Source: Gammaproteobacteria bacterium (lineage in GTDB: Bacteria; Pseudomonadota; Gammaproteobacteria; Poriferisulfidales; Poriferisulfidaceae). From it: 64,000 bases of DNA. Both the position numbers and the translations under genes were made by a program. A model generated the notes under the pieces. That model saw nothing but the letters and a program-made list of their open reading frames with translations, searched no databases and had not been told where the DNA came from. Positions 1-64,000 of the stretch are shown one piece after another (positions within the stretch are counted from its first letter, which is position 1; every line of letters begins with the position of its first letter). The stretch spans positions 55,670-119,669 of the forward strand of contig JAPONY010000059.1 in the NCBI GenBank assembly GCA_026713705.1, in the 5' to 3' direction.

Positions 1-267
1 GTGCACGTCTTCAAGGCTTGCATCCCACTCGGCTTCGCCGGAATCGATGCGCGCGCGCACCTGCGCCAGACCCTTGACGAGGGTCTCGCATTCTTCCTCG
101 CTGAGCACGCCTGCCCGGTGCAACCCACGGGCATGCGCCTGCGACCCCTGGATGTCATAGGGGTACAGGCGGCCGTCGAAATGGACGGACGCGGTAAACG
201 TCTCCACCTGGCTGTCGGTCGCCCGAGCGAACCGTCCAGCCCAGGGTTTCGCTGTAGATTGAGGCAT
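1..267 (-). CDS. argH: Argininosuccinate lyase, N-terminal part; the gene continues beyond the window start
   Basis: Minus-strand translation from ATG at 267 reads MPQSTAKPWAGRFARATDSQVETFTASVHFDGRLYPYDIQGSQAHARGLHRAGVLSEEECETLVKGLAQVRARIDSGEAEWDASLEDVH, which matches the conserved ArgH N-terminus (WGGRF...DI.GS.AH...L.DVH). It is GC-rich and host-like. The plus-strand ORF 1..309 in the track is its antisense. Confidence 0.8.
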   Translation of the reverse strand, partial: MPQSTAKPWAGRFARATDSQVETFTASVHFDGRLYPYDIQGSQAHARGLHRAGVLSEEECETLVKGLAQVRARIDSGEAEWDASLEDVH

Positions 268-375
268 GTGACCCTCACGAATTTAGAGGTATTTTACGGC
301 AGCACATGATTTATCGCTGACAATGGGCCTGCCGTTTCGCGACTCGGTAGGCTAAGTATCGGGATTTCTGCCTTC

Positions 376-639
376 TTAATCGCCCTCGTCAAGTCCAAGG
401 ACTTGACGACTGAATTTTGAATCATTGCATTCCTCAGGCCATCTTTCCCTGTTTCCCGAAACCCCAAGGTGTTTTCGGACCGATTCTAGTTTTTCGAAGT
501 CGATTCCTCCTCGACCTTGCCGACACACGAGTTCGGCGACTGGTTCCCCATTTTCTAGAATAACGACCCGCTCACCGCTCTTCACAATCTCGACCAGTTC
601 AGAAAGGCGCGTTTTCGCTTCGTGAATAGGAAGCTCCAT
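376..639 (-). CDS. Phd/YefM (prevent-host-death) family antitoxin-like protein
   Basis: 87 aa. The N-terminus MELPIHEAKTRLSELVEIVKSGERVVILENGEPVAELV is the classic Phd/YefM-VapB antitoxin fold signature. It lies 5 bp downstream of the 344-aa gene on the same strand. No PIN/VapC or RelE-type toxin follows it. Confidence 0.7.
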   Translation of the reverse strand: MELPIHEAKTRLSELVEIVKSGERVVILENGEPVAELVCRQGRGGIDFEKLESVRKHLGVSGNRERWPEECNDSKFSRQVLGLDEGD

Positions 640-643
640 TCCC

Positions 644-1678
644 TTACCCGTCCAACATTTCTGTTGCTGCTTCGGTTACTTTCTCTCCCGACGGCCTTTT
701 CCCGAATTCTACAAAATTGACTCCCTGATCTTGGCTACTTTCGTACTCCACCAGACCAGTCGGTACACTACCGAAGACAGTTTTTGTGGCAGCCATCAAA
801 ACAGCATCTCGGACATAAGGGTCATCTGCCGCCTTCACAAATGCCTGAAAGGTTTTAAGGCTCAAAGCACGATGCTTATTCACTGTCGCTTGATGAATTA
901 GTGCGCGATAGATACGCCCACACCAGATTGTCCCTGTGAAGAGAACAGCAATAATTGCTACTTTACTAGCAACGTTGCGGAGGGTTTCCCAACCATCGGC
1001 CTTTGGTGAAACTTCGGGCCAAAAATAGGACCCAATCGCCGCACCTATAGTTAGAGCCGCAAATACAGCCGTAGCAATCAGCCAATTTTTTGACCGTGCG
1101 CCGAGTGTCGATGCTTCATCACGAAACTCTTCCGTGAATGTAGCTACCCCCGTACTCGCTGCTGCTGCGCGAGCAGCTTTTATGATTTCTTCTATTTCAC
1201 TATTTTTGTCGTCAGCCGATTTTTTTGCTTCCTCAAGAATTTTTCCTGCATCAGCAACCGCTTGGTTTAATTTCGTTATATTGTCCGTAGCATCGCCACG
1301 CCTATAGGCGAGGTATGGAATAGAAGAACCTGCAACAGCATAAAGAGCTTCGACCTGTGCGTGGAGGTTTTGAGAGAGATTGTCTCGCCTACTGACCGGG
1401 TCTCCTCCTTCAAGCGAGAATTGATCGATTTCTGCTAATCCGCCAACTACTCCAGGAACGTAATCAATTATCTGTTGCGCGGTAGTATCCGTTAGGTATT
1501 GAAGCGGTAGGTCTAAAAGATCTGTAGCCACGGATAGAGCTAAGTCGATATCTGCCCGTGCTTCTTCGAAGTTAATTGAACCCCATTTATCCTTACGGCT
1601 AACTAGGTCAATGTCTGTATATGCCGCTAATGATTGAAGCTCCCCTTTAAGGCTATCGATTAAGTGCTGCGTTGCCAT
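644..1678 (-). CDS. Two-transmembrane-helix protein of unknown function with a soluble N-terminal domain; possible membrane-acting toxin or abortive-infection effector
   Basis: 344 aa. Two predicted hydrophobic helices (NWLIATAVFAALTIGAAIGSYFW and VAIIAVLFTGTIWCGRIY) sit in the C-terminal half. An AAGGAA SD lies 9 nt upstream of ATG 1678. GC is low. It is co-directional and nearly contiguous with the Phd-like gene. Confidence 0.6.
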   Translation of the reverse strand: MATQHLIDSLKGELQSLAAYTDIDLVSRKDKWGSINFEEARADIDLALSVATDLLDLPLQYLTDTTAQQIIDYVPGVVGGLAEIDQFSLEGGDPVSRRDNLSQNLHAQVEALYAVAGSSIPYLAYRRGDATDNITKLNQAVADAGKILEEAKKSADDKNSEIEEIIKAARAAAASTGVATFTEEFRDEASTLGARSKNWLIATAVFAALTIGAAIGSYFWPEVSPKADGWETLRNVASKVAIIAVLFTGTIWCGRIYRALIHQATVNKHRALSLKTFQAFVKAADDPYVRDAVLMAATKTVFGSVPTGLVEYESSQDQGVNFVEFGKRPSGEKVTEAATEMLDG

Positions 1679-1692
1679 ATTCCCAGTTCCTT

Positions 1693-1870
1693 ATAGATTA
1701 AACCTGACTGAACTATCAGCGTCGTCATTTCCAACCCTTTCATAGATGCCGTCTAACACCCTGTCCATGGAATCTGCCTCAGCAATCATGCCATTCTTCA
1801 GGGCGAGTACGGCATAGCCAGAGCTCTTTGTTCCGGTGAAGTACATCGCATGCATTCCATCCATGCCCAC
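1693..1870 (-). CDS. Small ORF (59 aa with GTG start, 57 aa from ATG 1864) leading the minus-strand operon
   Basis: My own translation: (V)GMDGMHAMYFTGTKSSGYAVLALKNGMIAEADSMDRVLDGIYERVGNDDADSSVRFNL. AGGAG lies 9 nt upstream of GTG 1870. The TAA stop is 14 nt before the 344-aa gene start. It is just under the 60-aa cutoff, so it is absent from the ORF track. Confidence 0.3.
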
Positions 1871-2002
1871 ATCCAGATACTCCTAGTGAGTATGCATTGT
1901 AACTCACAGTCTTTAGACTTTGAAATTTAACGAAAATTATCGTAAATACAATGGATTACGTGGTCGTCATGAGGATACGCTAGGATACACTCTAAATCGT
2001 TC

Positions 2003-2029
2003 TCTGCGGGTGTCTCGGCAACCCGCAGA
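2003..2029. promoter_or_regulatory. Perfect 9-bp inverted repeat TCTGCGGGT-N9-ACCCGCAGA in the divergent promoter region of the island operons
   Basis: Read directly from the sequence. It lies about 60 bp upstream of the methyltransferase ATG (2089). No T-run follows on either strand, so it is more likely an operator or RNA structure than an intrinsic terminator. Confidence 0.3.
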
Positions 2030-2088
2030 ATAAACGAATTAACAAGGTTCACTCATACCCATACTCAAAAATTGCTGACATCATCCCA

Positions 2089-5000
2089 ATGCCTACTCGC
2101 CAGACCTCGGAATCCCGAGAAAAATTCAATCAGCTGAAAGCCCTACTGAGGGAAATGTTCCAACTTGACCGGGGCGACCTTGACTTCGGCCTGTACCGGA
2201 TCATGAACATGATGGCGGACAAGATCACGAAGTTCCTTGATAATGACTTGTTGCCTCAAGTCAAGACGATATTGGCCGGGGTCTCTGATGAGGACAGAGC
2301 CGATCTAGAAAAACATGTTGAAGACGCGAGAGCGATGGCCAAATCTCTGGGAATCAACCCGGACGATGCGCCGAAAGTGATTGAATTGGAACGGCAGTTG
2401 GCCGAAGCAAAAACAGATGCGGAAGCCGAGGCGGATGTCTATGGTTACTTGGCTAACTTTTTCTCCCGATACTACAGTGAAGGCGATTTCATGTCGCTGC
2501 GCCGCTACTCTGGAGGGGGCGACTCGGCCTATCATATTCCCTATGACGGGGAAGAGGTGAAACTGCACTGGGCCAATGCGGATCAATACTACATCAAGAC
2601 GGCGGAAAATTACGCCTCCTACGCTTTTACGCTCCAAAAGAACCGGCATGTCAAGTTTGAAACTGTAGCGGCCGATAGCAAGAAAGACAACATCAAGGAA
2701 ACTAGCGGCAGACAACGTCGCTTCGTGTTGGTGCCCGGGAAAGGTGCCATTGTGCATGCAGACGAGACACTGATAGTTCGCTTTGAGCATCGCCCGCTAA
2801 CGGATAGCGAAAAGAAGAAATTCCCTGGAAATGGGGACGGCCAACAAAACCGGATCAACCAAGCGACAACAGAGCGCATCTTGCAAAACCTAAATCCGGA
2901 TTGGCGAGCTTGTCTTTCTGAACTTGAGCCAACTGGAGCCAATAGCAAACGCACGAAACTCGAAAAGCACGTTGAACGCTACACAGCGAAAAATAGCTTT
3001 GACTACTTCATCCACAAGGACCTAGGTGGTTTCCTGCGCCGCGAGATGGATTTCTATCTGAAAAGCGATGTGTTCAACCTGAACGACATCAATGCCAGCA
3101 ATATGGTTCAATTACGCCGTGCGCAGTTGCGAGTGCGTGCGACTCGTGAAATGGGCGAGAAAATCATCTCCTTTCTTGAGCAGTTAGAAAATTTCCAGAA
3201 GAAACTCTGGCTCAAGAAGAAATTCGTACTGGACACGCATTGGTGCGCCACCCTCGACCACGTGCCAGAAACCTTCTACGCCGAAATAGCAGCCAATGAA
3301 AGGCAAGTTGAAGAATGGAAAGAACTGTTTGCGATTAACGAAATTGACGGTAGCCTTTCCAATGACGGCACGGGATATTCCGACCCACTAACCATCGGAT
3401 TTCTCAAGGCCAACCCGTATTTAATACTGGATACGAGACATTTTGACCGTGACTTCACAGACCGCCTACTAGCAACCTTGTCCGAAATTGGTCCATTGGA
3501 TGCGAAGACTGATGGAGTATTTGTCCATGGAGAGAATTTTCAAGCACTAAACCTTTTAAAGAAACGATACCACAGCCAAGTGGAATGCGTCTACATTGAT
3601 CCTCCCTACAATACAGGCGACTCAGAAATCTTGTATAAAAATGGGTACCTTAAATCCTCGTGGCTGACTCTGATGGCCAATCGGCTGGCTCTTCTCCCTG
3701 AAATATTAACTCAAGACCTTGTTCTCTATATCGCAATTGACGATTTTGAAATGGTCGACCTTGCAAAACTTCTAGATGAAGAATATCCCTCATTACGACG
3801 CGAGACAATTATTGTTAATCACCACCCACAAGGGGGGAAAGCTCAAACCTTAGCGCATACACATGAATACATGCTCGCATGCGTACCCACATCGTCAAGT
3901 AGAACACTTGTAGGAAGAACAGGCCACCGTGACGAAGAACAACGGCCGTTTAGAAGAAGCGGAACTGCCGAAAGTAACTTTCGTTACGCGCGGCCGAACA
4001 GTTTCTACGCAATTCTAGTAGACCCCTCTTCCCGTCAAGTTGTAGGTTTGGAACCGCCACCAATAAAACATGAGTATCCGACAGAACCGACTGACAAAAA
4101 TCTCGTCAGAATTTATCCTATTGGCGCACAAGGAGAGGAGCGGGTGTGGAGAAAGTCTTATAAATCATGCCAAGCACTCGTCGACGGTAACAAATTGTGC
4201 TGTTCCAAAAGCAATACAATTTATCAGAGGATTAATGCTGATGAGCGGAAAACTGCACTATTTAGCAACTGGACAGATTCCCGATATAACGCAGGCACAT
4301 TTGGCGCTAATTTGCTAAGCGACATCACTGGTGCACCCAATCAATTTTCCTATCCCAAATCAATTCATACTGTCGAAGACGCAATCTTCGCAGCCAACCT
4401 TAATGCGGACGCATATATATTGGATTATTTTGCTGGCTCCGGTACAACTGGCCATGCAATTATTAATCTAAATCGAGAAAATAACACTCATTACAAATAC
4501 CTAATGGTCGAGATGGCCGATCATTTCGATGCAGTGCTATTGCCACGTATCAAGAAAATCATTTATTCGCCAGGCTGGGAAGGCGGCAAACCAGCCTCCC
4601 GCGACGAAGGCATCTCGCAACTCTTCAAATACATCCGTCTCGAATCATACGAAGACACACTGGACGGCCTCGTATGGAAACCAAAGGAAAGTGATTTGTT
4701 CGCTGATAATCCTGCGCTGTCCGAAGACTATCAGCTGCGTTACTCGCTCAATGTAGAAACTCAAAACAGCACCAACCTGCTGGGCATGGATTGTCTCAAT
4801 CCATTTGCCTGTACCATTTCCACCGTACGCGATGGAGTGCGCCAAGATGTGCCCGTAGACCTGCCAGAAACTTTCAACCATCTTATTGGTCTGCATGTTC
4901 ACTCTTACCAGAAAATTGATGATGTTCTCTCTATTACTGGTACAGACAGCCAGAAACGAAATTGTCTGATTCTTTGGCGCAATCTCGAAAAAACAGACAA

Positions 5001-5184
5001 TGCCAAACTGGAAAAATGGTTCGATCTCAACCGGAAGCTCTTCCCTGACTCACTTGCTCTTGTCTACGTCAATGGCGACCACACTCTGAATGCGATTCGA
5101 GGAAAGAAAGACATCTGGACTGCGAAAACCATTGAACCCGTCTTTCGAGCCTTGATGTTCGAGGATTGCTCGTATGGCAAATAA
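2089..5184 (+). CDS. Large beta-class N6-adenine (or N4-cytosine) DNA methyltransferase: a Type III Mod-like C-terminal region (aa about 470–1031) fused to an uncharacterised N-terminal domain of about 470 aa
   Basis: 1031 aa. Motif IV DPPY lies at aa 504–507, preceded by the GENFQALNLLKKRY lead-in typical of the N6_N4 methyltransferase family. Motif I FAGSGTT lies at aa 781–787, after a stretch of about 270 aa that is presumably the target-recognition domain (TRD). This is the beta-class order IV...TRD...I. The N-terminal 470 aa (EKFNQLKALLREMFQLDRGDLDFGLYRIMN; YGYLANFFSRYYSEGDF...PYDGEEVK) matches nothing I can assign. GC is low. It overlaps the next gene by 11 nt. Confidence 0.85.
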   Translation: MPTRQTSESREKFNQLKALLREMFQLDRGDLDFGLYRIMNMMADKITKFLDNDLLPQVKTILAGVSDEDRADLEKHVEDARAMAKSLGINPDDAPKVIELERQLAEAKTDAEAEADVYGYLANFFSRYYSEGDFMSLRRYSGGGDSAYHIPYDGEEVKLHWANADQYYIKTAENYASYAFTLQKNRHVKFETVAADSKKDNIKETSGRQRRFVLVPGKGAIVHADETLIVRFEHRPLTDSEKKKFPGNGDGQQNRINQATTERILQNLNPDWRACLSELEPTGANSKRTKLEKHVERYTAKNSFDYFIHKDLGGFLRREMDFYLKSDVFNLNDINASNMVQLRRAQLRVRATREMGEKIISFLEQLENFQKKLWLKKKFVLDTHWCATLDHVPETFYAEIAANERQVEEWKELFAINEIDGSLSNDGTGYSDPLTIGFLKANPYLILDTRHFDRDFTDRLLATLSEIGPLDAKTDGVFVHGENFQALNLLKKRYHSQVECVYIDPPYNTGDSEILYKNGYLKSSWLTLMANRLALLPEILTQDLVLYIAIDDFEMVDLAKLLDEEYPSLRRETIIVNHHPQGGKAQTLAHTHEYMLACVPTSSSRTLVGRTGHRDEEQRPFRRSGTAESNFRYARPNSFYAILVDPSSRQVVGLEPPPIKHEYPTEPTDKNLVRIYPIGAQGEERVWRKSYKSCQALVDGNKLCCSKSNTIYQRINADERKTALFSNWTDSRYNAGTFGANLLSDITGAPNQFSYPKSIHTVEDAIFAANLNADAYILDYFAGSGTTGHAIINLNRENNTHYKYLMVEMADHFDAVLLPRIKKIIYSPGWEGGKPASRDEGISQLFKYIRLESYEDTLDGLVWKPKESDLFADNPALSEDYQLRYSLNVETQNSTNLLGMDCLNPFACTISTVRDGVRQDVPVDLPETFNHLIGLHVHSYQKIDDVLSITGTDSQKRNCLILWRNLEKTDNAKLEKWFDLNRKLFPDSLALVYVNGDHTLNAIRGKKDIWTAKTIEPVFRALMFEDCSYGK

Positions 5185-6064
5185 TCCTCCGAATCTTTCA
5201 TTCTCTCAACGCTACGGTCATGAGCCTCTGCCGGAGCCAATGCAACTGGAACATCTATCAAAAGACCTAAGGAGAGAAATCTGGAATGCCGTTCGGGATG
5301 GTCTGAAAGAAATCCGTTATTCTTCTATTGAATACACCGTTGATGCAAATGAACCGCCCTCAAGATTTTTTGCCCGTACCCTAGGCACTCTTGAAAAAAT
5401 CCCGGAAGATGAAGTACCTAGTCAAGATGGGCTGGTTCTCCAGCAATTCAAGTCAATAGTGATGCACCGTGATTTCAATATCGTATTAGACTTGATTGAA
5501 AGATTACTGAACAGTGATTTTCCTACTGCAGCACTTCGCTCCCGCATACCGGCTTTGTTTGAGAAACATGCTGCAGCATACCGGCTTGATATGTCTCAGC
5601 AACCGTATTGGTTTTATCCACAGGGCAACAGGGAGCAAGGAGAAGCAATACAGCAATCCATTGAAACAATTCATCAGAACAATATGGACGGTGCTACTAC
5701 ACACTTGCGTCAAGCTGTTGAACACATCAATGCGCAGCAATATGCAGACTCAATTACTGACAGCATCCATGCTGTCGAATCTGTAGCACGTCAGATCGCT
5801 CCTAAAGCAAATACTCTAGGTACGGCACTTAACTTTCTTATAAAAGAAGGATCATTAATGAATCCAGTACTTAAAAAAGCATTTGAAAAACTCTATGGAT
5901 ATACAAACAGTGAACAAGGTGTTCGACATGCTCTTTTGGACCAGGGTTCTCCTAATGTTGGCTTGGATGAGGCTGTTTTTATGTACGGGGCATGTGCGTC
6001 CTTTGCCGCATACCTGACCAGAAAATACCAGCAAGTAGCACAGCAAGGGACCGACGGCCGATGA
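5174..6064 (+). CDS. HEPN-domain protein, AbiJ-like (N-terminal AbiJ-NTD-like region plus C-terminal HEPN with Rx4HxN), embedded between mod-like and res-like genes
   Basis: 296 aa. The N-terminus MANNPPNLSFSQRYGHEPLPEPMQLEHLSKDLRREIWNAV resembles the N-terminal domains that accompany AbiJ-type HEPN proteins. The candidate HEPN motif is R179-QAVE-H184-I-N186 (TTHLRQAVEHINAQQY), followed by LYGYTNSEQGVRHALL. The start overlaps the upstream stop by 11 nt, and the stop overlaps the downstream ATG (ATGA), so it is translationally coupled on both sides. Confidence 0.55.
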   Translation: MANNPPNLSFSQRYGHEPLPEPMQLEHLSKDLRREIWNAVRDGLKEIRYSSIEYTVDANEPPSRFFARTLGTLEKIPEDEVPSQDGLVLQQFKSIVMHRDFNIVLDLIERLLNSDFPTAALRSRIPALFEKHAAAYRLDMSQQPYWFYPQGNREQGEAIQQSIETIHQNNMDGATTHLRQAVEHINAQQYADSITDSIHAVESVARQIAPKANTLGTALNFLIKEGSLMNPVLKKAFEKLYGYTNSEQGVRHALLDQGSPNVGLDEAVFMYGACASFAAYLTRKYQQVAQQGTDGR

Positions 6065-9000
6065 GGGGCCGACGGTCAGCACCCCTCCTCCAGGACCGTC
6101 TTGTCCTGCTCCGCTTCATGTGCCAGGAATTTGGCTATGCCGACATGGACGCGATGCTTGACCGCCTGCGCGATGCGCTGCCCGTATTCACAGCAAGAAG
6201 AGAAAGCGAATATGCCCGCGCCCTGTACCTGCACCCCGATAACGCAAGCATCAGCGCAGAAACTTTCACTGAATATGACGCAAATATCGCCATGTACAGC
6301 CAGCGCCTGCACATGACGGAAGAACGTGGTCGGTCATGGAAGCCCCATCAATATCTCGCGCTACTGTTCACCGAACACTACCTGAATCGCTATTTCAGTG
6401 ATCCCCAAGCGCTATGCGCTGGCCTGAATGCGACGAAAACCGCGAACCCGATGACCCGCAGCATGCCCGATTGCACCCCAAGGGATCTGCATACCGTCGC
6501 TCTCCAAAGCGCAACAGGCTCCGGCAAAACGCTGATCATGCATGCATCGATCCTGCAATACCAGCATTGGCTCAACCGCTCAGGCCAACGACTCAACAAC
6601 GTCATCCTTGTGACGCCGAACGAACACATGTCCAAACAACACAATCGGGATTTGCAGGAAAGCAATATCTCCGCACGGCTTTTCTCCAATGAGGCGGGCC
6701 CCGACTTATTCGCTTCCGTAGAGATCATTGATCTCAACAAGCTGGCAGAAAAAAGAGGGATCAAGCGTGTCGCGGTGCGGGATTTCGGCGAAAACAATCT
6801 GGTCCTAGTCGATGAGGGACACCTTGGGGCATCTGGAAAGGCATGGCGAGAACGCCGCGAGGAACTGGCACGGGGCGGATTTACTTTCGAGTATTCTGCA
6901 ACCTTCAATCAAATCACGGGCAAAGACCCTGCCCTGCGGGATGTCTACGGAAAATGCCTGCTGTTCGATTACGCTTACCGGGAGTTTTATAAGGACGGTT
7001 ACGGAAAGGACTACTCTATTTCGAACCTGCCAAGGGGAGCGGAAGACGAAAACAGCCGCATGTACCTGCTTGGGTGCCTGCTCACCTTTTACCTGCAATG
7101 TTGTATTTGGAGAGACAGGGATATCGAATGGGTTGATTTCAATTTGGCAAAACCGCTATGGGTGTTCCTCGGAAAAACCGTGACTGGAAGCAGCAAAGCA
7201 GATAGGGAGACCAAATCGGACGTTATCAATATCCTAGATTTTTTTGGTTGGCTGTTAGCGAATAAAAAGGATGTATGCGCCATGTTTAAACGTCTGCTGG
7301 CCAACGATTCAGGAATCACCAACGAACTAGACGAAGATTTCTTCGCTGACAGATTTGCCAGATTCAAATCGAGCCGGCCAAATGACCTCTACGCCGATAT
7401 TTGCGAAACCCTGTTTCACGGAGAAGGACAATTGCATGTCGTCTACATCACTGGCGGAGACGGTGAATTTCACTTACGCGCTGCTGACCATTCTCCCTTT
7501 GGCGTCGTCAACATCGGAGATTCGGCTGCCCTCCACAAAATACTGAAAGAAAAAGCTAACCCGGATTTTCGTGTGGAGCGGGAACTCGGCTTTGCAAAAG
7601 TGTTATTCCCGACGGTTGACCAGCCGGATTCAAAAGTGAACATCGTAATCGGTGCGCGCCGCTTTATTGCAGGATGGAACTGCTGGCGAGTCAGCACCAT
7701 GAGCCTAATGCATGTGGGTGTAGGAGAGGGACCAGAAATCATCCAGATGTTCGGAAGAGGAGTCCGCTTGAAAGGCTGGAACATGAGTTTGAAACGTCAT
7801 CAGAAAAGTGGTGCCAAACTACCGCAAGGCAGCGAGGAGCTGGCTGAATTGGAAACCCTGCATATCTTTGGATTGCGTGCGAACTACATGCAAATCTTCC
7901 GAGACCTGCTGGAAAAGGAGAGGATCGCACTGGAGCACATCAAACTCCCTGTGACGTGGAATTTCGCAAAAACGACCGACCTGAAATTCATCCGGCTCAA
8001 AAAGGGCCAAAAATACATGGGATCGGGAGAACGATTGACCTTGCCACTCCCCAACGCAGGCAATCCCACCGTGAAACTAGATTTGTATTCTCGGCTGCAA
8101 TCCGTAGCATCCAGCAAATCCACCGCCATCGAAAGAGAAAAGGTTCAATTCAAATTCACTCCGTGTCACACCTCCCTATTCAACAGGACTCGCATCTATG
8201 ACTCCCTGATAGCGCACAAGCGCCAAATGGGTTGGCACAATTTGGCCCTTCATGCTGAAACCATAGATGAACTACTAGCCAACGACACATGGTACGAACT
8301 TCAGGCCCCTCCCGAAAAAACCGATATGCAAAATTTTAAGGATGTGCAGGCATTAGAGGATGTGGCCATTGATCTTCTTGCCAAATATGCGGATCAACAT
8401 TGGCGAAAACAGCGAAGAAAGTGGGAGCATGAAAACATCGAGGTGGTGACGCTGGGTGAAAACGACCCGAACAACATCAAGGAACATCGGTTGTCGCTGG
8501 ATGCAAAAGAGGAAAGGCTAGTCGAGGATATTCGTTCACTCAGAACGAATCTCAACCACCCTCTTCCTAGAGACCTGAGGCTCATCGTCATCAGAACCAA
8601 GGTTCACGCCTATGAACCTCTCCTGTACGCGAGCAAGGACTGCAAGGTCACGGTCCAGCCCGTTCCCCTGAATCAAGGCGAAAAAAGCGTCGTAGAAAAA
8701 CTGGAGTCATTAGCCCGATACAACGATGGCTGCCTGCGAGGCCGAGACCTTTTCCTGATTCGCAACCGGACGCACGGCAGAGGCGTTTCTTTTTTTGATG
8801 ACTGCGGCTATTACCCGGACTTCATCGTCTGGTTGAAGAACGATAACAGCCAGCATGTAATCTTTCTTGATCCGAAAGGACTTGGCTACTATGGTCAGGA
8901 AAAACGCAAAAAAGTGGAATTACATGCTGAAATCAAGGAGGTCGAAAAGCGAGTGCGTAATGACGATCAAACCCTGCGCTTACACGCTTATGTCCTATCG

Positions 9001-9129
9001 GTCACTGCTCCGGAAAAGATTAGCGAACAACGCACGAAGCAGGAATGGAAAGAAGATGGCGTTTATTTTCTGCAAGACCCAGATTGCCTGAAACAAATTA
9101 TTACGGATGTGCTTGGGCCAACATCTTGA
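6061..9129 (+). CDS. Type III restriction Res-like protein: SF2 helicase (DEGH box) with a C-terminal PD-DxK endonuclease domain and an extra N-terminal region of about 150 aa
   Basis: 1022 aa from ATG 6061 (ATGA overlap with the upstream stop). The track's start at 5992 is an upstream in-frame extension. Walker A is LQSATGSGKT (K156). Motif II is LVLVDEGH (aa 250–253). Motif VI is QMFGRGVRLKGW. A C-terminal nuclease core is YYPDFIVWLKNDNSQHVIFLDPKG (PD...D-x-K). The arrangement is the same as EcoP15I-type Res but with a longer N-terminus. GC is low. Confidence 0.85.
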   Translation: MRGRRSAPLLQDRLVLLRFMCQEFGYADMDAMLDRLRDALPVFTARRESEYARALYLHPDNASISAETFTEYDANIAMYSQRLHMTEERGRSWKPHQYLALLFTEHYLNRYFSDPQALCAGLNATKTANPMTRSMPDCTPRDLHTVALQSATGSGKTLIMHASILQYQHWLNRSGQRLNNVILVTPNEHMSKQHNRDLQESNISARLFSNEAGPDLFASVEIIDLNKLAEKRGIKRVAVRDFGENNLVLVDEGHLGASGKAWRERREELARGGFTFEYSATFNQITGKDPALRDVYGKCLLFDYAYREFYKDGYGKDYSISNLPRGAEDENSRMYLLGCLLTFYLQCCIWRDRDIEWVDFNLAKPLWVFLGKTVTGSSKADRETKSDVINILDFFGWLLANKKDVCAMFKRLLANDSGITNELDEDFFADRFARFKSSRPNDLYADICETLFHGEGQLHVVYITGGDGEFHLRAADHSPFGVVNIGDSAALHKILKEKANPDFRVERELGFAKVLFPTVDQPDSKVNIVIGARRFIAGWNCWRVSTMSLMHVGVGEGPEIIQMFGRGVRLKGWNMSLKRHQKSGAKLPQGSEELAELETLHIFGLRANYMQIFRDLLEKERIALEHIKLPVTWNFAKTTDLKFIRLKKGQKYMGSGERLTLPLPNAGNPTVKLDLYSRLQSVASSKSTAIEREKVQFKFTPCHTSLFNRTRIYDSLIAHKRQMGWHNLALHAETIDELLANDTWYELQAPPEKTDMQNFKDVQALEDVAIDLLAKYADQHWRKQRRKWEHENIEVVTLGENDPNNIKEHRLSLDAKEERLVEDIRSLRTNLNHPLPRDLRLIVIRTKVHAYEPLLYASKDCKVTVQPVPLNQGEKSVVEKLESLARYNDGCLRGRDLFLIRNRTHGRGVSFFDDCGYYPDFIVWLKNDNSQHVIFLDPKGLGYYGQEKRKKVELHAEIKEVEKRVRNDDQTLRLHAYVLSVTAPEKISEQRTKQEWKEDGVYFLQDPDCLKQIITDVLGPTS

Positions 9130-9156
9130 CTAGCCACTTCGAGTAGGCCAAGCCTA

Positions 9157-9582
9157 ATGCCGCAATCCATGAAAAAAACCGATTCTCCGACATCCTTTGA
9201 GGACAAGGTTGCCGTGCTGATTGACGGCGGTCTGGAACTGTATTGGGATCGAACCGTCACCATGACTCCGGCCCAACGCGAAGCGGTTGCGCGGCTGGAA
9301 GAGAAGTTCCTGGAGGGGTTTAATGTGGACGGCGTGCGCTACGATCGCCCGGACTCGCTCAAGCGGGCTCAGTTGGCCGCAAGCCTGATCCCCCAGGCGC
9401 TGCAACGCGGGGATGATTCGCTGGCCGCCACTGCTCTGGCGCTGACCTGCACCTCCCTGCCCGACCTGAAACAGATCCAATATCGCCGACGGCAAGACGG
9501 GAGCTGGGATATCGCATTCGTCAGCGACCGTTTCTATGCACCTGACGAGCGGCCTGTCCAATTGATGCCACGCACTCCATGA
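9157..9582 (+). CDS. Hypothetical protein upstream of hemC; the true start is possibly internal (MTPAQREAV at about 9262)
   Basis: 141-aa ORF whose stop overlaps the hemC ATG (ATGA). GC rises to the host level only after about 9260. The opposite-strand ORF 9154..9561 looks less protein-like. Confidence 0.4.
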   Translation: MPQSMKKTDSPTSFEDKVAVLIDGGLELYWDRTVTMTPAQREAVARLEEKFLEGFNVDGVRYDRPDSLKRAQLAASLIPQALQRGDDSLAATALALTCTSLPDLKQIQYRRRQDGSWDIAFVSDRFYAPDERPVQLMPRTP

Positions 9583-10508
9583 GCAAATCTCTCTGCCGCA
9601 TTGCCACCCGCCGCAGCCCGCTCGCGGTCCGGCAGGCCGAACTGGTGGCCGAGGCGCTGGTCCAAGCGCAGGGCCTGAGCACGGAACTGCTGCGCGTGCA
9701 GACCGAGGGTGACCAGGTACTGGATCACCCCTTGGCCGAAATCGGTGGCAAGGGCCTGTTCGTCAAGGAACTCGAACTTCGCCTGCTGGCAGGCGACGCC
9801 GATCTTGCGGTTCATTCGATGAAGGATGTGCCGGCGGACCTCCCGGCCGGCCTCACGTTGGGCGCAATCTGCACCCGCGCCGACCCCCGGGACGGCGTCA
9901 TCGCCCCCCGCCACAAGACGCTTGACGCGCTCCCTGCAGGCAGCCGTGTCGGAACATCCAGCCTGCGGCGCAAGGCACAGTTGCAGGCACGGTTCCCGGA
10001 TCTTCAATTCCTGGATCTGCGCGGCAATGTCGGAACCCGCCTGAAACGGCTGCAAGATGGAGATTTCGAAGCCATTGTGCTGGCCTGTGCAGGCCTGCAG
10101 CGTCTAGACCTGGACGGGCAGATCACCCAGATCCTGGAGCCCGAAGAGTGCCTGCCCGCCATCGGCCAGGGCGCACTCGGCATCGAGATCGCCGAAGACC
10201 ATCCGCACGCTCGCGCCTGGGTGGCCGCATTGCACGACGACGCCACCGCCGCTGCCGTGACCGCGGAGCGCATGGTCAGCCGTGCGTTGTCCGGCAGCTG
10301 CCAGATTCCCCTGGCGGCCCATGCGGTCTGTACCGGCCTCCGAGAAGTCCGCCTGCAAGCCTGCCTCGCGCGCCCGAACGGCAGCCTGATCCTGCGTGCG
10401 GAAGCCGAGGGAGACCCCAAGATTGCCGGTGCGCTGGCCGCAAAACAACTGCTGGAACAAGGCGGTGCGGATATCCTGGCCGAACTGGGGGTCGAAGGCT
10501 ACGCATGA
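9579..10508 (+). CDS. hemC: Hydroxymethylbilane synthase (porphobilinogen deaminase)
   Basis: 309 aa. RIATRRSPLAVRQAELV...EGDQVLDHPLAEIGGKGLFVKELE is the canonical HemC sequence. Confidence 0.95.
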   Translation: MSKSLCRIATRRSPLAVRQAELVAEALVQAQGLSTELLRVQTEGDQVLDHPLAEIGGKGLFVKELELRLLAGDADLAVHSMKDVPADLPAGLTLGAICTRADPRDGVIAPRHKTLDALPAGSRVGTSSLRRKAQLQARFPDLQFLDLRGNVGTRLKRLQDGDFEAIVLACAGLQRLDLDGQITQILEPEECLPAIGQGALGIEIAEDHPHARAWVAALHDDATAAAVTAERMVSRALSGSCQIPLAAHAVCTGLREVRLQACLARPNGSLILRAEAEGDPKIAGALAAKQLLEQGGADILAELGVEGYA

Positions 10509-11281
10509 GCAGCGTACTTTCCGGCCGCCGAATCCTGCTGACCCGGCCTGAAGGACAAGTCGAGTCGCTGGCTACACGCTTGCGTGCGCAAGGCGCGGAA
10601 ATCAGCCACTTCCCCGCCATCCGGATTACCCTGGCGCCTCCGGATTCGACCGCCCAAGTCCTGGTCGAACAGGCAACATTCATCATCTTCGTGAGCGCCA
10701 ACGCGGTGCGGGGCCTGATGGCAGGTCCCGACCCGCTTGTACATGTCGTCCGCCGCGCCTCCGGGATTGCCGCCATCGGCCCGGCCACAACCAAGGCCCT
10801 GCTGCAGATCGGCCTGGAACCCGATGTCGTGGCCCCTCCCCCGTACAACAGCGAAGCACTGTTGTCCGCACCCGTGCTGCAGGATCTGAAGCGCCGGCAG
10901 GTCGTCATCGTCCGGGGGCAGAGCGGGCGCGAGATGTTGGCCGACGAACTGGGGCGTCGTGGTGCAGAGGTGCAGTATCTGGAAGTCTACCGCCGCGACC
11001 CGCCGACCGATATGCTGTCCATCGGGGAAATGCCGGGCGGTCCTCCGGAGGCGATCTGCATCACCAGCGCCGAGATCGCCGAGAACCTTCTGCAATGCGT
11101 CACATCGGAAGAAGAAACTGTACTTCGAGAGAGCGCACTCATCGCCGGCAACACACGGATCGCCGAAGCCTGTCGTAAACTTGGCTACACTGCGCCTGCC
11201 GGAGTGGCCGACAACCCCGGGGACGACGCCATGATCGATGCCTTGACCAGTTGCTTCGCGGCCTTGCCGCCAAACGCATGA
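10505..11281 (+). CDS. hemD: Uroporphyrinogen-III synthase
   Basis: ATG at 10505 overlaps the hemC stop (ATGA). MSSVLSGRRILLTRPEGQ is typical of HemD. The track's longer ORF (10148) is an artefactual extension into hemC. Confidence 0.85.
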   Translation: MSSVLSGRRILLTRPEGQVESLATRLRAQGAEISHFPAIRITLAPPDSTAQVLVEQATFIIFVSANAVRGLMAGPDPLVHVVRRASGIAAIGPATTKALLQIGLEPDVVAPPPYNSEALLSAPVLQDLKRRQVVIVRGQSGREMLADELGRRGAEVQYLEVYRRDPPTDMLSIGEMPGGPPEAICITSAEIAENLLQCVTSEEETVLRESALIAGNTRIAEACRKLGYTAPAGVADNPGDDAMIDALTSCFAALPPNA

Positions 11282-12255
11282 GCCGCACCACGCGACTGGG
11301 TGCTGCATTGACCGTAATCGGCTGGCTGGGCCTGGCTGCGGTCGGCGCCCTGCTGTACATGCTGTGGACCGACACGCAGACCCGCTTCCTCGAACTGCGC
11401 GACCGCCAGCTCGAAACCCACCAGTCCGCGCACCAGGCGCTGATGGAAGTCGACCGGCGCCTGGCTGGCCTATCCGAGGAGCAGCACCGGACCCAGGCCC
11501 TGGTGGACCAGTTCTTGGAAGAACTGCGGATCCGCTACACGACCTACGAGACCCTGCTGCAGCAGAAGCTGGCCCCGATTTCGATCGCCCCCGACCCGCG
11601 CCAGTATCCGGTCGAGGAACTTGCCTTCCTACTGCAGATTGCTCAATATAAGCAGAATTACCTTCAGGATTCCCTCGGCACACTGAGTGCCCTGCGCCAA
11701 GCCCGCCAAGTGCTGGACTCCCTGGACCCGGTCCACCACCACACCCTGATCCAGCAAGTGGATCAAGCGATTACAATCCTGGAGGGCTACCGGGGCGAGG
11801 AGGCGGAGCATGCACATCGCATCCTGACCGGGAGTTGGCTCGTGCTGAGCGAGAAGATTGGACAGTTGCAGGCGGCTGTCGAGCGCCAGAACCAGACCCT
11901 GGCCACCGGTGGCTGGGGCCAGATCTGGGATTCCATCGTCGAGCAATTCGACGAACACCTCGAGGTACAGAAAGGTGCCCCGCAGGCGGTGCAGACCATT
12001 TCGGCCTACCAGCACATCCTGATCCTGTACGCCGCGCAAACCGAACTGTACCTGGCTCGCCTGGCCTTGCAGTCCCATCGCTCCGATGCCTACATGCAAT
12101 CCCTGGAGCATGTCCTGGCCCTGCTTTCGCAGCCAGCGCTTGAGAACAGCTACCCGGCACTGAAACACGACCTGGAGGTGCTGCGGGAGCAGAACCCTTT
12201 CCCGCCCTCCATTGATTTCGAACAACTGACCCGAACGCTGCCGCCGACTCAATGA
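11278..12255 (+). CDS. hemX: HemX-like membrane protein (uroporphyrinogen-III C-methyltransferase-like)
   Basis: ATG at 11278 overlaps the hemD stop. It has an N-terminal transmembrane helix and then a long coiled-coil region. Its position in hemCDXY is conserved. Confidence 0.75.
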   Translation: MSRTTRLGAALTVIGWLGLAAVGALLYMLWTDTQTRFLELRDRQLETHQSAHQALMEVDRRLAGLSEEQHRTQALVDQFLEELRIRYTTYETLLQQKLAPISIAPDPRQYPVEELAFLLQIAQYKQNYLQDSLGTLSALRQARQVLDSLDPVHHHTLIQQVDQAITILEGYRGEEAEHAHRILTGSWLVLSEKIGQLQAAVERQNQTLATGGWGQIWDSIVEQFDEHLEVQKGAPQAVQTISAYQHILILYAAQTELYLARLALQSHRSDAYMQSLEHVLALLSQPALENSYPALKHDLEVLREQNPFPPSIDFEQLTRTLPPTQ

Positions 12256-13421
12256 AAATCCTGGTGCTGATCTTCGTGGCACTGCTGGTGACGGGCCTGA
12301 CGGCTTGGACCGCCCAGACCCAAGGAGGCGAAGTCATCGTGCATGTGGCCGACTACACGGTCCGGGCCTCCCTGTTGATGGCCCTGCTGGTTGGCATCGG
12401 AACCATGTTCGGGATTTTCGTGCTGGTGGGTCTGCTGTCGCGAACGCTGGAAACTCCGCAGCGCCTTAGGAAACGGCACAAGTCCCGCCGCCGCGACCGC
12501 ACGGACATCCTGTTCGCACAGGGGCTGCGCAACATGCTGGAAGACCGGCTGGACGCCGCTCGGCAGGATCTGGAGCAGGCGGCGAAGATGGAACCCAAGC
12601 AATCGATTTTTCAGCTTCTGGCGGCTTCGGTCTGCATTAAGGCCAACGACCGGGACGCCTGGAACGCGCACCTGCGCGCGGTGACCGATCCCGACTATCA
12701 GACGGCCAGCACCTGGCTCAAGGCCGATGGTTTGGTTGCCGCGGGAGAATGGGAAGAAGCCCTGGCCGTCCTGCAGGTGCTGGCAGGCGACAATCCGAGG
12801 AATCCCCGAGTCCTGCGCCAGTTAGCCCGTTGCTACCGGGAATTGAACAGCTGGGAGCGACTGTTCGAACTGGGACGGGACCAGGTACGCCTTGCGCACC
12901 TGCCGCAAGACGAAACCCGCCAGTGGCTGCGCGATGCTGCCTATCGCCTGTGCGAAGACACCCAGGAGTCGGAACTAAAGTCCCTGTGGCCGAAACTCGG
13001 AGATGCGCGCGACGACCCGGAAGTCCTGCGCCACTACATCGGGCGACTTCAGCGCTGCGGGCTGTCGCATCCGGAACTGGAGCCGCACCTGCGCAAACTG
13101 CTGGACTCCAACCTTGACGACACGGCGATCGAACTGTACGGCATGTTGCCGAACCCGATCACCCCGAACATGGTCGAGAAAGTCCGGAAGTGGCTGGCAA
13201 AGAATCCCGAGCAAGTCTCGCTGAAGCGTACCCTGGCGCGACTGCACAGCCGCCTCGGGCAACACGCCGAGGCTCGCGAGCAACTGGAGGCCCTTGAGAA
13301 GCAAGGCGGCGATGCCCTGCTGTACCGGGAACTGGGGGAGACCCTGGAGCGGATGGGCCAGGGCGAGGCCGCGCAGGCGTACTACCGGAAAGGGCTGCAG
13401 TCCCTGGACAAGACCCCTTAG
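12252..13421 (+). CDS. hemY: HemY-like protein (two N-terminal transmembrane helices plus TPR repeats)
   Basis: 389 aa. MKILVLIFVALLVTGLTAW then a second transmembrane helix and a TPR-rich C-terminus. It overlaps the hemX stop. Confidence 0.8.
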   Translation: MKILVLIFVALLVTGLTAWTAQTQGGEVIVHVADYTVRASLLMALLVGIGTMFGIFVLVGLLSRTLETPQRLRKRHKSRRRDRTDILFAQGLRNMLEDRLDAARQDLEQAAKMEPKQSIFQLLAASVCIKANDRDAWNAHLRAVTDPDYQTASTWLKADGLVAAGEWEEALAVLQVLAGDNPRNPRVLRQLARCYRELNSWERLFELGRDQVRLAHLPQDETRQWLRDAAYRLCEDTQESELKSLWPKLGDARDDPEVLRHYIGRLQRCGLSHPELEPHLRKLLDSNLDDTAIELYGMLPNPITPNMVEKVRKWLAKNPEQVSLKRTLARLHSRLGQHAEAREQLEALEKQGGDALLYRELGETLERMGQGEAAQAYYRKGLQSLDKTP

Positions 13422-13829
13422 TGCAAGACAGGCCCTCCTGATTCCGGCTCGTCCGGGCCGGGCGGGGGCGAGGCATGATGCATGATCATGCGCCAGCCTT
13501 CATCCGTGCCGCAGTAGATGTTGGTCGCCAGCACGATGCCGACGATATGGTGCCGCAGGTACAGGGTTTCCGTCAGATGGCTGATGGCGAACTGGTCTGC
13601 CAACTCGTCCCGGTAATGGTATTCCCGTTCGAAATGAAACGGTACTTCCGCCTGGAAGATCTGTTTCCAGCTCTCCTCCACCTCCTCGCGCCCGGTCAGC
13701 AGCTGGCCTCCGGGATGGATGCAGAATATCGAGCGGTCCGTTGCCCATACCTGCATCATGGCCTCTACATCCTGCTGAGCGAACGCCTCGTAGAAAGCGT
13801 CTTCGGCTTCGGCCGCGGAACGTAGCATG
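13418..13829 (-). CDS. SnoaL-like / NTF2-fold (DUF4440-like) protein
   Basis: Start set at MLRSAAEAEDAFYEAFAQQDVEAMMQVWA (ATG 13829). The upstream part of the track ORF lies in AT-rich DNA. The fold call comes from an NTF2-like composition pattern and is low-confidence. Confidence 0.5.
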
Positions 13830-13915
13830 ATGTGGTGTGCCCCTCTCTCTTGAGTATCATACTCGCCCCCTTTAACCCATCCCCACCTGCCTCCCATTTT
13901 GATAGACTTGGGTGC

Positions 13916-14194
13916 ATGAAACTCTTCAGATCGCCGCATTCGACGAAGCCCAAGCCGCAGTCATGGTCCAAACCATCACAGCGACTGGCACCGCTTAACC
14001 ACGAAAAACTATCTGAATCGGGTAGTCGGCCAGTTGATCCATATGAAGAAGACTGGGACATGCACCCCGACACGCGGGCTGCATTGCAGGAGTTTCGCGC
14101 CGACATGCGGGCTTCATTTCGGGAGCTTCGCTGGTATATCGCCTACGTCGGAGCCATGACGATTATCATAGTGAAGTCTCTTTCGCTTGTGTGA
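13916..14194 (+). CDS. Short DUF1640-like protein (coiled-coil plus C-terminal transmembrane helix); the start could be 13832
   Basis: The C-terminus RADMRASFRELRWYIAYVGAMTIIIV is paralogous to the C-terminus of the 14429..14827 protein. Confidence 0.4.
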   Translation: MKLFRSPHSTKPKPQSWSKPSQRLAPLNHEKLSESGSRPVDPYEEDWDMHPDTRAALQEFRADMRASFRELRWYIAYVGAMTIIIVKSLSLV

Positions 14195-14296
14195 AGACCC
14201 CGTAAGATCCACTCAAGCAAATATCCAGAGGATGCCGAAAAAATCACCCTGAAGTCGCATCCAGAATAGCCTATAACCTATTGACTTTCAAAGGAT

Positions 14297-14326
14297 AAAA
14301 ATGGTCAAAAAATTCTGACCATTTTT
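14297..14326. promoter_or_regulatory. AT-rich perfect inverted repeat AAAAATGGTCA-N8-TGACCATTTTT upstream of the second DUF1640 gene
   Basis: Read directly. An 11-bp arm is a palindromic operator candidate. A TTGACT hexamer lies 10 bp upstream. Confidence 0.3.
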
Positions 14327-14428
14327 CCTTGCCTTTCCCGTCCCCTTCTGACACCATCCCATCCCGACCCGAGGAGTGCTTTCAACAAGCATTTCCTCCC
14401 GCTAGCCACTCGTCAAGGAGAGACGTCC

Positions 14429-14827
14429 ATGAAACCCAGCACACAAGAGTCCGCTGCCACCCCCGGTGCGAATAAAACGGGGGCACCTCGTACCCCGCAT
14501 TTTGATAAACTCAGGACCATGAAGACTCTGCAGGCCGCCACTTTCAGCGAAGACCAGGCCGGAGCCGTGGTTGAAGCCATGGATGACGCCCAGCACCACT
14601 TGGCCACCAAAAGCGACATGGAAAAGATGGAGTCCAGCCTACGAACGGACATGGAAAAGATGGAGTCCGGCATACGGGCGGATATGGAAAAGATGGGACT
14701 TCGTCTGCAGGGCGAAATCAAGGATCTACGCGCCGACATGCAGGCCGAATTCAAGAGGCTCTATTGGTATATCCCTATCGTCGTCGGGGTTATGGCCAGC
14801 ATCATGGGGGCTTTCGCATCTCTGTGA
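14429..14827 (+). CDS. DUF1640 family protein (coiled-coil with C-terminal membrane anchor)
   Basis: 132 aa. ...LATKSDMEKMESSLRTDMEKMESGIRADMEKM...LRADMQAEFKRLYWYIPIVVGVMASIMGAFASL matches the DUF1640 pattern (heptad-like repeats then a transmembrane helix). Confidence 0.6.
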   Translation: MKPSTQESAATPGANKTGAPRTPHFDKLRTMKTLQAATFSEDQAGAVVEAMDDAQHHLATKSDMEKMESSLRTDMEKMESGIRADMEKMGLRLQGEIKDLRADMQAEFKRLYWYIPIVVGVMASIMGAFASL

Positions 14828-14920
14828 ATATCCTGGAAGGCTTCTTGCTTCGGCAATTGACCGAGCCCTTGAAGATCGCCTGCCGCAAACGGTCGGCGAT
14901 GCGCTGGTTAAAATAGAATC

Positions 14921-15220
14921 ATGAACGGCTCCCGCTTCTACACCGCCATCTCCCCTTGGACCGTGCTGGCCACGGCCGTCAGCTGGGGTCTCACCGTCGC
15001 TCTGGCCTTCAACCTTCTGGGCGGGCCTTTCGAGATGCGCAGTTGCCAGACCGGCTGCATGCAAAGCCTGGGACTGGCCTCGTTCATCGTCGCGGTCGCC
15101 GGCGTGCTGGTCGGCCACCGGCCCCCGCATCACCTGGTGACCCTGCTGTGCCTGCTCTCCATGCTGGGCCTGATCCTCATCTATCTGACCACCTTCTTCA
15201 TCGGCGTCTTGTTCAGCTGA
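14921..15220 (+). CDS. Small integral membrane protein (three predicted transmembrane helices)
   Basis: 99 aa and hydrophobic throughout. The opposite-strand 184-aa ORF is low-complexity and rejected. Confidence 0.4.
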   Translation: MNGSRFYTAISPWTVLATAVSWGLTVALAFNLLGGPFEMRSCQTGCMQSLGLASFIVAVAGVLVGHRPPHHLVTLLCLLSMLGLILIYLTTFFIGVLFS

Positions 15221-16160
15221 TCGGCCCCCACAGGCCGCGGATCGCGGCGATTCCCTGTGCGCCGGATTCGACGGCCGCATCCTGATCTCCCGGGCTCATT
15301 CCCCCGAGCGCGTATACCGGCAATGCCGCATCGGCGGCCGCCGACGCGAAACCGTCCCAGCCCAGCGCCTGCGGCGAATCGCGCAGTGGCGACAGTACCG
15401 CGAAATCCGCATCAATCCGGACCGCCTGGCCCAACTCCTGCGGGCTGTGGCAGGACGCACCCACGAGAAGACCCTCCGGTAGAGGGCGGGCTGTCAGTTG
15501 CTGCAGGCGCGCACTCGTCAGGTGCACCCCGTCCGCCCCCAGCCGCGCCGCCTGCTCGGGCTCGCCGTTCAGCACGACTCGTGCGCCCGCGGCATGAACT
15601 CGCTCGATGGACTCTTGCGCCAACCGTTCGTATGCCGGACTGGACAGCGAGTGCGCGCGCAATTGGATCAACCGCGCGCCGCGTTCCAGCGTTGCCGACA
15701 GATCATCTTGCCAGCGGCCGATGTCACCGGCCGGATCCGCGCTGATCGCGTACTGCGGAGGCAATTGAAGCGCACGGATCACCGGGAGGCTGGCGGGCGG
15801 CGTGGTCCACCGCCCCAGTTCCGGCAACGGCACCCAGCGCACCTCCTGGCCCTCGCACCCGCGGGCCGTCCCATCCCAGGACGTCACCCGGAACACATCG
15901 AAGTCCATCGTGAATTCAGGATAGGTGTAGGGGAAACGGATCAGTCGGCCCCAGGCTTTCGCCCGGATGCCGATTTCCTCCTCCAGTTCCCGCACCAGCG
16001 TCTGCGGTGCGCTCTCGCCCGCCGTCATCTTTCCACCTGGAAACTCCCATTTGCCGCCCTGATGCGCGGACGCGGGCCGTTTCGCCAGCAAGACCTTCGG
16101 CACTCCCTCATCCGCACTGAGCACGGCTCCCGCGACCACCGCCATGGGAGTCACAACCAT
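15213..16160 (-). CDS. Nudix hydrolase (MutT-like) fused to a thiamine-phosphate synthase-like (ThiE) domain
   Basis: The Nudix box is GGKMTAGESAPQTLVRELEEEIGI. The C-terminal half has a ThiE-like TIM-barrel pattern. The gene order secA-argJ-mutT/thiE is the same as in Pseudomonas. Confidence 0.8.
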   Translation of the reverse strand: MVVTPMAVVAGAVLSADEGVPKVLLAKRPASAHQGGKWEFPGGKMTAGESAPQTLVRELEEEIGIRAKAWGRLIRFPYTYPEFTMDFDVFRVTSWDGTARGCEGQEVRWVPLPELGRWTTPPASLPVIRALQLPPQYAISADPAGDIGRWQDDLSATLERGARLIQLRAHSLSSPAYERLAQESIERVHAAGARVVLNGEPEQAARLGADGVHLTSARLQQLTARPLPEGLLVGASCHSPQELGQAVRIDADFAVLSPLRDSPQALGWDGFASAAADAALPVYALGGMSPGDQDAAVESGAQGIAAIRGLWGPIS

Positions 16161-16164
16161 GGGG

Positions 16165-17358
16165 TCAGGTCCGGTATTCGGCGTTGATCTTTACGTAATC
16201 GTAGGACAGGTCGCACGTGTAGAGTCGGGTCTGCGACTCGCCGAGGCCCAGATTCACACGGATGGTGAATTCCTCGTGCTCCATGACCGCGAGACCCCGC
16301 TCCTCCCGGTAGTCCTCGGCAACGACACCGCCCATCACCACCAGCACATCGTCCAGATGAACCTCGACCCGGTCCATGCGCGACAGGTCTCCGACGCTGC
16401 GCCCGACGGCGGCCAAGATCCGGCCCCAGTTGGGATCGCCGGCGAATGCCGCTGTTTTGACCAGAGGCGAATGGGCGACCGCACGTGCCACCGCCTGTGC
16501 CTGTTCTTGGGTCGCCGCCCGCTCGACTTCGACCGTAATGAACCGGGTCGCGCCTTCGGCGTCCCGCACAATGCTTTTGGCCAGCGTCTCGCAAGTGTCG
16601 AAGACAGCCTGCTCCCAAGCCTGAACCTCCGAATCGCTCAGGTCCGAAAGCGCCACACCGCTGGCGCCGGTCGCCAGTAGCACACACGCGTCATTGGTGG
16701 AGGTGTCGCCTTCCACAGTGATCGCGTGAAAAGACGTCTCAAGCGCACGCTCGAGCACCTGCTCCAGGATCGCCGCATCTACCGCCAGATCGGTCGCGAC
16801 GAAGGCCAACATGGTCGCCATGTCCGGGCAGATCATGCCCGAGCCCTTGGCCATTCCGGTAACGTGGAGATTCTCCCCCCCACCCTTGATCCGGCAGCCC
16901 TCCAGCTTGACCCGGGTGTCGGTCGTCAGAATCGCCTGCGCCGCTTCCGGCCAACCGTCGGCGGACAGCGCCTGCTGCAGTTGCGGCAACACCGCCTCGA
17001 TCTTCCCCACATCCAGCTTCTCGCCAATCACCCCGGTCGAAAACGGCAAGACTTCGTGCGGATCGATCGCGAACACCCCCGCGGCCGCCATGCAACATTG
17101 CCGGGCGTCATACAGGCCCTGTTCGCCCAGTCCGGCGTTGGCGCAACCGGCATTGATCAGCAACAACCGGGGAGAGCGCATCTCCAGATGTTCGCGTGCA
17201 ACCTCGACGGGTGCCGCGCAAAACCGGTTGGTCGTGAATACGGCGGTCAGCTCCGTTTCGGGTGCCAACTCCAGCACCGCCAGATCCAGCCGCTCGCCGG
17301 CGTACAGACCCGCACTGGCGGCCGCCAAGCGCACTCCAGGGACCGGCTGCCAGCTCAT
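16165..17358 (-). CDS. argJ: Bifunctional glutamate N-acetyltransferase / amino-acid acetyltransferase
   Basis: The start [17 protein letters not shown] overlaps the secA stop (ATGA). It contains ATTDTRVK...[10 protein letters not shown] and the C-terminus [14 protein letters not shown]. The track's 489-aa ORF is an upstream extension. Confidence 0.9.
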
Positions 17359-20090
17359 GCCACCCGCCGGGTCTGCGCGCCGCAGCAATGCTTGTACTTC
17401 TTGCCGGAACCGCACGGGCAAGGCTGGTTGCGCCCGACCTTGTCGGCCGCCCGGCGGACCGTCGGCGGCGGCGCGATACTGGCGGATGGCACTCTGGCCT
17501 GCGGCGAAGATTGCGGGCGCTGCACCGGAGAGACCTCCTCGCCCGACGTATGCCGGTAGTCCAGATCCGACACCGCGGTGGACGGTTTCTCCAGGGAATC
17601 CAGTTCGTCCGGGGAACCCAGCCTCAGCAGGCACAGCAGGCGAATGAAGTCATTCTCGATCCGGTCCATCATGGCCTGGAACAGTTCAAAGGCCTCGCGC
17701 TTGTATTCCTGTTTCGGGTTCTTCTGCGCGTAGCTGCGCAGGCCGATGCCCTGGCGCAGGTGATCCATCATCGCCAAGTGTTCCTTCCAGTGCAGGTCCA
17801 GGGTCGTCAGCAGCAAATCCCGCTCCAGGTGGCGCATCGCCTCCGGGGTGATCTCCTGCTCCTTGTCGCGCAGTTTCTGCTCGACGGACTGCCGGATGCG
17901 TTCCGCAAGCGTCGCATCGTTCAGTTCCGGTTCCTGCTCGAGCCAGTCGCGCACCGGGGCCACCAGGCCGAAGGTCTCGGTCAGTGCCTGTTCCAGCCCC
18001 TCGGTGTTCCATTGCTCTTCCATGCTCTCGGCCGGGATGTAGTCCCGGTAGACCCGCTCCACGACATCCGTACGGATCGATGCCGCGTGCTCGGACAGGT
18101 CCTCGGATACCATGATCTGGCTGCGCTGCTCGTAGACCACCGTGCGCTGGTCGTTGATCACGTCATCGAAATCCAGCAGGTGCTTGCGGATGTCGAAGTT
18201 GCGTGCCTCCACCTTTCGCTGGGCGTTGCCGATCGCCTTGGTGACCCAGGGGTGCTCGATCACCTCGCCTTCCTTCATGCCCAGGCGCTGCATCAGGGCG
18301 GACATCCGCTCCGAGGCGAAGATCCGGATCAGGCTATCCTCCAGCGACAGGTAGAAGCGGGTGGAGCCCGGATCGCCCTGGCGCCCCGAGCGGCCGCGCA
18401 ACTGGTTGTCGACGCGCCGTGACTCGTGCCGTTCGGTGCCGATGATGTGCAGTCCGCCCGCAGCCACGACCTGGTCGTGCCGGGCCTGCCATTCGGCCTG
18501 CATGTTGTCGGCCGACTTGGACTCCTCCGACTCCGGCGGCGACTCCATCGCACCGCCGAGCACGATGTCGGTGCCACGGCCGGCCATGTTGGTGGCGATG
18601 GTGACCGTGCCGGGCCGCCCGGCCTGGGCGATGATGTGCGATTCCTGTTCATGGAATTTTGCATTCAGGACTTGGTGCTTGATCCCGGCCTTCTGCAGTA
18701 ACTTGGACAACAGTTCGGAGTTGGAGATCGAGGTGGTGCCGACCAGCACCGGCTGCCCGCGTTCCACGCAATCCTGGATGTCCTCCACCACGGCCTCATA
18801 TTTCTCTGCGGCGGTCAGGAACACCATGTCTCCGAGATCTTCCCGGATCATCCGCATATGGGTCGGGACAACCACCACCTCCAGGCCGTAGATCTGCTGG
18901 AATTCGAACGCCTCGGTGTCGGCCGTGCCGGTCATGCCGGACAGCCGGGAGTAGAGCCGGAAGTAGTTCTGGAAGGTAATGGACGCCACGGTCTGGTTTT
19001 CCGTCTCGACCGCCACGCCCTCCTTGGCCTCGACGGCCTGGTGCAGCCCGTCCGACCAACGCCGTCCCGGCATCTTGCGGCCGGTGAACTCGTCGATGAT
19101 GACGATCTTGCCTTCCTCCGACACGATGTAGTCTCGGTCGCGCTGGAACAGGGTCCGCGCGCGCAGGGCCGCATTGACGTGGTGCAGCAAGCGGATGTTG
19201 CCGGCCTCGTACAGGCTGGCGCCCGGCGGAATCAGCTTCTCTTCGGACAGCAGTTCCTCGACCCGGTGGTGACCGTCCTCGGTCAGGTAGGCTTGGCGCG
19301 CCTTCTCGTCGATCCGGTAATCGCCCGGTCCCTCCTCCTCCTCCTGCAACTGGAGGTGCTGGACCATGTGGTTCATCTTCTGGTAGAGGTCGGTGCGATC
19401 CTCGGACGGCCCCGAGATGATCAGCGGCGTGCGGGCCTCGTCGATGAGGATCGAATCCACCTCGTCGACGATGGCGAATTCCTGTCCGCGCATGACCCGA
19501 TGCTCGGCCCGGAACACCATGTTGTCGCGCAGGTAGTCGAAACCGAATTCGTTGTTGGTGCCATAGGTCACGCTGGCGGCATAGGCATCGCGGCGCTGGC
19601 CGCCGTCGAGCCCCTGCACGATCACGCCCACGTTCAGGCCGAGCTGCTCGTAGATCGGGCGCATCCAGTCCGCATCGCGCCGGGCGAGGTAGTCGTTGAC
19701 GGTCACCACGTGCACGCTTTCGCCAGCCAGCGCGTGCAGGCAGGCCGGAAGGGTCGCGACCAGGGTCTTTCCCTCGCCGGTGCGCATCTCCGCGATGCCG
19801 CCCTCATGCAGCACGATGCCGCCGAGCAGCTGGACGTCGAAATGCCGCATGCCCAGCGTCCGGCGCGCCGCCTCGCGCACCAGCGCGAAGACCTCCGGCA
19901 GCAGGGCGTCCATTGCCTCCCCCTCGGCAAGGCGCGCCCGGCACTGGTCGGCGCGTTCGCGTAACTGTGCGTCGTCCGCGTCCTGCAGTGCGGCTTCCAT
20001 TTCGTTGATCTGCAGCACCGCCCGCCGGTGGCGCTTGAGGAGCCTCTGGTTGCGGCTGCCGAAAAATCTACGGACGAGTGTGTTAAACAT
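17355..20090 (-). CDS. secA: Preprotein translocase ATPase SecA
   Basis: 911 aa. [20 protein letters not shown]... The C-terminal zinc motif is [14 protein letters not shown]. Confidence 0.95.
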
Positions 20091-20142
20091 GCTGGAACCG
20101 CCGGTAAGCGATTAGAAAATTATAAGCGCGAGCCGCGCGGAT

Positions 20143-21084
20143 TCAGCGGCGGGCGGACAGGAACTTCAGGGGATTGGCGGCCTTTCCGTTCTTCAACACT
20201 TCAAAGTGCAAATGCGGTCCGGTCGAACGGCCGGTCGAACCGACCAGGGCGATTTTCTCGCCGCGCTCGATCATCTGCCCGGATTCCACCAGCAATTCGC
20301 TGGCGTGACCGTAGCGGGTCTGGTAGCCATTCCCGTGCCGGATCTGCACCATCAGGCCGTATCCGTCCCGTGTTCCTGCAAACTCCACCATGCCGGCTGC
20401 CGCCGACCGGATATCGGTCCCCTTGCTGGCAGCGAAGTCGATGCCCTGATGGAAGGCGGAGTGACCGTGGAACGGGTCCTGGCGCATGCCGTAATACGAG
20501 GAAACCCAGCCGGAACGCACGGGCCAGCTGCTGGGATACGCCTCGCTCACCAGGCGTCGGTGCTGGATCACGTCTTCCAGGACGTCCAGCCACAGTGTCC
20601 GGTCCTCGATCTGGCGATGCAGGTTGTCAATGGAGACGCCCAAGTCGGACGCGGTCGGCCCGGGGCCCGAAGAAGCGATGGTACGTCCGCCCAGGCCCGG
20701 TTCCGCGCCGAAGTCGAACTCCGTCCCGTCTTCCAGCTGCGCGAGGTCCACCAGCGTACCACCCAGCGCGTCCAAGCGCGCGATGCGCGCCTGCAGCCGC
20801 GCCAGCTGCGATGTCAGCGCGCCGATGTTGATCTGGCTCTCGCGGCGTATTTCCTTCAACGTCGCCGCGTGCGCGACCAATGTGTCGTCAATCGAATTCA
20901 GCAGGGCCTTCTCCCGGTGCAGGGCACCCTGGTGGAACGCCACCACGACGATCTGGGCCAGCACGACCGCTCCCGCAACCCCGAGGCCAAGACGCCGCCA
21001 GCCCGCGGCTTTGCCGGGGGCTTTGGCATGGCGGATAATGGCGGCGGAAGACTGCCCGATCCGATGAAAAAGCTTCTTGACCAT
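20143..21084 (-). CDS. M23 family metallopeptidase (EnvC/NlpD-like)
   Basis: N-terminal signal-anchor. The C-terminal M23 motifs are HQGIDFAA...GMVQIRHGNGYQTRYGH...GSTGRSTGPHLHFEV. Confidence 0.85.
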   Translation of the reverse strand: MVKKLFHRIGQSSAAIIRHAKAPGKAAGWRRLGLGVAGAVVLAQIVVVAFHQGALHREKALLNSIDDTLVAHAATLKEIRRESQINIGALTSQLARLQARIARLDALGGTLVDLAQLEDGTEFDFGAEPGLGGRTIASSGPGPTASDLGVSIDNLHRQIEDRTLWLDVLEDVIQHRRLVSEAYPSSWPVRSGWVSSYYGMRQDPFHGHSAFHQGIDFAASKGTDIRSAAAGMVEFAGTRDGYGLMVQIRHGNGYQTRYGHASELLVESGQMIERGEKIALVGSTGRSTGPHLHFEVLKNGKAANPLKFLSARR

Positions 21085-21363
21085 CTCGATCCTTACCTGC
21101 TGGCTCGCATCCGCCTACAGCTGGCCATCACCCAAAGCCTGCGCCGGCAACTTCCCGAACCGCTGGGCGAGCGTTGCTGGTGTAGCGATATTGAGGAGGC
21201 CACACTGACGATCTCGGTCGACGACAGCCAACAGGCGCCGCTGATCCACTATCAGCAGCGCGAACTGCTGAAACATATCAATGCAGAATTCAAGGGCCGA
21301 TTGAGGCGGCCGTTGCGCCAACTCCGGATCCAGGTTGCTGCGCGTCAGGCCGGTCACGACTAG
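21064..21363 (+). CDS. DUF721 (DciA-like) small protein
   Basis: It is the C-terminal 99 aa of the long track ORF 20206..21363. Its position between lpxC and the M23 peptidase is conserved in Pseudomonas-like gene order. Its 5' end overlaps the divergent M23 peptidase start by about 20 nt. Confidence 0.4.
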   Translation: MKKLLDHLDPYLLARIRLQLAITQSLRRQLPEPLGERCWCSDIEEATLTISVDDSQQAPLIHYQQRELLKHINAEFKGRLRRPLRQLRIQVAARQAGHD

Positions 21364-21371
21364 GGGCCTGT

Positions 21372-22286
21372 TCAGGCCGGACTGACCTGCGCGAAGCAGA
21401 CAGGAGCCTGGCTGGTGTCTTCGAAACTGACCAGTTCCCAAGCCGACTCGGTGGACAGCAGCTTACGCAGCAGCTGGATGTTGAGTTCATGCCCGGAGCA
21501 ATAGCCCTCGAAAGAGCCGATCAGGCTGTTGCCGAGCAGGTAGAGGTCGCCGATGGCGTCGAGCACCTTGTGCTTGACGAATTCGTCGGAATAGCGCAGA
21601 CCGCTGTCGTTGAGGATGCGGTTGTCGTCCAGCACGATCGCGTTGTCCAGGCTGCCGCCGAGGGCCAGGTTCCGCTCGCGCAGGAGCTCCACCTCATGGC
21701 GGAAACCGAACGTGCGCGCCCGCGACACCTCCTTGATGTAGGACGTGCTGGAAAGGTCCAGGGTTGCGGACTGCCGGGTGTTGCGGATCACCGGATGATC
21801 GAAGTCGATGGTGAACCCCACTTTGAAGCCGTCGTACGGAGTCAGGCGCACCCATCGGCCGCCCTTCTCGTCGCGCGCCTCGACCGGCTCACGAATTCGG
21901 AGGTAGCGTTTCGGCGCATCCTGTTCGACCAGGCCGCTCGAATGAATCAGGAATACGAACGGGCTCGCGCTGCCGTCCATGATCGGGACTTCGCTGGCGT
22001 CCAGGTCCACGTACATGTTGTCCACTCCGAGGCCGGCGACTGCCGACAGCAGATGCTCGACCGTCGAGACATGGACGTCGCCGTTGGACAGCGTCGTCGA
22101 CAGGCGGGTCGCGGAAACCTGGTCCGGGTGTACCCGGATACGAACCGGCGGATCAAAATCGATCCGCCGCAGCACCACCCCCGTGTCCACCGGGGCCGGA
22201 CTCAAGCGCATAGAGGTCTTTTCCCCCGTATGCAGACCGATGCCCTCTGCGCAAATGCTCTGCTTCAGGGTGTGCTGGCGAATCAT
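21372..22286 (-). CDS. lpxC: UDP-3-O-acyl-N-acetylglucosamine deacetylase
   Basis: 304 aa. [38 protein letters not shown] is the canonical LpxC N-terminus. Confidence 0.95.
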
Positions 22287-22398
22287 TCCAGAAAATGCCC
22301 GTTTATTTTGGCGCTCCGCGCGTCAGGCCAACCCTGTTTTGCGGATGCGCGTATTATTACAGAAAAAAGAAAGTTTTGCCATCTCCGCGCCCCCCTCG

Positions 22399-22417
22399 CC
22401 CCCGGCAAAGCCGGGGG
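22399..22417 (-). terminator. GC-rich hairpin downstream of ftsZ (CCCCCGGC-AAA-GCCGGGGG)
   Basis: Perfect 8-bp stem 45 nt after the ftsZ stop. The T-run on the minus strand is distal (about 35 nt), so it is not a canonical intrinsic terminator. Confidence 0.3.
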
Positions 22418-22461
22418 GAAGTTGGGCGAAACCAGGGCACCTTCCCCGCATGTCGCACCGC

Positions 22462-23769
22462 TCAGTCGTGCTGCTTGCGCAGGTAGGCCGGAATGTCGAA
22501 CTTCTGCCGTTCTTCGCCCTTGGTCCAGTCCGGGCTCTGCGGCTGCGGCTTCCGGGCCAGATTACCCTCGGTATGGATCGGCGGCACCGCGGCGATCTTC
22601 TCGTCCGACGGCTCCGCCCCGTTGCCGTTCGCCCTTTCGCGGGCTGGGGCTGGGGCCGAGGCCGGGGTCGTACTCGGAGCCCGGGTGATCTGCCTTGGGG
22701 TCGCCCCCAGTGCAGCCAGGACCGGATCCGCCTCCTTCTCCTCCTTGGAGCCGAAGCCCGCCACCACGATGGTCACCTTGAGCTTGTCGCCCATGTGCTC
22801 GTCGTAGGTCGTGCCCATCACGATCTGGGCGTTTTCGTCCTGCAGCGGCTGCAGTTCCTCCGCGATCTGGCGGAACTCCGGCAACGCCAATCCCTGGCGG
22901 GTGGTGGTCACGTTGACCAGCATGGCCCGGGCGTCGGTGATGTTCACCTCGTCGAGCAGGCGGCAGTTGATGGCCTGCTGCGTGGCTTCGACCGCCCGGT
23001 TCGGGCCCTCGGCGGTCCCGGTGCCCATCATGGCCATTCCCTGCTGCTGCATCACGGTACGCACGTCGGCGAAGTCGACGTTGATGGTGCCCGGCCGCAG
23101 GATCAGGTCGGAGATCCCGCACACGGCGCCGTGCAGCACCTTGTCCGCCTCGATGAAGGCATCCTCCATCGAGATGTCCGGGTCCAGCTCGCTCATCAGC
23201 CGATCGTTGGGGATGGTGATGATCGAGTCGACATGGGAACTGAGCTCGCGGATGCCCTCCTCGGCGAGGCGGCATCGCTGCTGCCCCTCGAAGTTGAACG
23301 GGCGGGTCACCACCGCCACCGTCAGCACCCCGGCCTCCTTGGCCAGTTCCGCGATGACCGGCGCCGCACCGGTGCCGGTTCCGCCGCCCATGCCAGCGGT
23401 GATGAACAGCATGTCGGTGTTTTCCACCAGCCCGGCCAGCACCTCCCGGCTCTCCAGCGCCGCTTCGCGCCCGACTTCCGGCTGAGCGCCGGCGCCGAGG
23501 CCCTTGGTCGTCTCCCGGCCGATCTGCACCGGCTGTCCCACCCTCAGGTCGCGCAGGACCTGTGCGTCGGTGTTGACGCAGAAGACTTCCACGTTCGCGG
23601 CCAGGTCGCGCTCCATGCGCTGCGTGGCGTTGCCGCCGCCGCCGCCGACGCCGATCACCTTCATTCGGGCGTCCTCCTGGTCCGGCTGAACGGGCGTGAA
23701 TACGAGTTCCGCCGTCTCTTCGGCAGGTTCGGACGAATTCGTCCAGTCTAATCCGTTAATCAAAGTCAT
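22462..23769 (-). CDS. ftsZ: Cell division GTPase FtsZ
   Basis: The tubulin signature is VIGVGGGGGNA...TAGMGGGTGTGAAPV. The long start at 23769 has GGAG 9 nt upstream. An alternative internal start MKV (23664) has a strong AGGAGG SD. Confidence 0.9.
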   Translation of the reverse strand: MTLINGLDWTNSSEPAEETAELVFTPVQPDQEDARMKVIGVGGGGGNATQRMERDLAANVEVFCVNTDAQVLRDLRVGQPVQIGRETTKGLGAGAQPEVGREAALESREVLAGLVENTDMLFITAGMGGGTGTGAAPVIAELAKEAGVLTVAVVTRPFNFEGQQRCRLAEEGIRELSSHVDSIITIPNDRLMSELDPDISMEDAFIEADKVLHGAVCGISDLILRPGTINVDFADVRTVMQQQGMAMMGTGTAEGPNRAVEATQQAINCRLLDEVNITDARAMLVNVTTTRQGLALPEFRQIAEELQPLQDENAQIVMGTTYDEHMGDKLKVTIVVAGFGSKEEKEADPVLAALGATPRQITRAPSTTPASAPAPARERANGNGAEPSDEKIAAVPPIHTEGNLARKPQPQSPDWTKGEERQKFDIPAYLRKQHD

Positions 23770-23796
23770 TTTCCTAATCTCCAGTTGTCGTGAAAG

Positions 23797-25089
23797 TTAA
23801 ATCCATGAAAGAACGCGCTGCCGCCAGGAATCGGTCACCGCCGATGATCCCAGGTTCGGCCGCGCCGGGTCGTGGTAGGTCAACAGCCCGATCCCGGTGG
23901 CGTAAATCGGCTGATTGAAGCGTTCGTCGCGGAACCGCAGGTGCTGCGGCCCGCCCACCCGGACCGGGCGGTTGAACACTTCCTCGGCCAGCAGGTCCAG
24001 GCCCCGGACCATCGCTCCGCCGCCGGTCAGCACGAGGCCGGCGCCTTCGATCTTGTCGTAGTAGCCGGAACGGCGCAGTTCGTCGTTGATCAGTTCGAAC
24101 AGTTCCACGTAGCGCGGGCGGATGATGTCCACCAGCACGGATCCGCGCAGCTGCGCCGGCGGGCGCCCGCCGAGACCCGGCACCTCCAGAATCTGGTCGT
24201 CCTGCTGCGGGTTGCTGCTGGCGTGGCCATGCTCGATCTTGAGCTGTTCGGCGTCCTGCACCCGGGTGCTCAGGGCGATGGCGATGTCGCGATTGACGTG
24301 GTCGCCGGCCACCGGAATGGTGGTGGTGTAGTGGATCGCACCGGAATTGAACACGGCGATGTCCGAGGTGCCGCCGCCGATGTCGACCAGGCAGACCCCC
24401 AGTTCGCGTTCGTCCGGGGTCAGCACCGCCTCGCTGGATGCGAGCTGTTCCAGCACCACGTGGTCGACGGTCAGTCCGCAGTGGCGGACGCACTTGACCA
24501 GGTTCTGCAGCGCGCCGGCCCCGGCGGTGATCAGGTGTACGCGCGCATCCAGGCGAACCCCGGACATGCCGAGCGGGGTACGGATTCCGTACTGGTCGTC
24601 GATCGCGTATTCCTGCGGCAGCACATGCAGGATACGCTTGTCGTCGGTGAGCTTCACCGCGCTCGCCGCATCCAGCACCCGTTCCACGACCGAGGCCGTG
24701 ATCTCGCCTTCGCGCACCGGAATGGCGCCGCTGGCGTTGAGACTGTGGATGTGGCTGCCGGCAATGCCGACGTTAACGTTGCGGATGGTGCAGTCGGTCA
24801 TCTCCTCGGCCTCCTCGACGGCACGGCGGATCGACTCCACCGTCTCCTCGATGTTGACCACCATGCCGGCCTTGAGACCGTGCGAAGCGGTAGTGCCGCA
24901 ACCGACGACCTCCAGTTCGCCGTCCTCGTTGGCATGCGCGACCGCCGCCACGATGCGGGACGTGCCGATATCGAGCGCGACCAGCTGATCCGGGTTGGGA
25001 CGACGCTGCGTGATCGTCGAGAACATGCGCGAGAACAGTCCGGACCGCTTGGGTTCCAGCGGCAGGACTGCAGAATGTGAATTGTCCAT
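23797..25089 (-). CDS. ftsA: Cell division protein FtsA
   Basis: Start chosen at MDNSHS (ATG 25089) because of the strong AGGAGGAAAACC SD. The actin-like core begins LVALDIGTSRIVAAV, about 35 aa in. The track's extension to 25224 is rejected. Confidence 0.9.
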   Translation of the reverse strand: MDNSHSAVLPLEPKRSGLFSRMFSTITQRRPNPDQLVALDIGTSRIVAAVAHANEDGELEVVGCGTTASHGLKAGMVVNIEETVESIRRAVEEAEEMTDCTIRNVNVGIAGSHIHSLNASGAIPVREGEITASVVERVLDAASAVKLTDDKRILHVLPQEYAIDDQYGIRTPLGMSGVRLDARVHLITAGAGALQNLVKCVRHCGLTVDHVVLEQLASSEAVLTPDERELGVCLVDIGGGTSDIAVFNSGAIHYTTTIPVAGDHVNRDIAIALSTRVQDAEQLKIEHGHASSNPQQDDQILEVPGLGGRPPAQLRGSVLVDIIRPRYVELFELINDELRRSGYYDKIEGAGLVLTGGGAMVRGLDLLAEEVFNRPVRVGGPQHLRFRDERFNQPIYATGIGLLTYHDPARPNLGSSAVTDSWRQRVLSWI

Positions 25090-25099
25090 GGTTTTCCTC

Positions 25100-25807
25100 C
25101 TATGATTCAGTTGCGGACCTGGCCGCAAACCCGTTCGGGTAGCGCAGGTCGATTCTCGTGTTGGGCGCAGGCGCGGTCCGGGCGTAAGCCTCGTAGTAGC
25201 GCAACCAGCGCACCAGTCGTTCAAACGGGCGAACCCGCCCCAGCGTGAGGCGCATCCCCGAGAGTGTCGTCAGGTGTAGCGAGCGGAACTTGGTCTCTTC
25301 CAGCCGGACCAGGCGGAGTCCGTACGGCGCCAGCAGCATCCGGACCCGCTCGGCGTATCCGACCAGGGCGGCCTCGCGGCCCGGCATCCCCGCGAGTCGA
25401 AGCAGGGACGGCTCCAGCTGCTGGCCGCGCAGGGTGAACCGTTCTCCCCGTTCGTTCAGCAGACCGCCTGCCTCCCAGCGCGCGACCGGGACCTGTTCGA
25501 CCACATCGATCCGCAGCGTGCCCGGCCAATGTCGGCGGATCCGCGCCTGCCGCACCCAGGCGCTCTGCTCGAGCTGCTGCTCCAGTCCGCCCAGGTCCTG
25601 AGTCAGCATGTTGCCGGACAGCGCCTCCGCGACGATCTCCTGCAACTGGATGGGATCCAGGTACCGCAGCGTCCCGTGCAGGGCCACCTGGCGGATCGGG
25701 AGATTCGTCGGATTCGTCAGCCACAGGCTGCCGCCGATGCCCAGCGCCAACGCCAGCACCGTACCCGTGAGGCGCATCATCAGGCCGGTTCCGGACGACC
25801 TATCCAT
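25100..25807 (-). CDS. ftsQ: Cell division protein FtsQ
   Basis: 235 aa. N-terminal transmembrane helix plus POTRA-like region. The dcw position is conserved. Confidence 0.85.
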   Translation of the reverse strand: MDRSSGTGLMMRLTGTVLALALGIGGSLWLTNPTNLPIRQVALHGTLRYLDPIQLQEIVAEALSGNMLTQDLGGLEQQLEQSAWVRQARIRRHWPGTLRIDVVEQVPVARWEAGGLLNERGERFTLRGQQLEPSLLRLAGMPGREAALVGYAERVRMLLAPYGLRLVRLEETKFRSLHLTTLSGMRLTLGRVRPFERLVRWLRYYEAYARTAPAPNTRIDLRYPNGFAARSATES

Positions 25808-26735
25808 GGGCCGGCTCCTCGGCGGGCTCCCGCAAGCGGGAGGTCTCCAGCATGCGCACGATCAGGTCCTCGTATTCCAGCCCGACCGCCTCGGCGGCCA
25901 TCGGCAGCAGGCTGTGGCGGCGCAGGCCGGGCGCGGTGTTCACCTCGAGCAGCCACGGCCGGTCCAGTTCGTCCAGCATCAGATCCACCCGGCCGTACCC
26001 TTCCGCCCCGGTGCATTCGAAGGCGCGCATCGCCAGCGCCGCCAATTCGTCCTCCATCGCCTTAGGCAGGCCGCAGGGAATGTCGTAGCGGGTGTCTTCC
26101 GATTCGTACTTGGCCTGGTAGTCGAAGAATTCTCCCTGCGGGCACAAGCGGATCAACGGCAACGCCTCGTCCTGCAGGATCCCGACCGTGTATTCGGTGC
26201 CCTGCACCAGTCGCTCCAGCAGAATCTTCGAACCGTGCCCCCCGGCCTCCTCGACCGCGGGCGCCACGTCCTCGGCCTGATGCGCAAAGATCACGCCGAT
26301 GCTGGACCCCTGATCCACCGGCTTGATCACCAGCGGCAGGCCCAGGTCTTCGCACTGGTCCTCCAGCCGGTCCGGATCCGCGATCACCCCCTTCGGGGTC
26401 GGCAGGCCTTCCTGCCACCAGCGTTTCTTCGTCTCCAGCTTGTCCATGCACACGCGCGAGGCCTCCGGGCCGCTGCCGCTGTACGGCAGCCCCATCTCCT
26501 CCAGCGCCTGCTGCACTTCCCCGTCTTCTCCGCCGATGCCGTGCAGGGCCAGGAAGCAGCGGTCGAAGCCCTGTTCCGCAAGCTGCGGCAGAGTCTCGCG
26601 CTGCACGTCGACCGCCTCGGCCTCGACGCCGCGCGCCTGCAGCGCCTCGAAGGCGCACTGCCCGGAAATCAGCGAGATCGGCCGTTCCTCGGACCAGCCG
26701 CCCATCAATACTGCCACACGTCCGTACTCGCTCAT
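25800..26735 (-). CDS. ddl: D-alanine--D-alanine ligase
   Basis: Start MSEYGRVAVLMGGWSEE. GGGGGAGG SD. ATGA overlap with the murB stop. ATP-grasp motifs. Confidence 0.9.
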   Translation of the reverse strand: MSEYGRVAVLMGGWSEERPISLISGQCAFEALQARGVEAEAVDVQRETLPQLAEQGFDRCFLALHGIGGEDGEVQQALEEMGLPYSGSGPEASRVCMDKLETKKRWWQEGLPTPKGVIADPDRLEDQCEDLGLPLVIKPVDQGSSIGVIFAHQAEDVAPAVEEAGGHGSKILLERLVQGTEYTVGILQDEALPLIRLCPQGEFFDYQAKYESEDTRYDIPCGLPKAMEDELAALAMRAFECTGAEGYGRVDLMLDELDRPWLLEVNTAPGLRRHSLLPMAAEAVGLEYEDLIVRMLETSRLREPAEEPAHG

Positions 26736-27613
26736 GTGACCTCCCCCAGGATGCGAACCTCGAGTTCGAGGCGCACGCCGCTGTGTTCTTCGACCGTGTC
26801 CCGGACATGTTCGATCAGGCGCTCGATGTCGGCCGCGCTGGCCTTCCCCCCGTGGACGATGAAGTTGGCGTGCGTGCGGCTGACCTCGGCGCCGCCGATC
26901 CGGCAGCCCTTGAGGCCGGCCTCCTCGATCAGGCGTGCGGCGTAGCCGCCGGGAGGGTTGCGGAACACCGAACCGCCGCTCGGCTGCGACACCGGCTGGG
27001 TAATGCGCCGGCGATCCATCAGTTCCCGCAGCCGGCGTTCCGGCTGCGCCGGGTCCTCGGCCGACTCGAGGCGGAAGGTTCCGGCCACCACGCCGTGCCC
27101 GGCGGGAATTTCGGCGAACCGGTAGCCCACCTTGACCTGTCCGGCTGAAAACTCGTACCGATCGCCCTGGCGGTCGACGGTTTCGATGGACTCGACGAAG
27201 TCCCAGAGCTCGGAGCCGGCCGCGCCGGCGTTCATCGCGAGGGCGCCCCCGACCGTGCCGGGGATGCCGGCCAGGAATTCCAGCCCGCTCCAGCCCGCCG
27301 CCGCGGTGATGATCGCCAGGCGAGCGCACGAGGCGCCGCCCTGGGCCTGGACCTTCGGCGGCTCCATCACGATCTCGGACAGCGGCTCGCACAACTGGAT
27401 GACCACCCCGCGCATGCCGCCGTCGCGCACCAGCACATTGCTGCCCCGTCCGAGCCAGGTCAGGGGCACATCCGCCTCAAGCCCGGCCAGGTAGGCGCTC
27501 AAGTCGTCGAGGCTGCTCGGCGCATAGACGCGGTCCGCCGCGCCGCCGCAGCGCCAGGTGGTATGTTCGGACATCGGCACCTTTCGGTGCTCGCCGGTGG
27601 TTGCGACCACCAT
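26732..27613 (-). CDS. murB: UDP-N-acetylenolpyruvoylglucosamine reductase (short, type II-like form)
   Basis: 293 aa from ATG 27613 (GAGGGAGG SD, 2 nt after the murC stop). It contains GRGSNVLV and GGSVFRNP motifs. Confidence 0.85.
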   Translation of the reverse strand: MVVATTGEHRKVPMSEHTTWRCGGAADRVYAPSSLDDLSAYLAGLEADVPLTWLGRGSNVLVRDGGMRGVVIQLCEPLSEIVMEPPKVQAQGGASCARLAIITAAAGWSGLEFLAGIPGTVGGALAMNAGAAGSELWDFVESIETVDRQGDRYEFSAGQVKVGYRFAEIPAGHGVVAGTFRLESAEDPAQPERRLRELMDRRRITQPVSQPSGGSVFRNPPGGYAARLIEEAGLKGCRIGGAEVSRTHANFIVHGGKASAADIERLIEHVRDTVEEHSGVRLELEVRILGEVT

Positions 27614-27615
27614 GT

Positions 27616-29031
27616 TCAAGATGCCTCCCTCTGAGCAAACTGCGCGGGCAACTGCGCCGCCCAAGTCTCGATGCTGCCCGCCCCCATGGTCAGCAACAGG
27701 TCGCCGGGGGCCAGCAGGGCCAGCAACGCCGGGAACAGCTGTTCGCCCCCCGCGGCGCGCGCGGGGCGGGCGCCCTTCTGCTCCAGCTCCCGGGCCAGCG
27801 AATCACTGTCGGCGCCCGGGATCGGCGCTTCGCCCGCCGGATACACGTCCAGCAGGAGCAGCACGTCGGCCTGGGCCAGCGTGCGGACGAATTCCTCGAA
27901 CAGGTCCCGCGTGCGGGTGTAGCGATGCGGCTGGAACACCAGGACCCGCCGGCGCTCCGGATGGACCTCGTGCGCCGCGGCCAGGGTCGCCTCGATCTCG
28001 GTCGGGTGATGCCCGTAGTCGTCCACCCACAGGATGTCGTCGGCACCGGGCAAGGCGCCGTGCGCCTCGAAGCGCCGGGCGATGCCGCCGAAGCTTTCCA
28101 GCGCACGGGCGGCCGTCTGCAGCGGCACGCCCAGATCCCGCGCCACCGCCACCGCGGCCAGCGCATTCAAGACGTTGTGCGCGCCGGGCAGCGCGAGGCG
28201 GACCCGGATCTCCTCTCCCGAATCCGCGACGCGGAGGGTGAAGGAGCAGCCGGAGCCTTCCGGCGTAAGGTCGGTGGCCCGCAGATCCGCATCCGGGGCG
28301 TCGATGGCGTAGGTCACGGTCTGGCGGCCCAGATCCGGGCGCAGGGCGGCCAGGCGCGCATCATCCGCGCACAGCACCGCCAGCCCGTAGAACGGGAGGT
28401 TCTGCAGGAAACTGTGGTACGCCTCGGCCAGTTTCTCGATGTCGCCGCCGTAGTTGACCAGGTGATCGTTGTCGATGTTCGTCACCACCGCGACCAGCGG
28501 GCTGAGGTGCAGGAAGGAGGCGTCGCTCTCGTCCGCCTCGCAGACCAGGCAGTCGCCCTCGCCCAGCGTGGCGTGCGAGCCGCTGTGCCGGACCTGCCCG
28601 CCGATGACGGAACTGGGGCCGAGGCCGGCCTCGGCCAGCAGGTGGGCGATCAGGCTGGTGGTGGTGGTCTTGCCGTGCGTGCCGGCCACGGCCACCCCGT
28701 AGCTGAAGCGCATCAGTTCGCCCAGCATCGCCGCGCGCGGCACGACCGGGATATGCGCGGCCTGCGCGGCCTGCAATTCAGGATTGTCGGGCGGGACGGC
28801 GCTGGACACCACGGCCACGTCGGCCCCCGTCACCGCGTCGGCTTCATGGCCGATGCGGATCTCGGCGCCGAGTTCGCGCAGATGACGGGTTCGCGCATTC
28901 TCCTTGAGGTCGCTGCCGGACACGGCGTAGCCGAGCCCGCACAGGACTTCGGCGATGCCGCTCATGCCGGCCCCGCCGACGCCGATGAAGTGGACCTGGC
29001 GGATATGCCGCATCGGCATGCGTCGGCGCAT
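27616..29031 (-). CDS. murC: UDP-N-acetylmuramate--L-alanine ligase
   Basis: Start MRRRMPMRHIRQVHFIGVGGAGMSGIAEVL (the E. coli MurC N-terminal pattern). The track's 792-aa ORF is an artefactual upstream extension through murG. Confidence 0.9.
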   Translation of the reverse strand: MRRRMPMRHIRQVHFIGVGGAGMSGIAEVLCGLGYAVSGSDLKENARTRHLRELGAEIRIGHEADAVTGADVAVVSSAVPPDNPELQAAQAAHIPVVPRAAMLGELMRFSYGVAVAGTHGKTTTTSLIAHLLAEAGLGPSSVIGGQVRHSGSHATLGEGDCLVCEADESDASFLHLSPLVAVVTNIDNDHLVNYGGDIEKLAEAYHSFLQNLPFYGLAVLCADDARLAALRPDLGRQTVTYAIDAPDADLRATDLTPEGSGCSFTLRVADSGEEIRVRLALPGAHNVLNALAAVAVARDLGVPLQTAARALESFGGIARRFEAHGALPGADDILWVDDYGHHPTEIEATLAAAHEVHPERRRVLVFQPHRYTRTRDLFEEFVRTLAQADVLLLLDVYPAGEAPIPGADSDSLARELEQKGARPARAAGGEQLFPALLALLAPGDLLLTMGAGSIETWAAQLPAQFAQREAS

Positions 29032-29036
29032 CGCGT

Positions 29037-30098
29037 TCACGGGCAGAACTCCAGCAGGCAATCGGCGACGTCGCCGGCCGCATCCGGGCGGGCCTTGCGC
29101 AGCGCGGCCCGGCTCATCTCGACCAACCGCGGGCGGTCCTGCGCCAGCTCGGCGAGATGGGCGGCAAGCCGCTGCGGGGTGAATTCGTCCTGTTCCCAGA
29201 CCTCGGCCGCGCCGTCGTCGGCGTACTGCCGTGCGTTTTCGAACTGATGCCCGTCCGCGGCATGGGGGTACGGCACCAGCACCGCCCCGCGCGCGCTGGC
29301 CGCGAGTTCCGCCAGGGTCATCGCGCCCGCCCGAGCCAACACCAGGTCGGCCCACACGTACGCCTCGTCCATTTCCTCGATGAATGCATCGACCCGGGGC
29401 TGAGCCTCTGGGGGGTAGCGCCCGGCGACTTCGGCCGGATCGGAGCCGGTCTGGTGCCAAACCGAAGGCCGGCGCTCCTCCGGCATCGCGTTCAGGGCCT
29501 CCGGAACCACCAGGTTGAAGACCTCGGCGCCCTGGCTGCCGCCGACCACGAGCAGTCGCAGCGGCCGTGGCGGCGCGTCGGAAGGCAGCGGCTGCGCGCA
29601 CAGCGCGCCACGGACCGGGTTTCCAAGATGGACTCCGCCGCGGATGCCGCGGACGTCGGAGAAGCCGAGGAGCACCCGCGCCGCGAAACGGGCCAGCACC
29701 CGGTTGGTGAGGCCGGCCACCGCGTTTTGTTCGTGCACGATCAGGGGCACCCGGCACACCAGCGCCGCCAGCGCCACCGCGGACGACGCGTAGCCGCCCA
29801 TGCCGAGGACCACCGCCGGGCGGTGCTTCATCAACAGGCCAATGCCGAGGCAGACCGCCCACAGCACCCGCGGCGCCACGCCGATCAGGCCCCACAGGCC
29901 GCGTCGCCTCGGTGCGCGCAGCGGCATCCAGATCATCGGAAATCCCGCCTGGGGCACGAGCCGCGCCTCCAGTCCGGCCCGGGTGCCGACCCATCGCACC
30001 GGCACGCCGCGCTCGCGCAGGCGTTCCGCCACCGCCAGCGCCGGGAACACGTGGCCGCCGGTCCCGCCGGCCAGAATCATGACGGGTCTCGCGTTCAC
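29037..30098 (-). CDS. murG: UDP-N-acetylglucosamine--N-acetylmuramyl-(pentapeptide) pyrophosphoryl-undecaprenol GlcNAc transferase
   Basis: GTG start with a GGGAGGG SD and GTGA overlap with the ftsW stop. It contains VMILAGGTGGHVFPALAVAE. Confidence 0.9.
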   Translation of the reverse strand: MNARPVMILAGGTGGHVFPALAVAERLRERGVPVRWVGTRAGLEARLVPQAGFPMIWMPLRAPRRRGLWGLIGVAPRVLWAVCLGIGLLMKHRPAVVLGMGGYASSAVALAALVCRVPLIVHEQNAVAGLTNRVLARFAARVLLGFSDVRGIRGGVHLGNPVRGALCAQPLPSDAPPRPLRLLVVGGSQGAEVFNLVVPEALNAMPEERRPSVWHQTGSDPAEVAGRYPPEAQPRVDAFIEEMDEAYVWADLVLARAGAMTLAELAASARGAVLVPYPHAADGHQFENARQYADDGAAEVWEQDEFTPQRLAAHLAELAQDRPRLVEMSRAALRKARPDAAGDVADCLLEFCP

Positions 30099-31240
30099 GC
30101 AGCCCTCCCGCGCCGAGACCCGGCGCGTCCGGTCCCCGGCAGGGTTTCCGCCTCGTAGCGCGCGCGCCACAACAGGCCGAGGCCGGCGAGCGTCGCGAGC
30201 ATCGAGCTGCCGCCCGCGCTCATCAAAGGCAGGGTCAGCCCCTTGGTCGGCAGCGCGCCCATGTTCACCGCGATATTAACGAAGGCCTGCAGGCTGATCC
30301 ACAGCCCGACGCCGTAGGCAACCGCGGCGGCGAAATGCTGCTCCCGCGCCTGCGCCTGCCGGGCAATGCGGAAGGCGGCCGTCAGGAACATCGCGAACAG
30401 GAGGATAATCGCCACGGCCCCGATCAGGCCGAGCTCCTCGGCCGCCACCGCGAAAACGAAATCGGTGTGCATCTCCGGCAGGTAGAAATGCTTCTGCCCC
30501 CCGTCGCCGAGGCCGCGCCCCCACATCCCGCCACTGCCGATCGCGATCAGCGACTGGGTCAACTGGTAGCCGCTGTTGAACGGGTCCGCCCAGGGGTCGA
30601 GAAAGGTCTGGATGCGCATCAGCCGGTACGGTGCGGCGACGGCCAGCCCGCCCATCGCGACCGTGGCGCACAGCGCGCAACCGAGCAACGCGCGCAGGTA
30701 GCCCCCGCACAGGAACAGCATGCACAGCGCGGTGGCCGCGATCACGCACGCGGTGCCGAAGTCCGGCTGCAGCAGCAACAGCGACACGGTCATGGCCACG
30801 ATGCCGAGCGGCAGCAGGACGCCGCGCAAGCGAGTCTCCAGGAGCGTCCCGTGCTGCGCCACGTACGCCGCCATCCACAGCACCAGGACCGGCTTGATCA
30901 GCTCCGAAGGCTGGAAGCGGAACGGGCCCAGGTCCAGCCAGCGCGTACTGTTGTTGACCGTGTGCCCCAGCCCCGGGATCAGCGTCAGGGTCAGCAGCGC
31001 CAGGGAGATCACCCCGTACCAGGGCGCCAGCTTGCGGTGCACCTCCAGCGGGATCCGCGCGAGGACCAGCGCCAGCAGGACACCGACCGCCATGAACAGG
31101 GACTGATTCTTGAAGTAGTACAGCGCGTCGCCGTGCATGTTCATGGACACCTCCACCGAAGCGGAAGTCATGGCCACCAGCCCGATCGCCAGCAGCATGG
31201 CGGCGATGCGCAGGTCGGGTGAAGTCGACTGCCCGTTCAT
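30095..31240 (-). CDS. ftsW: Peptidoglycan glycosyltransferase FtsW (SEDS family)
   Basis: 381 aa and polytopic. Its position and SEDS-like sequence identify it. Confidence 0.9.
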   Translation of the reverse strand: MNGQSTSPDLRIAAMLLAIGLVAMTSASVEVSMNMHGDALYYFKNQSLFMAVGVLLALVLARIPLEVHRKLAPWYGVISLALLTLTLIPGLGHTVNNSTRWLDLGPFRFQPSELIKPVLVLWMAAYVAQHGTLLETRLRGVLLPLGIVAMTVSLLLLQPDFGTACVIAATALCMLFLCGGYLRALLGCALCATVAMGGLAVAAPYRLMRIQTFLDPWADPFNSGYQLTQSLIAIGSGGMWGRGLGDGGQKHFYLPEMHTDFVFAVAAEELGLIGAVAIILLFAMFLTAAFRIARQAQAREQHFAAAVAYGVGLWISLQAFVNIAVNMGALPTKGLTLPLMSAGGSSMLATLAGLGLLWRARYEAETLPGTGRAGSRRGRAA

Positions 31241-32592
31241 GCGACGGACTCCTCAAGAGCATGCACTCGTTCGGCGAAATCCTCGCCGCGCTCTTCGAAG
31301 TCGGAATACTGGTCGTAGCTCGCGCAGCCGGGGGACAGCAACACGCAGTCGCCGGCTTCGGCCAGCTCCGCGGCCTGCTCCACCGCTTGGGCGAGATCCG
31401 GCACCTGGACCACCGGCGCGCAGCCGGCCCAGGCCTGTGCCATGGCCTGGGCCGATTCCCCGAACAGCACCAATGTTCGCGCGTGTCGAGACAGGGCGAG
31501 GTTCGCCCGCCTGAGATCTTCCTGCTTGGCCCGCCCGCCGGCGATCAGCACGCAGGGCCTTTCGAAGGCGGTCAACGCCGCCTGCATGGCGCTCAGGTTC
31601 GTGGACTTGGAGTCGTTGACCCATGCGACGCCGCCGAATTCCGCGATCTTCTGCAGCCGGTGCGGCAACCCTTCGAACGAGCGCAGGATCGGCGCCGCCT
31701 GCTCCGGCGCCACTCCGAATGCCTCGGCCAGAGCCAGTGCAGCCAATGCATTGCCCCAGTTGTGCCGTCCCGCGAGCGGCAGCTCCGCGCACGGCAGCAG
31801 ACGCTGCCGACCCTGGCACAGCCAGGGCTGCCCGTCGTGCTCGCGCAGGCCGAAGTCGTCGTCGTGCAGCGGGGCGTCGAGCCCGAAGCTGATCGCCCGG
31901 CCCGCGGTGATGCCGGGGCGGGTGTTGGAATCGTCGCGGTTGAATACCGCCACCTCGGCGTGCCGGTAGAGGCGGTGCTTGATCTCGCGATAGGCTTCGA
32001 AACTGCCGTGACGGTCGATGTGGTCCGGGCTGAGATTGAGCAGGCTCGCGGCCCGGCAATGCAGGGTCTCGGTCGCTTCGAGCTGGAAGCTTGACAGCTC
32101 CAGCACGTAGGCATCCGGCGCCGGATCGCGCAGCAGCGACAGGGCCGGCGTGCCAAGGTTGCCGCCGGACGCGGCTTTGAGGCCGACCCCCTCGAGCAGG
32201 TGCGCCGCCATCAGCGTGGTGGTGCTCTTGCCGTTGCTGCCGGTGATGCCGAGCACCGGCGCGTTCACTTCGTGGGCGAACAACTCGATGTCCCCGTACA
32301 CCTGGGCGCCGCCTGCCCGCGCGGCGCGCAGCGCCGGGTGGTCGAGCGAGACGCCCGGACTGACGATCACGGTGTCCGCGGTCTCGAATTCCCGGAGATC
32401 CGGGTCGCCGCTGACCACCGCCGCCTCCGGGCAGTCCTCGCGCAACTTGGCCAGGGCCTGCTCCTTCGGCGCGGCGTCCCACACCGTGAATGGTTCGTTG
32501 CGCCGGCGCAGGTAGTGCGCCACCGACAGGCCGGTGACGCCCAAGCCGACGACCAGGGTTCTCATCGTCACAGGTGCAATAGTCGAATCCAT
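31237..32592 (-). CDS. murD: UDP-N-acetylmuramoylalanine--D-glutamate ligase
   Basis: MDSTIAPVTMRTLVVGLGVTG...[19 protein letters not shown]. Confidence 0.9.
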   Translation of the reverse strand: MDSTIAPVTMRTLVVGLGVTGLSVAHYLRRRNEPFTVWDAAPKEQALAKLREDCPEAAVVSGDPDLREFETADTVIVSPGVSLDHPALRAARAGGAQVYGDIELFAHEVNAPVLGITGSNGKSTTTLMAAHLLEGVGLKAASGGNLGTPALSLLRDPAPDAYVLELSSFQLEATETLHCRAASLLNLSPDHIDRHGSFEAYREIKHRLYRHAEVAVFNRDDSNTRPGITAGRAISFGLDAPLHDDDFGLREHDGQPWLCQGRQRLLPCAELPLAGRHNWGNALAALALAEAFGVAPEQAAPILRSFEGLPHRLQKIAEFGGVAWVNDSKSTNLSAMQAALTAFERPCVLIAGGRAKQEDLRRANLALSRHARTLVLFGESAQAMAQAWAGCAPVVQVPDLAQAVEQAAELAEAGDCVLLSPGCASYDQYSDFEERGEDFAERVHALEESVA

Positions 32593-32605
32593 GATGCCCT
32601 CCGGG

Positions 32606-33682
32606 TTACCGAACTTTCAGGGTGGCCAGCCCCAACATCACCAGAACCACCGTAATGATCCAGAAACGGACCGCGATCCGGGGTTCCGGCCAGCCGCGTA
32701 ATTCGAAGTGGTGGTGCAACGGCGCCATGGCGAAGATGCGCCGCCCGGTCAGGCGGAACGAGACCACCTGCAGCACCACCGACAGGGTCTCCACCATCAT
32801 CACGCCGGCCATCAGGATCAGTACGATCTCCTGGCGCAGCATCACTGCCACCGCGCCGAGCGCCGCGCCGATCGCCAGGGCGCCGACGTCGCCCATGAAG
32901 ACCTGCGCCGGGTAGGTGTTGAACCACAAAAATCCAAGCCCCGCCCCCACCAGCGCGGCGCAGTACACGATCATCTCGCCGGCCAGCGGGACATGCGCGA
33001 TGCCGAGGTATTCGGCGAACTCCATGTGGCCGGTGGCGTACGCGCACACGCCGAGCCCGCCCGCGATCAGCACCGACGGCATGATGGCGAGCCCGTCGAG
33101 GCCGTCGGTCAGGTTGACCGCGTTGCTCATCAGCACCAGCATGAACGCGGCCAGCGGCACGAACATCCAGCCGAGATCGAACTGCCATTCCTTGATGACC
33201 GGGAACACCATGCGGGTTTCCACCGGGTCGGTCGCGCTGGCGTACAGCGCGAGGGCGACGGCCACGCCGGCCAGCACCTGCAGCGAGAACTTGAGACGCG
33301 CGGTGATGCCGCGGCCGCGGCGGAACTTGTAGAAGTCGTCGAGGATACCGATCAGCGCGTACAGCACGGTCACCGCCAGCAGCACCCACAGGTAGCGGTT
33401 GTCCCAGGCGCCCCACAACAGCACCGAACCGAGCAGCGCCAGGATGATCAGCACGCCGCCCATGGTCGGCGTGCCGCCCTTGGACTGGTGCGAGGCCGGG
33501 CCGTCGTCGCGTACCGTCTCTCCGATATCCCGCGCCTGCAGCCAGCGGATGACCACCGGGCCGATCAGCAGCGCGATGCCGAGTGCCGTCAGCAGCGCCA
33601 GGATGCCGCGAACCGTCAGGTACTGGAACAGCGAGAATCCCGGGTCGAACTGCTCGAGCCAGGTGAAGAATTCAAGCAGCAT
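32606..33682 (-). CDS. mraY: Phospho-N-acetylmuramoyl-pentapeptide transferase
   Basis: 358 aa. [34 protein letters not shown] is the canonical MraY N-terminus. Confidence 0.95.
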
Positions 33683-35027
33683 GCGCCTCCCCTCCCGGCA
33701 TCAGCCGTTCCACCAGATCTTCCAGACGCGCGGCGCGGGAGCCCTTGACCAGCACCGCGCACTGCGATCCGATCTGCGCGCGCAATTCGCTCGCCACCGC
33801 CTCCAGGTCGGGGCAGGCCCGCCCGCCCGGCCCGAACGCGCGTGCGGCACGATCCGCATGCGGGCCCAGCGCGTACAGCCGGCTCACGCCGGCCTTGCGC
33901 GCGTAATCGGCCACTTCCTCGTGGCACTCCGCGCTGTACAGGCCGAGTTCCTTCATTTCTCCCATGACCATCCAGGATTCCCTGCCCTGCGCCACCAGCA
34001 CGTCGATGGCCGCATGGAAGGAACCGGGGTTGGCGTTGTAGCTGTCGTCGATCAGTTGCGCGCCGCCGAGGCCCTCGACCAGGCGCAACCGGCCACCCAC
34101 GGCAAGCTGGAAGCCTGACAACGCCTGCGCCGCCCGCCCGAATGGCATGCCGAGCGCCACCGCCAGCGTCACCGCGCAGGCGGCATTGCGTGCGTTGTGC
34201 GTGCCCTCAAGCGCCCAGTCGATCTCGACGCTCTCGCTGCCATAGCGCAGTTCGAGCCGAGACGGGGCGGCGAGTCGGGCATAGATGTCCGCCACTCCCT
34301 GCGGGTCGGCGGAGAAGGTCATCACCTCGTGCGGGGCGGCGGCGGTGCGCCACTGGAAGGCGAACGCGTCCTCGGCGTTGACGACCGCGACACCGTCCGG
34401 CCCGAGGCCCTCGAAGATCTCGGCCTTCGCGCGGGCCACGCCCTGCAGGCTGCCGAAGCCTTCCAGGTGCGCCTGCGCCGCACAGGTGACCGTGGCCGCC
34501 TGCGGTCGCGCCAGGGCCGTCAGCCGGCGAATTTCGCCGGGGTGATTGGCGCCCATCTCGATCACCGCGTACCGATGCTCGCCGTCGAGGCCGAGCAGCG
34601 TCAGCGGCACGCCGATGTGGTTGTTCAGGTTGCCCTGCGACGCGAGGGTCTGCCCTTCGGCTCCGAGGACGGCGGCCGTCATCTCCTTGGTGGTGGTCTT
34701 GCCGTTGCTGCCGGTGATGCCCGCCACCACGACGTCGTGCTCCGCCCGCCAGGCCGCGGCGATGCGCTGCAAGGCCGTGAGCGGGTCCGGGACCACGATC
34801 TGCGGGCAGTTCACGGCGAGTTCGCGCGCCACCATCACCCCGGCCGCGCGCCCTTCGCACTGCGCGGCAAAATCGTGCCCGTCGAAGTTCTCGCCCTTCA
34901 GGGCCACGAACAGTTCGCCGTCGCGCAGGGCCCGGGTGTCCGTGCCGACCCCAGCGACCGGCGCATCCGCGCCCTTGAGTTCGCCGTCGGCCCAGGCCGC
35001 CAACTGCGCCAGCTGCATCATCCTCAT
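33672..35027 (-). CDS. murF: UDP-N-acetylmuramoyl-tripeptide--D-alanyl-D-alanine ligase
   Basis: Start [15 protein letters not shown] with ATGA overlap with the murE stop. The Mur ligase P-loop is [11 protein letters not shown]. Confidence 0.9.
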
Positions 35028-36490
35028 GCGTTCGCCTCCAGCGTCGCGCGAACGGCTTCGTGATCGGAGAACTCCCGCACTCCGTCGGCGGTGAACTGCT
35101 GGGACTCGTGGCCCTTGCCCGCGATCAGTACCACCTCGCCGGGGACCGCCTCCCGGACCGCCTGGCGGATCGCGTCCGCGCGGTCGTGTCGGATGGCGAC
35201 CCGTGCGGGGTCGGGGATGCCTTCGAGAATATCCTGGACGATCTGCCCGGGCGCCTCGCTGCGCGGGTTGTCGTCGGTCAGGGTCACCCGGGACGCCCCC
35301 CGCTGTGCGATCTCGCCCATCTGCGGGCGCTTGCCGCGGTCGCGGTCGCCGCCGCAACCGAACACGCAGTGGATCTCCGTCCCGAAATGTTCGCGCAGCG
35401 CGCCGAGCGCCGCCTCGAGCGCATCCGGGGTGTGCGCGTAGTCGATGAATACCGGGCCCGCCGCGTCGGCCACGCGCTCCAGGCGGCCCGGCACCGGCGA
35501 CAGGTCCCCCATCGCCGCCGCCACCTTCGCCATCGGGGTCCCGCGTGCCTGCACGGCCGTCGCCGACAGCAACAGGTTAATCACGTTAAAGCGGCCGTAC
35601 AGGCCCGGTGCCCGCACGGCGTGGGTCTCGCCGGCGACGGTCCACTCGAAGGCCAGGCCCTGAGGCGTCATGCCGGTGACGCGTGCGGTCGACCCGGCCG
35701 GGGCGTCGATCGCACAGGTGTGGACCTGCGCCTGCGACTCCATTCGTTCGGCCAGTTCGCGCCCGAACGGATCGTCCACGTTGAGGACCGCGCGTTCGGG
35801 GTTCAGTTCCGTGAACAGGCGGCGCTTGGCCGCGGCGTAGCGTTCCGGGGTCTGGTGGTAGTCGAGGTGGTCGCGTCCCAGCGTGGTGAAGACCGCCGTG
35901 TCGAACCGCACCCCGTCGCAGCGATACTGGTCGAGGGCGTGCGAGGAGACTTCCAGCACGGCCACCGTCTCGCCGCGCTGCACCATGTCGAAGAGTTCCG
36001 CCTGCAGCCGTACGGCATCGGGCGTGGTGAGGCCGGTCGTATGCAGGGCACGGAGCCCCCCCGCGCCCAAGGTCCCGATCATGCCGCAGGATTGCTCCAG
36101 CGCGTCCAGGATCTGCGCGATGAGGTGGCTGGTGGAGGTCTTGCCGTCGGTGCCGGTAATGCCGATGACCGGCAGCCGGGCCGAGGGCTCGCGGTAGAAG
36201 CGCCCGGCGATCGTGCCGAGCGCGCGCGACAGCTCCGGCACCGCCACACACGGCACGTCCGCGCGCGGGGACGTCTGTTCGGGCGCCGGCTCGTAGATCA
36301 CCGCCGCCGCGCCCTGTTCGAGCGCTTCGGGCAGCCCCTCGAGGCCGTGGCGCCGGGTTCCCCGGCAGGCCGCGAAAAGATCCCCGGGACGGACCGCCGC
36401 GCTACGGCACTGAATGCCGGCGATTGCACAGTCCCGGGGAACGGGGGCAAACCCTTCGAGTAGATCCGACAGCGATGCCTGGAGCGTCAT
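35024..36490 (-). CDS. murE: UDP-N-acetylmuramoyl-L-alanyl-D-glutamate--2,6-diaminopimelate ligase
   Basis: Start MTLQASLSDLLEG with ATGA overlap with the ftsI stop. GITGTDGKTST. The C-terminus is ...VRATLEANA. Confidence 0.9.
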   Translation of the reverse strand: MTLQASLSDLLEGFAPVPRDCAIAGIQCRSAAVRPGDLFAACRGTRRHGLEGLPEALEQGAAAVIYEPAPEQTSPRADVPCVAVPELSRALGTIAGRFYREPSARLPVIGITGTDGKTSTSHLIAQILDALEQSCGMIGTLGAGGLRALHTTGLTTPDAVRLQAELFDMVQRGETVAVLEVSSHALDQYRCDGVRFDTAVFTTLGRDHLDYHQTPERYAAAKRRLFTELNPERAVLNVDDPFGRELAERMESQAQVHTCAIDAPAGSTARVTGMTPQGLAFEWTVAGETHAVRAPGLYGRFNVINLLLSATAVQARGTPMAKVAAAMGDLSPVPGRLERVADAAGPVFIDYAHTPDALEAALGALREHFGTEIHCVFGCGGDRDRGKRPQMGEIAQRGASRVTLTDDNPRSEAPGQIVQDILEGIPDPARVAIRHDRADAIRQAVREAVPGEVVLIAGKGHESQQFTADGVREFSDHEAVRATLEANA

Positions 36491-38187
36491 CCGGCACCTC
36501 CGCTGGAAGCCCGGCTCATCCATTCCCGGTCGTCGGGCGACACGTTCAACAGGCGCAGCGCCTCGCGCGCCACCTCGCGGAATATCGGGGCGGCCACCTG
36601 CCCGCCGTAGTACTGTCCGGCGCTCGGGCTGTCGATCAGCACCATGATCGCCAGGCGGGGGTGGCGGGCCGGCACCACGCCGGCGGTCAGCGCGACATGG
36701 TGCCGCTTGGAGTAGGCGCCGTCGATGAGTTTCTGCACCGTGCCGGTCTTGGCCGCCACGGTATAACCCGGAATCCGGGCGCGCCAGGCGGTGCCGCCGG
36801 GCTGCGTGATCTTTCCCATGATGCGAAGTACCGCATCGCAGTGCTCGCGCGGCAGCACGCGCTCCCCGTCGGGCCGGGGGTGGGCGAGGAAGCTGATCGG
36901 CTGGCGCACGCCACGGTTGCCGAGCACCATGTAGGCCTGCGCGATGTGCAGGGGCGTGGCGGACAGGCCGTAGCCGTAGCCGAGGGCGGCCTGGTCGACG
37001 GGCACCCAGTGCTGCGGCTCGCGCAGCACGCCGACGGTCTCGCCCGGGTAGCTGATCTGCAGCGGCTGCCCGAAACCGACCCGGTCCAGGGTCCCCCACA
37101 GGGCTTCGCCGGGCAGGTCCAGCGCGATGCGCGCCGATGCCACGTTGCTGGACTTGATCAGCACGCCGCCCAGGTCGAGCTCGCCGAAATCCTTGATGTC
37201 CTGGATGAAGCGCCCGGCGATCCTCCATCGACCCCGGTTCGTGTCGAAGCGGCTGTTCTCGTCGTAGATGCCGGTCATCAGCGCGGTCAGGATGGTGAAC
37301 GGCTTCATCACCGAACCCGGTTCGTACGGGTCGGTGACGGCCCGGTTGCGGCGCCGGTCGGGCGGCGCGGCGCGGCTCCCGTTGGGGTTGAACGACGGCG
37401 CCTGGGCCATCGCCAGCACTTCGCCGGTGATGACGTCCAGCACGATCACGGTGCCGCTTTGCGCACGGTGCTCGATCACGGCGGCCTGCAGTTCCTGGTA
37501 GGCCCGGTATTGCAGCCACAGGTCGATACCGAGGCGGAGGTTCTCTCCGTGTTTCGGCGGGCGCACCTGGGCCAGATCGTCGATGACCCGCCCGTAACGG
37601 TCCTGGCGCACCCGGCGCGCACCCGGCTGCGCACGTAGCCGGGCGTCGAAGGCGAGTTCGAGCCCCTCCTGTCCGCTGTCGTCGATGTCGGTGCCGCCGA
37701 TCAGCTGCGCGGCGACCGCGCCGGCCGGGTAGTAGCGGCGGTATTCCGTGACCAGGCCGACCCCCGGGACCTGCAGCGCCGTGATCTTGGCGGCCAGGTC
37801 CGGCGTGACCTGCCGGCGCAGGTAGACGAACTTGCGGTCCTGGCGGTCGAGCACCAGCCGCTTCAACTTCAGCCGCGACAGGCCCAGCTCCCGGGCCAGT
37901 TCGAGCCAGCGGTCCTGCGATTCGATCAGTTGCGTCGGCTCGGCCCACACCGACTGCACCGGGGTGCTGATCGCGAGCGGCTCGCCGTGGCGGTCTAGTA
38001 GCATCCCGCGCGAAGCCGGGATCGGCACGGTGCGCAGCTGGCGGCTCTCGCCCTGCGCGGTCAGGAATTCCTGCTCGGCGTACTGCAACTGGATGGCGCG
38101 CCCGGCCAAGCCAATCCCGATCAGCAGGAACAGGCCAAGCACCAGGCGGCGGCGCCAGTTGTAGGAGACGCGGCGGGCAATCTTCAC
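36487..38187 (-). CDS. ftsI: Peptidoglycan D,D-transpeptidase FtsI (PBP3)
   Basis: GTG start at 38187 overlapping the ftsL stop (GTGA). VKIARRVSYNWRRRLVLGLFLL then the transpeptidase domain. The track's start at 38433 would swallow ftsL. Confidence 0.85.
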   Translation of the reverse strand: MKIARRVSYNWRRRLVLGLFLLIGIGLAGRAIQLQYAEQEFLTAQGESRQLRTVPIPASRGMLLDRHGEPLAISTPVQSVWAEPTQLIESQDRWLELARELGLSRLKLKRLVLDRQDRKFVYLRRQVTPDLAAKITALQVPGVGLVTEYRRYYPAGAVAAQLIGGTDIDDSGQEGLELAFDARLRAQPGARRVRQDRYGRVIDDLAQVRPPKHGENLRLGIDLWLQYRAYQELQAAVIEHRAQSGTVIVLDVITGEVLAMAQAPSFNPNGSRAAPPDRRRNRAVTDPYEPGSVMKPFTILTALMTGIYDENSRFDTNRGRWRIAGRFIQDIKDFGELDLGGVLIKSSNVASARIALDLPGEALWGTLDRVGFGQPLQISYPGETVGVLREPQHWVPVDQAALGYGYGLSATPLHIAQAYMVLGNRGVRQPISFLAHPRPDGERVLPREHCDAVLRIMGKITQPGGTAWRARIPGYTVAAKTGTVQKLIDGAYSKRHHVALTAGVVPARHPRLAIMVLIDSPSAGQYYGGQVAAPIFREVAREALRLLNVSPDDREWMSRASSGGAG

Positions 38188-38441
38188 GGACTCAGCAGGT
38201 TCACTTTGGACGGGTCGGGCCGATGCATGCGCAGGCGCCGCACCGCTTCCTGCTCCACGCGCACGTAGGCGGCCAGGGTGCCCTGCTCCAGCAGCAGCCG
38301 CCCCCAGTCCGTCTGCAGGTGGTGGTACGTCTGGCGCTGTTCCTGGATCTGCTTGAACATCATCTGGTGGGAGTGCTTGACGTAGACCACGCTGATCGCC
38401 ACCACCAGGTTGGCGAGCAGCAGCAGGCTCCACAGGGTCAT
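38184..38441 (-). CDS. ftsL: Cell division protein FtsL
   Basis: 85 aa from MTLWSLLLLANLVVAISVVYV. ATGA overlap with the rsmH stop. Confidence 0.8.
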   Translation of the reverse strand: MTLWSLLLLANLVVAISVVYVKHSHQMMFKQIQEQRQTYHHLQTDWGRLLLEQGTLAAYVRVEQEAVRRLRMHRPDPSKVNLLSP

Positions 38442-39370
38442 GCCGCGCACGGCAGCCTCCGGGCGGTGCGCAGCCGGGCCGAGCGGGCGCGCGGGTTGCG
38501 TTCGATCTCGGGCGGGGCGGGGCGAATCAACTCGAACGCCTCCAGCGTCGGCTCGAACGGAGGGGGCGGGCGGTGCCGGCCGACCGGCGGCGGCTGGCTG
38601 GCCGCGCGCAGGAAGCGCTTGACGATGCGATCCTCCAGCGAGTGGAAACTGATCACCGCAAGCCGCGCCTCGTCCGCGAGCAGCGTCACCACCTGACCCA
38701 GCAGGGTTTCCAGTTGTTCGAGTTCGCGGTTGACGAAGATCCGGATCGCCTGGAAGCTGCGCGTGGCCGGATGCAGGCGCGCCTCGGTCCTGGGCATGGC
38801 GCGTCCAATCAATTCCGCCAGGGGACGGGTGTGGGTCAGGGGAGTGTGTTGGCGGGTCTCGACGATGGCGCGGGCGATGCGCCGGGCGTAGCGCTCCTCA
38901 CCGAATTCGGACAGGACGCTGGAGATCTCGTCTTCCGCGGCCCGTGCGAGCCACTGCGCGGCGGTGCGTCCGTCACCGCCCATGCGCATGTCGAGCGGAC
39001 CGTCCTCGTGGAAGCTGAAGCCGCGTTCCGGAGAGTCGAGTTGTGCCGAGGAGACGCCGAGGTCCAGCAACAACCCGTCGACCTGGCGCTGCAGGCCGGC
39101 CTGGGCGAGGCGCTCGGGCAGGGTCGCGAACGCGTCCTGCACCACGGTCACCCTTGGATCGCCTCCGAACGTGCGTCGTGCATGGGCGCAGGCTCCGGGG
39201 TCTCGGTCCACAAGCCATAGCCGGCCACCAGGGCCGAGCCTTGAGAAGATTTCTCGGGCGTGTCCGCCGCGGCCGTAAGTGGCGTCGACGTATAGGCCGT
39301 CGGGACGGATGGCGAGTCGGACCAGGGTTTCGCGCAGAAGGACCGGTTCATGCGTCTGCCCTGCCGCCAT
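38438..39370 (-). CDS. rsmH: 16S rRNA (cytosine1402-N4)-methyltransferase RsmH (MraW)
   Basis: 310 aa. MAAGQTHEPVLLRETL...GLYVDATYGRGGHA. TAATG overlap with the mraZ stop. Confidence 0.9.
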   Translation of the reverse strand: MAAGQTHEPVLLRETLVRLAIRPDGLYVDATYGRGGHAREIFSRLGPGGRLWLVDRDPGACAHARRTFGGDPRVTVVQDAFATLPERLAQAGLQRQVDGLLLDLGVSSAQLDSPERGFSFHEDGPLDMRMGGDGRTAAQWLARAAEDEISSVLSEFGEERYARRIARAIVETRQHTPLTHTRPLAELIGRAMPRTEARLHPATRSFQAIRIFVNRELEQLETLLGQVVTLLADEARLAVISFHSLEDRIVKRFLRAASQPPPVGRHRPPPPFEPTLEAFELIRPAPPEIERNPRARSARLRTARRLPCAA

Positions 39371-39819
39371 TAGAGATCGAGGTTGGTCACGGTGTGGGCG
39401 AATTCCGGGTCGCCGAGGACCTGCGCCCAGTTCTCGTAGCGCTGCTCGTTGGCCTGTGCCGCCCACAGCACCAGCTTCTTGCTCTGGCCGATCAGTTCCG
39501 CGTCGCGCTCCAGCCCGGCGTAGCGGCGCAGGCTCGGCGCCAGCAGGAGCCGGCCCTGGCCGTCGAGCTGCCGTTCGTCGGCATGTCCGATGAGCATTTC
39601 CTGCAGCACGCGGTTGGCGGCGTTTCCACTCGGCAGCGCCTGCAGGCGCTGCTCCAGTTCTTCCCACGCCGGCAACGGGTAGATGGCCAGGCTGCGATCA
39701 TGGAACATGGTGGCGACCACGTGGCCGTCGCTCTGTTCGAGCAGGGGCTCCCTAAAGCGGGCGGGGACTGCGATGCGTCCCTTGTCGTCGACGGTCAGCA
39801 GACACGATCCTTTGAACAT
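39370..39819 (-). CDS. mraZ: Transcriptional regulator MraZ
   Basis: 149 aa from MFKGSCLLTVDDKGRIAVPARFRE (duplicated MraZ/SpoVT-AbrB fold). The track's upstream extension translates the operator repeats and is rejected. Confidence 0.9.
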   Translation of the reverse strand: MFKGSCLLTVDDKGRIAVPARFREPLLEQSDGHVVATMFHDRSLAIYPLPAWEELEQRLQALPSGNAANRVLQEMLIGHADERQLDGQGRLLLAPSLRRYAGLERDAELIGQSKKLVLWAAQANEQRYENWAQVLGDPEFAHTVTNLDL

Positions 39820-39838
39820 GGCCCCGGCCTCCCCCGAA

Positions 39839-39873
39839 GTGGAATGTCTTCCACTTATTTCCATTGATTTCCA
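39839..39873 (-). promoter_or_regulatory. Candidate MraZ operator: four direct TGGAA repeats (TTCCA on the plus strand) at exact 10-bp spacing just upstream of mraZ
   Basis: Plus-strand TTCCA at 39839, 39849, 39859 and 39869, plus an inverted GGAAT at 39831. The architecture parallels the E. coli MraZ-binding direct repeats (TGGGN x3, 10-bp period). Confidence 0.5.
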
Positions 39874-40096
39874 TTCTATTCCATTCTTGCACCACATGCA
39901 ACCATATCTTGAAAAAATAAAGAACTACAACGCAAATCTTTGTAATTTAGCATTTTTATCTATGCATTACCCGTCAATTCAGTGAAATATCCGAAGCGGA
40001 TACGCCCGAATTCAGGGCAGAATTTCCACCTCCGGGCCGTTCGGGGCCGGCGTGGAAAAGATTGCGGTTGGCGACCCAACTGCATGAAAAGGCTAG

Positions 40097-40439
40097 GGGT
40101 GGGGAAGCGGGCCTGTAAGCCGGGTTCTGTCGAGGACAGCCATTCATCTGGGCGGGACGTCGCCGTCCCGCTCTAGCGACCTACCCGGGAGCCAGGCAGG
40201 ACACCTGATCGCTCCCCTATTGGGTCTTGCTCCGGATGGGGTTTACCCTGCCACGTCTGTTGCCAGCCGCGCGGTGCGCTCTTACCGCACCTTTTCACCC
40301 TTACCGGACGAATCCGGCGGTATCTTTTCTGTGGCACTGGCCGTGGGCTTGCGCCCCCCAGGCGTTACCTGGCATCCTGTCCTGTGGAGCCCGGACTTTC
40401 CTCCGCACGAGGCGGCGGCTGCCCGGCCCGCTTCCCTGC
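40097..40439 (-). ncRNA. rnpB: RNase P RNA (M1 RNA, bacterial type A)
   Basis: The minus-strand sequence contains GGAGGAAAGUCCGGGCUCCACAGGACAGGAUGCCAGGUAACGCCUGGGGG (5' P4 region). It also contains GGUAAGGGUGAAAAGGUGCGGUAAGAGCGCACC and ACAGAACCCGGCUUA (3' P4). P1 pairing is GGGAAGCGGGCC with GGCCCGCUUCCCC. The ends are approximate to within about 5 nt. Confidence 0.9.
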
Positions 40440-40464
40440 TCATCATACTCCCTGCCGCGCCCGT

Positions 40465-41310
40465 TCAGCGTTTCAGCGCGAGCGCGCGGGCGTATGCCGC
40501 CTTGTGCGCCGCACCCAGGCAGTCCCGCGCCAAGGCGGCCGCCGTGCGCACCCCGAGCCCGGCCTCAAGCAACGGTTCGAGGAAGGCATCCAAATCCTGG
40601 TCCGGGACCCCGGCCTCCTCCCCCGCCCCCTCGACCACCACCACGAACTCGCCACGCTCGGGGATACGTTCCGGGTCCAGTTCCCCGACTGCCCCGCGCC
40701 AGGCCTCCTCGTGCCGCTTGGTCAGCTCGCGGACCCAAGCCACCTGCCGGTCCGGCTCCAACACCTCTTTAATATCCCCCGCCAGCGCCCGGATCCGATG
40801 CGGTGCCTCGTACACCGCCCAGGTCCGCGTCTCGCAAGCCAGTTCCGCGACCCGCCTGCGCCGCGCCACCGCACGCGCCGGCAGGAAGCCCTCGAACACG
40901 AAGCGCGCGGCGTCCAGCCCAGCGACCGACAACGCCGCCACCACGGCGCATGGCCCCGGCAACGGCACCACCGCGATCCCGGCCCGAAGCGCAGCCTCCA
41001 CCAGCCAGCGGCCCGGGTCGCTGACCAGGGGCGTCCCGGCATCCGACACCAAGGCCCCCGACGCTCCCGTCGTACGCAAAGACCGGACCAGGGCGGGAAC
41101 CGTCCGCGCCTCGTTCCCGCGGTGCAGGCTGCGAAGCCGCGCGCCCGCCCCCAGATGTGCCATCAGCTTGCGCGTCTGCCGGGTATCCTCCGCCGCGACC
41201 CACGTCACCGTGCGCAGCACCTCGGACGCCCGGGCACTCAGGTCGGCCAGGTTTCCGATCGGGGTCGCCACCACGTACAGGGTCGAAGGCTCGGCGTTCC
41301 AGTCTGGCAT
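40465..41310 (-). CDS. rsmI: 16S rRNA (cytidine1402-2'-O)-methyltransferase RsmI
   Basis: 281 aa from MPDWNAEPSTLYVVATPIGNLADLS (tetrapyrrole-methylase fold, RsmI signature). The track's longer ORF runs into rnpB. Confidence 0.85.
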   Translation of the reverse strand: MPDWNAEPSTLYVVATPIGNLADLSARASEVLRTVTWVAAEDTRQTRKLMAHLGAGARLRSLHRGNEARTVPALVRSLRTTGASGALVSDAGTPLVSDPGRWLVEAALRAGIAVVPLPGPCAVVAALSVAGLDAARFVFEGFLPARAVARRRRVAELACETRTWAVYEAPHRIRALAGDIKEVLEPDRQVAWVRELTKRHEEAWRGAVGELDPERIPERGEFVVVVEGAGEEAGVPDQDLDAFLEPLLEAGLGVRTAAALARDCLGAAHKAAYARALALKR

Positions 41311-41417
41311 GAAAGTTCCCGGTTCGGCGCCAGCAACGGCGCCGCGCATCATCATACTGGTTCCAATTTCGGATGCGGAACCCTGCCTATACAATAAGGT
41401 CTCTTTGTTTAGAGCCT

Positions 41418-43226
41418 ATGGTCTCGCGCTTTTCCCCCGCCTCGCTTCTGGTCGCCGTCTGGCTGGCTGGCTGCGCCGTCGCGCCGCCGCCCGAAGCCCC
41501 GTCCTGGGACGAGGTCCTGAACCTGCCGCCGGATCAGGCCTGGGCGCAGATGCACCACTGGCCCGAGGCTGAACGCCCGCTCAAGCAGTTCGAACTGATT
41601 CGCGAATGGGCGGACCTGGAACGCTGGGGCGCCGTCTCCGCCTGGCTGCCCGAACTCGATACCGCTACCCTTGATCCCGCGCAAAAAGACGCGCTGCGCC
41701 TGATCCAGGCGAAGGCCCTGCTGCACGGCGGCGAGGAACTCGCCGCGTTGACCGCCCTATCCACCCTACCCGAAGACGACGCGGTGCTCCGGCTTCGCGC
41801 CCGCGTCTACGACCAGTTCGGCGATCCCGAGAACGCCCTGCGCCTCCGCCTGCGCCTTGCCGCGCGCCCCGGCGGCGGCGAACGCGACGCACAGTACCGC
41901 GAGGCCTGGAACGTCCTGTTTGCGATGCCCCGCGCCCATCTCGAAACCTGGCGGGACCGCACCGGCGACGACACCTGGCGCGGCTGGTTGGAACTCGCAC
42001 TACTGGCCCGCGCCGACGGCACCCGCAGCGCTGCGCCGCTCGCCGACCTCGACGACTGGAAGCGCCGCCACGACGGACACCCGGCGTTCCGCTGGCTGCC
42101 GGCCATCGCCGAGGCGCTGGAGCGCCTGCACCCGGACCTGCGCAAGCTGGCCGCCCTGATCCCGGTCAGCGGCGATTTCGCGCCGATCGGCCGGGCCATC
42201 CGCCTCGGTATCGAGACCGGCATGCGCCGGCAGGGCGGAGACGCACCCGAGTTGCGCATCTACGATACCGGGGACCGCGCCCGGACCCCGACCGAGTTGT
42301 ACCAGCAGGCCGTCGCCGAGGGCGCGCAGCGCATCATCGGCCCGTTCGACAAGGACACGGTCACCCGCCTGGTGCGCACCCGGGACCTGCCGGTCGGCAC
42401 GGTCAGCCTCAACTACCTCGACCCGAACGCCCAATCCCCCGACAACCTCTACCAGTTCGGCCTGCTGCCGGAGGACGAAGCGATCCAGGCCGCCGAGCGA
42501 GCGCTTGAGGAAGGCCGCCGCGCCGCCGTCGTGTTCGCACCCGCCAGCGCCTGGGGCCAGCGCCTCGACCAGGCGTTCACCGAACACTTCGAGGCCGGCG
42601 GCGGGATCGTCCGCGGGCATGGCTTCTATTTCGCGAATGCCTCCGACCATGCCGCCAAGATCAAGGACATCCTGAAACTCTCCGAAGGCGAGCATCGCAA
42701 GCAGCAGCTCGAGGAAGTCCTCGGCCGGGAGGTGGCCTCCCGCCCGACCCGCCGCCAGGACATCGACATGGTGTTCCTGGCCTCCTCGCCGCGCAACGCC
42801 CGCCTGTTCAAGCCGCAGCTCGACTTCTATTACGCCGGCGACCTGCCCCTGTACGCCACCTCGCACATCTATACCGGCATCCCGAGCCCGCTGCAGGACC
42901 AGGATCTCGAGGGCGCCCTGTTCTGCGACATCCCGCTGGTGCTGGACGACCGGCTGCGCGATCAACTCGGCACCTCCCTGCACGCGCGCCAGTTGCCGCG
43001 CTTCGCCGCACTCGGCGCTGACGCCTACCTGCTGGCGATGAGCCTCGACTACCTGGAGAACTACTCCGATGCCGCGCTCGACGGCTGGACCGGCACGCTC
43101 TCCCTGCGCGAGGGACGCCGCGTATTCCGCACGCTCGCGTGGGCCCGCTTCACCGACGGCCGCCCCCTGCCCGCACCCCAGCTGGAGCACGGTGCCGGCC
43201 AGCCGTACTACCGTACCCAGGACTGA
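41418..43226 (+). CDS. lpoA: Penicillin-binding protein activator LpoA-like lipoprotein
   Basis: MVSRFSPASLLVAVWLAGCAV lipoprotein signal (lipobox LAGC). TPR-like N-terminal half and a periplasmic-binding-protein-like C-terminal half. It is divergent from rsmI as in E. coli yraL/yraM. The alternative start at 41373 is in the track. Confidence 0.7.
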   Translation: MVSRFSPASLLVAVWLAGCAVAPPPEAPSWDEVLNLPPDQAWAQMHHWPEAERPLKQFELIREWADLERWGAVSAWLPELDTATLDPAQKDALRLIQAKALLHGGEELAALTALSTLPEDDAVLRLRARVYDQFGDPENALRLRLRLAARPGGGERDAQYREAWNVLFAMPRAHLETWRDRTGDDTWRGWLELALLARADGTRSAAPLADLDDWKRRHDGHPAFRWLPAIAEALERLHPDLRKLAALIPVSGDFAPIGRAIRLGIETGMRRQGGDAPELRIYDTGDRARTPTELYQQAVAEGAQRIIGPFDKDTVTRLVRTRDLPVGTVSLNYLDPNAQSPDNLYQFGLLPEDEAIQAAERALEEGRRAAVVFAPASAWGQRLDQAFTEHFEAGGGIVRGHGFYFANASDHAAKIKDILKLSEGEHRKQQLEEVLGREVASRPTRRQDIDMVFLASSPRNARLFKPQLDFYYAGDLPLYATSHIYTGIPSPLQDQDLEGALFCDIPLVLDDRLRDQLGTSLHARQLPRFAALGADAYLLAMSLDYLENYSDAALDGWTGTLSLREGRRVFRTLAWARFTDGRPLPAPQLEHGAGQPYYRTQD

Positions 43227-43294
43227 ACGTCCCCGGATCGCCAGGCAGTCTCCGCATTTTGTAGAATGAGGGTCGGATTTCCGGAATTGCCGCC

Positions 43295-43927
43295 ATGCTG
43301 ACTGTTACCGAGGACATGCTGCTGCTCACGCTGCAAAGAGACCGCGGCCGCATTCCGGCCCACAGCAAAGTGACCCTGCGCCATGCCCTGACCGGCTCCG
43401 CCCTGCTCGACCTGGAACTGACCGGTCGCATCGACACGGACCTCGAACACCTGGAAGCGGTCGACACGACCCCCACCGGCAAGCCCTTCCTCGACCCTGT
43501 GCTGGAAGAGATCGCGAACAGCGACAAGACCCGCGACATCTGGGGCTGGCTGCAGACGCTGGCGCCCGAACAAGGCGACGAGATCCGGGAACGCACGCTC
43601 GCCAGCCTCGTCGAGCGCGACATCCTCCAGCACCAGCCGCGCGGCCTCTTCGGCCCGCGCTACCAGCGAACGGGCGAGGCGGGCGAGACCGATGCCCGGG
43701 AACGCATTGCCAGTACCCTGTTCTCCGAGGAGGACGAGATTCCCGATCCCCAGGACATCGCCCTGATCTGCATCGCCGACGCCTGCGACCTCTTGCACAC
43801 GCTGTTCCGGAAAAAGCAGTTGAAGCGCACCGCGACCCGCCTCCAGCAGTTGCGCAAGATGGACCTGGTCGGCGGCGGGACGGTGGCGCAACTCGCGCTG
43901 TGGAACCTGGAACACTCCGCCCTGTAA
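43295..43927 (+). CDS. Hypothetical protein, possibly GPP34/GOLPH3-like
   Basis: 210 aa. MLTVTEDMLLLTLQRDRGRI... resembles bacterial GPP34 family proteins. Assignment is by memory only. Confidence 0.45.
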   Translation: MLTVTEDMLLLTLQRDRGRIPAHSKVTLRHALTGSALLDLELTGRIDTDLEHLEAVDTTPTGKPFLDPVLEEIANSDKTRDIWGWLQTLAPEQGDEIRERTLASLVERDILQHQPRGLFGPRYQRTGEAGETDARERIASTLFSEEDEIPDPQDIALICIADACDLLHTLFRKKQLKRTATRLQQLRKMDLVGGGTVAQLALWNLEHSAL

Positions 43928-43952
43928 GCGATTTTTTGAAGGGGGGAATTTC

Positions 43953-44783
43953 GTGATAGAGTATTCAGCCGAACTCCCCGACCCAACGAATAGGAACATG
44001 GCCACAGCCCATCGCCAACGCTCCCGGTTACACCTGATTTCCCTTTGCGGCGCCTCAATCCTGTTTGGCGCCGGCCTGGCCGCGGCGGCAGACCTGTCGA
44101 CCCTGACCCGCCTCGCCGCCAACTCCACTGCCCAGCAGGCAAGCGCCCAGCGGCAGATCGACCAGCTCGACGAGGCCGCGCAGGACGCCTACGCCGAGTA
44201 CCGCGCGAAACTGATCGAACTGGAAGGCCTGCGCACCTACACCCGCCAGTTGCAGGCCCTGCTCGACGAACAGCAGGCACTCCTCGACGACCTCGGCGCG
44301 CGGATCCAGAAAACCGGTTCCATGGACCGCGAACTGATTCCCCTGATGGAGCGCATGCACGGCGCACTCGACACGCTCATCGAGCAGGACATGCCGTTCC
44401 TCGCGGCCGAGCGGCAGAAACGCCAGGCGCGCCTGCGCGGGATCCTGGACAACCCCGAGCTGTCGCTCGCCACCAAGTACCGAAGCCTGTACGAGGCCTA
44501 CCAGATCGAACTGGACTACGGGCGGACACTGGAAACCTACCCCGACACCCTGGAGGTCGACGGCAAGAGCCTGATGGCCACCATCCTGCGGGTCGGGCGG
44601 ATCGCACTGTACGCGATGTCCGCCGACCGCAACATCATCTATGAATGGGACAACCGCTCAAGGCAGTGGCAACTGACCGAAGGACTCCGCCATAATCTGG
44701 AGAAGGCGGTCCGCATGGCAAAGAAGCAGGTCGCACCGGACCTTTTGGTGCTTTCGGTGCAGGCTCCGGAGGACGCACCGTGA
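43953..44783 (+). CDS. DUF3450-like periplasmic coiled-coil protein associated with TonB systems (TtpB-like)
   Basis: GTG start with an AAGGGGGG SD. A signal-like hydrophobic segment and a coiled-coil. It is immediately upstream of, and GTGA-coupled to, the large ExbB/TolQ gene. Confidence 0.6.
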   Translation: MIEYSAELPDPTNRNMATAHRQRSRLHLISLCGASILFGAGLAAAADLSTLTRLAANSTAQQASAQRQIDQLDEAAQDAYAEYRAKLIELEGLRTYTRQLQALLDEQQALLDDLGARIQKTGSMDRELIPLMERMHGALDTLIEQDMPFLAAERQKRQARLRGILDNPELSLATKYRSLYEAYQIELDYGRTLETYPDTLEVDGKSLMATILRVGRIALYAMSADRNIIYEWDNRSRQWQLTEGLRHNLEKAVRMAKKQVAPDLLVLSVQAPEDAP

Positions 44784-46105
44784 TTCGGGCCGCTACCTTG
44801 GTCCTGGTGGCGATTGCCCACACGGCGGCGATCTCTGCGCCTCTCGATGACTTGCTCTCGCGCATGCGGGCCGACCAGGTGCAGGAGACCAACGAAATCC
44901 AGGAGCGCCTGGCGAAATTCCGGGCCACGGCCCAGGAGCGCGAGTCCATGCTCAAGGAGGTCGAGGGCCTGATCCGCCAGGAGGAGAAGCGCAGCCGCGA
45001 CATGGAGAAGCGCTTCGCCGCGGGCGAGAAGGAGCTGATCAGCCGACGCGATAAGCTTGACGCGCTGACCGTGCACTACAAGGAGGTCCTGGCCACCGCC
45101 AAGCTGTGGGCGGTCGACCTCAAGAGCCAGTTCCTGCAATCCCTGGTCAGCACCCAGATCCCCGACCGGATCGCGCCGCTCGATGTCATCGGCGACGACG
45201 AGCGCGCGACGACCGTCGCCGACATGGATCAACTGCTGTTCGCTGCCTTGGAAGAATTAAGCCAGCAAGGACGGGTGGTCCGCTTCGACACCCAGGTCAC
45301 CCAGCCCGACGGGACGCGCATCGATGCTTCGGTCGTTCGCGTCGGGGTGTTCACCGCCACCACCGAAGGGCGCTTCCTCAGCTTCACCGACGATGCCCGG
45401 GACATGGTCATCCTGCCGCGCCAGCCCCGAGCCTCGCTGCGCGGCGTCTCGAGCGACCTGCAGGAGACGACTGAAGGCCACGCGCGGGCCGTGGTCGATC
45501 CGTCACGCGGCGCCATCCTCTCACTGCTGGTGGACGCGCCGGACCTGCTGGAGCGGGTCGAGCAGGGCGGAGTGATCGGCTACCTCATCATTCTCATCGG
45601 GATCTTCGGCATCCTGTTCGCGATCGGCCGCAGCATCGTGCTGGTCGTGCACATGCGCCGGGTCCGCCTCCAGCAGAAAGACATCGACAACCCCAAGGCG
45701 AACAACGCGCTCGGGCGCATCGCCGAGGTCTACCACAAGAATGCGGACATGGATCCGGAGGCGCGCGAAGACCGGGTGCACGAGGCGATCAGCGAGGAGC
45801 TGCCGAGGCTCAACTGGGGGCTCAACATGCTGCGCGTGCTGGCCGCCGTCGCGCCCCTGCTCGGCCTGCTCGGCACCGTGACCGGCATGATCCAGACCTT
45901 CCAGGCGATCACCCTGTTCGGCACCGGCGACCCCCGCATGATGGCCGGCGGCATCAGCCAGGCCCTGGTTACCACCGCGCTCGGCCTCAGCGCCGCGATC
46001 CCGATCCTGCTGCTGCTCACCATGGCCCGCTCCTACAGTGTGCGGATCCGCCAGATCGTCGAGGAACAAAGTCTCGGGTTGGTCGCGCACGCCAAAGAAT
46101 TATGA
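44780..46105 (+). CDS. MotA/TolQ/ExbB family proton-channel protein with a long periplasmic N-terminal domain (TtpC-like)
   Basis: 441 aa. The C-terminal 3-transmembrane MotA/ExbB core is ...LGLLGTVTGMIQTFQAI... Confidence 0.8.
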   Translation: MIRAATLVLVAIAHTAAISAPLDDLLSRMRADQVQETNEIQERLAKFRATAQERESMLKEVEGLIRQEEKRSRDMEKRFAAGEKELISRRDKLDALTVHYKEVLATAKLWAVDLKSQFLQSLVSTQIPDRIAPLDVIGDDERATTVADMDQLLFAALEELSQQGRVVRFDTQVTQPDGTRIDASVVRVGVFTATTEGRFLSFTDDARDMVILPRQPRASLRGVSSDLQETTEGHARAVVDPSRGAILSLLVDAPDLLERVEQGGVIGYLIILIGIFGILFAIGRSIVLVVHMRRVRLQQKDIDNPKANNALGRIAEVYHKNADMDPEAREDRVHEAISEELPRLNWGLNMLRVLAAVAPLLGLLGTVTGMIQTFQAITLFGTGDPRMMAGGISQALVTTALGLSAAIPILLLLTMARSYSVRIRQIVEEQSLGLVAHAKEL

Positions 46106-46665
46106 TCCCGGCCTGGCTCACCGAGCACTACTCGAACGTCGAGACCCTTCTGTTCACCGGCGGCGACGTGCTGCTGATCCTGTTCGGCGTCGCTTTCCTG
46201 CTGTGGTGGTTCATCATCGAGCGGGTCTGGTTCTTCTTCGGCCCGAGTCGCCACCACCGCGATGCGAAGCGGCTGTCGGACAAACTGGAACTGGTCCTCG
46301 CCTGGGAAGCGCGCTGGAACATGCACAAGGCCCTGTGGCTGCGGAAGCGGTGGGTGTCCGAATCGCACATCCGCGCGAGCCACGGCATGATGGCCATCAA
46401 GGGGCTGGTCCAGATCTGCCCGCTGCTCGGCCTGCTCGGCACCATCACCGGCATGGTCGAGGTGTTCTCGACCATGTCGATCACCGGCAACAACAGTGCG
46501 CGCCTGCTGAGCGACGGCATCTCCCGCGCCACCTACCCGACGTTCGCCGGCCTGGTCATCGCCCTGTCCGGCTACTACTTCATCACGCTGTTCGAGCACC
46601 GCGCGCGCCGCGAGAGCGCGGCCCTGCGCGAACACCTGCTGCTGCCGGCCCACATGCGCAAGTAA
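46102..46665 (+). CDS. exbB: Biopolymer transport protein ExbB
   Basis: 187 aa. LLGLLGTITGMVEVFSTM is the MotA/TolQ/ExbB signature. Confidence 0.8.
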   Translation: MIPAWLTEHYSNVETLLFTGGDVLLILFGVAFLLWWFIIERVWFFFGPSRHHRDAKRLSDKLELVLAWEARWNMHKALWLRKRWVSESHIRASHGMMAIKGLVQICPLLGLLGTITGMVEVFSTMSITGNNSARLLSDGISRATYPTFAGLVIALSGYYFITLFEHRARRESAALREHLLLPAHMRK

Positions 46666-46677
46666 CCGCCCGCCGCC

Positions 46678-47088
46678 ATGAGAGTCATTCGCCGCAGCGA
46701 AGCCGAAGAGGACCAGGGGATGGACATCACCCCCCTGATCGACATCGTCTTCATCATGCTGATCTTCTTCATCGTGACCGCCTCCTTCGTCAAGGAGTCC
46801 GGGGTCGAGATCGATCGGCCGAAGGCGGACACCGCAGTCATGCAGAGCCAAGGCTCCATCCTGATCGGCATCACGGAGGCTGACGAGGTCTGGATCAACC
46901 ACCAGCCGGTGGACGTACGCTCCGTGCACGCCCACGTCATGCGCCTGCAGGCCGAGAATCCGCAGGGCGGCGTAGTCATCCAGGCCGACCGCGACTCCCG
47001 CAACGACATGCTGGTGCAAGTCATGGATCAGATCCGGCAGGCCGGGGTGGAGAAAATCGCCCTCGCGGCGAGCCCGGATCAGCAATGA
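46678..47088 (+). CDS. exbD: Biopolymer transport protein ExbD/TolR
   Basis: 136 aa. DITPLIDIVFIMLIFFIV is the ExbD signature. Confidence 0.85.
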   Translation: MRVIRRSEAEEDQGMDITPLIDIVFIMLIFFIVTASFVKESGVEIDRPKADTAVMQSQGSILIGITEADEVWINHQPVDVRSVHAHVMRLQAENPQGGVVIQADRDSRNDMLVQVMDQIRQAGVEKIALAASPDQQ

Positions 47089-47711
47089 CCCTTCGGGACG
47101 GGCTGCGTATTCCCCTGATCACGGCGGCCGCCGTCGGCGCGGTCTTCGCCCTGTTCACCCTGATGTACTCCCTGGTGGTGACCGACCTCGCCGGCCTGAA
47201 GGACGACACGGATTCGGTGCGCTTCGACTTCGTGCGCCTGCAGAAACGTGATCTCACCTCGCCTCAGCGCAAGCTGCCGCCGAAGACGCAGAAGCCGAAA
47301 AAGCCGAAGATGCCCGAAAGCCAGCAGGAAGCCGAGTCCCTCAACCCGGACGGCCTGAAGTTCTCCTCCAGTTCGGCCACCCCCTACCAGCTCGACCTGA
47401 TGACCGGCGGCGACCTGTCGAAGGGCTGGGCCGGCACCCGCGACCCCCTGCCGATCATGCGCGTCACCCCGGTCTACCCGTCCCGCGCAAGCCGCCGCGG
47501 CATCGAGGGCTGGGCCGAGGTCGCGTTCACCATCAACACCAACGGCGCCACCGAGGACGTCCGGGTGGTGGCCGAGGAACCGTCCGGCGTATTCGGCCGG
47601 GCCGCCATGAAGGCGGTGCGCAAGTGGAAGTACAAGCCGCAGATCATCGACGGCAAGGTGCAGCCTCGCCCCAACGTCCGCGTGATGCTCAAGTTCGAAC
47701 TCGACAAATGA
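47085..47711 (+). CDS. tonB: Energy transducer TonB
   Basis: 208 aa. N-terminal transmembrane helix, Pro/Lys-rich spacer, and the TonB C-terminal domain RVTPVYPSRASRRGIEGWAEVAFTINTNGATEDVRVV. Confidence 0.8.
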   Translation: MTLRDGLRIPLITAAAVGAVFALFTLMYSLVVTDLAGLKDDTDSVRFDFVRLQKRDLTSPQRKLPPKTQKPKKPKMPESQQEAESLNPDGLKFSSSSATPYQLDLMTGGDLSKGWAGTRDPLPIMRVTPVYPSRASRRGIEGWAEVAFTINTNGATEDVRVVAEEPSGVFGRAAMKAVRKWKYKPQIIDGKVQPRPNVRVMLKFELDK

Positions 47712-48892
47712 TCGCCCGCCTCGCCGCCGTCGCCGTCCTCGCCGCCGCCGTGCTGGCCGCCCCGCCGCTGTCCGCCGCCACGCTCTCCGAGAAGGTATTT
47801 CGCAAGCTCAGCGACATCTACGAGTTGCGCGAGGCGGACAAGAACGCCGAGGCGCTGCGGGAGACCGAAAGCCTGCTGCGCCGCAAGCTCAGCGAGCACG
47901 AGCAGGCCCAGGTCCTGCTGCTCAAGGCCGACCTCCTGATCGGCGAGGAGCGCTACCGCGACGCCATCGCCCCGATGGAGGCCGCGCTCGCCACCGGGGC
48001 GGTCCCGGAGAAGCGCCTCGACCAGATTCGCTACAACCTCGGCCAGCTGTACAGCCAGGTCGGCCGCTACCGCGACGCCATCCGGGTCCTGGAGTCCTGG
48101 ATCCGCGGCGCGAAGAGCGTCCCCTCCAATGCTTATTTCGTGCTGGCCGCCTGCCATCTCGAGGTCAACGCGCTGCGCGCCGCCCGGAACTGGGCGGACA
48201 AGGGCCGTGCCAAGGCGGACAAGCTGTCCTACTCGCAGTACCAGTTTTTGGCTTCCATCTACGTGCAGCAATCCGACTGGGCCGTGCTGCAGAAGCTGCT
48301 GGAGGAGGCGATCCAGAAATACTCCGACAAGGTCGAGTTCTGGCGGCAGCTGGCGCAGGTGCACATGGAGCGCAACCGCGAGTCGCAGGCACTTTCGGTG
48401 ATGCGCGTGGCCCACTCCAACGGGCTGCTGAAGCGCGGCGAAGACCTGGTCCGCCTGGCGCAGCTGATGCGCCTGCAGAATGCGCCCTGGCTGGCTGCGA
48501 ACGTGATGGAGGACGGGCTGCGGCGCAAGGTGATCAAGCCGACCTCGCGCAACTGGCTGCTGCTCGGCAACTCCTGGATGGCGGCACGCGAGTACGAGCG
48601 GGCCTACCCGCCCCTGACCAAGGCCGCCGAAATGACCAAGAAGCCGCGCGACTGGCTGCGCCTGGCGCGCCTGTACGCGCAGAACGCGGGCTGGAGCGGC
48701 TGCCTGAAGAGCGCCGACGCCGGCCTGCGCACCGGCCCCGAGGATCCCGGGCCGTTCCAGCTGCTGCGCGGCATCTGCTCCTACGAGGAGGGAGATTTCA
48801 AGAACGCCCTCGAAGCCTTCGCGAAGGCCCGCAAGAGCAAGAAGTCCGCCGCCGAGGCGAAAGGCTGGATGCAGTTCATCGAGAACCTGTGA
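47708..48892 (+). CDS. TPR-repeat periplasmic protein of the TonB cluster (TtpD-like)
   Basis: ATG 47708 overlaps the tonB stop (ATGA). Signal peptide MIARLAAVAVLAAAVLAAPPLSAA. TPR-rich. Confidence 0.7.
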   Translation: MIARLAAVAVLAAAVLAAPPLSAATLSEKVFRKLSDIYELREADKNAEALRETESLLRRKLSEHEQAQVLLLKADLLIGEERYRDAIAPMEAALATGAVPEKRLDQIRYNLGQLYSQVGRYRDAIRVLESWIRGAKSVPSNAYFVLAACHLEVNALRAARNWADKGRAKADKLSYSQYQFLASIYVQQSDWAVLQKLLEEAIQKYSDKVEFWRQLAQVHMERNRESQALSVMRVAHSNGLLKRGEDLVRLAQLMRLQNAPWLAANVMEDGLRRKVIKPTSRNWLLLGNSWMAAREYERAYPPLTKAAEMTKKPRDWLRLARLYAQNAGWSGCLKSADAGLRTGPEDPGPFQLLRGICSYEEGDFKNALEAFAKARKSKKSAAEAKGWMQFIENL

Positions 48893-49608
48893 CCGCCGAA
48901 GCCAATCAAGACCCGGCCGAACTCGCCCAATTCGACCGCCCGGACCTCGACTGGTGGGACCCGCAGGGCCCGATGCAGGCCCTGCATGCGATCAACCCGG
49001 TCCGTTTCCAATACGTTGAAGAATACTGCCCGCTTGCCGGGCGGACCGTGCTCGACGTCGGCTGCGGCGGCGGCCTGTTGACCGAATCCCTGGCCCGCGC
49101 GGGTGCCAACGCCACCGGCGTCGACCTGTCCGCCACCGCGCTGGAGCAGGCCCGGGCGCACGCCCAGAAGCAGGCGCTCGACATCGAATACCTGGAACAG
49201 GACGCGAACGCACTCGCCGAACAGCGCCCCAAGAGTTTTGACGTCGTGACCTGCATGGAGTTGCTGGAGCACGTCCCGGACTTCCCGGCCCTGCTCGGCG
49301 ACTGCGAACGACTGCTGCGCCCGGGCGGCTCCCTGTTCGTGTCCACGCTCAACCGCACCGTCTCCGCCTTCATGCTGGCCATCGTCGGCGCCGAGCACAT
49401 CGCGGGGATCCTGCCAATCGGCACGCACCGCTACGACCGCTTCATCCGCCCTTCCGAACTGGCGCAGGCGACGCGTGATCTGCGGCTGGAGGTGGAAGAT
49501 ATCCGCGGCATCGCCTACAATCCGCTGACCCGCACCGCCCGGCTCGGCGGCAACCCTCGGGTCAATTACCTGATGCACTTGCGCAAGGCGGCGGAAGCGG
49601 AAGCCTGA
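48889..49608 (+). CDS. ubiG: Bifunctional 2-polyprenyl-6-hydroxyphenol / 3-demethylubiquinol 3-O-methyltransferase
   Basis: 239 aa. VLDVGCGGGLL SAM motif. Its overall sequence is typical of UbiG. GTG start overlapping the upstream stop. Confidence 0.9.
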   Translation: MTAEANQDPAELAQFDRPDLDWWDPQGPMQALHAINPVRFQYVEEYCPLAGRTVLDVGCGGGLLTESLARAGANATGVDLSATALEQARAHAQKQALDIEYLEQDANALAEQRPKSFDVVTCMELLEHVPDFPALLGDCERLLRPGGSLFVSTLNRTVSAFMLAIVGAEHIAGILPIGTHRYDRFIRPSELAQATRDLRLEVEDIRGIAYNPLTRTARLGGNPRVNYLMHLRKAAEAEA

Positions 49609-49652
49609 AGCACGGGCTCTACGAACTCATCGAATCTCCGCCGGCAAAACTC

Positions 49653-50321
49653 ATGTCCCACCCCATCCAAGCCGTGCTCATGGACCTGGACGGAACCCTG
49701 GCCGACACCGCGCGCGACCTCGTCCCCGTCCTCAACGCGCTCTGCCTGGAAGAGGACCGCCCGCCCATCGACTACGATGTCGCCCGCAACTGCGTCTCGC
49801 AGGGTGCCCGGGCGCTGATCCGGCTGGCCTTCGGAGACGGCCTGAGCGACGGCCAGGAAGAGCGCCTGGTCGCGCGGCTGCTGGAGCTGTACGCCGAGAC
49901 CCCCTGCCGCGAGACGGTGCTGTTCGACGGCATGACGGACCTGCTTGAATTCCTCGCCCGAAACGGCACGCCCTGGGGCGTGGTGACCAACAAGACCGGC
50001 AACCTCGCGGGGGCGATCATCGACACCATGGACTTCCCCATCCCACCCGCCTGCCTGGTCAGCGGCGACACCCTGCCGCGCCGCAAGCCTCACCCGGAAC
50101 CCCTGTGGGAGGCCGCCCGCCGCATCGACGTGGACGCCCGCCACTGCCTGTACCTCGGCGACGACCCCCGCGACATGCAGGCGGCCCGCGCCGCGGGCAT
50201 GACCGGCGTGATCGCCGCGTTCGGCTACATCCGCCCGGAGACCGACCTCGCGAGCTGGGAGGGCGATGCCACCATCCAGCACCCCGCTGAACTGAAGGCG
50301 TTCTTCAACTCGTCCTCGTGA
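49653..50321 (+). CDS. HAD-family phosphatase (phosphoglycolate phosphatase / MupP-like)
   Basis: LMDLDGTLADT (HAD motif I) and GDDPRDMQAARAAG (motif IV). It follows ubiG as in Pseudomonas. Confidence 0.8.
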   Translation: MSHPIQAVLMDLDGTLADTARDLVPVLNALCLEEDRPPIDYDVARNCVSQGARALIRLAFGDGLSDGQEERLVARLLELYAETPCRETVLFDGMTDLLEFLARNGTPWGVVTNKTGNLAGAIIDTMDFPIPPACLVSGDTLPRRKPHPEPLWEAARRIDVDARHCLYLGDDPRDMQAARAAGMTGVIAAFGYIRPETDLASWEGDATIQHPAELKAFFNSSS

Positions 50322-51451
50322 ACACCTGGATCTGGGCCCTGATGTTCGTGTGCGGCCTGTCGGTCGGCATCATCGTCGGCCTGTGGGTCTCGCAGCGCCG
50401 CGACCAGCAACACCTCGGCCAGCTCAACCAGACCCTAAAGGAAAGCTTCTCCGCACTCTCGGTCGAGGCCCTGGAACGCAACGCCGACCGCCAGCGCAGC
50501 TCACTCGAGACCACGCTCAAGCCGCTGCAGGAGGCGCTGGAACGCGCACGCAAGCAGATCGACGAGATCGAGAAGGACCGGCACACCGCCTACGGCCGGT
50601 TGTCCCAGCAGTTGCAGGATGCGGTCACCGCGCAGGAACACCTGCGCCGGGAGACCCAGAGCCTGTCTCAGGCGCTGGCCCGCCCGCAGGTGCGCGGCTC
50701 CTACGGAGAGGTCACGCTGCGCCGGATCATCGAACTGGCCGGCATGACCGCGCACGTCGACTTCGTGGAGCAGGAAGCGCAGGCCAGCGGCCGGCGGCCG
50801 GACGTGGTGGTGCACCTGCCGGAGAACCGGGTGCTCCCGATCGACGCCAAGGCCCCCCTGCAGAAGTACTCCGACGCCTACCGCGAATCCGACCCCGAAC
50901 GACAGAAGGCGCTGCTGCGGGAGTTCTCGGCCTCGGTGCGCGCCATGGTCACGGACCTGTCCCGCAAGGAATACTGGGCCGGCTTCGCGAGCGAAAATTC
51001 GCTCGACTTCGTGGTGATGTTCATGCCCGGCGACCAGTTCCTGAATGCCGCGCTGGAGCAGGATCCGGAACTGATGGACGACGCCCTGCAAAAGAAGGTC
51101 CTGCTGGCCACGCCGAGCAGCCTGATGGCGATCCTGCGCGCGGTGGCCTACGGCTGGAACCAGCAGAAGGTCGCGGAGAACGCCGAGAAGATCCGCAGGC
51201 TCGGCTACGAGCTGTGCGAGCGCGTCGCCGTCTTCTCCGAGCACATGGCGGCGCTTGGGAAGTCCCTCGGCGGCAGCGTCGGGCGCTTCAACCAGATGGT
51301 CGGCTCCTGGGAGTCGCGTGTGCTGCCAACCTCCAGCAAGTTCCGCGAACTGGGCGTCGACGCGCACAAGAAAAACGCCGATGTCGAAGAACTGACCCAG
51401 GTCCCCCGCCACGTGACGTCTTCGAAGGACTCCCCCGACGATGCCGCCTGA
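50318..51451 (+). CDS. rmuC: DNA recombination protein RmuC
   Basis: 377 aa. N-terminal transmembrane helix, coiled-coil, and RmuC domain. Confidence 0.85.
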   Translation: MNTWIWALMFVCGLSVGIIVGLWVSQRRDQQHLGQLNQTLKESFSALSVEALERNADRQRSSLETTLKPLQEALERARKQIDEIEKDRHTAYGRLSQQLQDAVTAQEHLRRETQSLSQALARPQVRGSYGEVTLRRIIELAGMTAHVDFVEQEAQASGRRPDVVVHLPENRVLPIDAKAPLQKYSDAYRESDPERQKALLREFSASVRAMVTDLSRKEYWAGFASENSLDFVVMFMPGDQFLNAALEQDPELMDDALQKKVLLATPSSLMAILRAVAYGWNQQKVAENAEKIRRLGYELCERVAVFSEHMAALGKSLGGSVGRFNQMVGSWESRVLPTSSKFRELGVDAHKKNADVEELTQVPRHVTSSKDSPDDAA

Positions 51452-52199
51452 CGCGACCCTTAAATCGAACGGATACGTGCCGTCCTCCGACGCGCTCGCC
51501 GACCGCGTGGTACTGGTCACCGGCGCGAGTTCCGGCATCGGCCGGGCCTGCGCCTGCGCTTGCGCCAAGGTCGGCGCCACGGTCATCCTGCTGGCCCGCG
51601 ACCTCCCCCGGCTGGAACAGACCTATGACCTGATCCGCAAGGCGGGCGGACCGGAGCCCGTCATCCTCCCGCTCGACCTCAACGGCGCGACCTTCGACGA
51701 CTATGAGCAGGTGGCCGAGCGGATCGCCCAGGACTTCGGCCGACTGGACGGGCTGCTGCACAACGCCGGGCTGGTCGGCGGGCTGCGCCCGATGCGCCTG
51801 CTCGAGCCGGCCGACTGGACGCGGCTCGCCCGCGTCAACCTGCTGGCCCCCTGGTTCCTGACCCAGGCCTGCCTGCCCCTGCTGGATAAAGCAGAGGATC
51901 CTGCAATCGCGTTCACGCTCGACGGGCAGTCGCAGCGCCCCTACTGGGGCGCCTACGGCGTGGCCAAGGCGGGGCTTTCGGGACTGGTCGAGATCCTGTC
52001 GCAGGAGCTGGACGGCGACCGCCCGATCCGGGTCAACGGCATCGATCCGGGGACCGTGGAGACACGGTTGCGCCGGCAGAACTACCCTGGCGAGCCCGGC
52101 GGCAAGCACGCGGCCCCTGAAGAGGTCGCCCCCGCCTTCGTTTATTTCCTGGGTTCGGACAGCCGCGGCATCACCGGGCGCACCGTCCTCCTCAGCTAG
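51441..52199 (+). CDS. SDR-family oxidoreductase (YciK-like)
   Basis: VLVTGASSGIGRA Rossmann motif. 252 aa. Confidence 0.8.
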   Translation: MPPDATLKSNGYVPSSDALADRVVLVTGASSGIGRACACACAKVGATVILLARDLPRLEQTYDLIRKAGGPEPVILPLDLNGATFDDYEQVAERIAQDFGRLDGLLHNAGLVGGLRPMRLLEPADWTRLARVNLLAPWFLTQACLPLLDKAEDPAIAFTLDGQSQRPYWGAYGVAKAGLSGLVEILSQELDGDRPIRVNGIDPGTVETRLRRQNYPGEPGGKHAAPEEVAPAFVYFLGSDSRGITGRTVLLS

Positions 52200-52866
52200 A
52201 TTCCGCCGCCTGCCCGTAGACGCAGCGGGACCGCAGGCGGCATTCCCCGCAGCGCGGCTCGCGCGCCAGGCAAACCCGCTTGCCGTGCAGCACGATGCGC
52301 GCGTGGTACTCGTTGTACAACTTTGCGTCGCGCGGCAATTCGCGCTCGAACAGTTGGCGCAACTCCTCGTAGCCAACCCGCGACGACACCAGGCCCATCC
52401 TTGAGAATACCCGCCGGGTGTAGGCATCCACCACGAACACCGGCCGGCCGAGGGCGTACAGAAGAATGTCGTCCGCCGTCTCCGGGCCGACCCCATGCAC
52501 GGACAGCAGTTCGGCCCGCAACTCCTCGGTCTCCCGCCGCTTCAGCCGGTGCAGCGGCCCCTTTTCCCAGTACCACCGGCACAGGGCGCGCAGGCGTTTC
52601 TGTTTGACGTTGTAGTAGCCGGACGAACGGATCAGTTCAGCCAGTTGTTCAGGCGACAGGGCCAGGATCGCCTTGGCGTCGAGGCAACCAGCCTCGCGCA
52701 GGCGGGCGATGGATTTCTCGACGTTGACCCAGGCGGTATTCTGCGTGAGGACCGCGCCGACCATCAGGTCGAAGGCGCTGCGCGCGGGCCACCAGCCGAA
52801 ACGGCTGTTTCTCAGGGGGGTGGAATGCTGCTGGCGCAGCAGGCCGAGAATGTCTAGCAGGCTCAA
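52192..52866 (-). CDS. Endonuclease III-like HhH-GPD base-excision glycosylase with 4Fe-4S cluster
   Basis: TTG start. HhH-GPD motif LLSVHGVGPETADDIL. C-terminal CLAREPRCGECRLRSRC cysteine cluster. Confidence 0.8.
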   Translation of the reverse strand: MSLLDILGLLRQQHSTPLRNSRFGWWPARSAFDLMVGAVLTQNTAWVNVEKSIARLREAGCLDAKAILALSPEQLAELIRSSGYYNVKQKRLRALCRWYWEKGPLHRLKRRETEELRAELLSVHGVGPETADDILLYALGRPVFVVDAYTRRVFSRMGLVSSRVGYEELRQLFERELPRDAKLYNEYHARIVLHGKRVCLAREPRCGECRLRSRCVYGQAAESS

Positions 52867-54261
52867 TTAGTTCAGGGCCTGAACAATTTCCTCGGTCATC
52901 TTCTTGGCGTCCCCGAACAGCATCATGGTCTTGTCGCGGAAGAACAGTTCGTTGTCCACGCCGGCGTAGCCGGAGCCCAGAGAGCGTTTGATGAACAGGG
53001 TCGTCGCCGCCTTCTCGACATCCAGAATCGGCATGCCGTAGATCGGGCTGGTCGGATCCGTCTTCGCCAACGGGTTGGTGACGTCATTGGCACCGATCAC
53101 GAACGCCACGTCGGCGGTCGAGAACTCATGGTTGACTTCTTCGAGCTCGAAGACTTCGTCGTACGGCACCGAGGCTTCCGCCAGGAGCACGTTCATGTGA
53201 CCCGGCATGCGCCCGGCCACCGGGTGGATGGCGTACTTGACGTCGACGCCTTTCTCCTTCAGCAGGTCGGCCATTTCCCGCAGCGCGTGCTGTGCCTGGG
53301 CCACGGCCATGCCGTATCCCGGCACCACGATGACCTTGTTGGCGTTGCTCATGATGAAGGCTGCGTCATCCGCACTGCCCCGCTTGACCGAGCGGCTCTC
53401 GCCGCCCTGCTGTGCAGCGGCCGCCACCGTGTCGCCGCCGAATCCGCCCAACAATACGTTGAAGATGGATCGGTTCATGCCCTTGCACATGATATAGCTC
53501 AGGATGGCACCGGACGAGCCGACTAGGGCGCCGGTAATAATCAGCGCCATGTTGCTCAGGGTGAAGCCGATGCCGCATGCGGCCCAGCCGGAATAGGAGT
53601 TCAGCATGGACACGACGACCGGCATGTCCGCACCACCGATCGGGATGATGATCAAAAAGCCGATCAAGAAAGCCAGGATCACGATCGCCCAGAACGAGGT
53701 CGGGTCCTGCCCGAAGACCAGCGCGACGACCAGCGCGACGATAGCGATGCCGATGATTGCGTTCAGCGGATGCTGCCCGGGGAACACCACCGGGTTGCCG
53801 CTGACCAGGCCCTGCAGCTTGGCAAACGCCACCACGGAGCCGGAGAAGGTAATCGCGCCGACGGCGGCACCGATGCTCATTTCGATCAGTGAGGCCGTGC
53901 CGATGGCGCCGAAGCTGCCGATGCCGTAGGCTTCCGGGTTGTAGAACGCAGCGACCGCCACCAGCACCGCGGCCATACCGACCAGGGAGTGGAAAGCCGC
54001 CACCAACTGCGGCAGCGCCGTCATGTTGATGCGGAACGCCACCAGCGTCCCGATCGAGCCGCCGACGAGGATGCCGGCGAGAATGATTTCGTAACTGATC
54101 ACCTCTGGGTCCAGCAATGTGGTGACCACGGCGATGACCATGCCGATGATGCCCATCACGTTGCCCTGACGCGCCGAGGTCGGCGACGACAGCCCGCGCA
54201 ACGCCATGATGAAACACACGGCGGCGACTAAGTAAGCGAATCCGGTCCAGCTTGCGCTCAT
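52867..54261 (-). CDS. pntB: NAD(P) transhydrogenase subunit beta
   Basis: 464 aa. Polytopic N-terminal domain plus C-terminal NADP(H)-binding domain. Confidence 0.95.
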   Translation of the reverse strand: MSASWTGFAYLVAAVCFIMALRGLSSPTSARQGNVMGIIGMVIAVVTTLLDPEVISYEIILAGILVGGSIGTLVAFRINMTALPQLVAAFHSLVGMAAVLVAVAAFYNPEAYGIGSFGAIGTASLIEMSIGAAVGAITFSGSVVAFAKLQGLVSGNPVVFPGQHPLNAIIGIAIVALVVALVFGQDPTSFWAIVILAFLIGFLIIIPIGGADMPVVVSMLNSYSGWAACGIGFTLSNMALIITGALVGSSGAILSYIMCKGMNRSIFNVLLGGFGGDTVAAAAQQGGESRSVKRGSADDAAFIMSNANKVIVVPGYGMAVAQAQHALREMADLLKEKGVDVKYAIHPVAGRMPGHMNVLLAEASVPYDEVFELEEVNHEFSTADVAFVIGANDVTNPLAKTDPTSPIYGMPILDVEKAATTLFIKRSLGSGYAGVDNELFFRDKTMMLFGDAKKMTEEIVQALN

Positions 54262-54279
54262 GTCTTTATCCTCGCCCGC

Positions 54280-54675
54280 TTATTTCTTCTTCTTGAACAT
54301 GGCCAGCATCCGCTGGGTCACCAGGAACCCGCCGAAGATGTTGACCGAGGCCAGCGTGACGGCCAAAAAGCCCATCAGGCTGGAGAAATCCACGTCTGCC
54401 AGTTCGGCTGCCGGGCCCGCGGCCAGCAGGCCGCCGACGATGATGACCGAAGAGATGGCGTTGGTGACCGCCAGCAGCGGCGAATGCAGTGCCGGAGTCA
54501 CGCTCCACACCACATAGAAGCCGACGAAGCAGGCCAACACGAAAACGCTGAACAGGTTCAGGAACGAGGTTCCCCCGGCCGCGGCATCTCCCGCACCGGC
54601 TACGGACATCGCGAAGCTCGCGACTTCCGAGACCTGAATCAGGCCCTGGGTGAATACGGTGGCGTCGAGCATCAT
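54280..54675 (-). CDS. pntAB: NAD(P) transhydrogenase subunit alpha part 2 (membrane)
   Basis: 131 aa and hydrophobic. ATGA overlap with the pntAA stop. Confidence 0.85.
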
Positions 54676-55868
54676 GACATCAACTCCTTGATCCGGGCAT
54701 TGACGACCTCGCCATCGCGCGTCAGCACGGTTTCGGCGACCGTCTCATCCTCCCAGTCGAGGTTGAGGGCGCCGTTCTCCGCGTCGATCTGCGGGGTCAG
54801 GAAATTAAGAATGTTCTTGGCAAACAGGTTGCTCGCGTCGCGGGCGAGCCGTGCCGGCATGTTGTCGTAACCGATGATGCGCACGCCCTGGTGCTCGGCG
54901 ACCACGCCGCGTTCGGCGCATTCGCAGTTGCCGCCGGTCTCGACCGCCAGGTCGACAACCACCGAACCCGGCTTCATCGACTCGACCATCTCGCGGGTCA
55001 CCAGGATCGGTGCCGGACGGCCCGGGATGAGCGCGGTGGTGATGATGATGTCCTGGTCCTTGACGTGATTGGCGAGGACTTCACGTTCCTTCTGCTTGTA
55101 CTCTTCGGTCATCTCCTTGGCGTAGCCGCCGGAGGTCTCGGCGTCCTTCATCGCTTCCTCGTCCACGATCAGGAACTTGCCGCCCAGGCTTTCGACCTGC
55201 TCGCGGGTCGCGGGTCGCACGTCGTAGGCGGTGACTACCGCGCCGAGGCGCTTGGCGGTGGCGATGGCTTGAAGTCCGGCCACGCCGACACCCATCACGA
55301 ACACGCGGGCGGGCGCTACGGTTCCGGCCGCAGTCATCATCATCGGGAAAGCACTGACGTGCTCGGTGGCGGCATCCACGACCGCCTTGTAGCCGGCCAG
55401 GTTGCTCTGCGAGGAGAGCACGTCCATGGACTGCGCGCGGCTGATGCGCGGCATCAGGTCCATGGCAAAGGTGGTGAGCTTGCGCGCGTTGTAGCTTTGC
55501 GCGGAGTCGGGGCTGGAGAGGGTCGCCAGGTGGCCGACCAAGGTCGCGCCTTCCTTCATCAGGGCGATCTCGTCCGTCCCTTCCTCGGCCGTCATCGGCC
55601 GCTGGATCTTGAAGACCAGGTCCGCGTCGCCGAGAGTGGCGGCGGCGTCCGGTGCGACGCTGGCGCCGGCTTCCTGGTATTGTTCGTCGGTCACGCAGGA
55701 ACCGGTTCCGCAACCGGCCTCCACCACGACCTCAATCCCCATGCCGGTCAATTTCTTGATGGCCTCTGGGGAAATCGCCACCCGGTTCTCACCTGGGCGG
55801 ATTTCTTTCGGAATCCCGATTTTCATGCTGGGAGATTTTGGTGGTTGTTCGATGTTTCGGTCAATCAA
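54672..55868 (-). CDS. pntAA: NAD(P) transhydrogenase subunit alpha part 1
   Basis: 398 aa. [21 protein letters not shown] is the alanine-dehydrogenase-like dI domain. Confidence 0.95.
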
Positions 55869-55907
55869 AAAACGCAGCCCAGGACGGGGTGCGTTTTCGA
55901 CGGCGCA

Positions 55908-56906
55908 TTATACCCTACTCGGTTTTCGGGCATCCCGCCTGTCGCGCTGCCGAAGCGAAGGAATCCGCCTCATGCCGTGCAGCTTTGGCCCGGCGAATGC
56001 AAGCCGCTTTTTCATGACCCGAATTGCGGCGGGATGACTGTCGATGAGCACCGCGCTGCGCCCGGCTCGCACCGCGGCTTCCCCGGTCGTCCCGCTGCCC
56101 GCGAAGAAGTCGAGCACCCGGTCCCCGGGGTTGGAGTGAACCTTCACGATCCGGTCCAGGATCGCCCGCGGCTTCTGCGTCGGGTAGCCCGTCTTCTCTT
56201 TTCCGGTCGGGCTGACCACCGTCTGCCACCAGGTGTCGGTCGGCGTCTTGCCCCGGGCGGCCTTCTTCGGCCCCACCAGAGCGGGAGCCATGTAGGGAAT
56301 CCGGTCGATGTCGTCGTAGCGGTACGTGTAGTCCTTGGGATCCTTCGCGTACCAGAGGATGTTGTCGTGTTTGGGCGACCAGCGTTTCCGGGACCTTCCC
56401 CCGTAGTCGTACGCCCAGACGATCTCGTTGATGAAGCACTCCCGGCCGAAGATCTGGTCCAGCAGAACCTTGCAGTAGTGCACCTCCCGGTAGTCGACGT
56501 GGAGGAACAGCGAGCCTGCCGGATGCAGGAGCCGGTATGCCTCCTGAAGCCTCGGCCCGAGGAATTCGAGGTAGTCGGAGAAGGTGTCCTTGAATTCCAG
56601 GCTGCCGAGCCGGGTGGTCCGGTACCGTTTGCCCTGGAAGCCGGTGCGGTCGCCATCAGCGTCCCGGATCGTCTTCAATTGCGCCCGCGACTGGGTCTTG
56701 CCGGTATTGAACGGCGGGGCGATGTAGACCAGGTGGAACGTCTCTTCTTCGAATCTGCGCAGGATGGAAAGGTTGTCCCCGAAGTGGATGTCCAGCGATG
56801 GTGCGGGCGGAGCCCCGGAGTTCCGAGCGGAATTCACGGCAAAGGGTGGGTGCGGATTTTCTGTTTCATCCCAGGACGGTGCGGCAGAGCCCAAGCCCCA
56901 CCCCAT
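55908..56906 (-). CDS. Orphan beta-class N6-adenine/N4-cytosine DNA methyltransferase (YhdJ-like)
   Basis: Motif IV YIAPPFNTG then motif I LDFFAGSGTT. Host-like GC. Start set at MGWG (56906). The track's start at 57098 gives an implausible N-terminus and overlaps glgX. Confidence 0.65.
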   Translation of the reverse strand: MGWGLGSAAPSWDETENPHPPFAVNSARNSGAPPAPSLDIHFGDNLSILRRFEEETFHLVYIAPPFNTGKTQSRAQLKTIRDADGDRTGFQGKRYRTTRLGSLEFKDTFSDYLEFLGPRLQEAYRLLHPAGSLFLHVDYREVHYCKVLLDQIFGRECFINEIVWAYDYGGRSRKRWSPKHDNILWYAKDPKDYTYRYDDIDRIPYMAPALVGPKKAARGKTPTDTWWQTVVSPTGKEKTGYPTQKPRAILDRIVKVHSNPGDRVLDFFAGSGTTGEAAVRAGRSAVLIDSHPAAIRVMKKRLAFAGPKLHGMRRIPSLRQRDRRDARKPSRV

Positions 56907-56922
56907 TCTACGGAACCGGCAT

Positions 56923-59004
56923 TCAACCCGGCGGAGCCTCTGCGAACAGGAAACAGGCGCAGCTCCGTTCGTCGAGCCGGACGGCCCGGCCTTCTGTCCA
57001 GCCTGGGCGCTCCCCTTCGTGGCTCGCAAACACGCAGTGCCAGGTCCCGGTGTCCGCCACCCGGGGCAGGACCAGCTCCACCTCCGACTCGGAAACATTC
57101 AGCAGCACCGCCGCCGCCTGCACTTCGTCCTCGCCGAACCTGCCCTCCCGCGTGTCACACAAAAGCACGCTCAGCGCCTGCGCGTCGCCCCAGGCAGCCT
57201 CCTTGAGCCGCTCACCGTCGGCCCCCAGCCATTCCACGTCGCGCCACCCATCCGGATTCGTCGCATGGCCGTGCAGGTGATCTCCCTGGCGTAGCAGCGC
57301 CACCGTATTACGCAGCCGGATCAGCGCCCGCACCTGTGCCTGGAAATCCGGATCCCCGGCCAGGCCCGACCAGTCCAGCCAGCCGGTCTCGTTATCCTGC
57401 GCGTAGGCGTTGTTGTTCCCGCCCTGGGAGTTCCCGAACTCGTCGCCGGCCAGCAGCATCGGGGTGCCCTGCGACAGCAGCACGCTCGCGAGAAGATTCA
57501 GGCGCTGCCGCCGCCGCACGGCGCGGATCCCCGCATTGTCGGTCGGACCTTCGACGCCGTAATTGCAACTGTAGTTGTGTTCGTGCCCATCGCGGTTCCC
57601 TTCCCCGTTGGCCTCGTTGCTGCGAACCTCGTAACTCACAAGGTCCTGCGCGGTGAAGCCATCATGGCTTGCCACGTAATTGACGGAAGCCCAGGGCTTG
57701 CGGCCTTCCGCCTCGAAGATCTCCGCCGAGCCCAGGAGGCCGGCCGCGAATCCCTCCAGTCCGCCCTTGTCGCCGCGCCATGCCCGCCGCACGGCATCCC
57801 GGTAGCGGTCGTTCCACTCGGCCCATCCCGGAGGAAAGCCTCCAAGCTGATAGCCGTCCGATCCGACATCCCACGGCTCCGCGATCAGCTTGATGTCCGA
57901 AAGCACCGGATCCTGTTGCAATTCCAGGAAAAAAGGGTGTTGCCGGTCGAAGCCTTCCGCGCCGCGCCCCAGCACCGTCGCGAGGTCGAAGCGGAACCCG
58001 TCGACGCCCATCTCCGTCGTCCAGTAGCGCAGGCTGTCGAGAATCAGGCGCCTCACCTGCGGGTGATCCGCGTTCAGGGTGTTACCGCAGCCGGTGTCGT
58101 TGACGTATTCGCCGGGGTCTTCCGCCGTCGGGCGGTAGTAACTGGGGTTGTCGATGCCGCGGAAACTGAGCGTCGGCCCCAGGCGGTCGCCTTCCGCCGT
58201 GTGGTTGTAGACGACGTCGAGGACGACCTCCAGGCCGGCCTCGTGGATCGCGTCCGTCATCTCCCGGAATTCGGAGAGGCTCCCGCCGCGCAGGTAGCGC
58301 GGTTCCGGCGCGAAGAACCCGAGGGTGTTGTAGCCCCAGAAGTTCGAAAGCCCGCGCTCGACCAGGAAGTGTTCGTCGACGAACGCCTGCACGGGCATGA
58401 GCTCGACGGTGGTGATTCCGAGCGCCTTGAGGTAATCCAGCACCTCCCGGTTGCGCAGGCCGCGAAAACTGCCCCGGTCCGGTTCGGGGACGGCGGGGTG
58501 GCGCATGGTGTAGCCGCGCACGTGCGTCTCGTAGAGAATCGTCTCCGCCCACGGGACTGGCCGGCGCGTCCCGGGCGCCCCGCCCGCGCCGTGCACCACG
58601 CCCTTCGGCATGAAGGGTGCGCTGTCGGCGGAATTCCGGCGCATGCGGCCGTCCGAGCCATCCCGGTCGAACCCGAACACTTCCGGCGCCCACTTCAGCG
58701 GGCCGGACAGTTCGCGCGCATACGGGTCGAGCAGCAGCTTGTCGGGGTTGAAGAACCGCCCCGCCGCCGGATCCCAGGGGCCGTGGACGCGGTAGCCGTA
58801 GCGTTGCCCGGGTTGGCAGCCCCACAGGTAGCCGTGCCAGACATTCCCCGTTCTTTCCGGCAAGCCGATGCGCGTCACCTCGTGATCCTGCCCGTCGAAC
58901 AGGCAGAGCTCGACCGCTTCGGCGTGTTCGGAGAACAGGGCGAAGTTCGTGCCTTCGCCATCGAAGGTCGCGCCGAGCGGCGCGGGAGAGCCGGCCTCGA
59001 TCAC
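56923..59004 (-). CDS. glgX: Glycogen debranching enzyme GlgX
   Basis: GTG start at 59004 overlapping the glgP stop (GTGA). (M)IEAGSPAPLGATFDGEGTNFALFSEHAEAVELCLFD matches the E. coli GlgX N-terminus. The track's 1275-aa ORF N-terminus overlaps glgP out of frame. Confidence 0.9.
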   Translation of the reverse strand: MIEAGSPAPLGATFDGEGTNFALFSEHAEAVELCLFDGQDHEVTRIGLPERTGNVWHGYLWGCQPGQRYGYRVHGPWDPAAGRFFNPDKLLLDPYARELSGPLKWAPEVFGFDRDGSDGRMRRNSADSAPFMPKGVVHGAGGAPGTRRPVPWAETILYETHVRGYTMRHPAVPEPDRGSFRGLRNREVLDYLKALGITTVELMPVQAFVDEHFLVERGLSNFWGYNTLGFFAPEPRYLRGGSLSEFREMTDAIHEAGLEVVLDVVYNHTAEGDRLGPTLSFRGIDNPSYYRPTAEDPGEYVNDTGCGNTLNADHPQVRRLILDSLRYWTTEMGVDGFRFDLATVLGRGAEGFDRQHPFFLELQQDPVLSDIKLIAEPWDVGSDGYQLGGFPPGWAEWNDRYRDAVRRAWRGDKGGLEGFAAGLLGSAEIFEAEGRKPWASVNYVASHDGFTAQDLVSYEVRSNEANGEGNRDGHEHNYSCNYGVEGPTDNAGIRAVRRRQRLNLLASVLLSQGTPMLLAGDEFGNSQGGNNNAYAQDNETGWLDWSGLAGDPDFQAQVRALIRLRNTVALLRQGDHLHGHATNPDGWRDVEWLGADGERLKEAAWGDAQALSVLLCDTREGRFGEDEVQAAAVLLNVSESEVELVLPRVADTGTWHCVFASHEGERPGWTEGRAVRLDERSCACFLFAEAPPG

Positions 59005-61499
59005 GGCGTGAGGGGCGTCAGCTTCCAGATCTCGCGGTTGTAGTCCGTGATGGTGCGATCCGTGGAGAACTGCCCGGAAGCCGAAGTATTGAGAATACTC
59101 ATCCGCGTCCAGCGCGGGACGTCGAGGTACGCCTCCCCCGCCCTTTTCTGCGCGTCGATGAAGGAGCGGAAGTCCGCCGCGGTCATCCAGGGGTCGTCCG
59201 GGGTCTTGATCGCATGCACGATGGCGTCGAGCACGCCGTCCTCGGTGCAGTCGAAATGCGCACTCTCCACCAACTGCATCACGCGCGAGAAGTCCGCGTC
59301 GGCGTCGATGATCGACTGCGGGTCGTAGTCGGGGCGCCGTGCCTCGATCTCCTCGACCGTCAGCCCGAACAGGAAGAAGTTTTCGTCGCCGACGGCGTCG
59401 CGGATCTCGATGTTCGCGCCATCCAGCGTCCCGATGGTGATCGCCCCGTTCATCATGAACTTCATGTTGCCGGTCCCGGACGCCTCCTTTCCGGCCACGG
59501 AGATCTGTTCCGAAAGATCCGCCGCCGGGCAGATCACCTCCATGGTCGACACGCTGTAGTCGGGAATGAACACGAGGCGCAGCCGGCCTTCGGTCTCGGG
59601 GTCGGCGTTGATCACCCGGGCGACCTCGTTGGCGAACTTGACGATCCGCTTCGCGATGACGTAGTCGGGCGCCGCCTTGCCGCCGAGGAGGATCGCACGC
59701 GGGGGGTCGCCGGCCGCGTCGCCGCGCTGGATGCGGTCGTAGAGATGGATCGCGTGCAGGACGTTCAGCAGTTGCCGCTTGTATTCGTGGATCCGCTTCA
59801 CCTGCACGTCGAGCAGCATCCCGGTGTCGATCCGCATCCCCGTCCGCGATTCGATCAGGGCCGCGAGACGCTGCTTGTTCAGGAGTTTCTCGTCGCGCCA
59901 CATCCGCTGGAAGTCGGGATTGTCCGCGTGCTCCTTCAGTCCCTGCAACTGGTGCAGGTCCGTGATCCAGCCTTCGCCGAGGGTCTCCGTGATGAGCCTG
60001 GAGAGGCCGGGGTTGCAGGCCGCCAGCCAGCGCCGCTGCGTGACCCCGTTGGTCTTGTTGTTGAACTTCCCGGGCCACAGCTCGTTGAAGTCCCGGAACA
60101 GGCCCTCCCGCAGCAGCCGGGAATGGAGTTCGGCCACCCCGTTGACGGAGAAGCTGCCGACGAGGGCGAGGTAGGCCATCCGGATCACCGGCTCGTCGCC
60201 GTCCCCGAACAGGGACATTCTCCGGATCCGGTCGGGATCGTCGGGCCAGCGCTGTTCGACTTCGGCCAGGAAGCGCGTATTGATGTCGCGGATGAGTTCC
60301 AGCACCCGCGGCAGCAGCCGCTCGAATATCGCGACCGGCCAGCATTCCAGGGCTTCCGGCAGCAGCGTGTGATTGGTGTAGGCCATGGTCCTGGACGTGA
60401 TCGCCCAGGCCCCGTCCCAGTCCAGCCCGTGATCGTCGATCAGCAGGCGCATGAGTTCGGGCACGGCGATGGCCGGGTGCGTGTCGTTCAACTGGTAGCA
60501 GTTCTTGTCGGCGAAGCCGGAGAAGTCCGTTCCGTGCTCGAACGTCCAGCGGCGCAGGGTGTCCTGCAGGCTGGCGGACGCGAGGAAGTACTGCTGGCGC
60601 AACCGCAGCTCCCGGCCGTTCTCGCTCGCGGCGTTGGGGTAGAGCACCATGGTGATGGTTTCCGCGCGGTTCTTCGCGGCCACCGAATCGGCATAGCCGC
60701 CCGCGTTGAATTCTTCCAGGTCGAAGGCATCGGTCGCCTTGGACGACCACAGCCGCAGCGTGTTGACGGTGCCGTTGCGATAGCCCGGCACCGGCACGTC
60801 GTAGGGCACGGCCAGGACGTCGTGCGTGTCGACCCAGCGCTCGCGCGGCTGCCCGTTTGCATCGGTGAAGGTTTCCCGGCGCCCGCCGAAGCGGACCACC
60901 TGCGAAAACTCGAAGTGCGCGATCTCCCAGGGATAGCCCCCGACCAGCCAGGGGTCGGGATCCTCGACCTGGTGGCCGTTCTCGAGGCGCTGCCGGAACA
61001 TGCCGTAGCGGTAGCGCAGGCCGTAGCCGATGACCGGAAGGCCGAGCGTGGCGCAGCTGTCGAGGAAGCAGGCGGCCAGCCGCCCCAGGCCGCCGTTGCC
61101 GAGGCCCGCATCGTGCTCGTGCCCCAGCACGGAATCCAGCGGGATGCCCAGGCGCTGCAGGGCTTCCTCGCAGGCGTCCCGGAGATCAAGGTTCAGCAGC
61201 GCGTTGTCCAGCAGCCGTCCCATCAGGTATTCGAGGGACAGGTAGTGCACCCGGCGGCTGTCCGCCTCCAGCATGGCGTAGCTGGTCTGGTTCCAGCGCT
61301 CCATCAGGCGATCGCGCACCGCGTAGGCCAGGGCCTGGCAGACCAGCGGGGAGTCGACCGGGATGTCGCGCCGGCCGAGCGTGCGGTTGCAGTGGCGCAC
61401 GAAGTCCTCCAGCAACGCGTCCGCGCCCATGTCCAGCGTCGAAGCCGGCACGATGTGGAGGTTCTCGGCCGCCCGGGATTCCTTGAGGTCGGAACTCAT
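59001..61499 (-). CDS. glgP: Glycogen/maltodextrin phosphorylase
   Basis: 832 aa. PLP-lysine motif EASGTGNMKFMMNG. Confidence 0.95.
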   Translation of the reverse strand: MSSDLKESRAAENLHIVPASTLDMGADALLEDFVRHCNRTLGRRDIPVDSPLVCQALAYAVRDRLMERWNQTSYAMLEADSRRVHYLSLEYLMGRLLDNALLNLDLRDACEEALQRLGIPLDSVLGHEHDAGLGNGGLGRLAACFLDSCATLGLPVIGYGLRYRYGMFRQRLENGHQVEDPDPWLVGGYPWEIAHFEFSQVVRFGGRRETFTDANGQPRERWVDTHDVLAVPYDVPVPGYRNGTVNTLRLWSSKATDAFDLEEFNAGGYADSVAAKNRAETITMVLYPNAASENGRELRLRQQYFLASASLQDTLRRWTFEHGTDFSGFADKNCYQLNDTHPAIAVPELMRLLIDDHGLDWDGAWAITSRTMAYTNHTLLPEALECWPVAIFERLLPRVLELIRDINTRFLAEVEQRWPDDPDRIRRMSLFGDGDEPVIRMAYLALVGSFSVNGVAELHSRLLREGLFRDFNELWPGKFNNKTNGVTQRRWLAACNPGLSRLITETLGEGWITDLHQLQGLKEHADNPDFQRMWRDEKLLNKQRLAALIESRTGMRIDTGMLLDVQVKRIHEYKRQLLNVLHAIHLYDRIQRGDAAGDPPRAILLGGKAAPDYVIAKRIVKFANEVARVINADPETEGRLRLVFIPDYSVSTMEVICPAADLSEQISVAGKEASGTGNMKFMMNGAITIGTLDGANIEIRDAVGDENFFLFGLTVEEIEARRPDYDPQSIIDADADFSRVMQLVESAHFDCTEDGVLDAIVHAIKTPDDPWMTAADFRSFIDAQKRAGEAYLDVPRWTRMSILNTSASGQFSTDRTITDYNREIWKLTPLTP

Positions 61500-61508
61500 C
61501 GCGCAATC

Positions 61509-63698
61509 CTACACCGACGGCGTCGGCTTCAGCATGATGGTCGAAAGCGGCGGCAGGGTCAGTTCAAGCGAGAACGGCCGCCCGTGGCAGCCCTCCGGGC
61601 GGGCCTGCACGATCCCCAGGTTGCCGTGCCCGCTGCCGCCGTAGGCTTCCGCGTCGGTATTGAGGACTTCCGCGTAGGCGCCGTCCTGCGGGACGCCGAT
61701 GCGGTAGTTCCGGCGCGCCACGGGGACGAAGTTCATGATGACGAGGATCAGGTCGCCGTTGTGCGCGCGCCGCAGCCACGACAGGACGTTCTCGTCGCCG
61801 TCGATCCATTCGATCCCGCCCGGCTCGAAGTCCCTCTCGTACAGGGCGGGGGTGTCGGCGTACACCCGGTTGAGGTCGCGCACCAGCCGCTGCACGCCCG
61901 CGTGCATCGGCACGTCGCACAGGTGCCAGTCCAGCGACCGGTCGTGATCCCACTCGTCCCGCTGGGCGAACTCGCCGCCCATGAACAGCAGTTTCTTCCC
62001 CGGGTGCCCGTACATGTAGCCGAAATACGTGCGCAGGCTCGCGAACTCGCCCCACTCGTCCCCGCCCATGCGGCCGATCAGGGAGCCCTTCTGGTGCACC
62101 ACCTCGTCGTGCGACAGCGGCAGCACGAAATTTTCGTGGAAGGCGTACAGCAGGCCGAAGGTCATGGCGTCCTCGTGGTATTTTCGGTGGACCGGATCCC
62201 TGCTCATGTAGAGCAGGGTGTCGTTCATCCAGCCCATGTTCCATTTGTAACTGAAACCGAGGCCGCCCGCGTAGGTCGGCCGGGAGACGCCCGGCCAGGC
62301 GGTCGACTCCTCCGCGATCGTCACCGCGCCGCGCAGGTGGACCTCCTCGTTCAGGCGGCGCAGGAACGCCACCGCCTCAAGGTTCTCGTTGCCGCCCTGC
62401 TCGTTCGGCAGCCACTCCCCGGGCTCGCGCGCGTAGTCGAGGTAAAGCATCGAGGCGACCGCATCGACCCGCAGGCCGTCGAAGTGGAATTCGTCCACCC
62501 AGAACAGCGCGTTGCTGACCAGGTAGTTGACCACTTCGTTGCGGCCATAGTTGTAGATCAGCGTGTCCCAGCCGGCATGCTCGCCGCGGCGCGGGTCCTC
62601 GTGTTCGTACAGGGCGGTGCCGTCGAAGCGCCCGAGCCCGTTCGGGTCGCGCGGAAAATGCGCCGGGACCCAGTCCACGATGACGCCGATGCCCGCCTGG
62701 TGGAAACGGTCGACCAGGTACCTCAGGTCGTCCGGCTCGCCGAAGCGCCAGGTCGGGGCGTAAAGGCCGACCGGCTGGTAGCCCCAGGAGCCGTCGAACG
62801 GATGCTCGGACACCGGCAGCAGCTCGACGTGCGTGAACCCCATGTCGGAGACATAACCGACCAGTTCCTCGGCCAGTTCCCGGTAGCTGAGCCAGCGGTC
62901 GCCCTCCAGCGAATTCCGGCGCCACGAACCCAGGTGCACCTCGTAGGTGGACTGCGGGCGGTCTAGCGCCAGCGCCCGGCCGCGCCCGGACATCCAGTCG
63001 CCGTCCTGCCAGGCGTGATGGCTTTCGTAGACGATGGAGGCGTTGCCCGGCGGGGATTCCGAGAACTGCGCGAAGGGGTCCGACTTCAGCGGCAGGAGTT
63101 CGCCCGCCGCGTCCAGCAGTTCGAATTTGTAGCAAGTGCCCGGACCGGCCCCCGGAATGAAGATGTCCCATACGCCGATGCCCGGGTGGAACCGCATGAC
63201 GTGCCGGCGCCCATCCCATTCGTTGAAGTCCGCGATCACGCTCACGCGGCTGGCGTTCGGCGCCCACACCGCAAAGTGCACGCCCTCGACCCCGAGGAGT
63301 TTCACCGGATGCGCGCCCAGCTTGTCGTACAGGCGCTGATGCTGGCCCTGCCCGATCAGGTGCATGTCCAGTTCGCCGAGCGGGGACGGGAACCGGTACG
63401 GGTCTTCGGTCTCGAACGTGCCGTGCTCGTTGGTGATGCGCAGGCAGTAGCGCCGGCTGCGCGGCGGGAGTGGTCCAACGAAGACGTCGCCCGAGCCCTG
63501 CCGTTCCATCCGTGCCAGGACTTGACCCTCCGCGACGATCAGGTCTATCTCACTCGCGCCCGGCTGGAAGCACCGCACCACCCGGGAAGATCCGACCTTG
63601 TGGGGCCCGAGGAACGAAAAGGGATCGCCGTGCCGGCCGGCGGCGACGGCCTTCAGGATTGCGGGGTCGCAGACGGACTCAGGCGTGGCCGCTTTCAT
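61509..63698 (-). CDS. glgB: 1,4-alpha-glucan branching enzyme
   Basis: Start MKAATPESVCDPAILKAVAAGRHGDPFSFLGPH (the E. coli GlgB N-terminal pattern). GH13 core. Confidence 0.9.
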   Translation of the reverse strand: MKAATPESVCDPAILKAVAAGRHGDPFSFLGPHKVGSSRVVRCFQPGASEIDLIVAEGQVLARMERQGSGDVFVGPLPPRSRRYCLRITNEHGTFETEDPYRFPSPLGELDMHLIGQGQHQRLYDKLGAHPVKLLGVEGVHFAVWAPNASRVSVIADFNEWDGRRHVMRFHPGIGVWDIFIPGAGPGTCYKFELLDAAGELLPLKSDPFAQFSESPPGNASIVYESHHAWQDGDWMSGRGRALALDRPQSTYEVHLGSWRRNSLEGDRWLSYRELAEELVGYVSDMGFTHVELLPVSEHPFDGSWGYQPVGLYAPTWRFGEPDDLRYLVDRFHQAGIGVIVDWVPAHFPRDPNGLGRFDGTALYEHEDPRRGEHAGWDTLIYNYGRNEVVNYLVSNALFWVDEFHFDGLRVDAVASMLYLDYAREPGEWLPNEQGGNENLEAVAFLRRLNEEVHLRGAVTIAEESTAWPGVSRPTYAGGLGFSYKWNMGWMNDTLLYMSRDPVHRKYHEDAMTFGLLYAFHENFVLPLSHDEVVHQKGSLIGRMGGDEWGEFASLRTYFGYMYGHPGKKLLFMGGEFAQRDEWDHDRSLDWHLCDVPMHAGVQRLVRDLNRVYADTPALYERDFEPGGIEWIDGDENVLSWLRRAHNGDLILVIMNFVPVARRNYRIGVPQDGAYAEVLNTDAEAYGGSGHGNLGIVQARPEGCHGRPFSLELTLPPLSTIMLKPTPSV

Positions 63699-64000
63699 AA
63701 AGCACCTGTTCGTACTTGGCCGCACTGGCATCCCAGTCGAAGCGTGCGGCGGCGGCCGCACGGCATATCTTTTCCCATCGCTCGGGCGAGGACCGGCGAA
63801 GCTCAAGCGCCTCCCGGACCCGGTCGAGAAAGCTGGCCGCCTGCATCCGGGGCGTGTCCCCGCCGAACGTGAAACCGGTCACGTCGTCTTCGACGGTCTC
63901 CTTGAGGCCGCCGACTCCGTGCACCACGCAGGGCTGCCCGGCCCGCATGGCGATCATCTGGCTGATGCCGCAGGGCTCGAACTGGCTCGGCATGAGGAAC
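63679..64000 (-). CDS. glgA: Glycogen synthase, C-terminal part; the gene continues beyond the window end
   Basis: PSQFEPCGISQMIAMRAGQPCVVHGVGGLKETV matches the GlgA C-terminal motif EPCGL.Q......G..P.V...GGL.DTV. Confidence 0.8.
   Translation of the reverse strand, partial: FLMPSQFEPCGISQMIAMRAGQPCVVHGVGGLKETVEDDVTGFTFGGDTPRMQAASFLDRVREALELRRSSPERWEKICRAAAAARFDWDASAAKYEQVLYESGHA

Follow-up and report, generated by a model that had tools for sequence, protein, structure and literature searches.

Between the mod and res genes of a Type III-like restriction-modification (R-M) pair, a gammaproteobacterial contig (JAPONY010000059.1, assembly GCA_026713705.1) carries a gene for an AbiJ-like HEPN protein. 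In an ATP-dependent reaction, Type III R-M enzymes cut DNA some 25 bp away from an asymmetric site and require two inversely oriented unmethylated sites; their Mod subunit hemimethylates DNA. A preliminary description of the window, the whole 64,000-nt stretch that was analyzed (contig positions 55,670 to 119,669), had proposed that the three genes form an undescribed composite defense system, either a hybrid of DNA restriction and HEPN-based abortive infection or a Res nuclease licensed by a HEPN component. The locus raises the question of whether the inserted gene is a part of the restriction system or a passenger in it, and whether the arrangement is new.

Three overlapping genes in a low-GC island

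Positions 2089 to 9129 hold three intact genes in the order mod, gene 2, and res, all on the forward strand (Table 1). Both the central observation of the preliminary description, a Type III-like mod/res pair with a co-oriented, coupled AbiJ-like HEPN gene between its members, and its statement that overlapping stop and start codons join the three genes are borne out by the sequence. In composition profiles, the GC content of the operon lies about 17 to 20 points below that of its flanks. The right edge of the low-GC island is abutted by hemC, hemD, and hemY, identified by Pfam annotation of the flanking genes. Searches at the island for tRNA genes and for flanking repeats found neither.

Table 1. 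Positions of the genes, domains, and junctions of the operon in the window
Feature	Position	Strand	Basis
Mod, beta-class N6-adenine DNA methyltransferase, long-Mod Type III-like family, 1031 aa	2089..5184	+	Pfam, PADLOC, PDB sequence matches
Mod N-terminal domain, ~470 aa, helical bundle with beta-rich insert, containing a DLDFGLYRIMN motif	2089..3498	+	
Probable target-recognition domain of Mod, aa ~575-777, between DPPY and FxGxG	3811..4419	+	Alignment break
11-nt overlap of Mod stop and gene 2 start	5174..5184	+	Sequence; reads as translational coupling
Gene 2, AbiJ_NTD4 + HEPN-fold protein, PADLOC candidate PDC-S32 family, 296 aa	5174..6064	+	
Gene 2 C-terminal HEPN-like helical domain, aa ~150-294; conserved H177, R179, (H184), N186, E202, R251-H252, D265-E266	5621..6055	+	Model secondary structure; conservation in alignment A1 and 81 homologues
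ATGA overlap of gene 2 stop and Res start	6061..6064	+	Sequence
Res, SF2 helicase + C-terminal PD-(D/E)xK nuclease, 1022 aa	6061..9129	+	Pfam, PADLOC, motifs
Low-GC island bearing the operon	376..9150	.	Composition profiles; GC 0.44-0.55 versus 0.62-0.72 elsewhere in window

The first gene was correctly described as encoding a beta-class N6_N4 methyltransferase resembling Type III Mods. The protein matches Pfam N6_N4_Mtase (9.7e-19) and, over nearly its full length, PADLOC MTase_III PDLC03646 (8e-224; model length, 1057). Its motif order is that of the beta class, with DPPY (motif IV) at aa 504 and FAGSG (motif I, FxGxG) at aa 781, and its PDB sequence matches are Type III Mods (6k0w, Mbo45V 7dsu, and the EcoP15I Mod 4zcf). 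The N-terminal 470 aa, previously considered an extra domain, is instead conserved across the whole Mod/Res family, as seen in both the PADLOC profile and the family loci. When Mod was aligned by tblastn with five related loci (L032, L040, L047, L054, and L057), the alignment was interrupted exactly over aa ~575 to 777, with flanks that were 50 to 60% identical. Judging from the architecture of Type III Mods, this variable stretch is probably the target-recognition domain (TRD).

The assignment of the third gene as a Res-like SF2 helicase with a DEGH box and a PD-DxK nuclease also held. Its ORF opens at 5992, but the start coupled to gene 2 lies farther in, at an ATG at position 6061, which yields a protein of 1022 aa. 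Res matches Pfam ResIII (2.8e-08) and, nearly full length, PADLOC REase_III PDLC03654 (2e-152). It contains GSGKT (aa 153 to 157, including K156), DEGH (aa 251 to 254), and P919-D920...D937-P938-K939 near the C terminus; together with QMFGRG, these motifs are all invariant in the Res alignment (A4). The 150-aa N-terminal extension noted in the preliminary description is conserved family-wide and so is not peculiar to this locus. A PDB sequence search with Res returned no relative at E < 0.01.

Gene 2 matches Pfam AbiJ_NTD4 (2.7e-11; 44.6 bits versus a gathering cutoff of 34), a family matched in all 32 members of the gene 2 alignment A1 (limit, E ≤ 1; best E, 2.8e-17). It also matches PADLOC PDC-S32 over its full length (6e-54; aa 8 to 286 versus model positions 7 to 282 of 285). 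The C-terminal domain has the HEPN fold and bears R179-x4-H184-x-N186 (RQAVEH, aa 179 to 184). Among 81 homologues, the Rx4-6H residues are kept unequally, R179 in 69 and H184 in 51, with replacement of H184 in the other 30. The AbiJ-like N terminus, the HEPN fold, and the three motif residues of the preliminary description are present in this protein, but the Rx4HxN motif is not constant among its relatives. The best-kept residues are H252 (81/81), R251 (80/81), and H177 (78/81), and mean column identity in A1 is 65%. Pfam Abi_C (PF14355) gave no match in the gene 2 protein of the window at E ≤ 1 and, among the 32 sequences of A1, did not rank with the 25 most-matched of 42 Pfam families. For one database homologue, a precomputed PF14355 match is on record. 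A Foldseek search of the PDB with gene 2 likewise yielded no significant match. Given these results with Abi_C and Foldseek, RNase activity of gene 2 is not assured.

Distribution of gene 2 and contents of the mod-res junction

The preliminary description had suggested checking whether the position of the HEPN gene is conserved, and the arrangement recurs in many loci. In a sample dominated by sponge-associated MAGs, the slot between mod and res holds 41 of 81 gene 2 homologues, and in most of these loci the stop and start codons of neighboring genes overlap. Embedded copies occur in Terriglobia, Latescibacterota, Nitrospirales, Binatia, Arenicellales, and Alpha- and Gammaproteobacteria MAGs, and the layout was found repeatedly across many sponge-symbiont genomes. 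Since 41 further loci, drawn from many phyla, have this gene order, the arrangement in the window is not due to chance. Junction overlaps of -1, -4, or -11 nt are kept in most triple loci, and where gene 2 directly precedes Res, the overlap is -4 or -1 in most cases. The GC content of the cassette is lower than that of its flanks in 37 of the 41 loci.

Another 35 homologues are solo genes with heterogeneous, unrelated neighbors, and the more distant homologues that plasmids and phages carry are solo as well. Solo and embedded copies are interspersed in a neighbor-joining tree of gene 2, and a clade specific to embedded copies was not found among the 81 homologues. Gene 2 and Res co-diverge significantly (Mantel r = 0.68, p = 0.001); when a distant clade is left out, gene 2 follows Res more loosely (Spearman, 0.34) than Mod does (0.68). 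About half of the close gene 2 homologues lie in one R-M family, where slot and orientation never vary and the codons overlap, a far tighter association than casual embedding. Taken with the co-divergence with Res, this constancy is compatible with a link, whether functional or physical. Deletion remnants were observed in both directions. In one locus (L005), gene 2 is kept although all that is left of Mod and Res beside it is 26 and 79 aa, respectively, while in another (L161), a 58-aa in-frame remnant of gene 2 retains both junctions, which suggests that the coupling matters for Res expression.

The junction was also surveyed from the side of Res. Among 70 loci in a Res-based metagenome sample, Mod and Res are adjacent in 48, are separated by an insert of ~0.5 kb in 2, and are separated by an insert of at least 0.8 kb in 20. 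Canonical Type III systems had been called strictly two-gene; 48 of these 70 loci conform, and the window locus itself, with three genes, departs from the two-gene mod-res layout. With 48 of the 70 loci having two genes, the extra gene can be regarded as an insertion into a two-gene framework. Gene 2 occupies 2 of the 20 larger inserts (L080 and L081). The remaining ones contain RhuM, YhcG/DUF1016, AAA_21 with DUF4276, DUF2971, an Abi_C-like gene, RelE with Xre, IS200, and ORFs without a Pfam match. Thirteen close relatives, with Res 60 to 81% identical, were then picked without regard to gene 2. Six of them have gene 2 in the slot, and one each has the 58-aa remnant, a TIR gene (L171), or RelE/Xre (L083); two carry other, unassigned cargo, and in two (L163 and L173) the slot is empty. 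In this large and little-studied Type III-like family, the mod-res junction is a slot for cargo, whose contents include HEPN, TIR, RelE/Xre, RhuM, YhcG, and ABC-ATPase genes as well as several recurrent families without assigned function, and it could be mined for new defense genes.

Role of the embedded gene

The structure of the genes, their domains and folds, the recurring layout, and the variable slot are directly supported, and from these we consider it likely that gene 2 is a self-sufficient HEPN module for abortive infection that travels as cargo in the variable slot of a horizontally acquired Type III-like R-M operon. The long Mod would recognize and methylate DNA, and the Res helicase-nuclease would cut unmodified DNA. 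The junction between them would accommodate accessory defense or toxin genes, in the window an autonomous single-gene AbiJ-NTD4/HEPN (PDC-S32) module. Gene 2 is predicted to share a transcript with Mod and Res and to be coupled to them in translation, so that the three proteins would be made together. The HEPN protein may then act as an independent second layer, in which NTD4 would sense a phage component and free the C-terminal HEPN RNase, leading to growth arrest or abortive infection once restriction fails. Embedding would tie the inheritance and expression of gene 2 to the R-M system without making it a subunit of the enzyme.

The same layout could reflect a PrrC-like guard in a true three-component system, with the Mod/Res complex binding and silencing the HEPN protein until a phage anti-restriction factor releases the RNase. 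PrrC within EcoprrI provides a precedent (PMC3710099), and the fixed place of gene 2 between mod and res with conserved overlapping codons, the embedding of 41/81 homologues in a single R-M family, and the significant co-divergence with Res are all in keeping with such a role. If true, no such guard would have been described before in a Type III system, and the three-gene cassette would have spread as a unit across more than 10 bacterial phyla in sponge microbiomes. However, 35/81 copies stand alone in unrelated neighborhoods, no clade is specific to embedded copies, gene 2 outlasts the loss of Mod and Res in L005, and the slot of close relatives is empty or holds unrelated cargo. Moreover, Pfam found in gene 2 neither an ATPase domain nor another regulatory domain comparable to that of PrrC, and we regard a guard function as unlikely.

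Less probable still is a selfish hitch-hiker or addiction element, that is, a toxin-like or inactive HEPN gene kept by linkage to a selected mobile R-M cassette and having no role in phage defense. Toxin-antitoxin modules (RelE/Xre) and IS200 transposases also gather in the slot, H184 is variable, gene 2 has decayed in frame in L161, and a "genomic sink" has been discussed in the literature; against this stand the strong purifying conservation across phyla (R251/H252 in 80 to 81 of 81, H177 in 78, and the column identity of A1), the intact solo gene in many genomes and phages, and the fact that a related embedded HEPN protein, HEC-08, defends. The proposal that a HEPN-fold protein regulates or licenses Res, governing its nuclease activity or expression without cleaving RNA, draws on the coupling of Res translation to gene 2 and on the two junctions preserved in the L161 remnant. 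We judge it very improbable, as Mod adjoins Res without such a protein in 48/70 family loci, gene 2 is absent from the close relatives L163 and L173, unrelated genes take the slot elsewhere, and gene 2 is widespread without an R-M neighbor. The licensing half of the original proposal is accordingly disfavored, and its other half, a dual function of DNA restriction and HEPN-based defense, is the most plausible, with gene 2 as an autonomous cargo module.

Relation to known systems

The claim of an undescribed composite system is not supported. HEPN genes embedded in R-M operons, including AbiJ-type genes, were described in 2013 (Anantharaman et al., PMC3710099), and gene 2 matches PDC-S32, a phage defense candidate from a guilt-by-embedding framework (Payne et al., bioRxiv 10.1101/2024.01.29.577857). 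Like other PDC candidates, gene 2 is found both embedded in a multi-gene defense system and solo; its host system in the window is a Type III-like Mod/Res pair. A full-text search of a literature library for "PDC-S32" found no paper. The window locus is a further case of swappable embedded defense genes in restriction operons and not a new type of system, and its mechanism does not depart from known concepts. It extends the principle of embedded defense genes from Type I RM, BREX, DISARM, and Hma to a Type III-like family. The Mod-HEPN-Res cassette offers a compact, naturally coupled construct with which to probe PDC-S32 defense and its cooperation with restriction, and its cross-phylum spread in sponge symbionts clearly illustrates how defense modules are shared horizontally within a habitat.

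PrrC in the EcoprrI Type Ic R-M operon is likewise encoded by a co-oriented HEPN-superfamily gene within an R-M operon, with a proposed back-up role once restriction is defeated. The N-domain of PrrC is an ABC ATPase, PrrC occurs almost only in embedded form, and the R-M enzyme masks it physically, whereas gene 2 has an AbiJ_NTD4 N-domain and is solo in 35 of 81 cases. Lactococcal AbiJ and the AbiJ-NTD1-5/HEPN families share with gene 2 an AbiJ-type N-terminal domain (NTD4 in gene 2) followed by a C-terminal HEPN fold. AbiJ proper has a Pfam Abi_C C terminus, unlike gene 2, and the AbiJ genes in R-M operons are mostly NTD-less solos (PMC3710099); the protein embedded in the window has both NTD4 and HEPN in full. 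The mechanism of AbiJ is still to be worked out (PMC13064643). HEC-08, like gene 2 the product of a single HEPN gene placed inside a multi-gene defense system, protects and requires its Rx4-6H histidine (10.1101/2024.01.29.577857); its HEPN family (DUF3644 with Zn ribbons) and its host system (Hma) differ from those of gene 2.

The host pair itself resembles the Type III systems EcoP15I and EcoP1I in having mod upstream of res, a beta-class Mod with a central TRD and sequence similarity to the EcoP15I Mod, and a Res that joins an SF2 helicase to a C-terminal PD-(D/E)xK nuclease. It differs from them in its Mod, which is ~400 to 470 aa longer and has the N-terminal domain, in its Res, which has no sequence-detectable PDB relative, and in the additional gene between mod and res.

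Architecture of the Mod/Res operon and its AbiJ-NTD4/HEPN gene

The operon consists of three overlapping genes encoding Mod, gene 2 (the AbiJ_NTD4 and HEPN-fold protein), and Res. The Mod stop and gene 2 start lie within an 11-nt overlap, and a single ATGA holds both the stop of gene 2 and the start codon of Res. The three reading frames, with their overlapping stops and starts, and every motif named for the three proteins in the preliminary description were all present in the sequence. Mod matched Pfam N6_N4_Mtase and the PADLOC MTase_III model PDLC03646 (8e-224), and its motif order, DPPY at aa 504 followed by FAGSG at aa 781, is that of the beta class. The solved relatives of Mod found by sequence were Type III Mods, EcoP15I Mod among them. 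Res matched Pfam ResIII and PADLOC REase_III PDLC03654 (2e-152) and contains GSGKT (153-157), DEGH (251-254), and PD...DPK (919-920 and 937-939); alignment revealed that these helicase and nuclease motifs are invariant among close homologues. A sequence search of the PDB detected no relative of Res. These data show a Mod/Res pair of Type III-like character whose operon also expresses an AbiJ-NTD4/HEPN gene.

The N-terminal region of Mod, about 470 aa, had been described as an extra domain. However, the PADLOC MTase_III model is 1057 positions long, and distant Mod family members (35-40% identity) align from approximately residue 3 to residue 1025; therefore, this region is a hallmark of the family. 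The idea that the N-terminal regions of Mod and Res are additions peculiar to this locus was rejected, since both are family-wide. The Mod region carries an invariant (D)LDFG-YR-M core motif and is conserved in bacteria and haloarchaea, and no recognizable structural relative of this domain was found in the PDB.

Gene 2 contains an AbiJ_NTD4 domain that scores over the Pfam gathering threshold and matches the PADLOC phage defense candidate PDC-S32 across its full length (6e-54). The C terminus did not match Pfam Abi_C, and a PDB search with a profile of A1, the 32-sequence gene 2 alignment, returned nothing useful. Foldseek comparison of the structure model with the PDB gave nothing significant; the top match was nonetheless also a HEPN domain. 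An identical protein is recorded from a Gammaproteobacteria MAG. The proposed Rx4H motif is present in gene 2 (RQAVEH at aa 179-184, plus N186) but is not its best-conserved feature, since R251, H252, and H177 are kept in more homologues. Among 81 gene 2 homologues from the fetched loci, R179, H184, and N186 were kept in 69, 51, and 66, respectively, whereas H177 was kept in 78, R251 in 80, and H252 in all 81; A1 alone makes R179 and H184 look conserved.

Composition profiles place the operon region at a GC content of 0.44-0.55, versus 0.62-0.72 for the surrounding genome. The right side adjoins hemC/hemD/hemY, and to the left lie a gene for a Phd/YefM antitoxin and another for a 344-aa protein. 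The island boundaries contained no tRNA genes, and no direct or inverted repeat flanking them was convincing. No Rfam element was found in window positions 1 to 10000, and promoter and terminator scans gave results not above those of shuffled sequence. A conserved fourth gene after Res was also sought, and none of the fetched loci had a homologue. The Phd/YefM-type gene (Pfam, 6.5e-09) shares the low-GC stretch of the operon and lies directly downstream of the 344-aa gene. Pfam, NCBIfam, and PADLOC gave no match to the latter, whose product has two hydrophobic segments around aa 200-255 that apparently span the membrane; the sole relative among the fetched loci, a weak one, is in L074. A toxin or a membrane effector partner is a possible role for this product.

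Coordinates of features in the window, in fetched comparison loci (L numbers), and in phage records (H numbers)
Feature	Source	Coordinates	Strand	Remarks
Mod	window	2089-5184	+	1031 aa
Mod N-terminal region	window	2089-3498
gene 2	window	5174-6064	+	296 aa
Res	window	6061-9129	+	1022 aa from the coupled ATG; ORF itself opens at 5992
Phd/YefM-type antitoxin gene	window	376-639	-
344-aa gene	window	644-1678	-
Sought fourth gene	window	9157-9582
TIR (CAP12-PCTIR_TIR) cargo	L171	4142-4924
RelE+Xre cargo	L083	4066-4732
RhuM cargo	L111	8239-9255
YhcG/DUF1016 PD-(D/E)xK nuclease cargo	L143	8758-9813
AAA_21/AAA_15 ATPase + DUF4276 cargo	L140; L151	8018-9145; 657-2506
Recurrent slot family, ~310 aa	L020; L080; L169	10943-11917; 2874-3806; 3730-4662
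Recurrent slot family, ~493 aa	L020; L065; L168	12021-13499; 6144-7622; 3484-4965
Recurrent slot family, ~277-285 aa	L025; L065; L172	8968-9822; 7828-8682; 3650-4483
HTH_31 ORF	L170; L172; L064; L051	3128-3466; 4663-5001; 10921-11256; 12519-12839		~107-112 aa
gene 2 remnant	L161	5828-6004		58 aa
gene 2 between Mod and Res stubs	L005	9900-11088
Second gene 2 paralogue	L023	14119-15012
gene 2 homologue, Rhizobium phage RHEph01	H32/H33	42518-43327
gene 2 homologue, Curtobacterium phage Barebow	H35	13526-14359
Mod-Res of plasmid pEC316_2	L164 (NZ_CP018955.1)	1-9147

Recurrence of the cassette and occupants of the mod-res slot

When the gene 2 alignment was used to search one genome per species, 79 loci were recovered, nearly all from MAGs spanning many phyla and with many sponge-associated names; two metagenome loci were added. 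The neighborhood check suggested in the preliminary description found gene 2 between Mod and Res in 41 of the 81 homologues counted in these loci. Gene 2 was just upstream of Mod-Res in 3, in the order Mod-gene 2 in 2 (the first lies where its contig ends, and the second is an additional copy that closely follows Res), and solo in 35. Most intact Mod-gene 2-Res loci keep junction overlaps of 1, 4, or 11 nt, and the cassette has a lower GC content than its flanks in 37/41 loci. Because the order recurs, the overlaps are kept, and the GC content is below that of the flanks, the arrangement is no isolated case but a cassette that recurs and is transferred horizontally. The additional copy, in L023, is a divergent paralogue that shares 44% identity with the gene 2 protein of the window and stands beside an existing Mod-gene 2-Res.

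More than 5600 Res homologues with genome context are on record. A Res-based metagenome sample, chosen without regard to gene 2, yielded 70 loci having both Mod and Res. Mod was directly next to Res in 48, a ~0.5-kb insert filled the slot in 2, and the other 20 had inserts of 0.8 kb or more, two of which contain gene 2 (L080 and L081). The remaining inserts of this size class variously carry RhuM, a YhcG/DUF1016 nuclease, AAA_21 plus DUF4276, DUF2971, an Abi_C-like gene, RelE plus Xre, IS200, or ORFs with no Pfam match. In 13 close relatives (Res 60-81% identical), likewise sampled without reference to gene 2, the slot contained gene 2 in 6 (L080, L081, L160, L162, L169, and L170), an in-frame gene 2 remnant in 1 (L161), a TIR gene in 1 (L171), RelE/Xre in 1 (L083), and other cargo in 2 (L168 and L172); it was empty in 2 (L163 and L173). 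The mod-res junction of this long-Mod Type III-like family is behaving as a defense-cargo hotspot.

Three slot families, of ~310, ~493, and ~277-285 aa, recur between loci and are candidates for new embedded defense genes. Tested representatives had no Pfam match, and a weak PADLOC HEC-05 match to the 285-aa family was the only one found among the three. A conserved HTH_31 ORF, 75-86% identical between loci, also precedes Res; in L170 and L172, the final base of this ORF doubles as the first of Res. This placement resembles that of a restriction-modification (R-M) controller (C) protein.

Relationship of gene 2 to Mod and Res

Gene 2 was rejected as an obligatory Type III subunit, since close relatives lack it or carry a substitute. 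Solo copies have mixed neighbors (TENA/THI-4, AAA_21, AAA_15, HTH, M78 peptidase, Type ISP, and housekeeping genes), and plasmids and phages likewise carry the more distant homologues as solo genes. In a neighbor-joining tree, solo and embedded copies were interspersed, and no embedded-specific clade was present. Pairwise divergences of gene 2 and Res were correlated (Mantel r = 0.68, p = 0.001), largely due to one distant clade; once this clade was removed, the Spearman value was 0.34 for gene 2-Res versus 0.68 for Mod-Res.

Two loci exhibit opposite decay. In L161, the first ~29 aa of gene 2 are joined to the last ~23 aa, and the fused ORF still overlaps Mod at one end and Res at the other. 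This remnant suggests a dependence of Res translation on the preceding reading frame, and selection that kept the translational coupling of Res while the HEPN protein was lost. In L005, an intact gene 2 lies between a 26-aa C-terminal Mod stub and a 79-aa N-terminal Res stub; in this locus, Mod and Res were lost by deletion, while the HEPN gene between them was kept. L163, which contains Mod-Res without gene 2, has neighbors like those of L005, with an M78 peptidase upstream and TENA/THI-4 downstream.

Based on established knowledge of Type III systems, Mod would recognize and methylate an asymmetric site, and Res would use ATP-driven translocation or switching before cleaving unmodified DNA. 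By analogy with the HEPN/Abi framework and HEC-08, the NTD4 domain may sense an infection cue and free the HEPN domain to cut RNA, which would stop growth once restriction is bypassed. A tighter, PrrC-like arrangement, in which gene 2 guards Mod/Res, would account for an association that is unusually frequent and precise, and yet it is unlikely given the solo copies of gene 2 and the interchangeability of the slot cargo. The benefit of embedding is most likely co-regulation together with linked transfer.

Relationship to described systems

HEPN genes, AbiJ-type genes included, were catalogued in R-M operons in 2013 (PMC3710099). Payne et al. formalized "guilt-by-embedding," released the PDC candidates in PADLOC, PDC-S32 being one of these entries, and tested HEC-08, an embedded HEPN protein, experimentally (10.1101/2024.01.29.577857). 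The reading of the locus as a Type III-like pair with an AbiJ-like HEPN gene stands, whereas its presentation as an undescribed composite system does not, since the 2013 catalogue and the PADLOC entry precede it. Literature searches on PDC-S32 and on HEPN genes embedded in Type III R-M systems returned nothing specific; within the literature searched, neither the embedding of the gene 2 family in a Type III-like system nor the mod-res junction of the long-Mod family as a cargo slot appears to have been described. The locus does not amount to a new defense system type; it offers a clearly delimited cassette that lends itself to testing, and its slot merits mining.

Full-length gene 2 homologues, 26-31% identical and annotated as hypothetical proteins, are encoded by Rhizobium phage RHEph01 and Curtobacterium phage Barebow. 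The long-Mod/Res family also has a distant representative (Res ~33% identical) on IncF conjugative plasmids from E. coli, Klebsiella, and Citrobacter. In the single plasmid examined, E. coli pEC316_2, Mod and Res are adjacent, a SNF2-related gene lies immediately upstream, and the PGAP labels are only "DNA methyltransferase" and "DEAD/DEAH box helicase."

Follow-up and report, generated by a model that had tools for sequence, protein, structure and literature searches.

The window analysed here is a stretch of 64,000 nucleotides, the first 9.5 kb of which form an island of low GC content (0.45-0.55, vs 0.65-0.70 elsewhere) that terminates at hemC (9579-10508). This island carries three co-oriented and overlapping genes, all on the plus strand, as are all features given below. 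The first gene, mod (2089..5184, 1031 aa), encodes an N-terminal domain of 470 residues (the N-domain), a beta-class N6/N4 methyltransferase with an internal target-recognition region, and a C-terminal domain. The last gene, res (5992..9129), matches the Pfam family ResIII (PF04851) at aa 166-306 of its product, and its true start is likely the ATG at 6058. Between mod and res lies an AbiJ-like gene (5174..6064, 296 aa) that overlaps each of them and has an AbiJ_NTD4 domain (Pfam PF18863, E 2.7e-11); its product also matches the PADLOC candidate PDC-S32 (E 6e-54).

The methyltransferase core of Mod together with its variable target-recognition region takes up aa 471-830 (3499..4578), and the Pfam family N6_N4_Mtase (PF01555) spans aa 498-811. 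The initial annotation had placed the start of the methyltransferase only at about residue 470, and this holds, with the DPPY motif at 504-507. The order of the motifs, with DPPY (motif IV) followed by the recognition region and then by FAGSGTT (motif I, 781-787), is that of the beta class, as had also been proposed. The conserved C-terminal domain (4579..5184, aa 831-1031) is the positional equivalent of the Res-contacting C-terminal domain of EcoP15I Mod. The protein matches the 1057-position PADLOC profile MTase_III PDLC03646 with an E value of 8e-224, and phmmer aligns it with the solved Type III Mods 6k0w (E 7.6e-23), 7dsu (E 2e-22) and 4zcf (E 5.9e-18). The three solved proteins (4zcf being EcoP15I and 7dsu Mbo45V) share with it the beta-class methyltransferase, the internal recognition region and the C-terminal domain. 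In a Foldseek search the full-length Mod model superposes on EcoP15I Mod (4zcf_B, E 1.2e-18), 6k0w and Mbo45V Mod, the superposition extending over the methyltransferase core, the recognition region and the C-terminal domain. What sets the proteins apart is the region ahead of the methyltransferase, which counts about 60-95 residues in classical Type III Mods and 470 in the Mod of the window. The phmmer alignments start at about residue 475 of the query and residue 96 of the targets, hence it is the final ~95 residues of this domain that occupy the place of the classical short N-terminal region, and some 375 of the 470 N-domain residues are extra with respect to the solved Type III Mods.

The partner gene accords with a Type III-like arrangement as well, for in Type III systems mod comes before res, whose product combines an SF2 helicase with a PD-(D/E)xK motif at the C-terminus. 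Res of the window matches the PADLOC profile REase_III PDLC03654 (E 2e-152). Its Walker A motif, SATGSGKT (nt 6508-6531), precedes DEGH and motif VI, and near its C-terminus there is a PD-(D/E)xK motif (8815..8880; P942-D943...D960-P961-K962, numbered from the start at 5992). Walker A, DExH, motif VI and the C-terminal P-D...D-P-K are each at least 95% conserved in 67 Res homologues, and so are PDF and DPK taken separately. As far as its sequence tells, Res is thus a complete cutter with an intact SF2 helicase and a conserved nuclease motif, and the prediction of a second, Res-type nuclease adjacent to mod was borne out; phmmer finds no match between this Res and any PDB chain, EcoP15I Res included.

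In every testable respect, namely motif order, similarity to solved Mods and an adjacent res, the locus is Type III-like, and it is an unexceptional representative of a lineage that the PADLOC/REBASE-derived MTase_III and REase_III entries already cover. The profiles of PDLC03646 and PDLC03654 cover the N-domain too, as catalogue entries that carry no functional description of it. The Mod with the large N-domain, which we call the long form, is always accompanied by a Res of a distinct lineage wherever the downstream flank suffices. To describe the locus context we used 67 complete mod-res pairs, 34 of the window type and 33 of a more distant type, here called B-type. The AbiJ_NTD4 gene occurs in 14 of the 34 window-type loci. 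A gene for an SNF2 protein of ~960 aa lies directly upstream of mod in 28 of the 33 B-type loci, whereas it is absent from 33 of the 34 window-type loci; the clade of the window therefore differs from most members of PDLC03646 and PDLC03654 in having no such gene. The B-type systems include IncF plasmids of Klebsiella and E. coli, and the E. coli plasmid homologue matches PDLC03646 end to end. The accessions of these plasmid homologues are not mentioned in the literature we searched, which holds nothing on this lineage with respect to SNF2 and Type III and does not describe a function of the N-domain.

Several other identities were considered for the locus and rejected. Type IIG/IIL enzymes such as MmeI and BpuSI likewise carry a large N-terminal region before the methyltransferase in one polypeptide. 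In those enzymes, however, the N-terminal PD-ExK domain is a recognised one, the methyltransferase is of the NPPY kind with its motifs in the opposite order, and a separate Res is lacking. The proposal of a Type IIG-like fusion therefore fails, since the motifs here follow the beta-class order and mod has, downstream of it, a res gene of its own that encodes a nuclease motif. HVO_A0079 of Haloferax was discarded as a lead on the ground of being an alpha-type enzyme with NPPY. Class 1 DISARM (DrmD SNF2, DrmMI and DrmABC) resembles the B-type systems, in which a DrmD-like SNF2 protein (PADLOC DrmD, E 2.5e-196) stands beside an adenine methyltransferase. This identity was dismissed because the window has no SNF2 gene and a PADLOC scan of four island proteins gave no match to DrmA, DrmB, DrmC or DrmMI. 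DrmMI was also set aside as a relative of Mod, as it is a pfam13659 methylase (10.1101/2021.12.28.474362) and PADLOC gave no such match.

What distinguishes this Mod is the N-domain (2089..3498, aa 1-470). With the family clustered at 50% identity, an exhaustive phmmer search gave 2,509 cluster representatives when the threshold was E<=1e-3, and 907 when it was E<=1e-30; full-length members are mostly 1000-1130 aa long. In an alignment of 147 diverse sequences, conservation of at least 95% is seen at 61 columns of the N-region, whereas the methyltransferase segments have nine such columns and the recognition region has none. Such conservation is far above chance expectation. The N-domain is thus a genuine, widespread and strongly conserved accessory domain that defines the family, and it is the most constrained part of Mod. 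In 72 full-length homologues with 33-51% identity to the query, the residues L31, F33, G34, R37, F124, R127, D133, G154, Q166, Y168, K170, D305, F307, H309, E367, K378, Q406 and W410 are invariant. The three blocks quoted in the initial annotation are all present. The first, QLDRGDLDFGLYRIMN (2161..2208, aa 25-40), contains the invariant L31, F33, G34 and R37 as well as D27 and D32, which are conserved to at least 90%. The second, YGYLANFFSRYYSEGDF (aa 118-134), opens the most conserved block of all, FFxRYYxxGDF...YxIPYxGEEVKLHWANxDQYYIKTxE (2440..2607, aa 118-173), and the third, DYFIHKDLGGFLRREMDFYLKSD (3001..3069, aa 305-327), holds the invariant D305, F307, H309, F315 and L316. A further, basic motif, LEQLENFQKKLWLKKKFV (3172..3228, aa 362-380), includes the invariant E367 and K378, and a conserved basic patch of the N-domain reads LWLKKKF.

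By sequence, aa 1-470 match no Pfam family, and no PDB chain either with phmmer or with a 22-sequence profile. Nothing was found for the N-region in Pfam, NCBIfam or PHROGs, and 22 diverse members scanned singly against Pfam gave no consistent match there. Predicted with AlphaFold, the N-region alone has a mean pLDDT of 74, with residues 28-34 and 132-161 below 50. An AF2 model of full-length Mod from a more diverse alignment reaches a mean pLDDT of 86.6 and a pTM of 0.82, and within the N-domain it falls below 50 only at the extreme N-terminus and at 144-161. On these models the N-domain is predicted to be a folded alpha/beta module N-terminal to the beta-class methyltransferase, composed of a helical hairpin (7-128), a beta-sheet (166-236) and a helical bundle with interleaved strands (239-470). 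The stretch 144-161 is unplaced in both models, neither of which places a PD-(D/E)xK core. With the N-only model, no Foldseek result in PDB or BFVD is better than E 0.5, and there is neither a structural neighbour nor a nuclease among the results. Mutual information across the domain, drawn from ~242 effective sequences, gives sheet-like pairs and a few pairs between segments. Weak covariation connects the motif at 27-37 with the beginning of the sheet and with the helix at 305-327, though with this number of effective sequences it may be phylogenetic, and the signal was too weak to define a three-dimensional cluster of residues.

The initial annotation had read D133, E156 and K158 in the most conserved block as a possible PD-(D/E)xK nuclease core. 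The residue numbers are correct (codons 2485-2487, 2554-2556 and 2560-2562), while the spacer between EGDF and YDGEEVK, given as 19 residues, is actually of 17. Whether the three residues are conserved can be answered for 350 long-form sequences. Position 133 is D in all 348 homologues with a residue there, 156 holds E in 343 sequences and D in six more, and 158 is K in 313. Where K158 is missing, position 164 (codon 2578-2580) is K or R in 31 of 37 sequences, vs 11 of the 313 that have K158 (Fisher p 4e-29), so that 346 of the 350 carry K or R at one of the two positions. For each of the two positions, a neighbour-joining tree shows about 17 changes of state. This swapping indicates that a positive charge is required and can be supplied from either position, a behaviour more in keeping with an electrostatic contact than with a catalytic lysine that must sit at a precise place. 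The hydrophobic/polar alternation read from V157-K158-L159-H160-W161 would suit a strand. If, as the alternating pattern suggests, aa 156-171 form a hairpin, position 164 would lie at the turn and distant from 158, and this again would favour a loose charge. The models differ just here, since the N-only model predicts strands at 157-163 and 166-171, whereas the full-length model has coil with a short helix at 157-163. We infer a putative charged site specific to the long form, made up of D133, E155/E156, K158 (or K/R164), N163, D165, Q166, H309, D311 and E319.

A comparison with a second family bears on this site. The short-form Mods (PADLOC MTase_III PDLC03638) have the core of the N-domain in common with the long form, over aa ~105-203 and 289-470 of the window Mod; the PDLC03638 profile itself matches aa 111-203 and 289-418, and the E value of the shared core is 6e-34. 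They differ in that fewer residues precede this core and the acidic residues of the long-form N-terminal motif are not evident. Plasmid examples are the 899-aa Mod of Rhodothermus marinus (pRHOM17201, WP_014072507) and the 825-aa one of Athalassotoga. The Res proteins adjoining them belong to the same distant lineage and show 22% identity along the full length; in both short-form loci inspected, SNF2 is absent. Residues common to both families are FFxRY, Y148, W161, Y167, Y168, K170, D305, F307, K310, E367, K376, K378, Q406, W410 and D448-T449. At the positions of the triad, all 120 short-form sequences have G133 and D156, their residue at 158 is hydrophobic in every case (114 times M, I or V), and the other positions read T at 163, M or R at 165, L at 166, N or C at 309 and Q at 319. 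Because the core is shared and the triad is different, the fold core should be older than D133/E156/K158, and the aligned residues indicate that the triad belongs to a larger polar set, specific to the long form, that was gained or lost as a block.

In six short-form clusters (P0283, P0295, P0298 with 21 members, P0304, P0313 and P0347) the N-domain is not joined to a methyltransferase at all and is followed directly, at aa ~380-500, by DUF559 (PF04480), which we take to be a Vsr-like PD-(D/E)xK endonuclease domain. These genes are orphans in unrelated contexts, one next to a his operon and another next to SMC and groES, and they have no Res neighbour. With either a methyltransferase or DUF559 as partner, the N-domain behaves as a portable module serving both, and the presence of a dedicated nuclease beside it argues against the module itself being a nuclease, at least in the short form.

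Taking these observations together, we consider it most likely, with a probability of about 0.4, that the N-domain is a non-nucleolytic assembly platform, an enlarged counterpart of the N-terminal domain of EcoP15I Mod. In EcoP15I, the helical N-terminal domain of Mod (aa 14-60) is part of the Mod2 interface, where it intertwines the two protomers and blocks a second Res so that only one binds, and the C-terminal domain contacts Res (PMC4490356). By analogy, the N-domain would serve the dimerisation of Mod and the loading of Res, its invariant stretch 144-161 might take on order only once Mod is oligomeric or bound to DNA, and the cleavage of DNA would be done by Res. The positional precedent of EcoP15I counts for this reading. 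So does the fact that Res already supplies the cleavage, and so does the short form, which keeps the core without the triad and is fused to DUF559, as suits a modular domain that does not cut. The flexible position of the lysine, at 158 or 164, agrees with it as well. Against the assembly platform stand the roughly 20 invariant charged residues, which are rare for an interface and look more like a catalytic or ligand-binding site. In addition, the DUF559 fusions without a Res neighbour imply that docking of Res cannot be the sole role of the domain.

The main rival to an assembly role is a role in sensing or DNA binding, in which the putative charged pocket would serve as a binding site for the backbone of DNA or for a small ligand such as a metal or a nucleotide, and would so gate methylation vs restriction instead of only keeping the subunits together; we hold it to be a possible explanation, if a somewhat doubtful one. 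It would account for the long-form polar set being wholly replaced in the short form while the core of the fold is kept, as though a binding site had been gained or lost, and for a positive charge that is interchangeable between 158 and 164. The basic patch and the alternative fusion to a methyltransferase or an endonuclease, as expected of a module serving DNA enzymes, point the same way, and so does the covariation, subject to its possible phylogenetic origin. Nevertheless, no ligand-binding or DNA-binding family was matched by Pfam, by the PDB searches with sequence and profile, or by Foldseek.

On balance, it is unlikely that the N-domain of the long form acts through D133...E156-x-K158 as a nuclease, be it a divergent PD-(D/E)xK enzyme or another metal-dependent one, which would make Mod a second cutter beside Res. 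One part of the original proposal does stand, as the near-complete conservation of D133, of an acidic residue at 156 and of K/R at 158 or 164 holds throughout the long form, though only there. A strand at 157-161 would put E156 and K158 on one face with a long helix before it, and more invariant acidic residues are nearby in sequence. Catalytic residues are, moreover, known to migrate within the PD-(D/E)xK superfamily. Support from fold or profile did not emerge. Scanned against Pfam at E<=1, 22 diverse members show not so much as a weak match to the PD-(D/E)xK clan; Foldseek finds no nuclease in PDB and BFVD, and the full-length AF2 model builds no core and conflicts with the N-only model at 157-163. 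Comparing the N-domain profile with the Res nuclease, DUF559 and YhcG by hhalign gave probabilities of 0.2-1.9%, but those of the positive control (Res nuclease vs DUF559 and YhcG) were equally low, so that this comparison lacks power and is not counted against the nuclease. The putative turn at 164, the G133 and hydrophobic 158 of a short form that recruits a separate DUF559, and the nuclease motif retained by Res also speak against it. In a broader version, the N-domain would hold a new metal-dependent catalytic site, for a nuclease or another phosphoesterase, in a fold that has no solved relative, and Mod would be a second effector beside Res; we regard this as improbable. The residues of such a site could be D27/D30/D32, D133, E155/E156, K158 or K/R164, N163/D165/Q166 and H309/D311/E319, an assignment to which we likewise give low odds.

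Lastly, it is unlikely as well that the N-domain mainly docks the DrmD-like SNF2 ATPase of three-gene systems and is a leftover in the clade of the window, for although most B-type loci have that gene directly upstream of mod and both inspected short-form loci are without it, the invariant N-domain residues are all kept in window-type and B-type alike, in the SNF2-less loci across 48-68% identity, so that these residues are independent of SNF2, their charged members cannot be explained by its docking, and a function without SNF2 is argued for.

In view of the family as a whole, about 375 residues of the N-domain have no counterpart in solved Type III Mods, no Pfam family and no structural neighbour, and yet they belong to the most constrained part of a protein carried by thousands of genomes, IncF plasmids of Klebsiella and E. 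coli among them. To define what the N-domain does, be it assembly, regulation or catalysis, would explain the mechanistic difference of this lineage from EcoP15I-type enzymes, as well as the reason for which most of its members have taken up a DISARM-like SNF2 ATPase. Should the charged pocket prove to be catalytic, it would represent a new enzyme fold within restriction-modification.

The junction between mod, the Type III-like methyltransferase gene (2089-5184, +), and res, the gene of its helicase-nuclease partner, is a cargo site in this lineage, with more than 300 nt separating the two genes in 41 of the 67 complete homologous loci (L-numbers). In the window the junction is occupied by a gene of about 300 aa containing an AbiJ_NTD4 domain (5174-6064, +; PADLOC PDC-S32), which overlaps mod and whose 3' end overlaps res whichever of the candidate starts, 5992 or 6058, is taken; the C-terminal half of its product was not identified as HEPN by Pfam. 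An AbiJ_NTD4 gene lies between mod and res in 14/34 window-type loci and in 0/33 of the more distant SNF2-type loci, further examples being L008, L009, L010, L012, L013, L014, L016, L018, L024, L028, L032, L035, L036 and L041. Restriction-modification operons with embedded HEPN/Abi genes have already been described (PMC3710099). Among the cargo genes at this junction are pairs encoding AAA_21 and DUF4276 proteins, genes for PHP+SMC-like ATPases (874-956 aa) and genes for YhcG/DUF1016 PDDEXK proteins; on the Rhodothermus plasmid the cargo is a SMODS+Cap15 pair resembling a minimal CBASS. Examples of junction cargo are found at L002 12162-13939, L045 12972-14805, L040 13073-15697, L071 7041-9878, L054 12900-13928 and L083 10105-11558.

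Regarding Mod itself, its last 200 residues or so (aa 831-1031; window 4579-5184) form a conserved domain with the motifs RLESYED, VDLxETFNxLxGL and YVNGD, which is without Pfam annotation and matches in position the Res-contacting CTD of EcoP15I Mod. Upstream of mod, and likewise inside the low-GC island, there are a Phd/YefM-type antitoxin fragment (376-639, -; PF02604, E 8.6e-9) and a gene for a 344-aa protein without family match (644-1678, -), whose hydrophobic stretch probably spans the membrane.

Two homologous loci carry a tandem pair of long-form mod genes with one res downstream (L022 6350-13174, L023 7008-13096), which may provide two specificities or a heterodimeric Mod. L003 has at 9911-14242 one continuous ORF of 1443 aa with similarity to Res as well as to the Mod N-domain/methyltransferase, which suggests either a Mod-Res fusion by deletion or an assembly artefact. 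In orphan genes (L085 8001-9959, L086 6001-7713, L087 1756-3468) the methyltransferase is replaced and the short-form N-domain is joined to a DUF559 (PF04480) endonuclease domain, with no Res or methyltransferase nearby; in the protein match P0295, the sequence downstream of DUF559 looks like low-complexity read-through. The matches listed by the word-indexed protein search (P0001-P0120) are all 373-811 aa despite long contigs, and several C-termini inspected resemble frameshifted read-through; these are probably either pseudogenes or the result of assembly errors in metagenome-assembled genomes built from long reads.

Across the wider family, the majority of members have a three-gene operon in the order DrmD-like SNF2, mod, res (L001 5977-8940; upstream of mod among L038-L082), and a small HTH gene lies upstream in the three-gene systems inspected on E. 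coli and Aeromonas plasmids. Many members of the window's clade come from metagenome-assembled genomes of sponge symbionts, and in this clade SNF2 was either lost or never acquired.

Follow-up and report, generated by a model that had tools for sequence, protein, structure and literature searches.

A gene that we call X, which encodes an AbiJ_NTD4 domain followed by a HEPN-fold domain, is embedded between the mod and res genes of a Type III-like restriction-modification (RM) operon, and horizontal transfer has carried the whole mod-X-res cassette into uncultured bacteria that are only distantly related. We think it probable that X is a self-contained, single-polypeptide abortive-infection effector (AbiJ-NTD4/PDC-S32), carried as cargo by the RM operon and providing a second layer of defense after restriction.

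The embedded gene and its host operon

The window, i.e. the 64,000-nt stretch of DNA that we analyzed, holds the following features at the X locus:

640..9150, no strand: low-GC island with the cassette (44-55% GC, vs 61-66% in the flanking hem operon)
2089..5184, + strand: mod (1031 aa), Type III-like DNA methyltransferase; long extension at the N-terminus, variable center
5161..5165, + strand: GAGGA, Shine-Dalgarno-like, within the mod 3' end and 8 nt 5' of the X start (read from sequence)
5174..6064, + strand: gene X (296 aa), protein with AbiJ_NTD4 and HEPN domains; PADLOC candidate PDC-S32
5174..5184, + strand: mod/X junction ATGGCAAATAA, X start and mod stop TAA (5182-5184), an 11-nt overlap
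6061..6064, + strand: X/res junction ATGA, X stop (TGA) and in-frame res ATG, a 4-nt overlap
6061..9129, + strand: res (1022 aa), Type III-like restriction subunit: SF2 helicase with a C-terminal PD-(D/E)XK-like motif (YPDF...LDPK)

The host system has the gene content and order of a Type III RM system, an N6/N4 methyltransferase gene (mod) and then a gene for an SF2 helicase with a PD-(D/E)XK nuclease (res). The mod product matches Pfam N6_N4_Mtase (E 9.7e-19) and the PADLOC model MTase_III PDLC03646 (E 8.4e-224); its windowed identity to homologues falls to 24-40% at residues ~521-760, which are probably the target-recognition part. The res product matches Pfam ResIII (E 2.8e-8) and PADLOC REase_III PDLC03654 (E 2.3e-152), and its nuclease motif D920...D937-x-K939, picked by eye only, is invariant in the res alignment. 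Horizontal transfer is supported by the GC of the island (44-50%, vs 61-66% in the flanks) and by the identities across at least five phyla, 50-62% for mod and 54-64% for res. Other assemblies of this organism place the island between an argininosuccinate-lyase-like gene and hemC. The 344-aa gene upstream lies outside the conserved cassette, with no match in any of the homologous loci.

The X reading frame (5174-6064) and both of its overlaps were as originally predicted, and no other start codon lies between the preceding in-frame stop and the ATG at 5174. Homologous loci have GGAGG/GAGGAG-like strings at the place equivalent to the GAGGA before X. Among 32 homologous mod-X-res loci, ~20 have mod/X overlaps (-1, -4, -8, -11 or -14 nt) and ~20 have X/res overlaps (-4 or -1 nt); an ATGA/GTGA X/res junction is seen in ~20. 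Homologous res genes begin at the equivalent ATGA, and gene callers run on the organism's other assemblies give a 1022-aa res starting at the ATG of this junction. A scan for promoter and terminator signals inside the operon gave nothing above shuffled expectation, so that mod, X and res look, from their sequence, like a single transcription unit. The start/stop overlaps of X would permit translational coupling; the stoichiometric co-expression earlier read from them does not follow, since overlapping start and stop codons do not imply it.

Two toxin-antitoxin arrangements were considered and rejected. For a HEPN-MNT type II/VII system there is no adjacent MNT gene: X is flanked by mod and res, and no small ORF intervenes. 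As to a Type III toxin-antitoxin Abi system (AbiF/AbiV/ToxIN-like), the surroundings of X are free of tandem repeats, and Rfam matches nothing in positions 1-9700.

Domains and candidate active site of X

The following parts of X are referred to below:

5198..5590, + strand: AbiJ_NTD4 domain, residues 9-139, a helical bundle, then a beta-hairpin (136-149)
5630..6055, + strand: HEPN-fold domain, residues ~153-294
5708..5725, + strand: RQAVEH (R179-H184), the Rx4H of the original prediction, in HEPN helix 1, weakly conserved
5777..5791, + strand: E202-S-V-A-R206, Ex3[KR] motif, in HEPN helix 2
5894..5929, + strand: Y241-G-Y-T-N-S-E-Q-G-V-R251-H252, loop after helix 3 with an adjacent Arg-His, predicted active site

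Residues 9-139 match PF18863 AbiJ_NTD4 (44.6 bits, above the cutoff of 34; E 2.7e-11), as do all 41 of the aligned X homologues, and we presume this to be a sensor or assembly domain. Its structural matches are weak but consistently to death folds (PYD/CARD/DD). The C-terminal domain forms an up-and-down bundle of four helices, the second and third separated by an insert, which is the HEPN fold; Foldseek against the PDB gave only weak HEPN matches (E > 1), and a profile search against PDB sequences returned nothing relevant. Over its full length X belongs to the PADLOC candidate PDC-S32, with residues 8-286 aligned to profile positions 7-282 of 285 in PDLC04997 (E 6e-54), and it matches the second PDC-S32 model, PDLC04996, as well (E 1.5e-44). 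The family is large: we collected 1478 X homologues, and the C-terminal domain has 3746 cluster representatives at 50% identity.

X had been assigned to the AbiJ-type HEPN family. The AbiJ_NTD4 match bears this out for the N-terminal half, but Abi_C (PF14355), the Pfam model of the AbiJ HEPN domain, matches neither X, up to E = 10, nor its distant homologues. The plasmid homologues give no match either, nor does P0096 despite its precomputed hit, and Abi_C is not in the 25 families most matched at E <= 1 by the 41 X homologues. The R-polar-x3-5-H motif of Abi_C also differs from what X has.

The HEPN active site had been placed at RQAVEHIN, read as an Rx4H motif. [quoted passage not shown] (H177, beside it, is kept in 113 of 123.) The other block singled out earlier, LYGYTNSEQGVRHALL, turns out to be the most conserved part of the family, with R251 in 121/123 and H252 in 122/123 representatives; in the same loop Y241 is kept in 117, Y243 in 114 and G249 in 119. 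Helix 2 carries the Ex3[KR] motif defined for HEPN domains in PMC3710099, with E202 in 120/123 and a basic residue (R or K) at 206 in 110/123. Both this motif and the R251-H252 loop are also kept in plasmid homologues only 26-27% identical to X, and the loop is invariant in distant homologues. Residues 243-252 have low pLDDT, and the predicted active-site loop is modeled with low confidence.

The canonical Rx4-6H at the end of helix 3 is absent from X: E, D or S/N stand at H-5 to H-7, S or N takes the place of the canonical Arg, and the conserved Arg of the family is found instead at H-1 (R251). The catalytic mechanism of X may therefore differ from the canonical one. X could also be a non-catalytic accessory subunit, a nucleotide- or DNA-binding, regulatory or scaffolding part of the restriction enzyme, its HEPN domain having lost RNase activity. 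The missing Rx4-6H fits such a role, certain HEPN domains are non-catalytic binding modules (PMC3710099), and the death-fold-like matches of NTD4 hint at assembly. We rate this as the least probable of the readings considered here, because E202, R251 and H252 are near-invariant across thousands of diverse relatives, which by conservation is an active-site pattern, and because most related mod-res operons (39 of 68) work with nothing between mod and res. We infer RNase activity, toxicity and a role in defense for X.

The mod-res junction as a cargo slot

Related mod-res loci show what else this position can hold. A same-strand insert occupies it in 26 of the 68, and the inserts include SoFic/Fic, DUF3800, PLD, DUF1016-PD-(D/E)XK, UvrD, ABC/AAA_21 ATPases and Schlafen-AlbA2. 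The mod-res junction of this RM family is thus a general cargo slot, and could be mined for new defense genes. Extra toxin-like neighbors (DUF4145 HEPN, PemK) were seen at some X loci.

Toxin genes of other kinds (PemK/MazF, Fic) in the same slot, the location of the cassette on a horizontally acquired island, and the frequency of HEPN domains as toxins of toxin-antitoxin systems (PMC3710099) would suit an addiction or stabilization module, in which a toxin-like X serves mainly to prevent loss of the RM cassette, or of X itself, from the genome and not to fight phage. This seems improbable to us. There is no candidate antitoxin, whether an MNT gene, a small upstream ORF in the window or a repeat RNA, and intact X outlasts the RM genes, which are seen as remnants beside it.

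Distribution of X and its relation to the restriction enzyme

Whether X recurs between mod and res had been proposed as a check by comparative genomics, and it does: of 81 homologous loci from uncultured bacteria of at least five phyla, 35 have the mod-X-res order. The sample was drawn with two peptide patterns and is biased toward close relatives. X also occurs in Type I RM systems (5 or 6 loci), where it follows hsdS with an ATGA overlap, and between HmaA and HmaB in four Hma loci. It is thus recurrently embedded between genes of one system, always on the same strand. An RM partner is absent from ~31 loci and from the three plasmid homologues whose neighborhoods were read; this particular RM system is missing from ~40% of close homologues and from all plasmid homologues. 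At four loci an intact X stands beside mere remnants of mod or res, such that RM can vanish while X persists. In a neighbor-joining tree of X, embedded and free copies are interspersed.

The original prediction held that X is no recent passenger. This stands for its own clade, where conserved junctions and the island indicate a gene integrated in the operon and transferred with it; over longer evolution X behaves as exchangeable cargo, given the interspersed tree and the unrelated genes found in the slot. The accompanying idea, that Mod and Res are the necessary control partner of X, is weakened by the RM-free homologues and the four remnant loci.

A guard arrangement like that of PrrC is the main alternative, which we hold to be unlikely. 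The Mod/Res complex would bind and silence X until a phage anti-restriction protein frees the RNase, and the three proteins would form one integrated system. PrrC and EcoprrI set the precedent (PMC3710099), the overlaps at both junctions are conserved in ~20 loci from several phyla, and the cassette moves as a unit. Both of the res-anchored metagenome loci from the close res subclade (res identity >60%) carry X. In addition, two divergent loci (L004 and L062), where the RM system is otherwise gone, keep an intact mini-ORF directly upstream of X, with a 4-nt overlap, in which the Res N-terminus is fused to the Mod C-terminus; these mini-ORFs are 68% identical, vs 44% for the X proteins, and the retained segments could matter to X. 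But the mod 3' remnants may merely carry the ribosome-binding site of X, and X has no counterpart of the ABC-ATPase domain that regulates PrrC. Moreover, the X family sits inside Type III-like, Type I and Hma systems, which are unrelated and share no partner, and the many intact copies with no RM neighbor argue against obligate dependence.

Direct functional wiring to Mod/Res would also be consistent with the close coupling, which is conserved, and with X being apparently fixed in the res subclade. A more specific and rather doubtful version has X wired to the restriction enzyme, not merely parked there, with the Res N-terminus and Mod C-terminus as docking or control surfaces; this would be a Type III-RM guard mechanistically unlike PrrC, in which a HEPN RNase with an unusual adjacent Arg-His site might be brought into higher-order assemblies by NTD4.

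Under the self-contained effector reading that we prefer, restriction would be the first line of defense, and NTD4 would keep X latent, either sensing infection or driving assembly. A phage that escapes or blocks restriction would activate X, whose HEPN domain would act as a metal-independent RNase on cellular or phage RNA, so that infection is halted and the cell sacrificed. Control of X is probably intrinsic, through NTD4, rather than exerted by Mod or Res, while embedding may provide co-regulation and linked horizontal transfer.

Comparison with known systems

X is a clean and phylogenetically broad case of a candidate RNase effector fixed in a Type III-like restriction operon. It extends the embedded-defense pattern to an RM class previously unmined, and its family, with thousands of clusters, a candidate function and a non-canonical HEPN motif, is a reasonable biochemical target; current views are not overturned by it.

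[quoted passage not shown] PDC-S32 is, like X, a single-gene candidate, and X too is found inside Hma and Type I RM, while its host is mostly the Type III-like mod-res pair. A literature search returned neither PDC-S32 by name nor an experimental test of it, and the name does not appear in the accessible parts of the text, tables and supplementary files of Payne et al.

Lactococcus lactis AbiJ and Staphylococcus aureus SadR share with X an N-terminal AbiJ-type domain and a C-terminal HEPN domain in one polypeptide of similar size. SadR, which has Abi_C, has been proven to cleave ssRNA and depends on its HEPN motif for phage defense (PMC13590631). The X loop x-[DN]-E-x-G-x-x-H appears, aligned by eye, to correspond to R-N-E-Y-G-D-A-H of SadR. 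X differs from both in having no Abi_C match, S or N in place of the canonical Arg, and an invariant Arg right before the His. NTD4 was found in only 3 of 2815 Abi_C proteins in a published survey (PMC13590631), so that the NTD4 clade has a distinct version of the HEPN domain.

PrrC is likewise a HEPN-superfamily RNase whose gene is nested in an RM operon (EcoprrI hsdMSR, Type Ic), and it is modeled as a back-up defense when restriction is neutralized (PMC3710099). Its N-terminal domain is an ABC-ATPase where X has NTD4, and it resides in a Type I system where X is mostly in a Type III-like one. The latency of PrrC through EcoprrI binding is experimental, whereas X is known from sequence and many of its copies are free-standing.

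Anantharaman et al. (2013, PMC3710099) reported at least 16 HEPN clades in conserved R-M neighborhoods, defined AbiJ-NTD4 with the prototype CBY_0614, and noted some AbiJ proteins in R-M operons; their supplementary file contains no AbiJ alignment. With guilt-by-embedding (2024) and the occurrence of HEPN genes within RM operons (2013) already published, the X locus is a good new example rather than a new kind of system. The R-M link was stated in 2013 for AbiJ 'solos', whereas here it is the NTD4-fused form that is embedded, and the present account adds details of its place between mod and res, of the overlaps at both junctions and of a cassette that crosses phyla.

Gene layout and domain content

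Three ORFs lie on one strand of the window, with X, the gene for a candidate defence protein, nested between Type III-like methyltransferase (mod) and restriction-subunit (res) genes:

2089-5184, + strand: mod, 1031 aa (ORF call)
5174-6064, + strand: X, 296 aa (ORF call)
5992-9129, + strand: res, ORF as listed; 1022 aa from the in-frame ATG at 6061

The mod/X junction (5174-5184) reads ATGGCAAATAA, an 11-nt overlap of the X start with the mod stop, and 8 nt before the X start codon there is a GAGGA. The X/res junction (6061-6064) is ATGA, an overlap of the stop codon of X with the start codon of res. In further assemblies of this organism, gene callers start the 1022-aa res at ATG 6061, and the alignment of homologous Res proteins begins at that codon; together with the sequence itself, these establish X as a real feature with the coordinates and both overlaps originally predicted.

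Mod matches Pfam N6_N4_Mtase and PADLOC MTase_III (E 8e-224), and Res matches Pfam ResIII and PADLOC REase_III (E 2e-152); an invariant D...D-x-K typical of PD-(D/E)XK nucleases was spotted by eye at the Res C-terminus. Mod residues 521-760 (window 3649-4368) share 24-40% identity among homologues, against 50-80% for the remainder, which is consistent with target-recognition domain swapping or divergence; the latter would be expected in working restriction-modification (RM) systems.

X combines an AbiJ_NTD4 domain with a HEPN fold. AbiJ_NTD4 (Pfam) matches residues 9-139 above its curated cutoff (E 2.7e-11), and the PADLOC phage defence candidate family PDC-S32, of which X is a member, covers the full length (E 6e-54). 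The C-terminal half matched no Pfam family, and the AbiJ HEPN model, Abi_C, matched neither X nor 41 homologues nor the distant plasmid homologues, permissive thresholds included. The AbiJ-type HEPN assignment thus holds for the N-terminal match and not for Abi_C.

Predicted active-site motif

Conservation was scored in 123 representatives of 50%-identity clusters, drawn from a profile search that gave 3746 cluster representatives in total (E <= 1e-3). Helix 2 (190-208) bears E202-S-V-A-R206, and the loop following helix 3 reads Y241-G-Y-T-N-S-E-Q-G-V-R251-H252. The counts among these were H252 (122), R251 (121), E202 (120), G249 (119), Y241 (117) and H177 (113). The original prediction had read RQAVEHIN as the HEPN Rx4H motif. 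Its R179 and H184 both lie in helix 1, occur in 71/123 and 45/123 representatives, respectively, and are absent from plasmid homologues of 26-27% identity that keep E202, R251 and H252. We therefore reject RQAVEHIN as the catalytic site and regard it as incidental; the predicted active site is instead the Y241-H252 block, which the prediction had also quoted. Its motif is non-canonical, Arg adjoining His, with S or N at the canonical Arg position. Overall, the original prediction is partly confirmed as observation and partly supported as interpretation.

Genomic contexts of the X family

A pattern scan with one genome per species yielded 79 X loci, nearly all in metagenome-assembled genomes (MAGs). 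A tblastn search with mod and res from the window showed the order mod-X-res at 32-33 of these, or 35/81 with two metagenome loci added, so the proposed nesting is recurrent; the 35 span Acidobacteriota, Latescibacterota, Nitrospirota, Binatia, and Alpha- and Gammaproteobacteria. Conservation extends to both junctions: about 20 loci have a mod/X overlap of -1, -4, -8, -11 or -14 nt, and about 20 have an ATGA-type X/res overlap.

Other contexts are (i) five or six Dehalococcoidia loci, with X downstream of hsdS at an ATGA overlap and hsdR farther along; (ii) four Hma systems, with X between HmaA and HmaB; and (iii) sites adjoining AAA_21 ATPases or HTH genes, or near housekeeping genes. All three plasmid homologues whose neighbourhood was examined are free-standing. 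In a neighbour-joining tree, Type III-embedded copies are intermixed with free copies; those from Type I and Hma systems branch off as basal groups. X is modular and has moved horizontally.

A small HTH_31 protein (~168 aa) recurs at L001, L004, L005, L010, L012, L019, L021, L030, L043, L046, L047, L049, L050, L052 and L058, and may be a controller of the cassette. In full operons its gene precedes mod, and where RM is missing it immediately precedes X. The record titles of L001-L081, the loci with X homologues, place nearly all close homologues in uncultured MAGs, and several lineage names (Poribacteria, Poriferihabitaceae, Binatia, Latescibacterota, Nitrospirales) suggest sponge or coral symbionts.

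Remnants of mod and res beside intact X

At seven X loci mod or res survives only in part:

L004, 7696-7980, + strand: mini-ORF, 94 aa, directly upstream of X
L062, 7732-7971, + strand: mini-ORF, 79 aa, directly upstream of X
L005, 7900-7977 and 8855-9088: remnants
L011, 4342-4652: remnant
L027, 6102-6143: remnant
L049, 7940-7972: remnant
L052, 7924-7968: remnant

In the last five, an intact free-standing X is immediately preceded by 11-35 codons from the mod 3' end, and L005 additionally has ~80 codons from the res 5' end downstream of X. The remnants show that many free copies derive from embedded ones and that X outlasts the loss of RM.

The two mini-ORFs are intact and join, in one reading frame, the Res N-terminus (~residues 8-75) to the Mod C-terminus (~994-1031) at an identical point, YD[AT]N|GDHTLNA; they overlap the X start by 4 nt, mod and res being otherwise missing. 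They are 68% identical, their X proteins only 44%. Simple internal deletion of mod-X-res is excluded as their source by the order res5'::mod3'-X.

Mod/Res had been proposed as a possible control partner of X. The main rival to our reading is of this kind: a guard like PrrC, the HEPN anticodon nuclease within the Type Ic EcoprrI operon, with X under physical control of Mod/Res. The conserved coupling of X with mod and res and the fused mini-ORFs favour it, but survival of X after RM loss argues against Mod/Res as an obligatory antitoxin.

The mod-res junction as a cargo slot

A res-anchored metagenome scan gave 80 loci, 68 with an upstream mod whose C-terminus was present. Mod directly adjoins res in 39/68, and 26/68 carry a same-strand insert of >400 nt, among them DUF3800 (6), SoFic/Fic (5; PADLOC SoFic, E 6e-109), DUF1016/YhcG PD-(D/E)XK (3), PLD (3), and further UvrD, AAA_21/ABC ATPases and Schlafen-AlbA2+HATPase_c_4; several matched no Pfam family. 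X occurs only in the two with res >60% identical. At some X loci additional genes separate X from res:

L030, 9196-10191, - strand
L067, 9211-9552, + strand
L008, 9275-10870, + strand
L018, 8943-11502, + strand

The products at these four are a second HEPN (DUF4145), a PemK/MazF toxin, a GMT-wHTH and two proteins without a Pfam match. From these varied occupants, the mod-res junction in this RM family is a general cargo slot, with X as the cargo that one subclade has fixed.

Origin in this genome

GC content is 44-55% in the island that carries the cassette, against 61-66% in the flanks, which include the hemC operon; other assemblies of the organism place the cassette between an argininosuccinate-lyase-like gene and hemC. 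X has the composition of mod, so the three genes arrived together. Adjoining the cassette on the island (644-1678, - strand) is a gene for a 344-aa protein with a hydrophobic C-terminal half, no family match and no homologue beside X at any other locus. Just downstream of it, an 87-aa ORF (376-639, - strand) matches the Phd/YefM antitoxin family at its N-terminus (E 6.5e-9); it is not called as a gene at this locus in other assemblies.

Proposed role and comparison with known systems

We propose that X may be a latent RNase that its own N-terminal domain would hold off and then switch on, backing up restriction by abortive infection; its embedding would provide co-expression and linked transfer. 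This follows proposals by Anantharaman et al. (2013, PMC3710099) and Payne et al. (2024, 10.1101/2024.01.29.577857). The former had already described AbiJ-NTD4, the occurrence of HEPN genes within RM operons and the analogy with PrrC, and the latter the embedding principle and PDC candidates. Our literature search found no experiments on the NTD4 clade. SadR belongs to the Abi_C proteins and is proven to act as an RNase and in defence (PMC13590631), and its RNEYGDAH would line up, by eye, with x-[DN]-E-x-G-x-x-H of the X family. New here are a host system of Type III-like kind, the overlap conserved at both junctions, a cassette that crosses phyla, the occupancy of the slot across the wider RM family and the motif in which Arg adjoins His.
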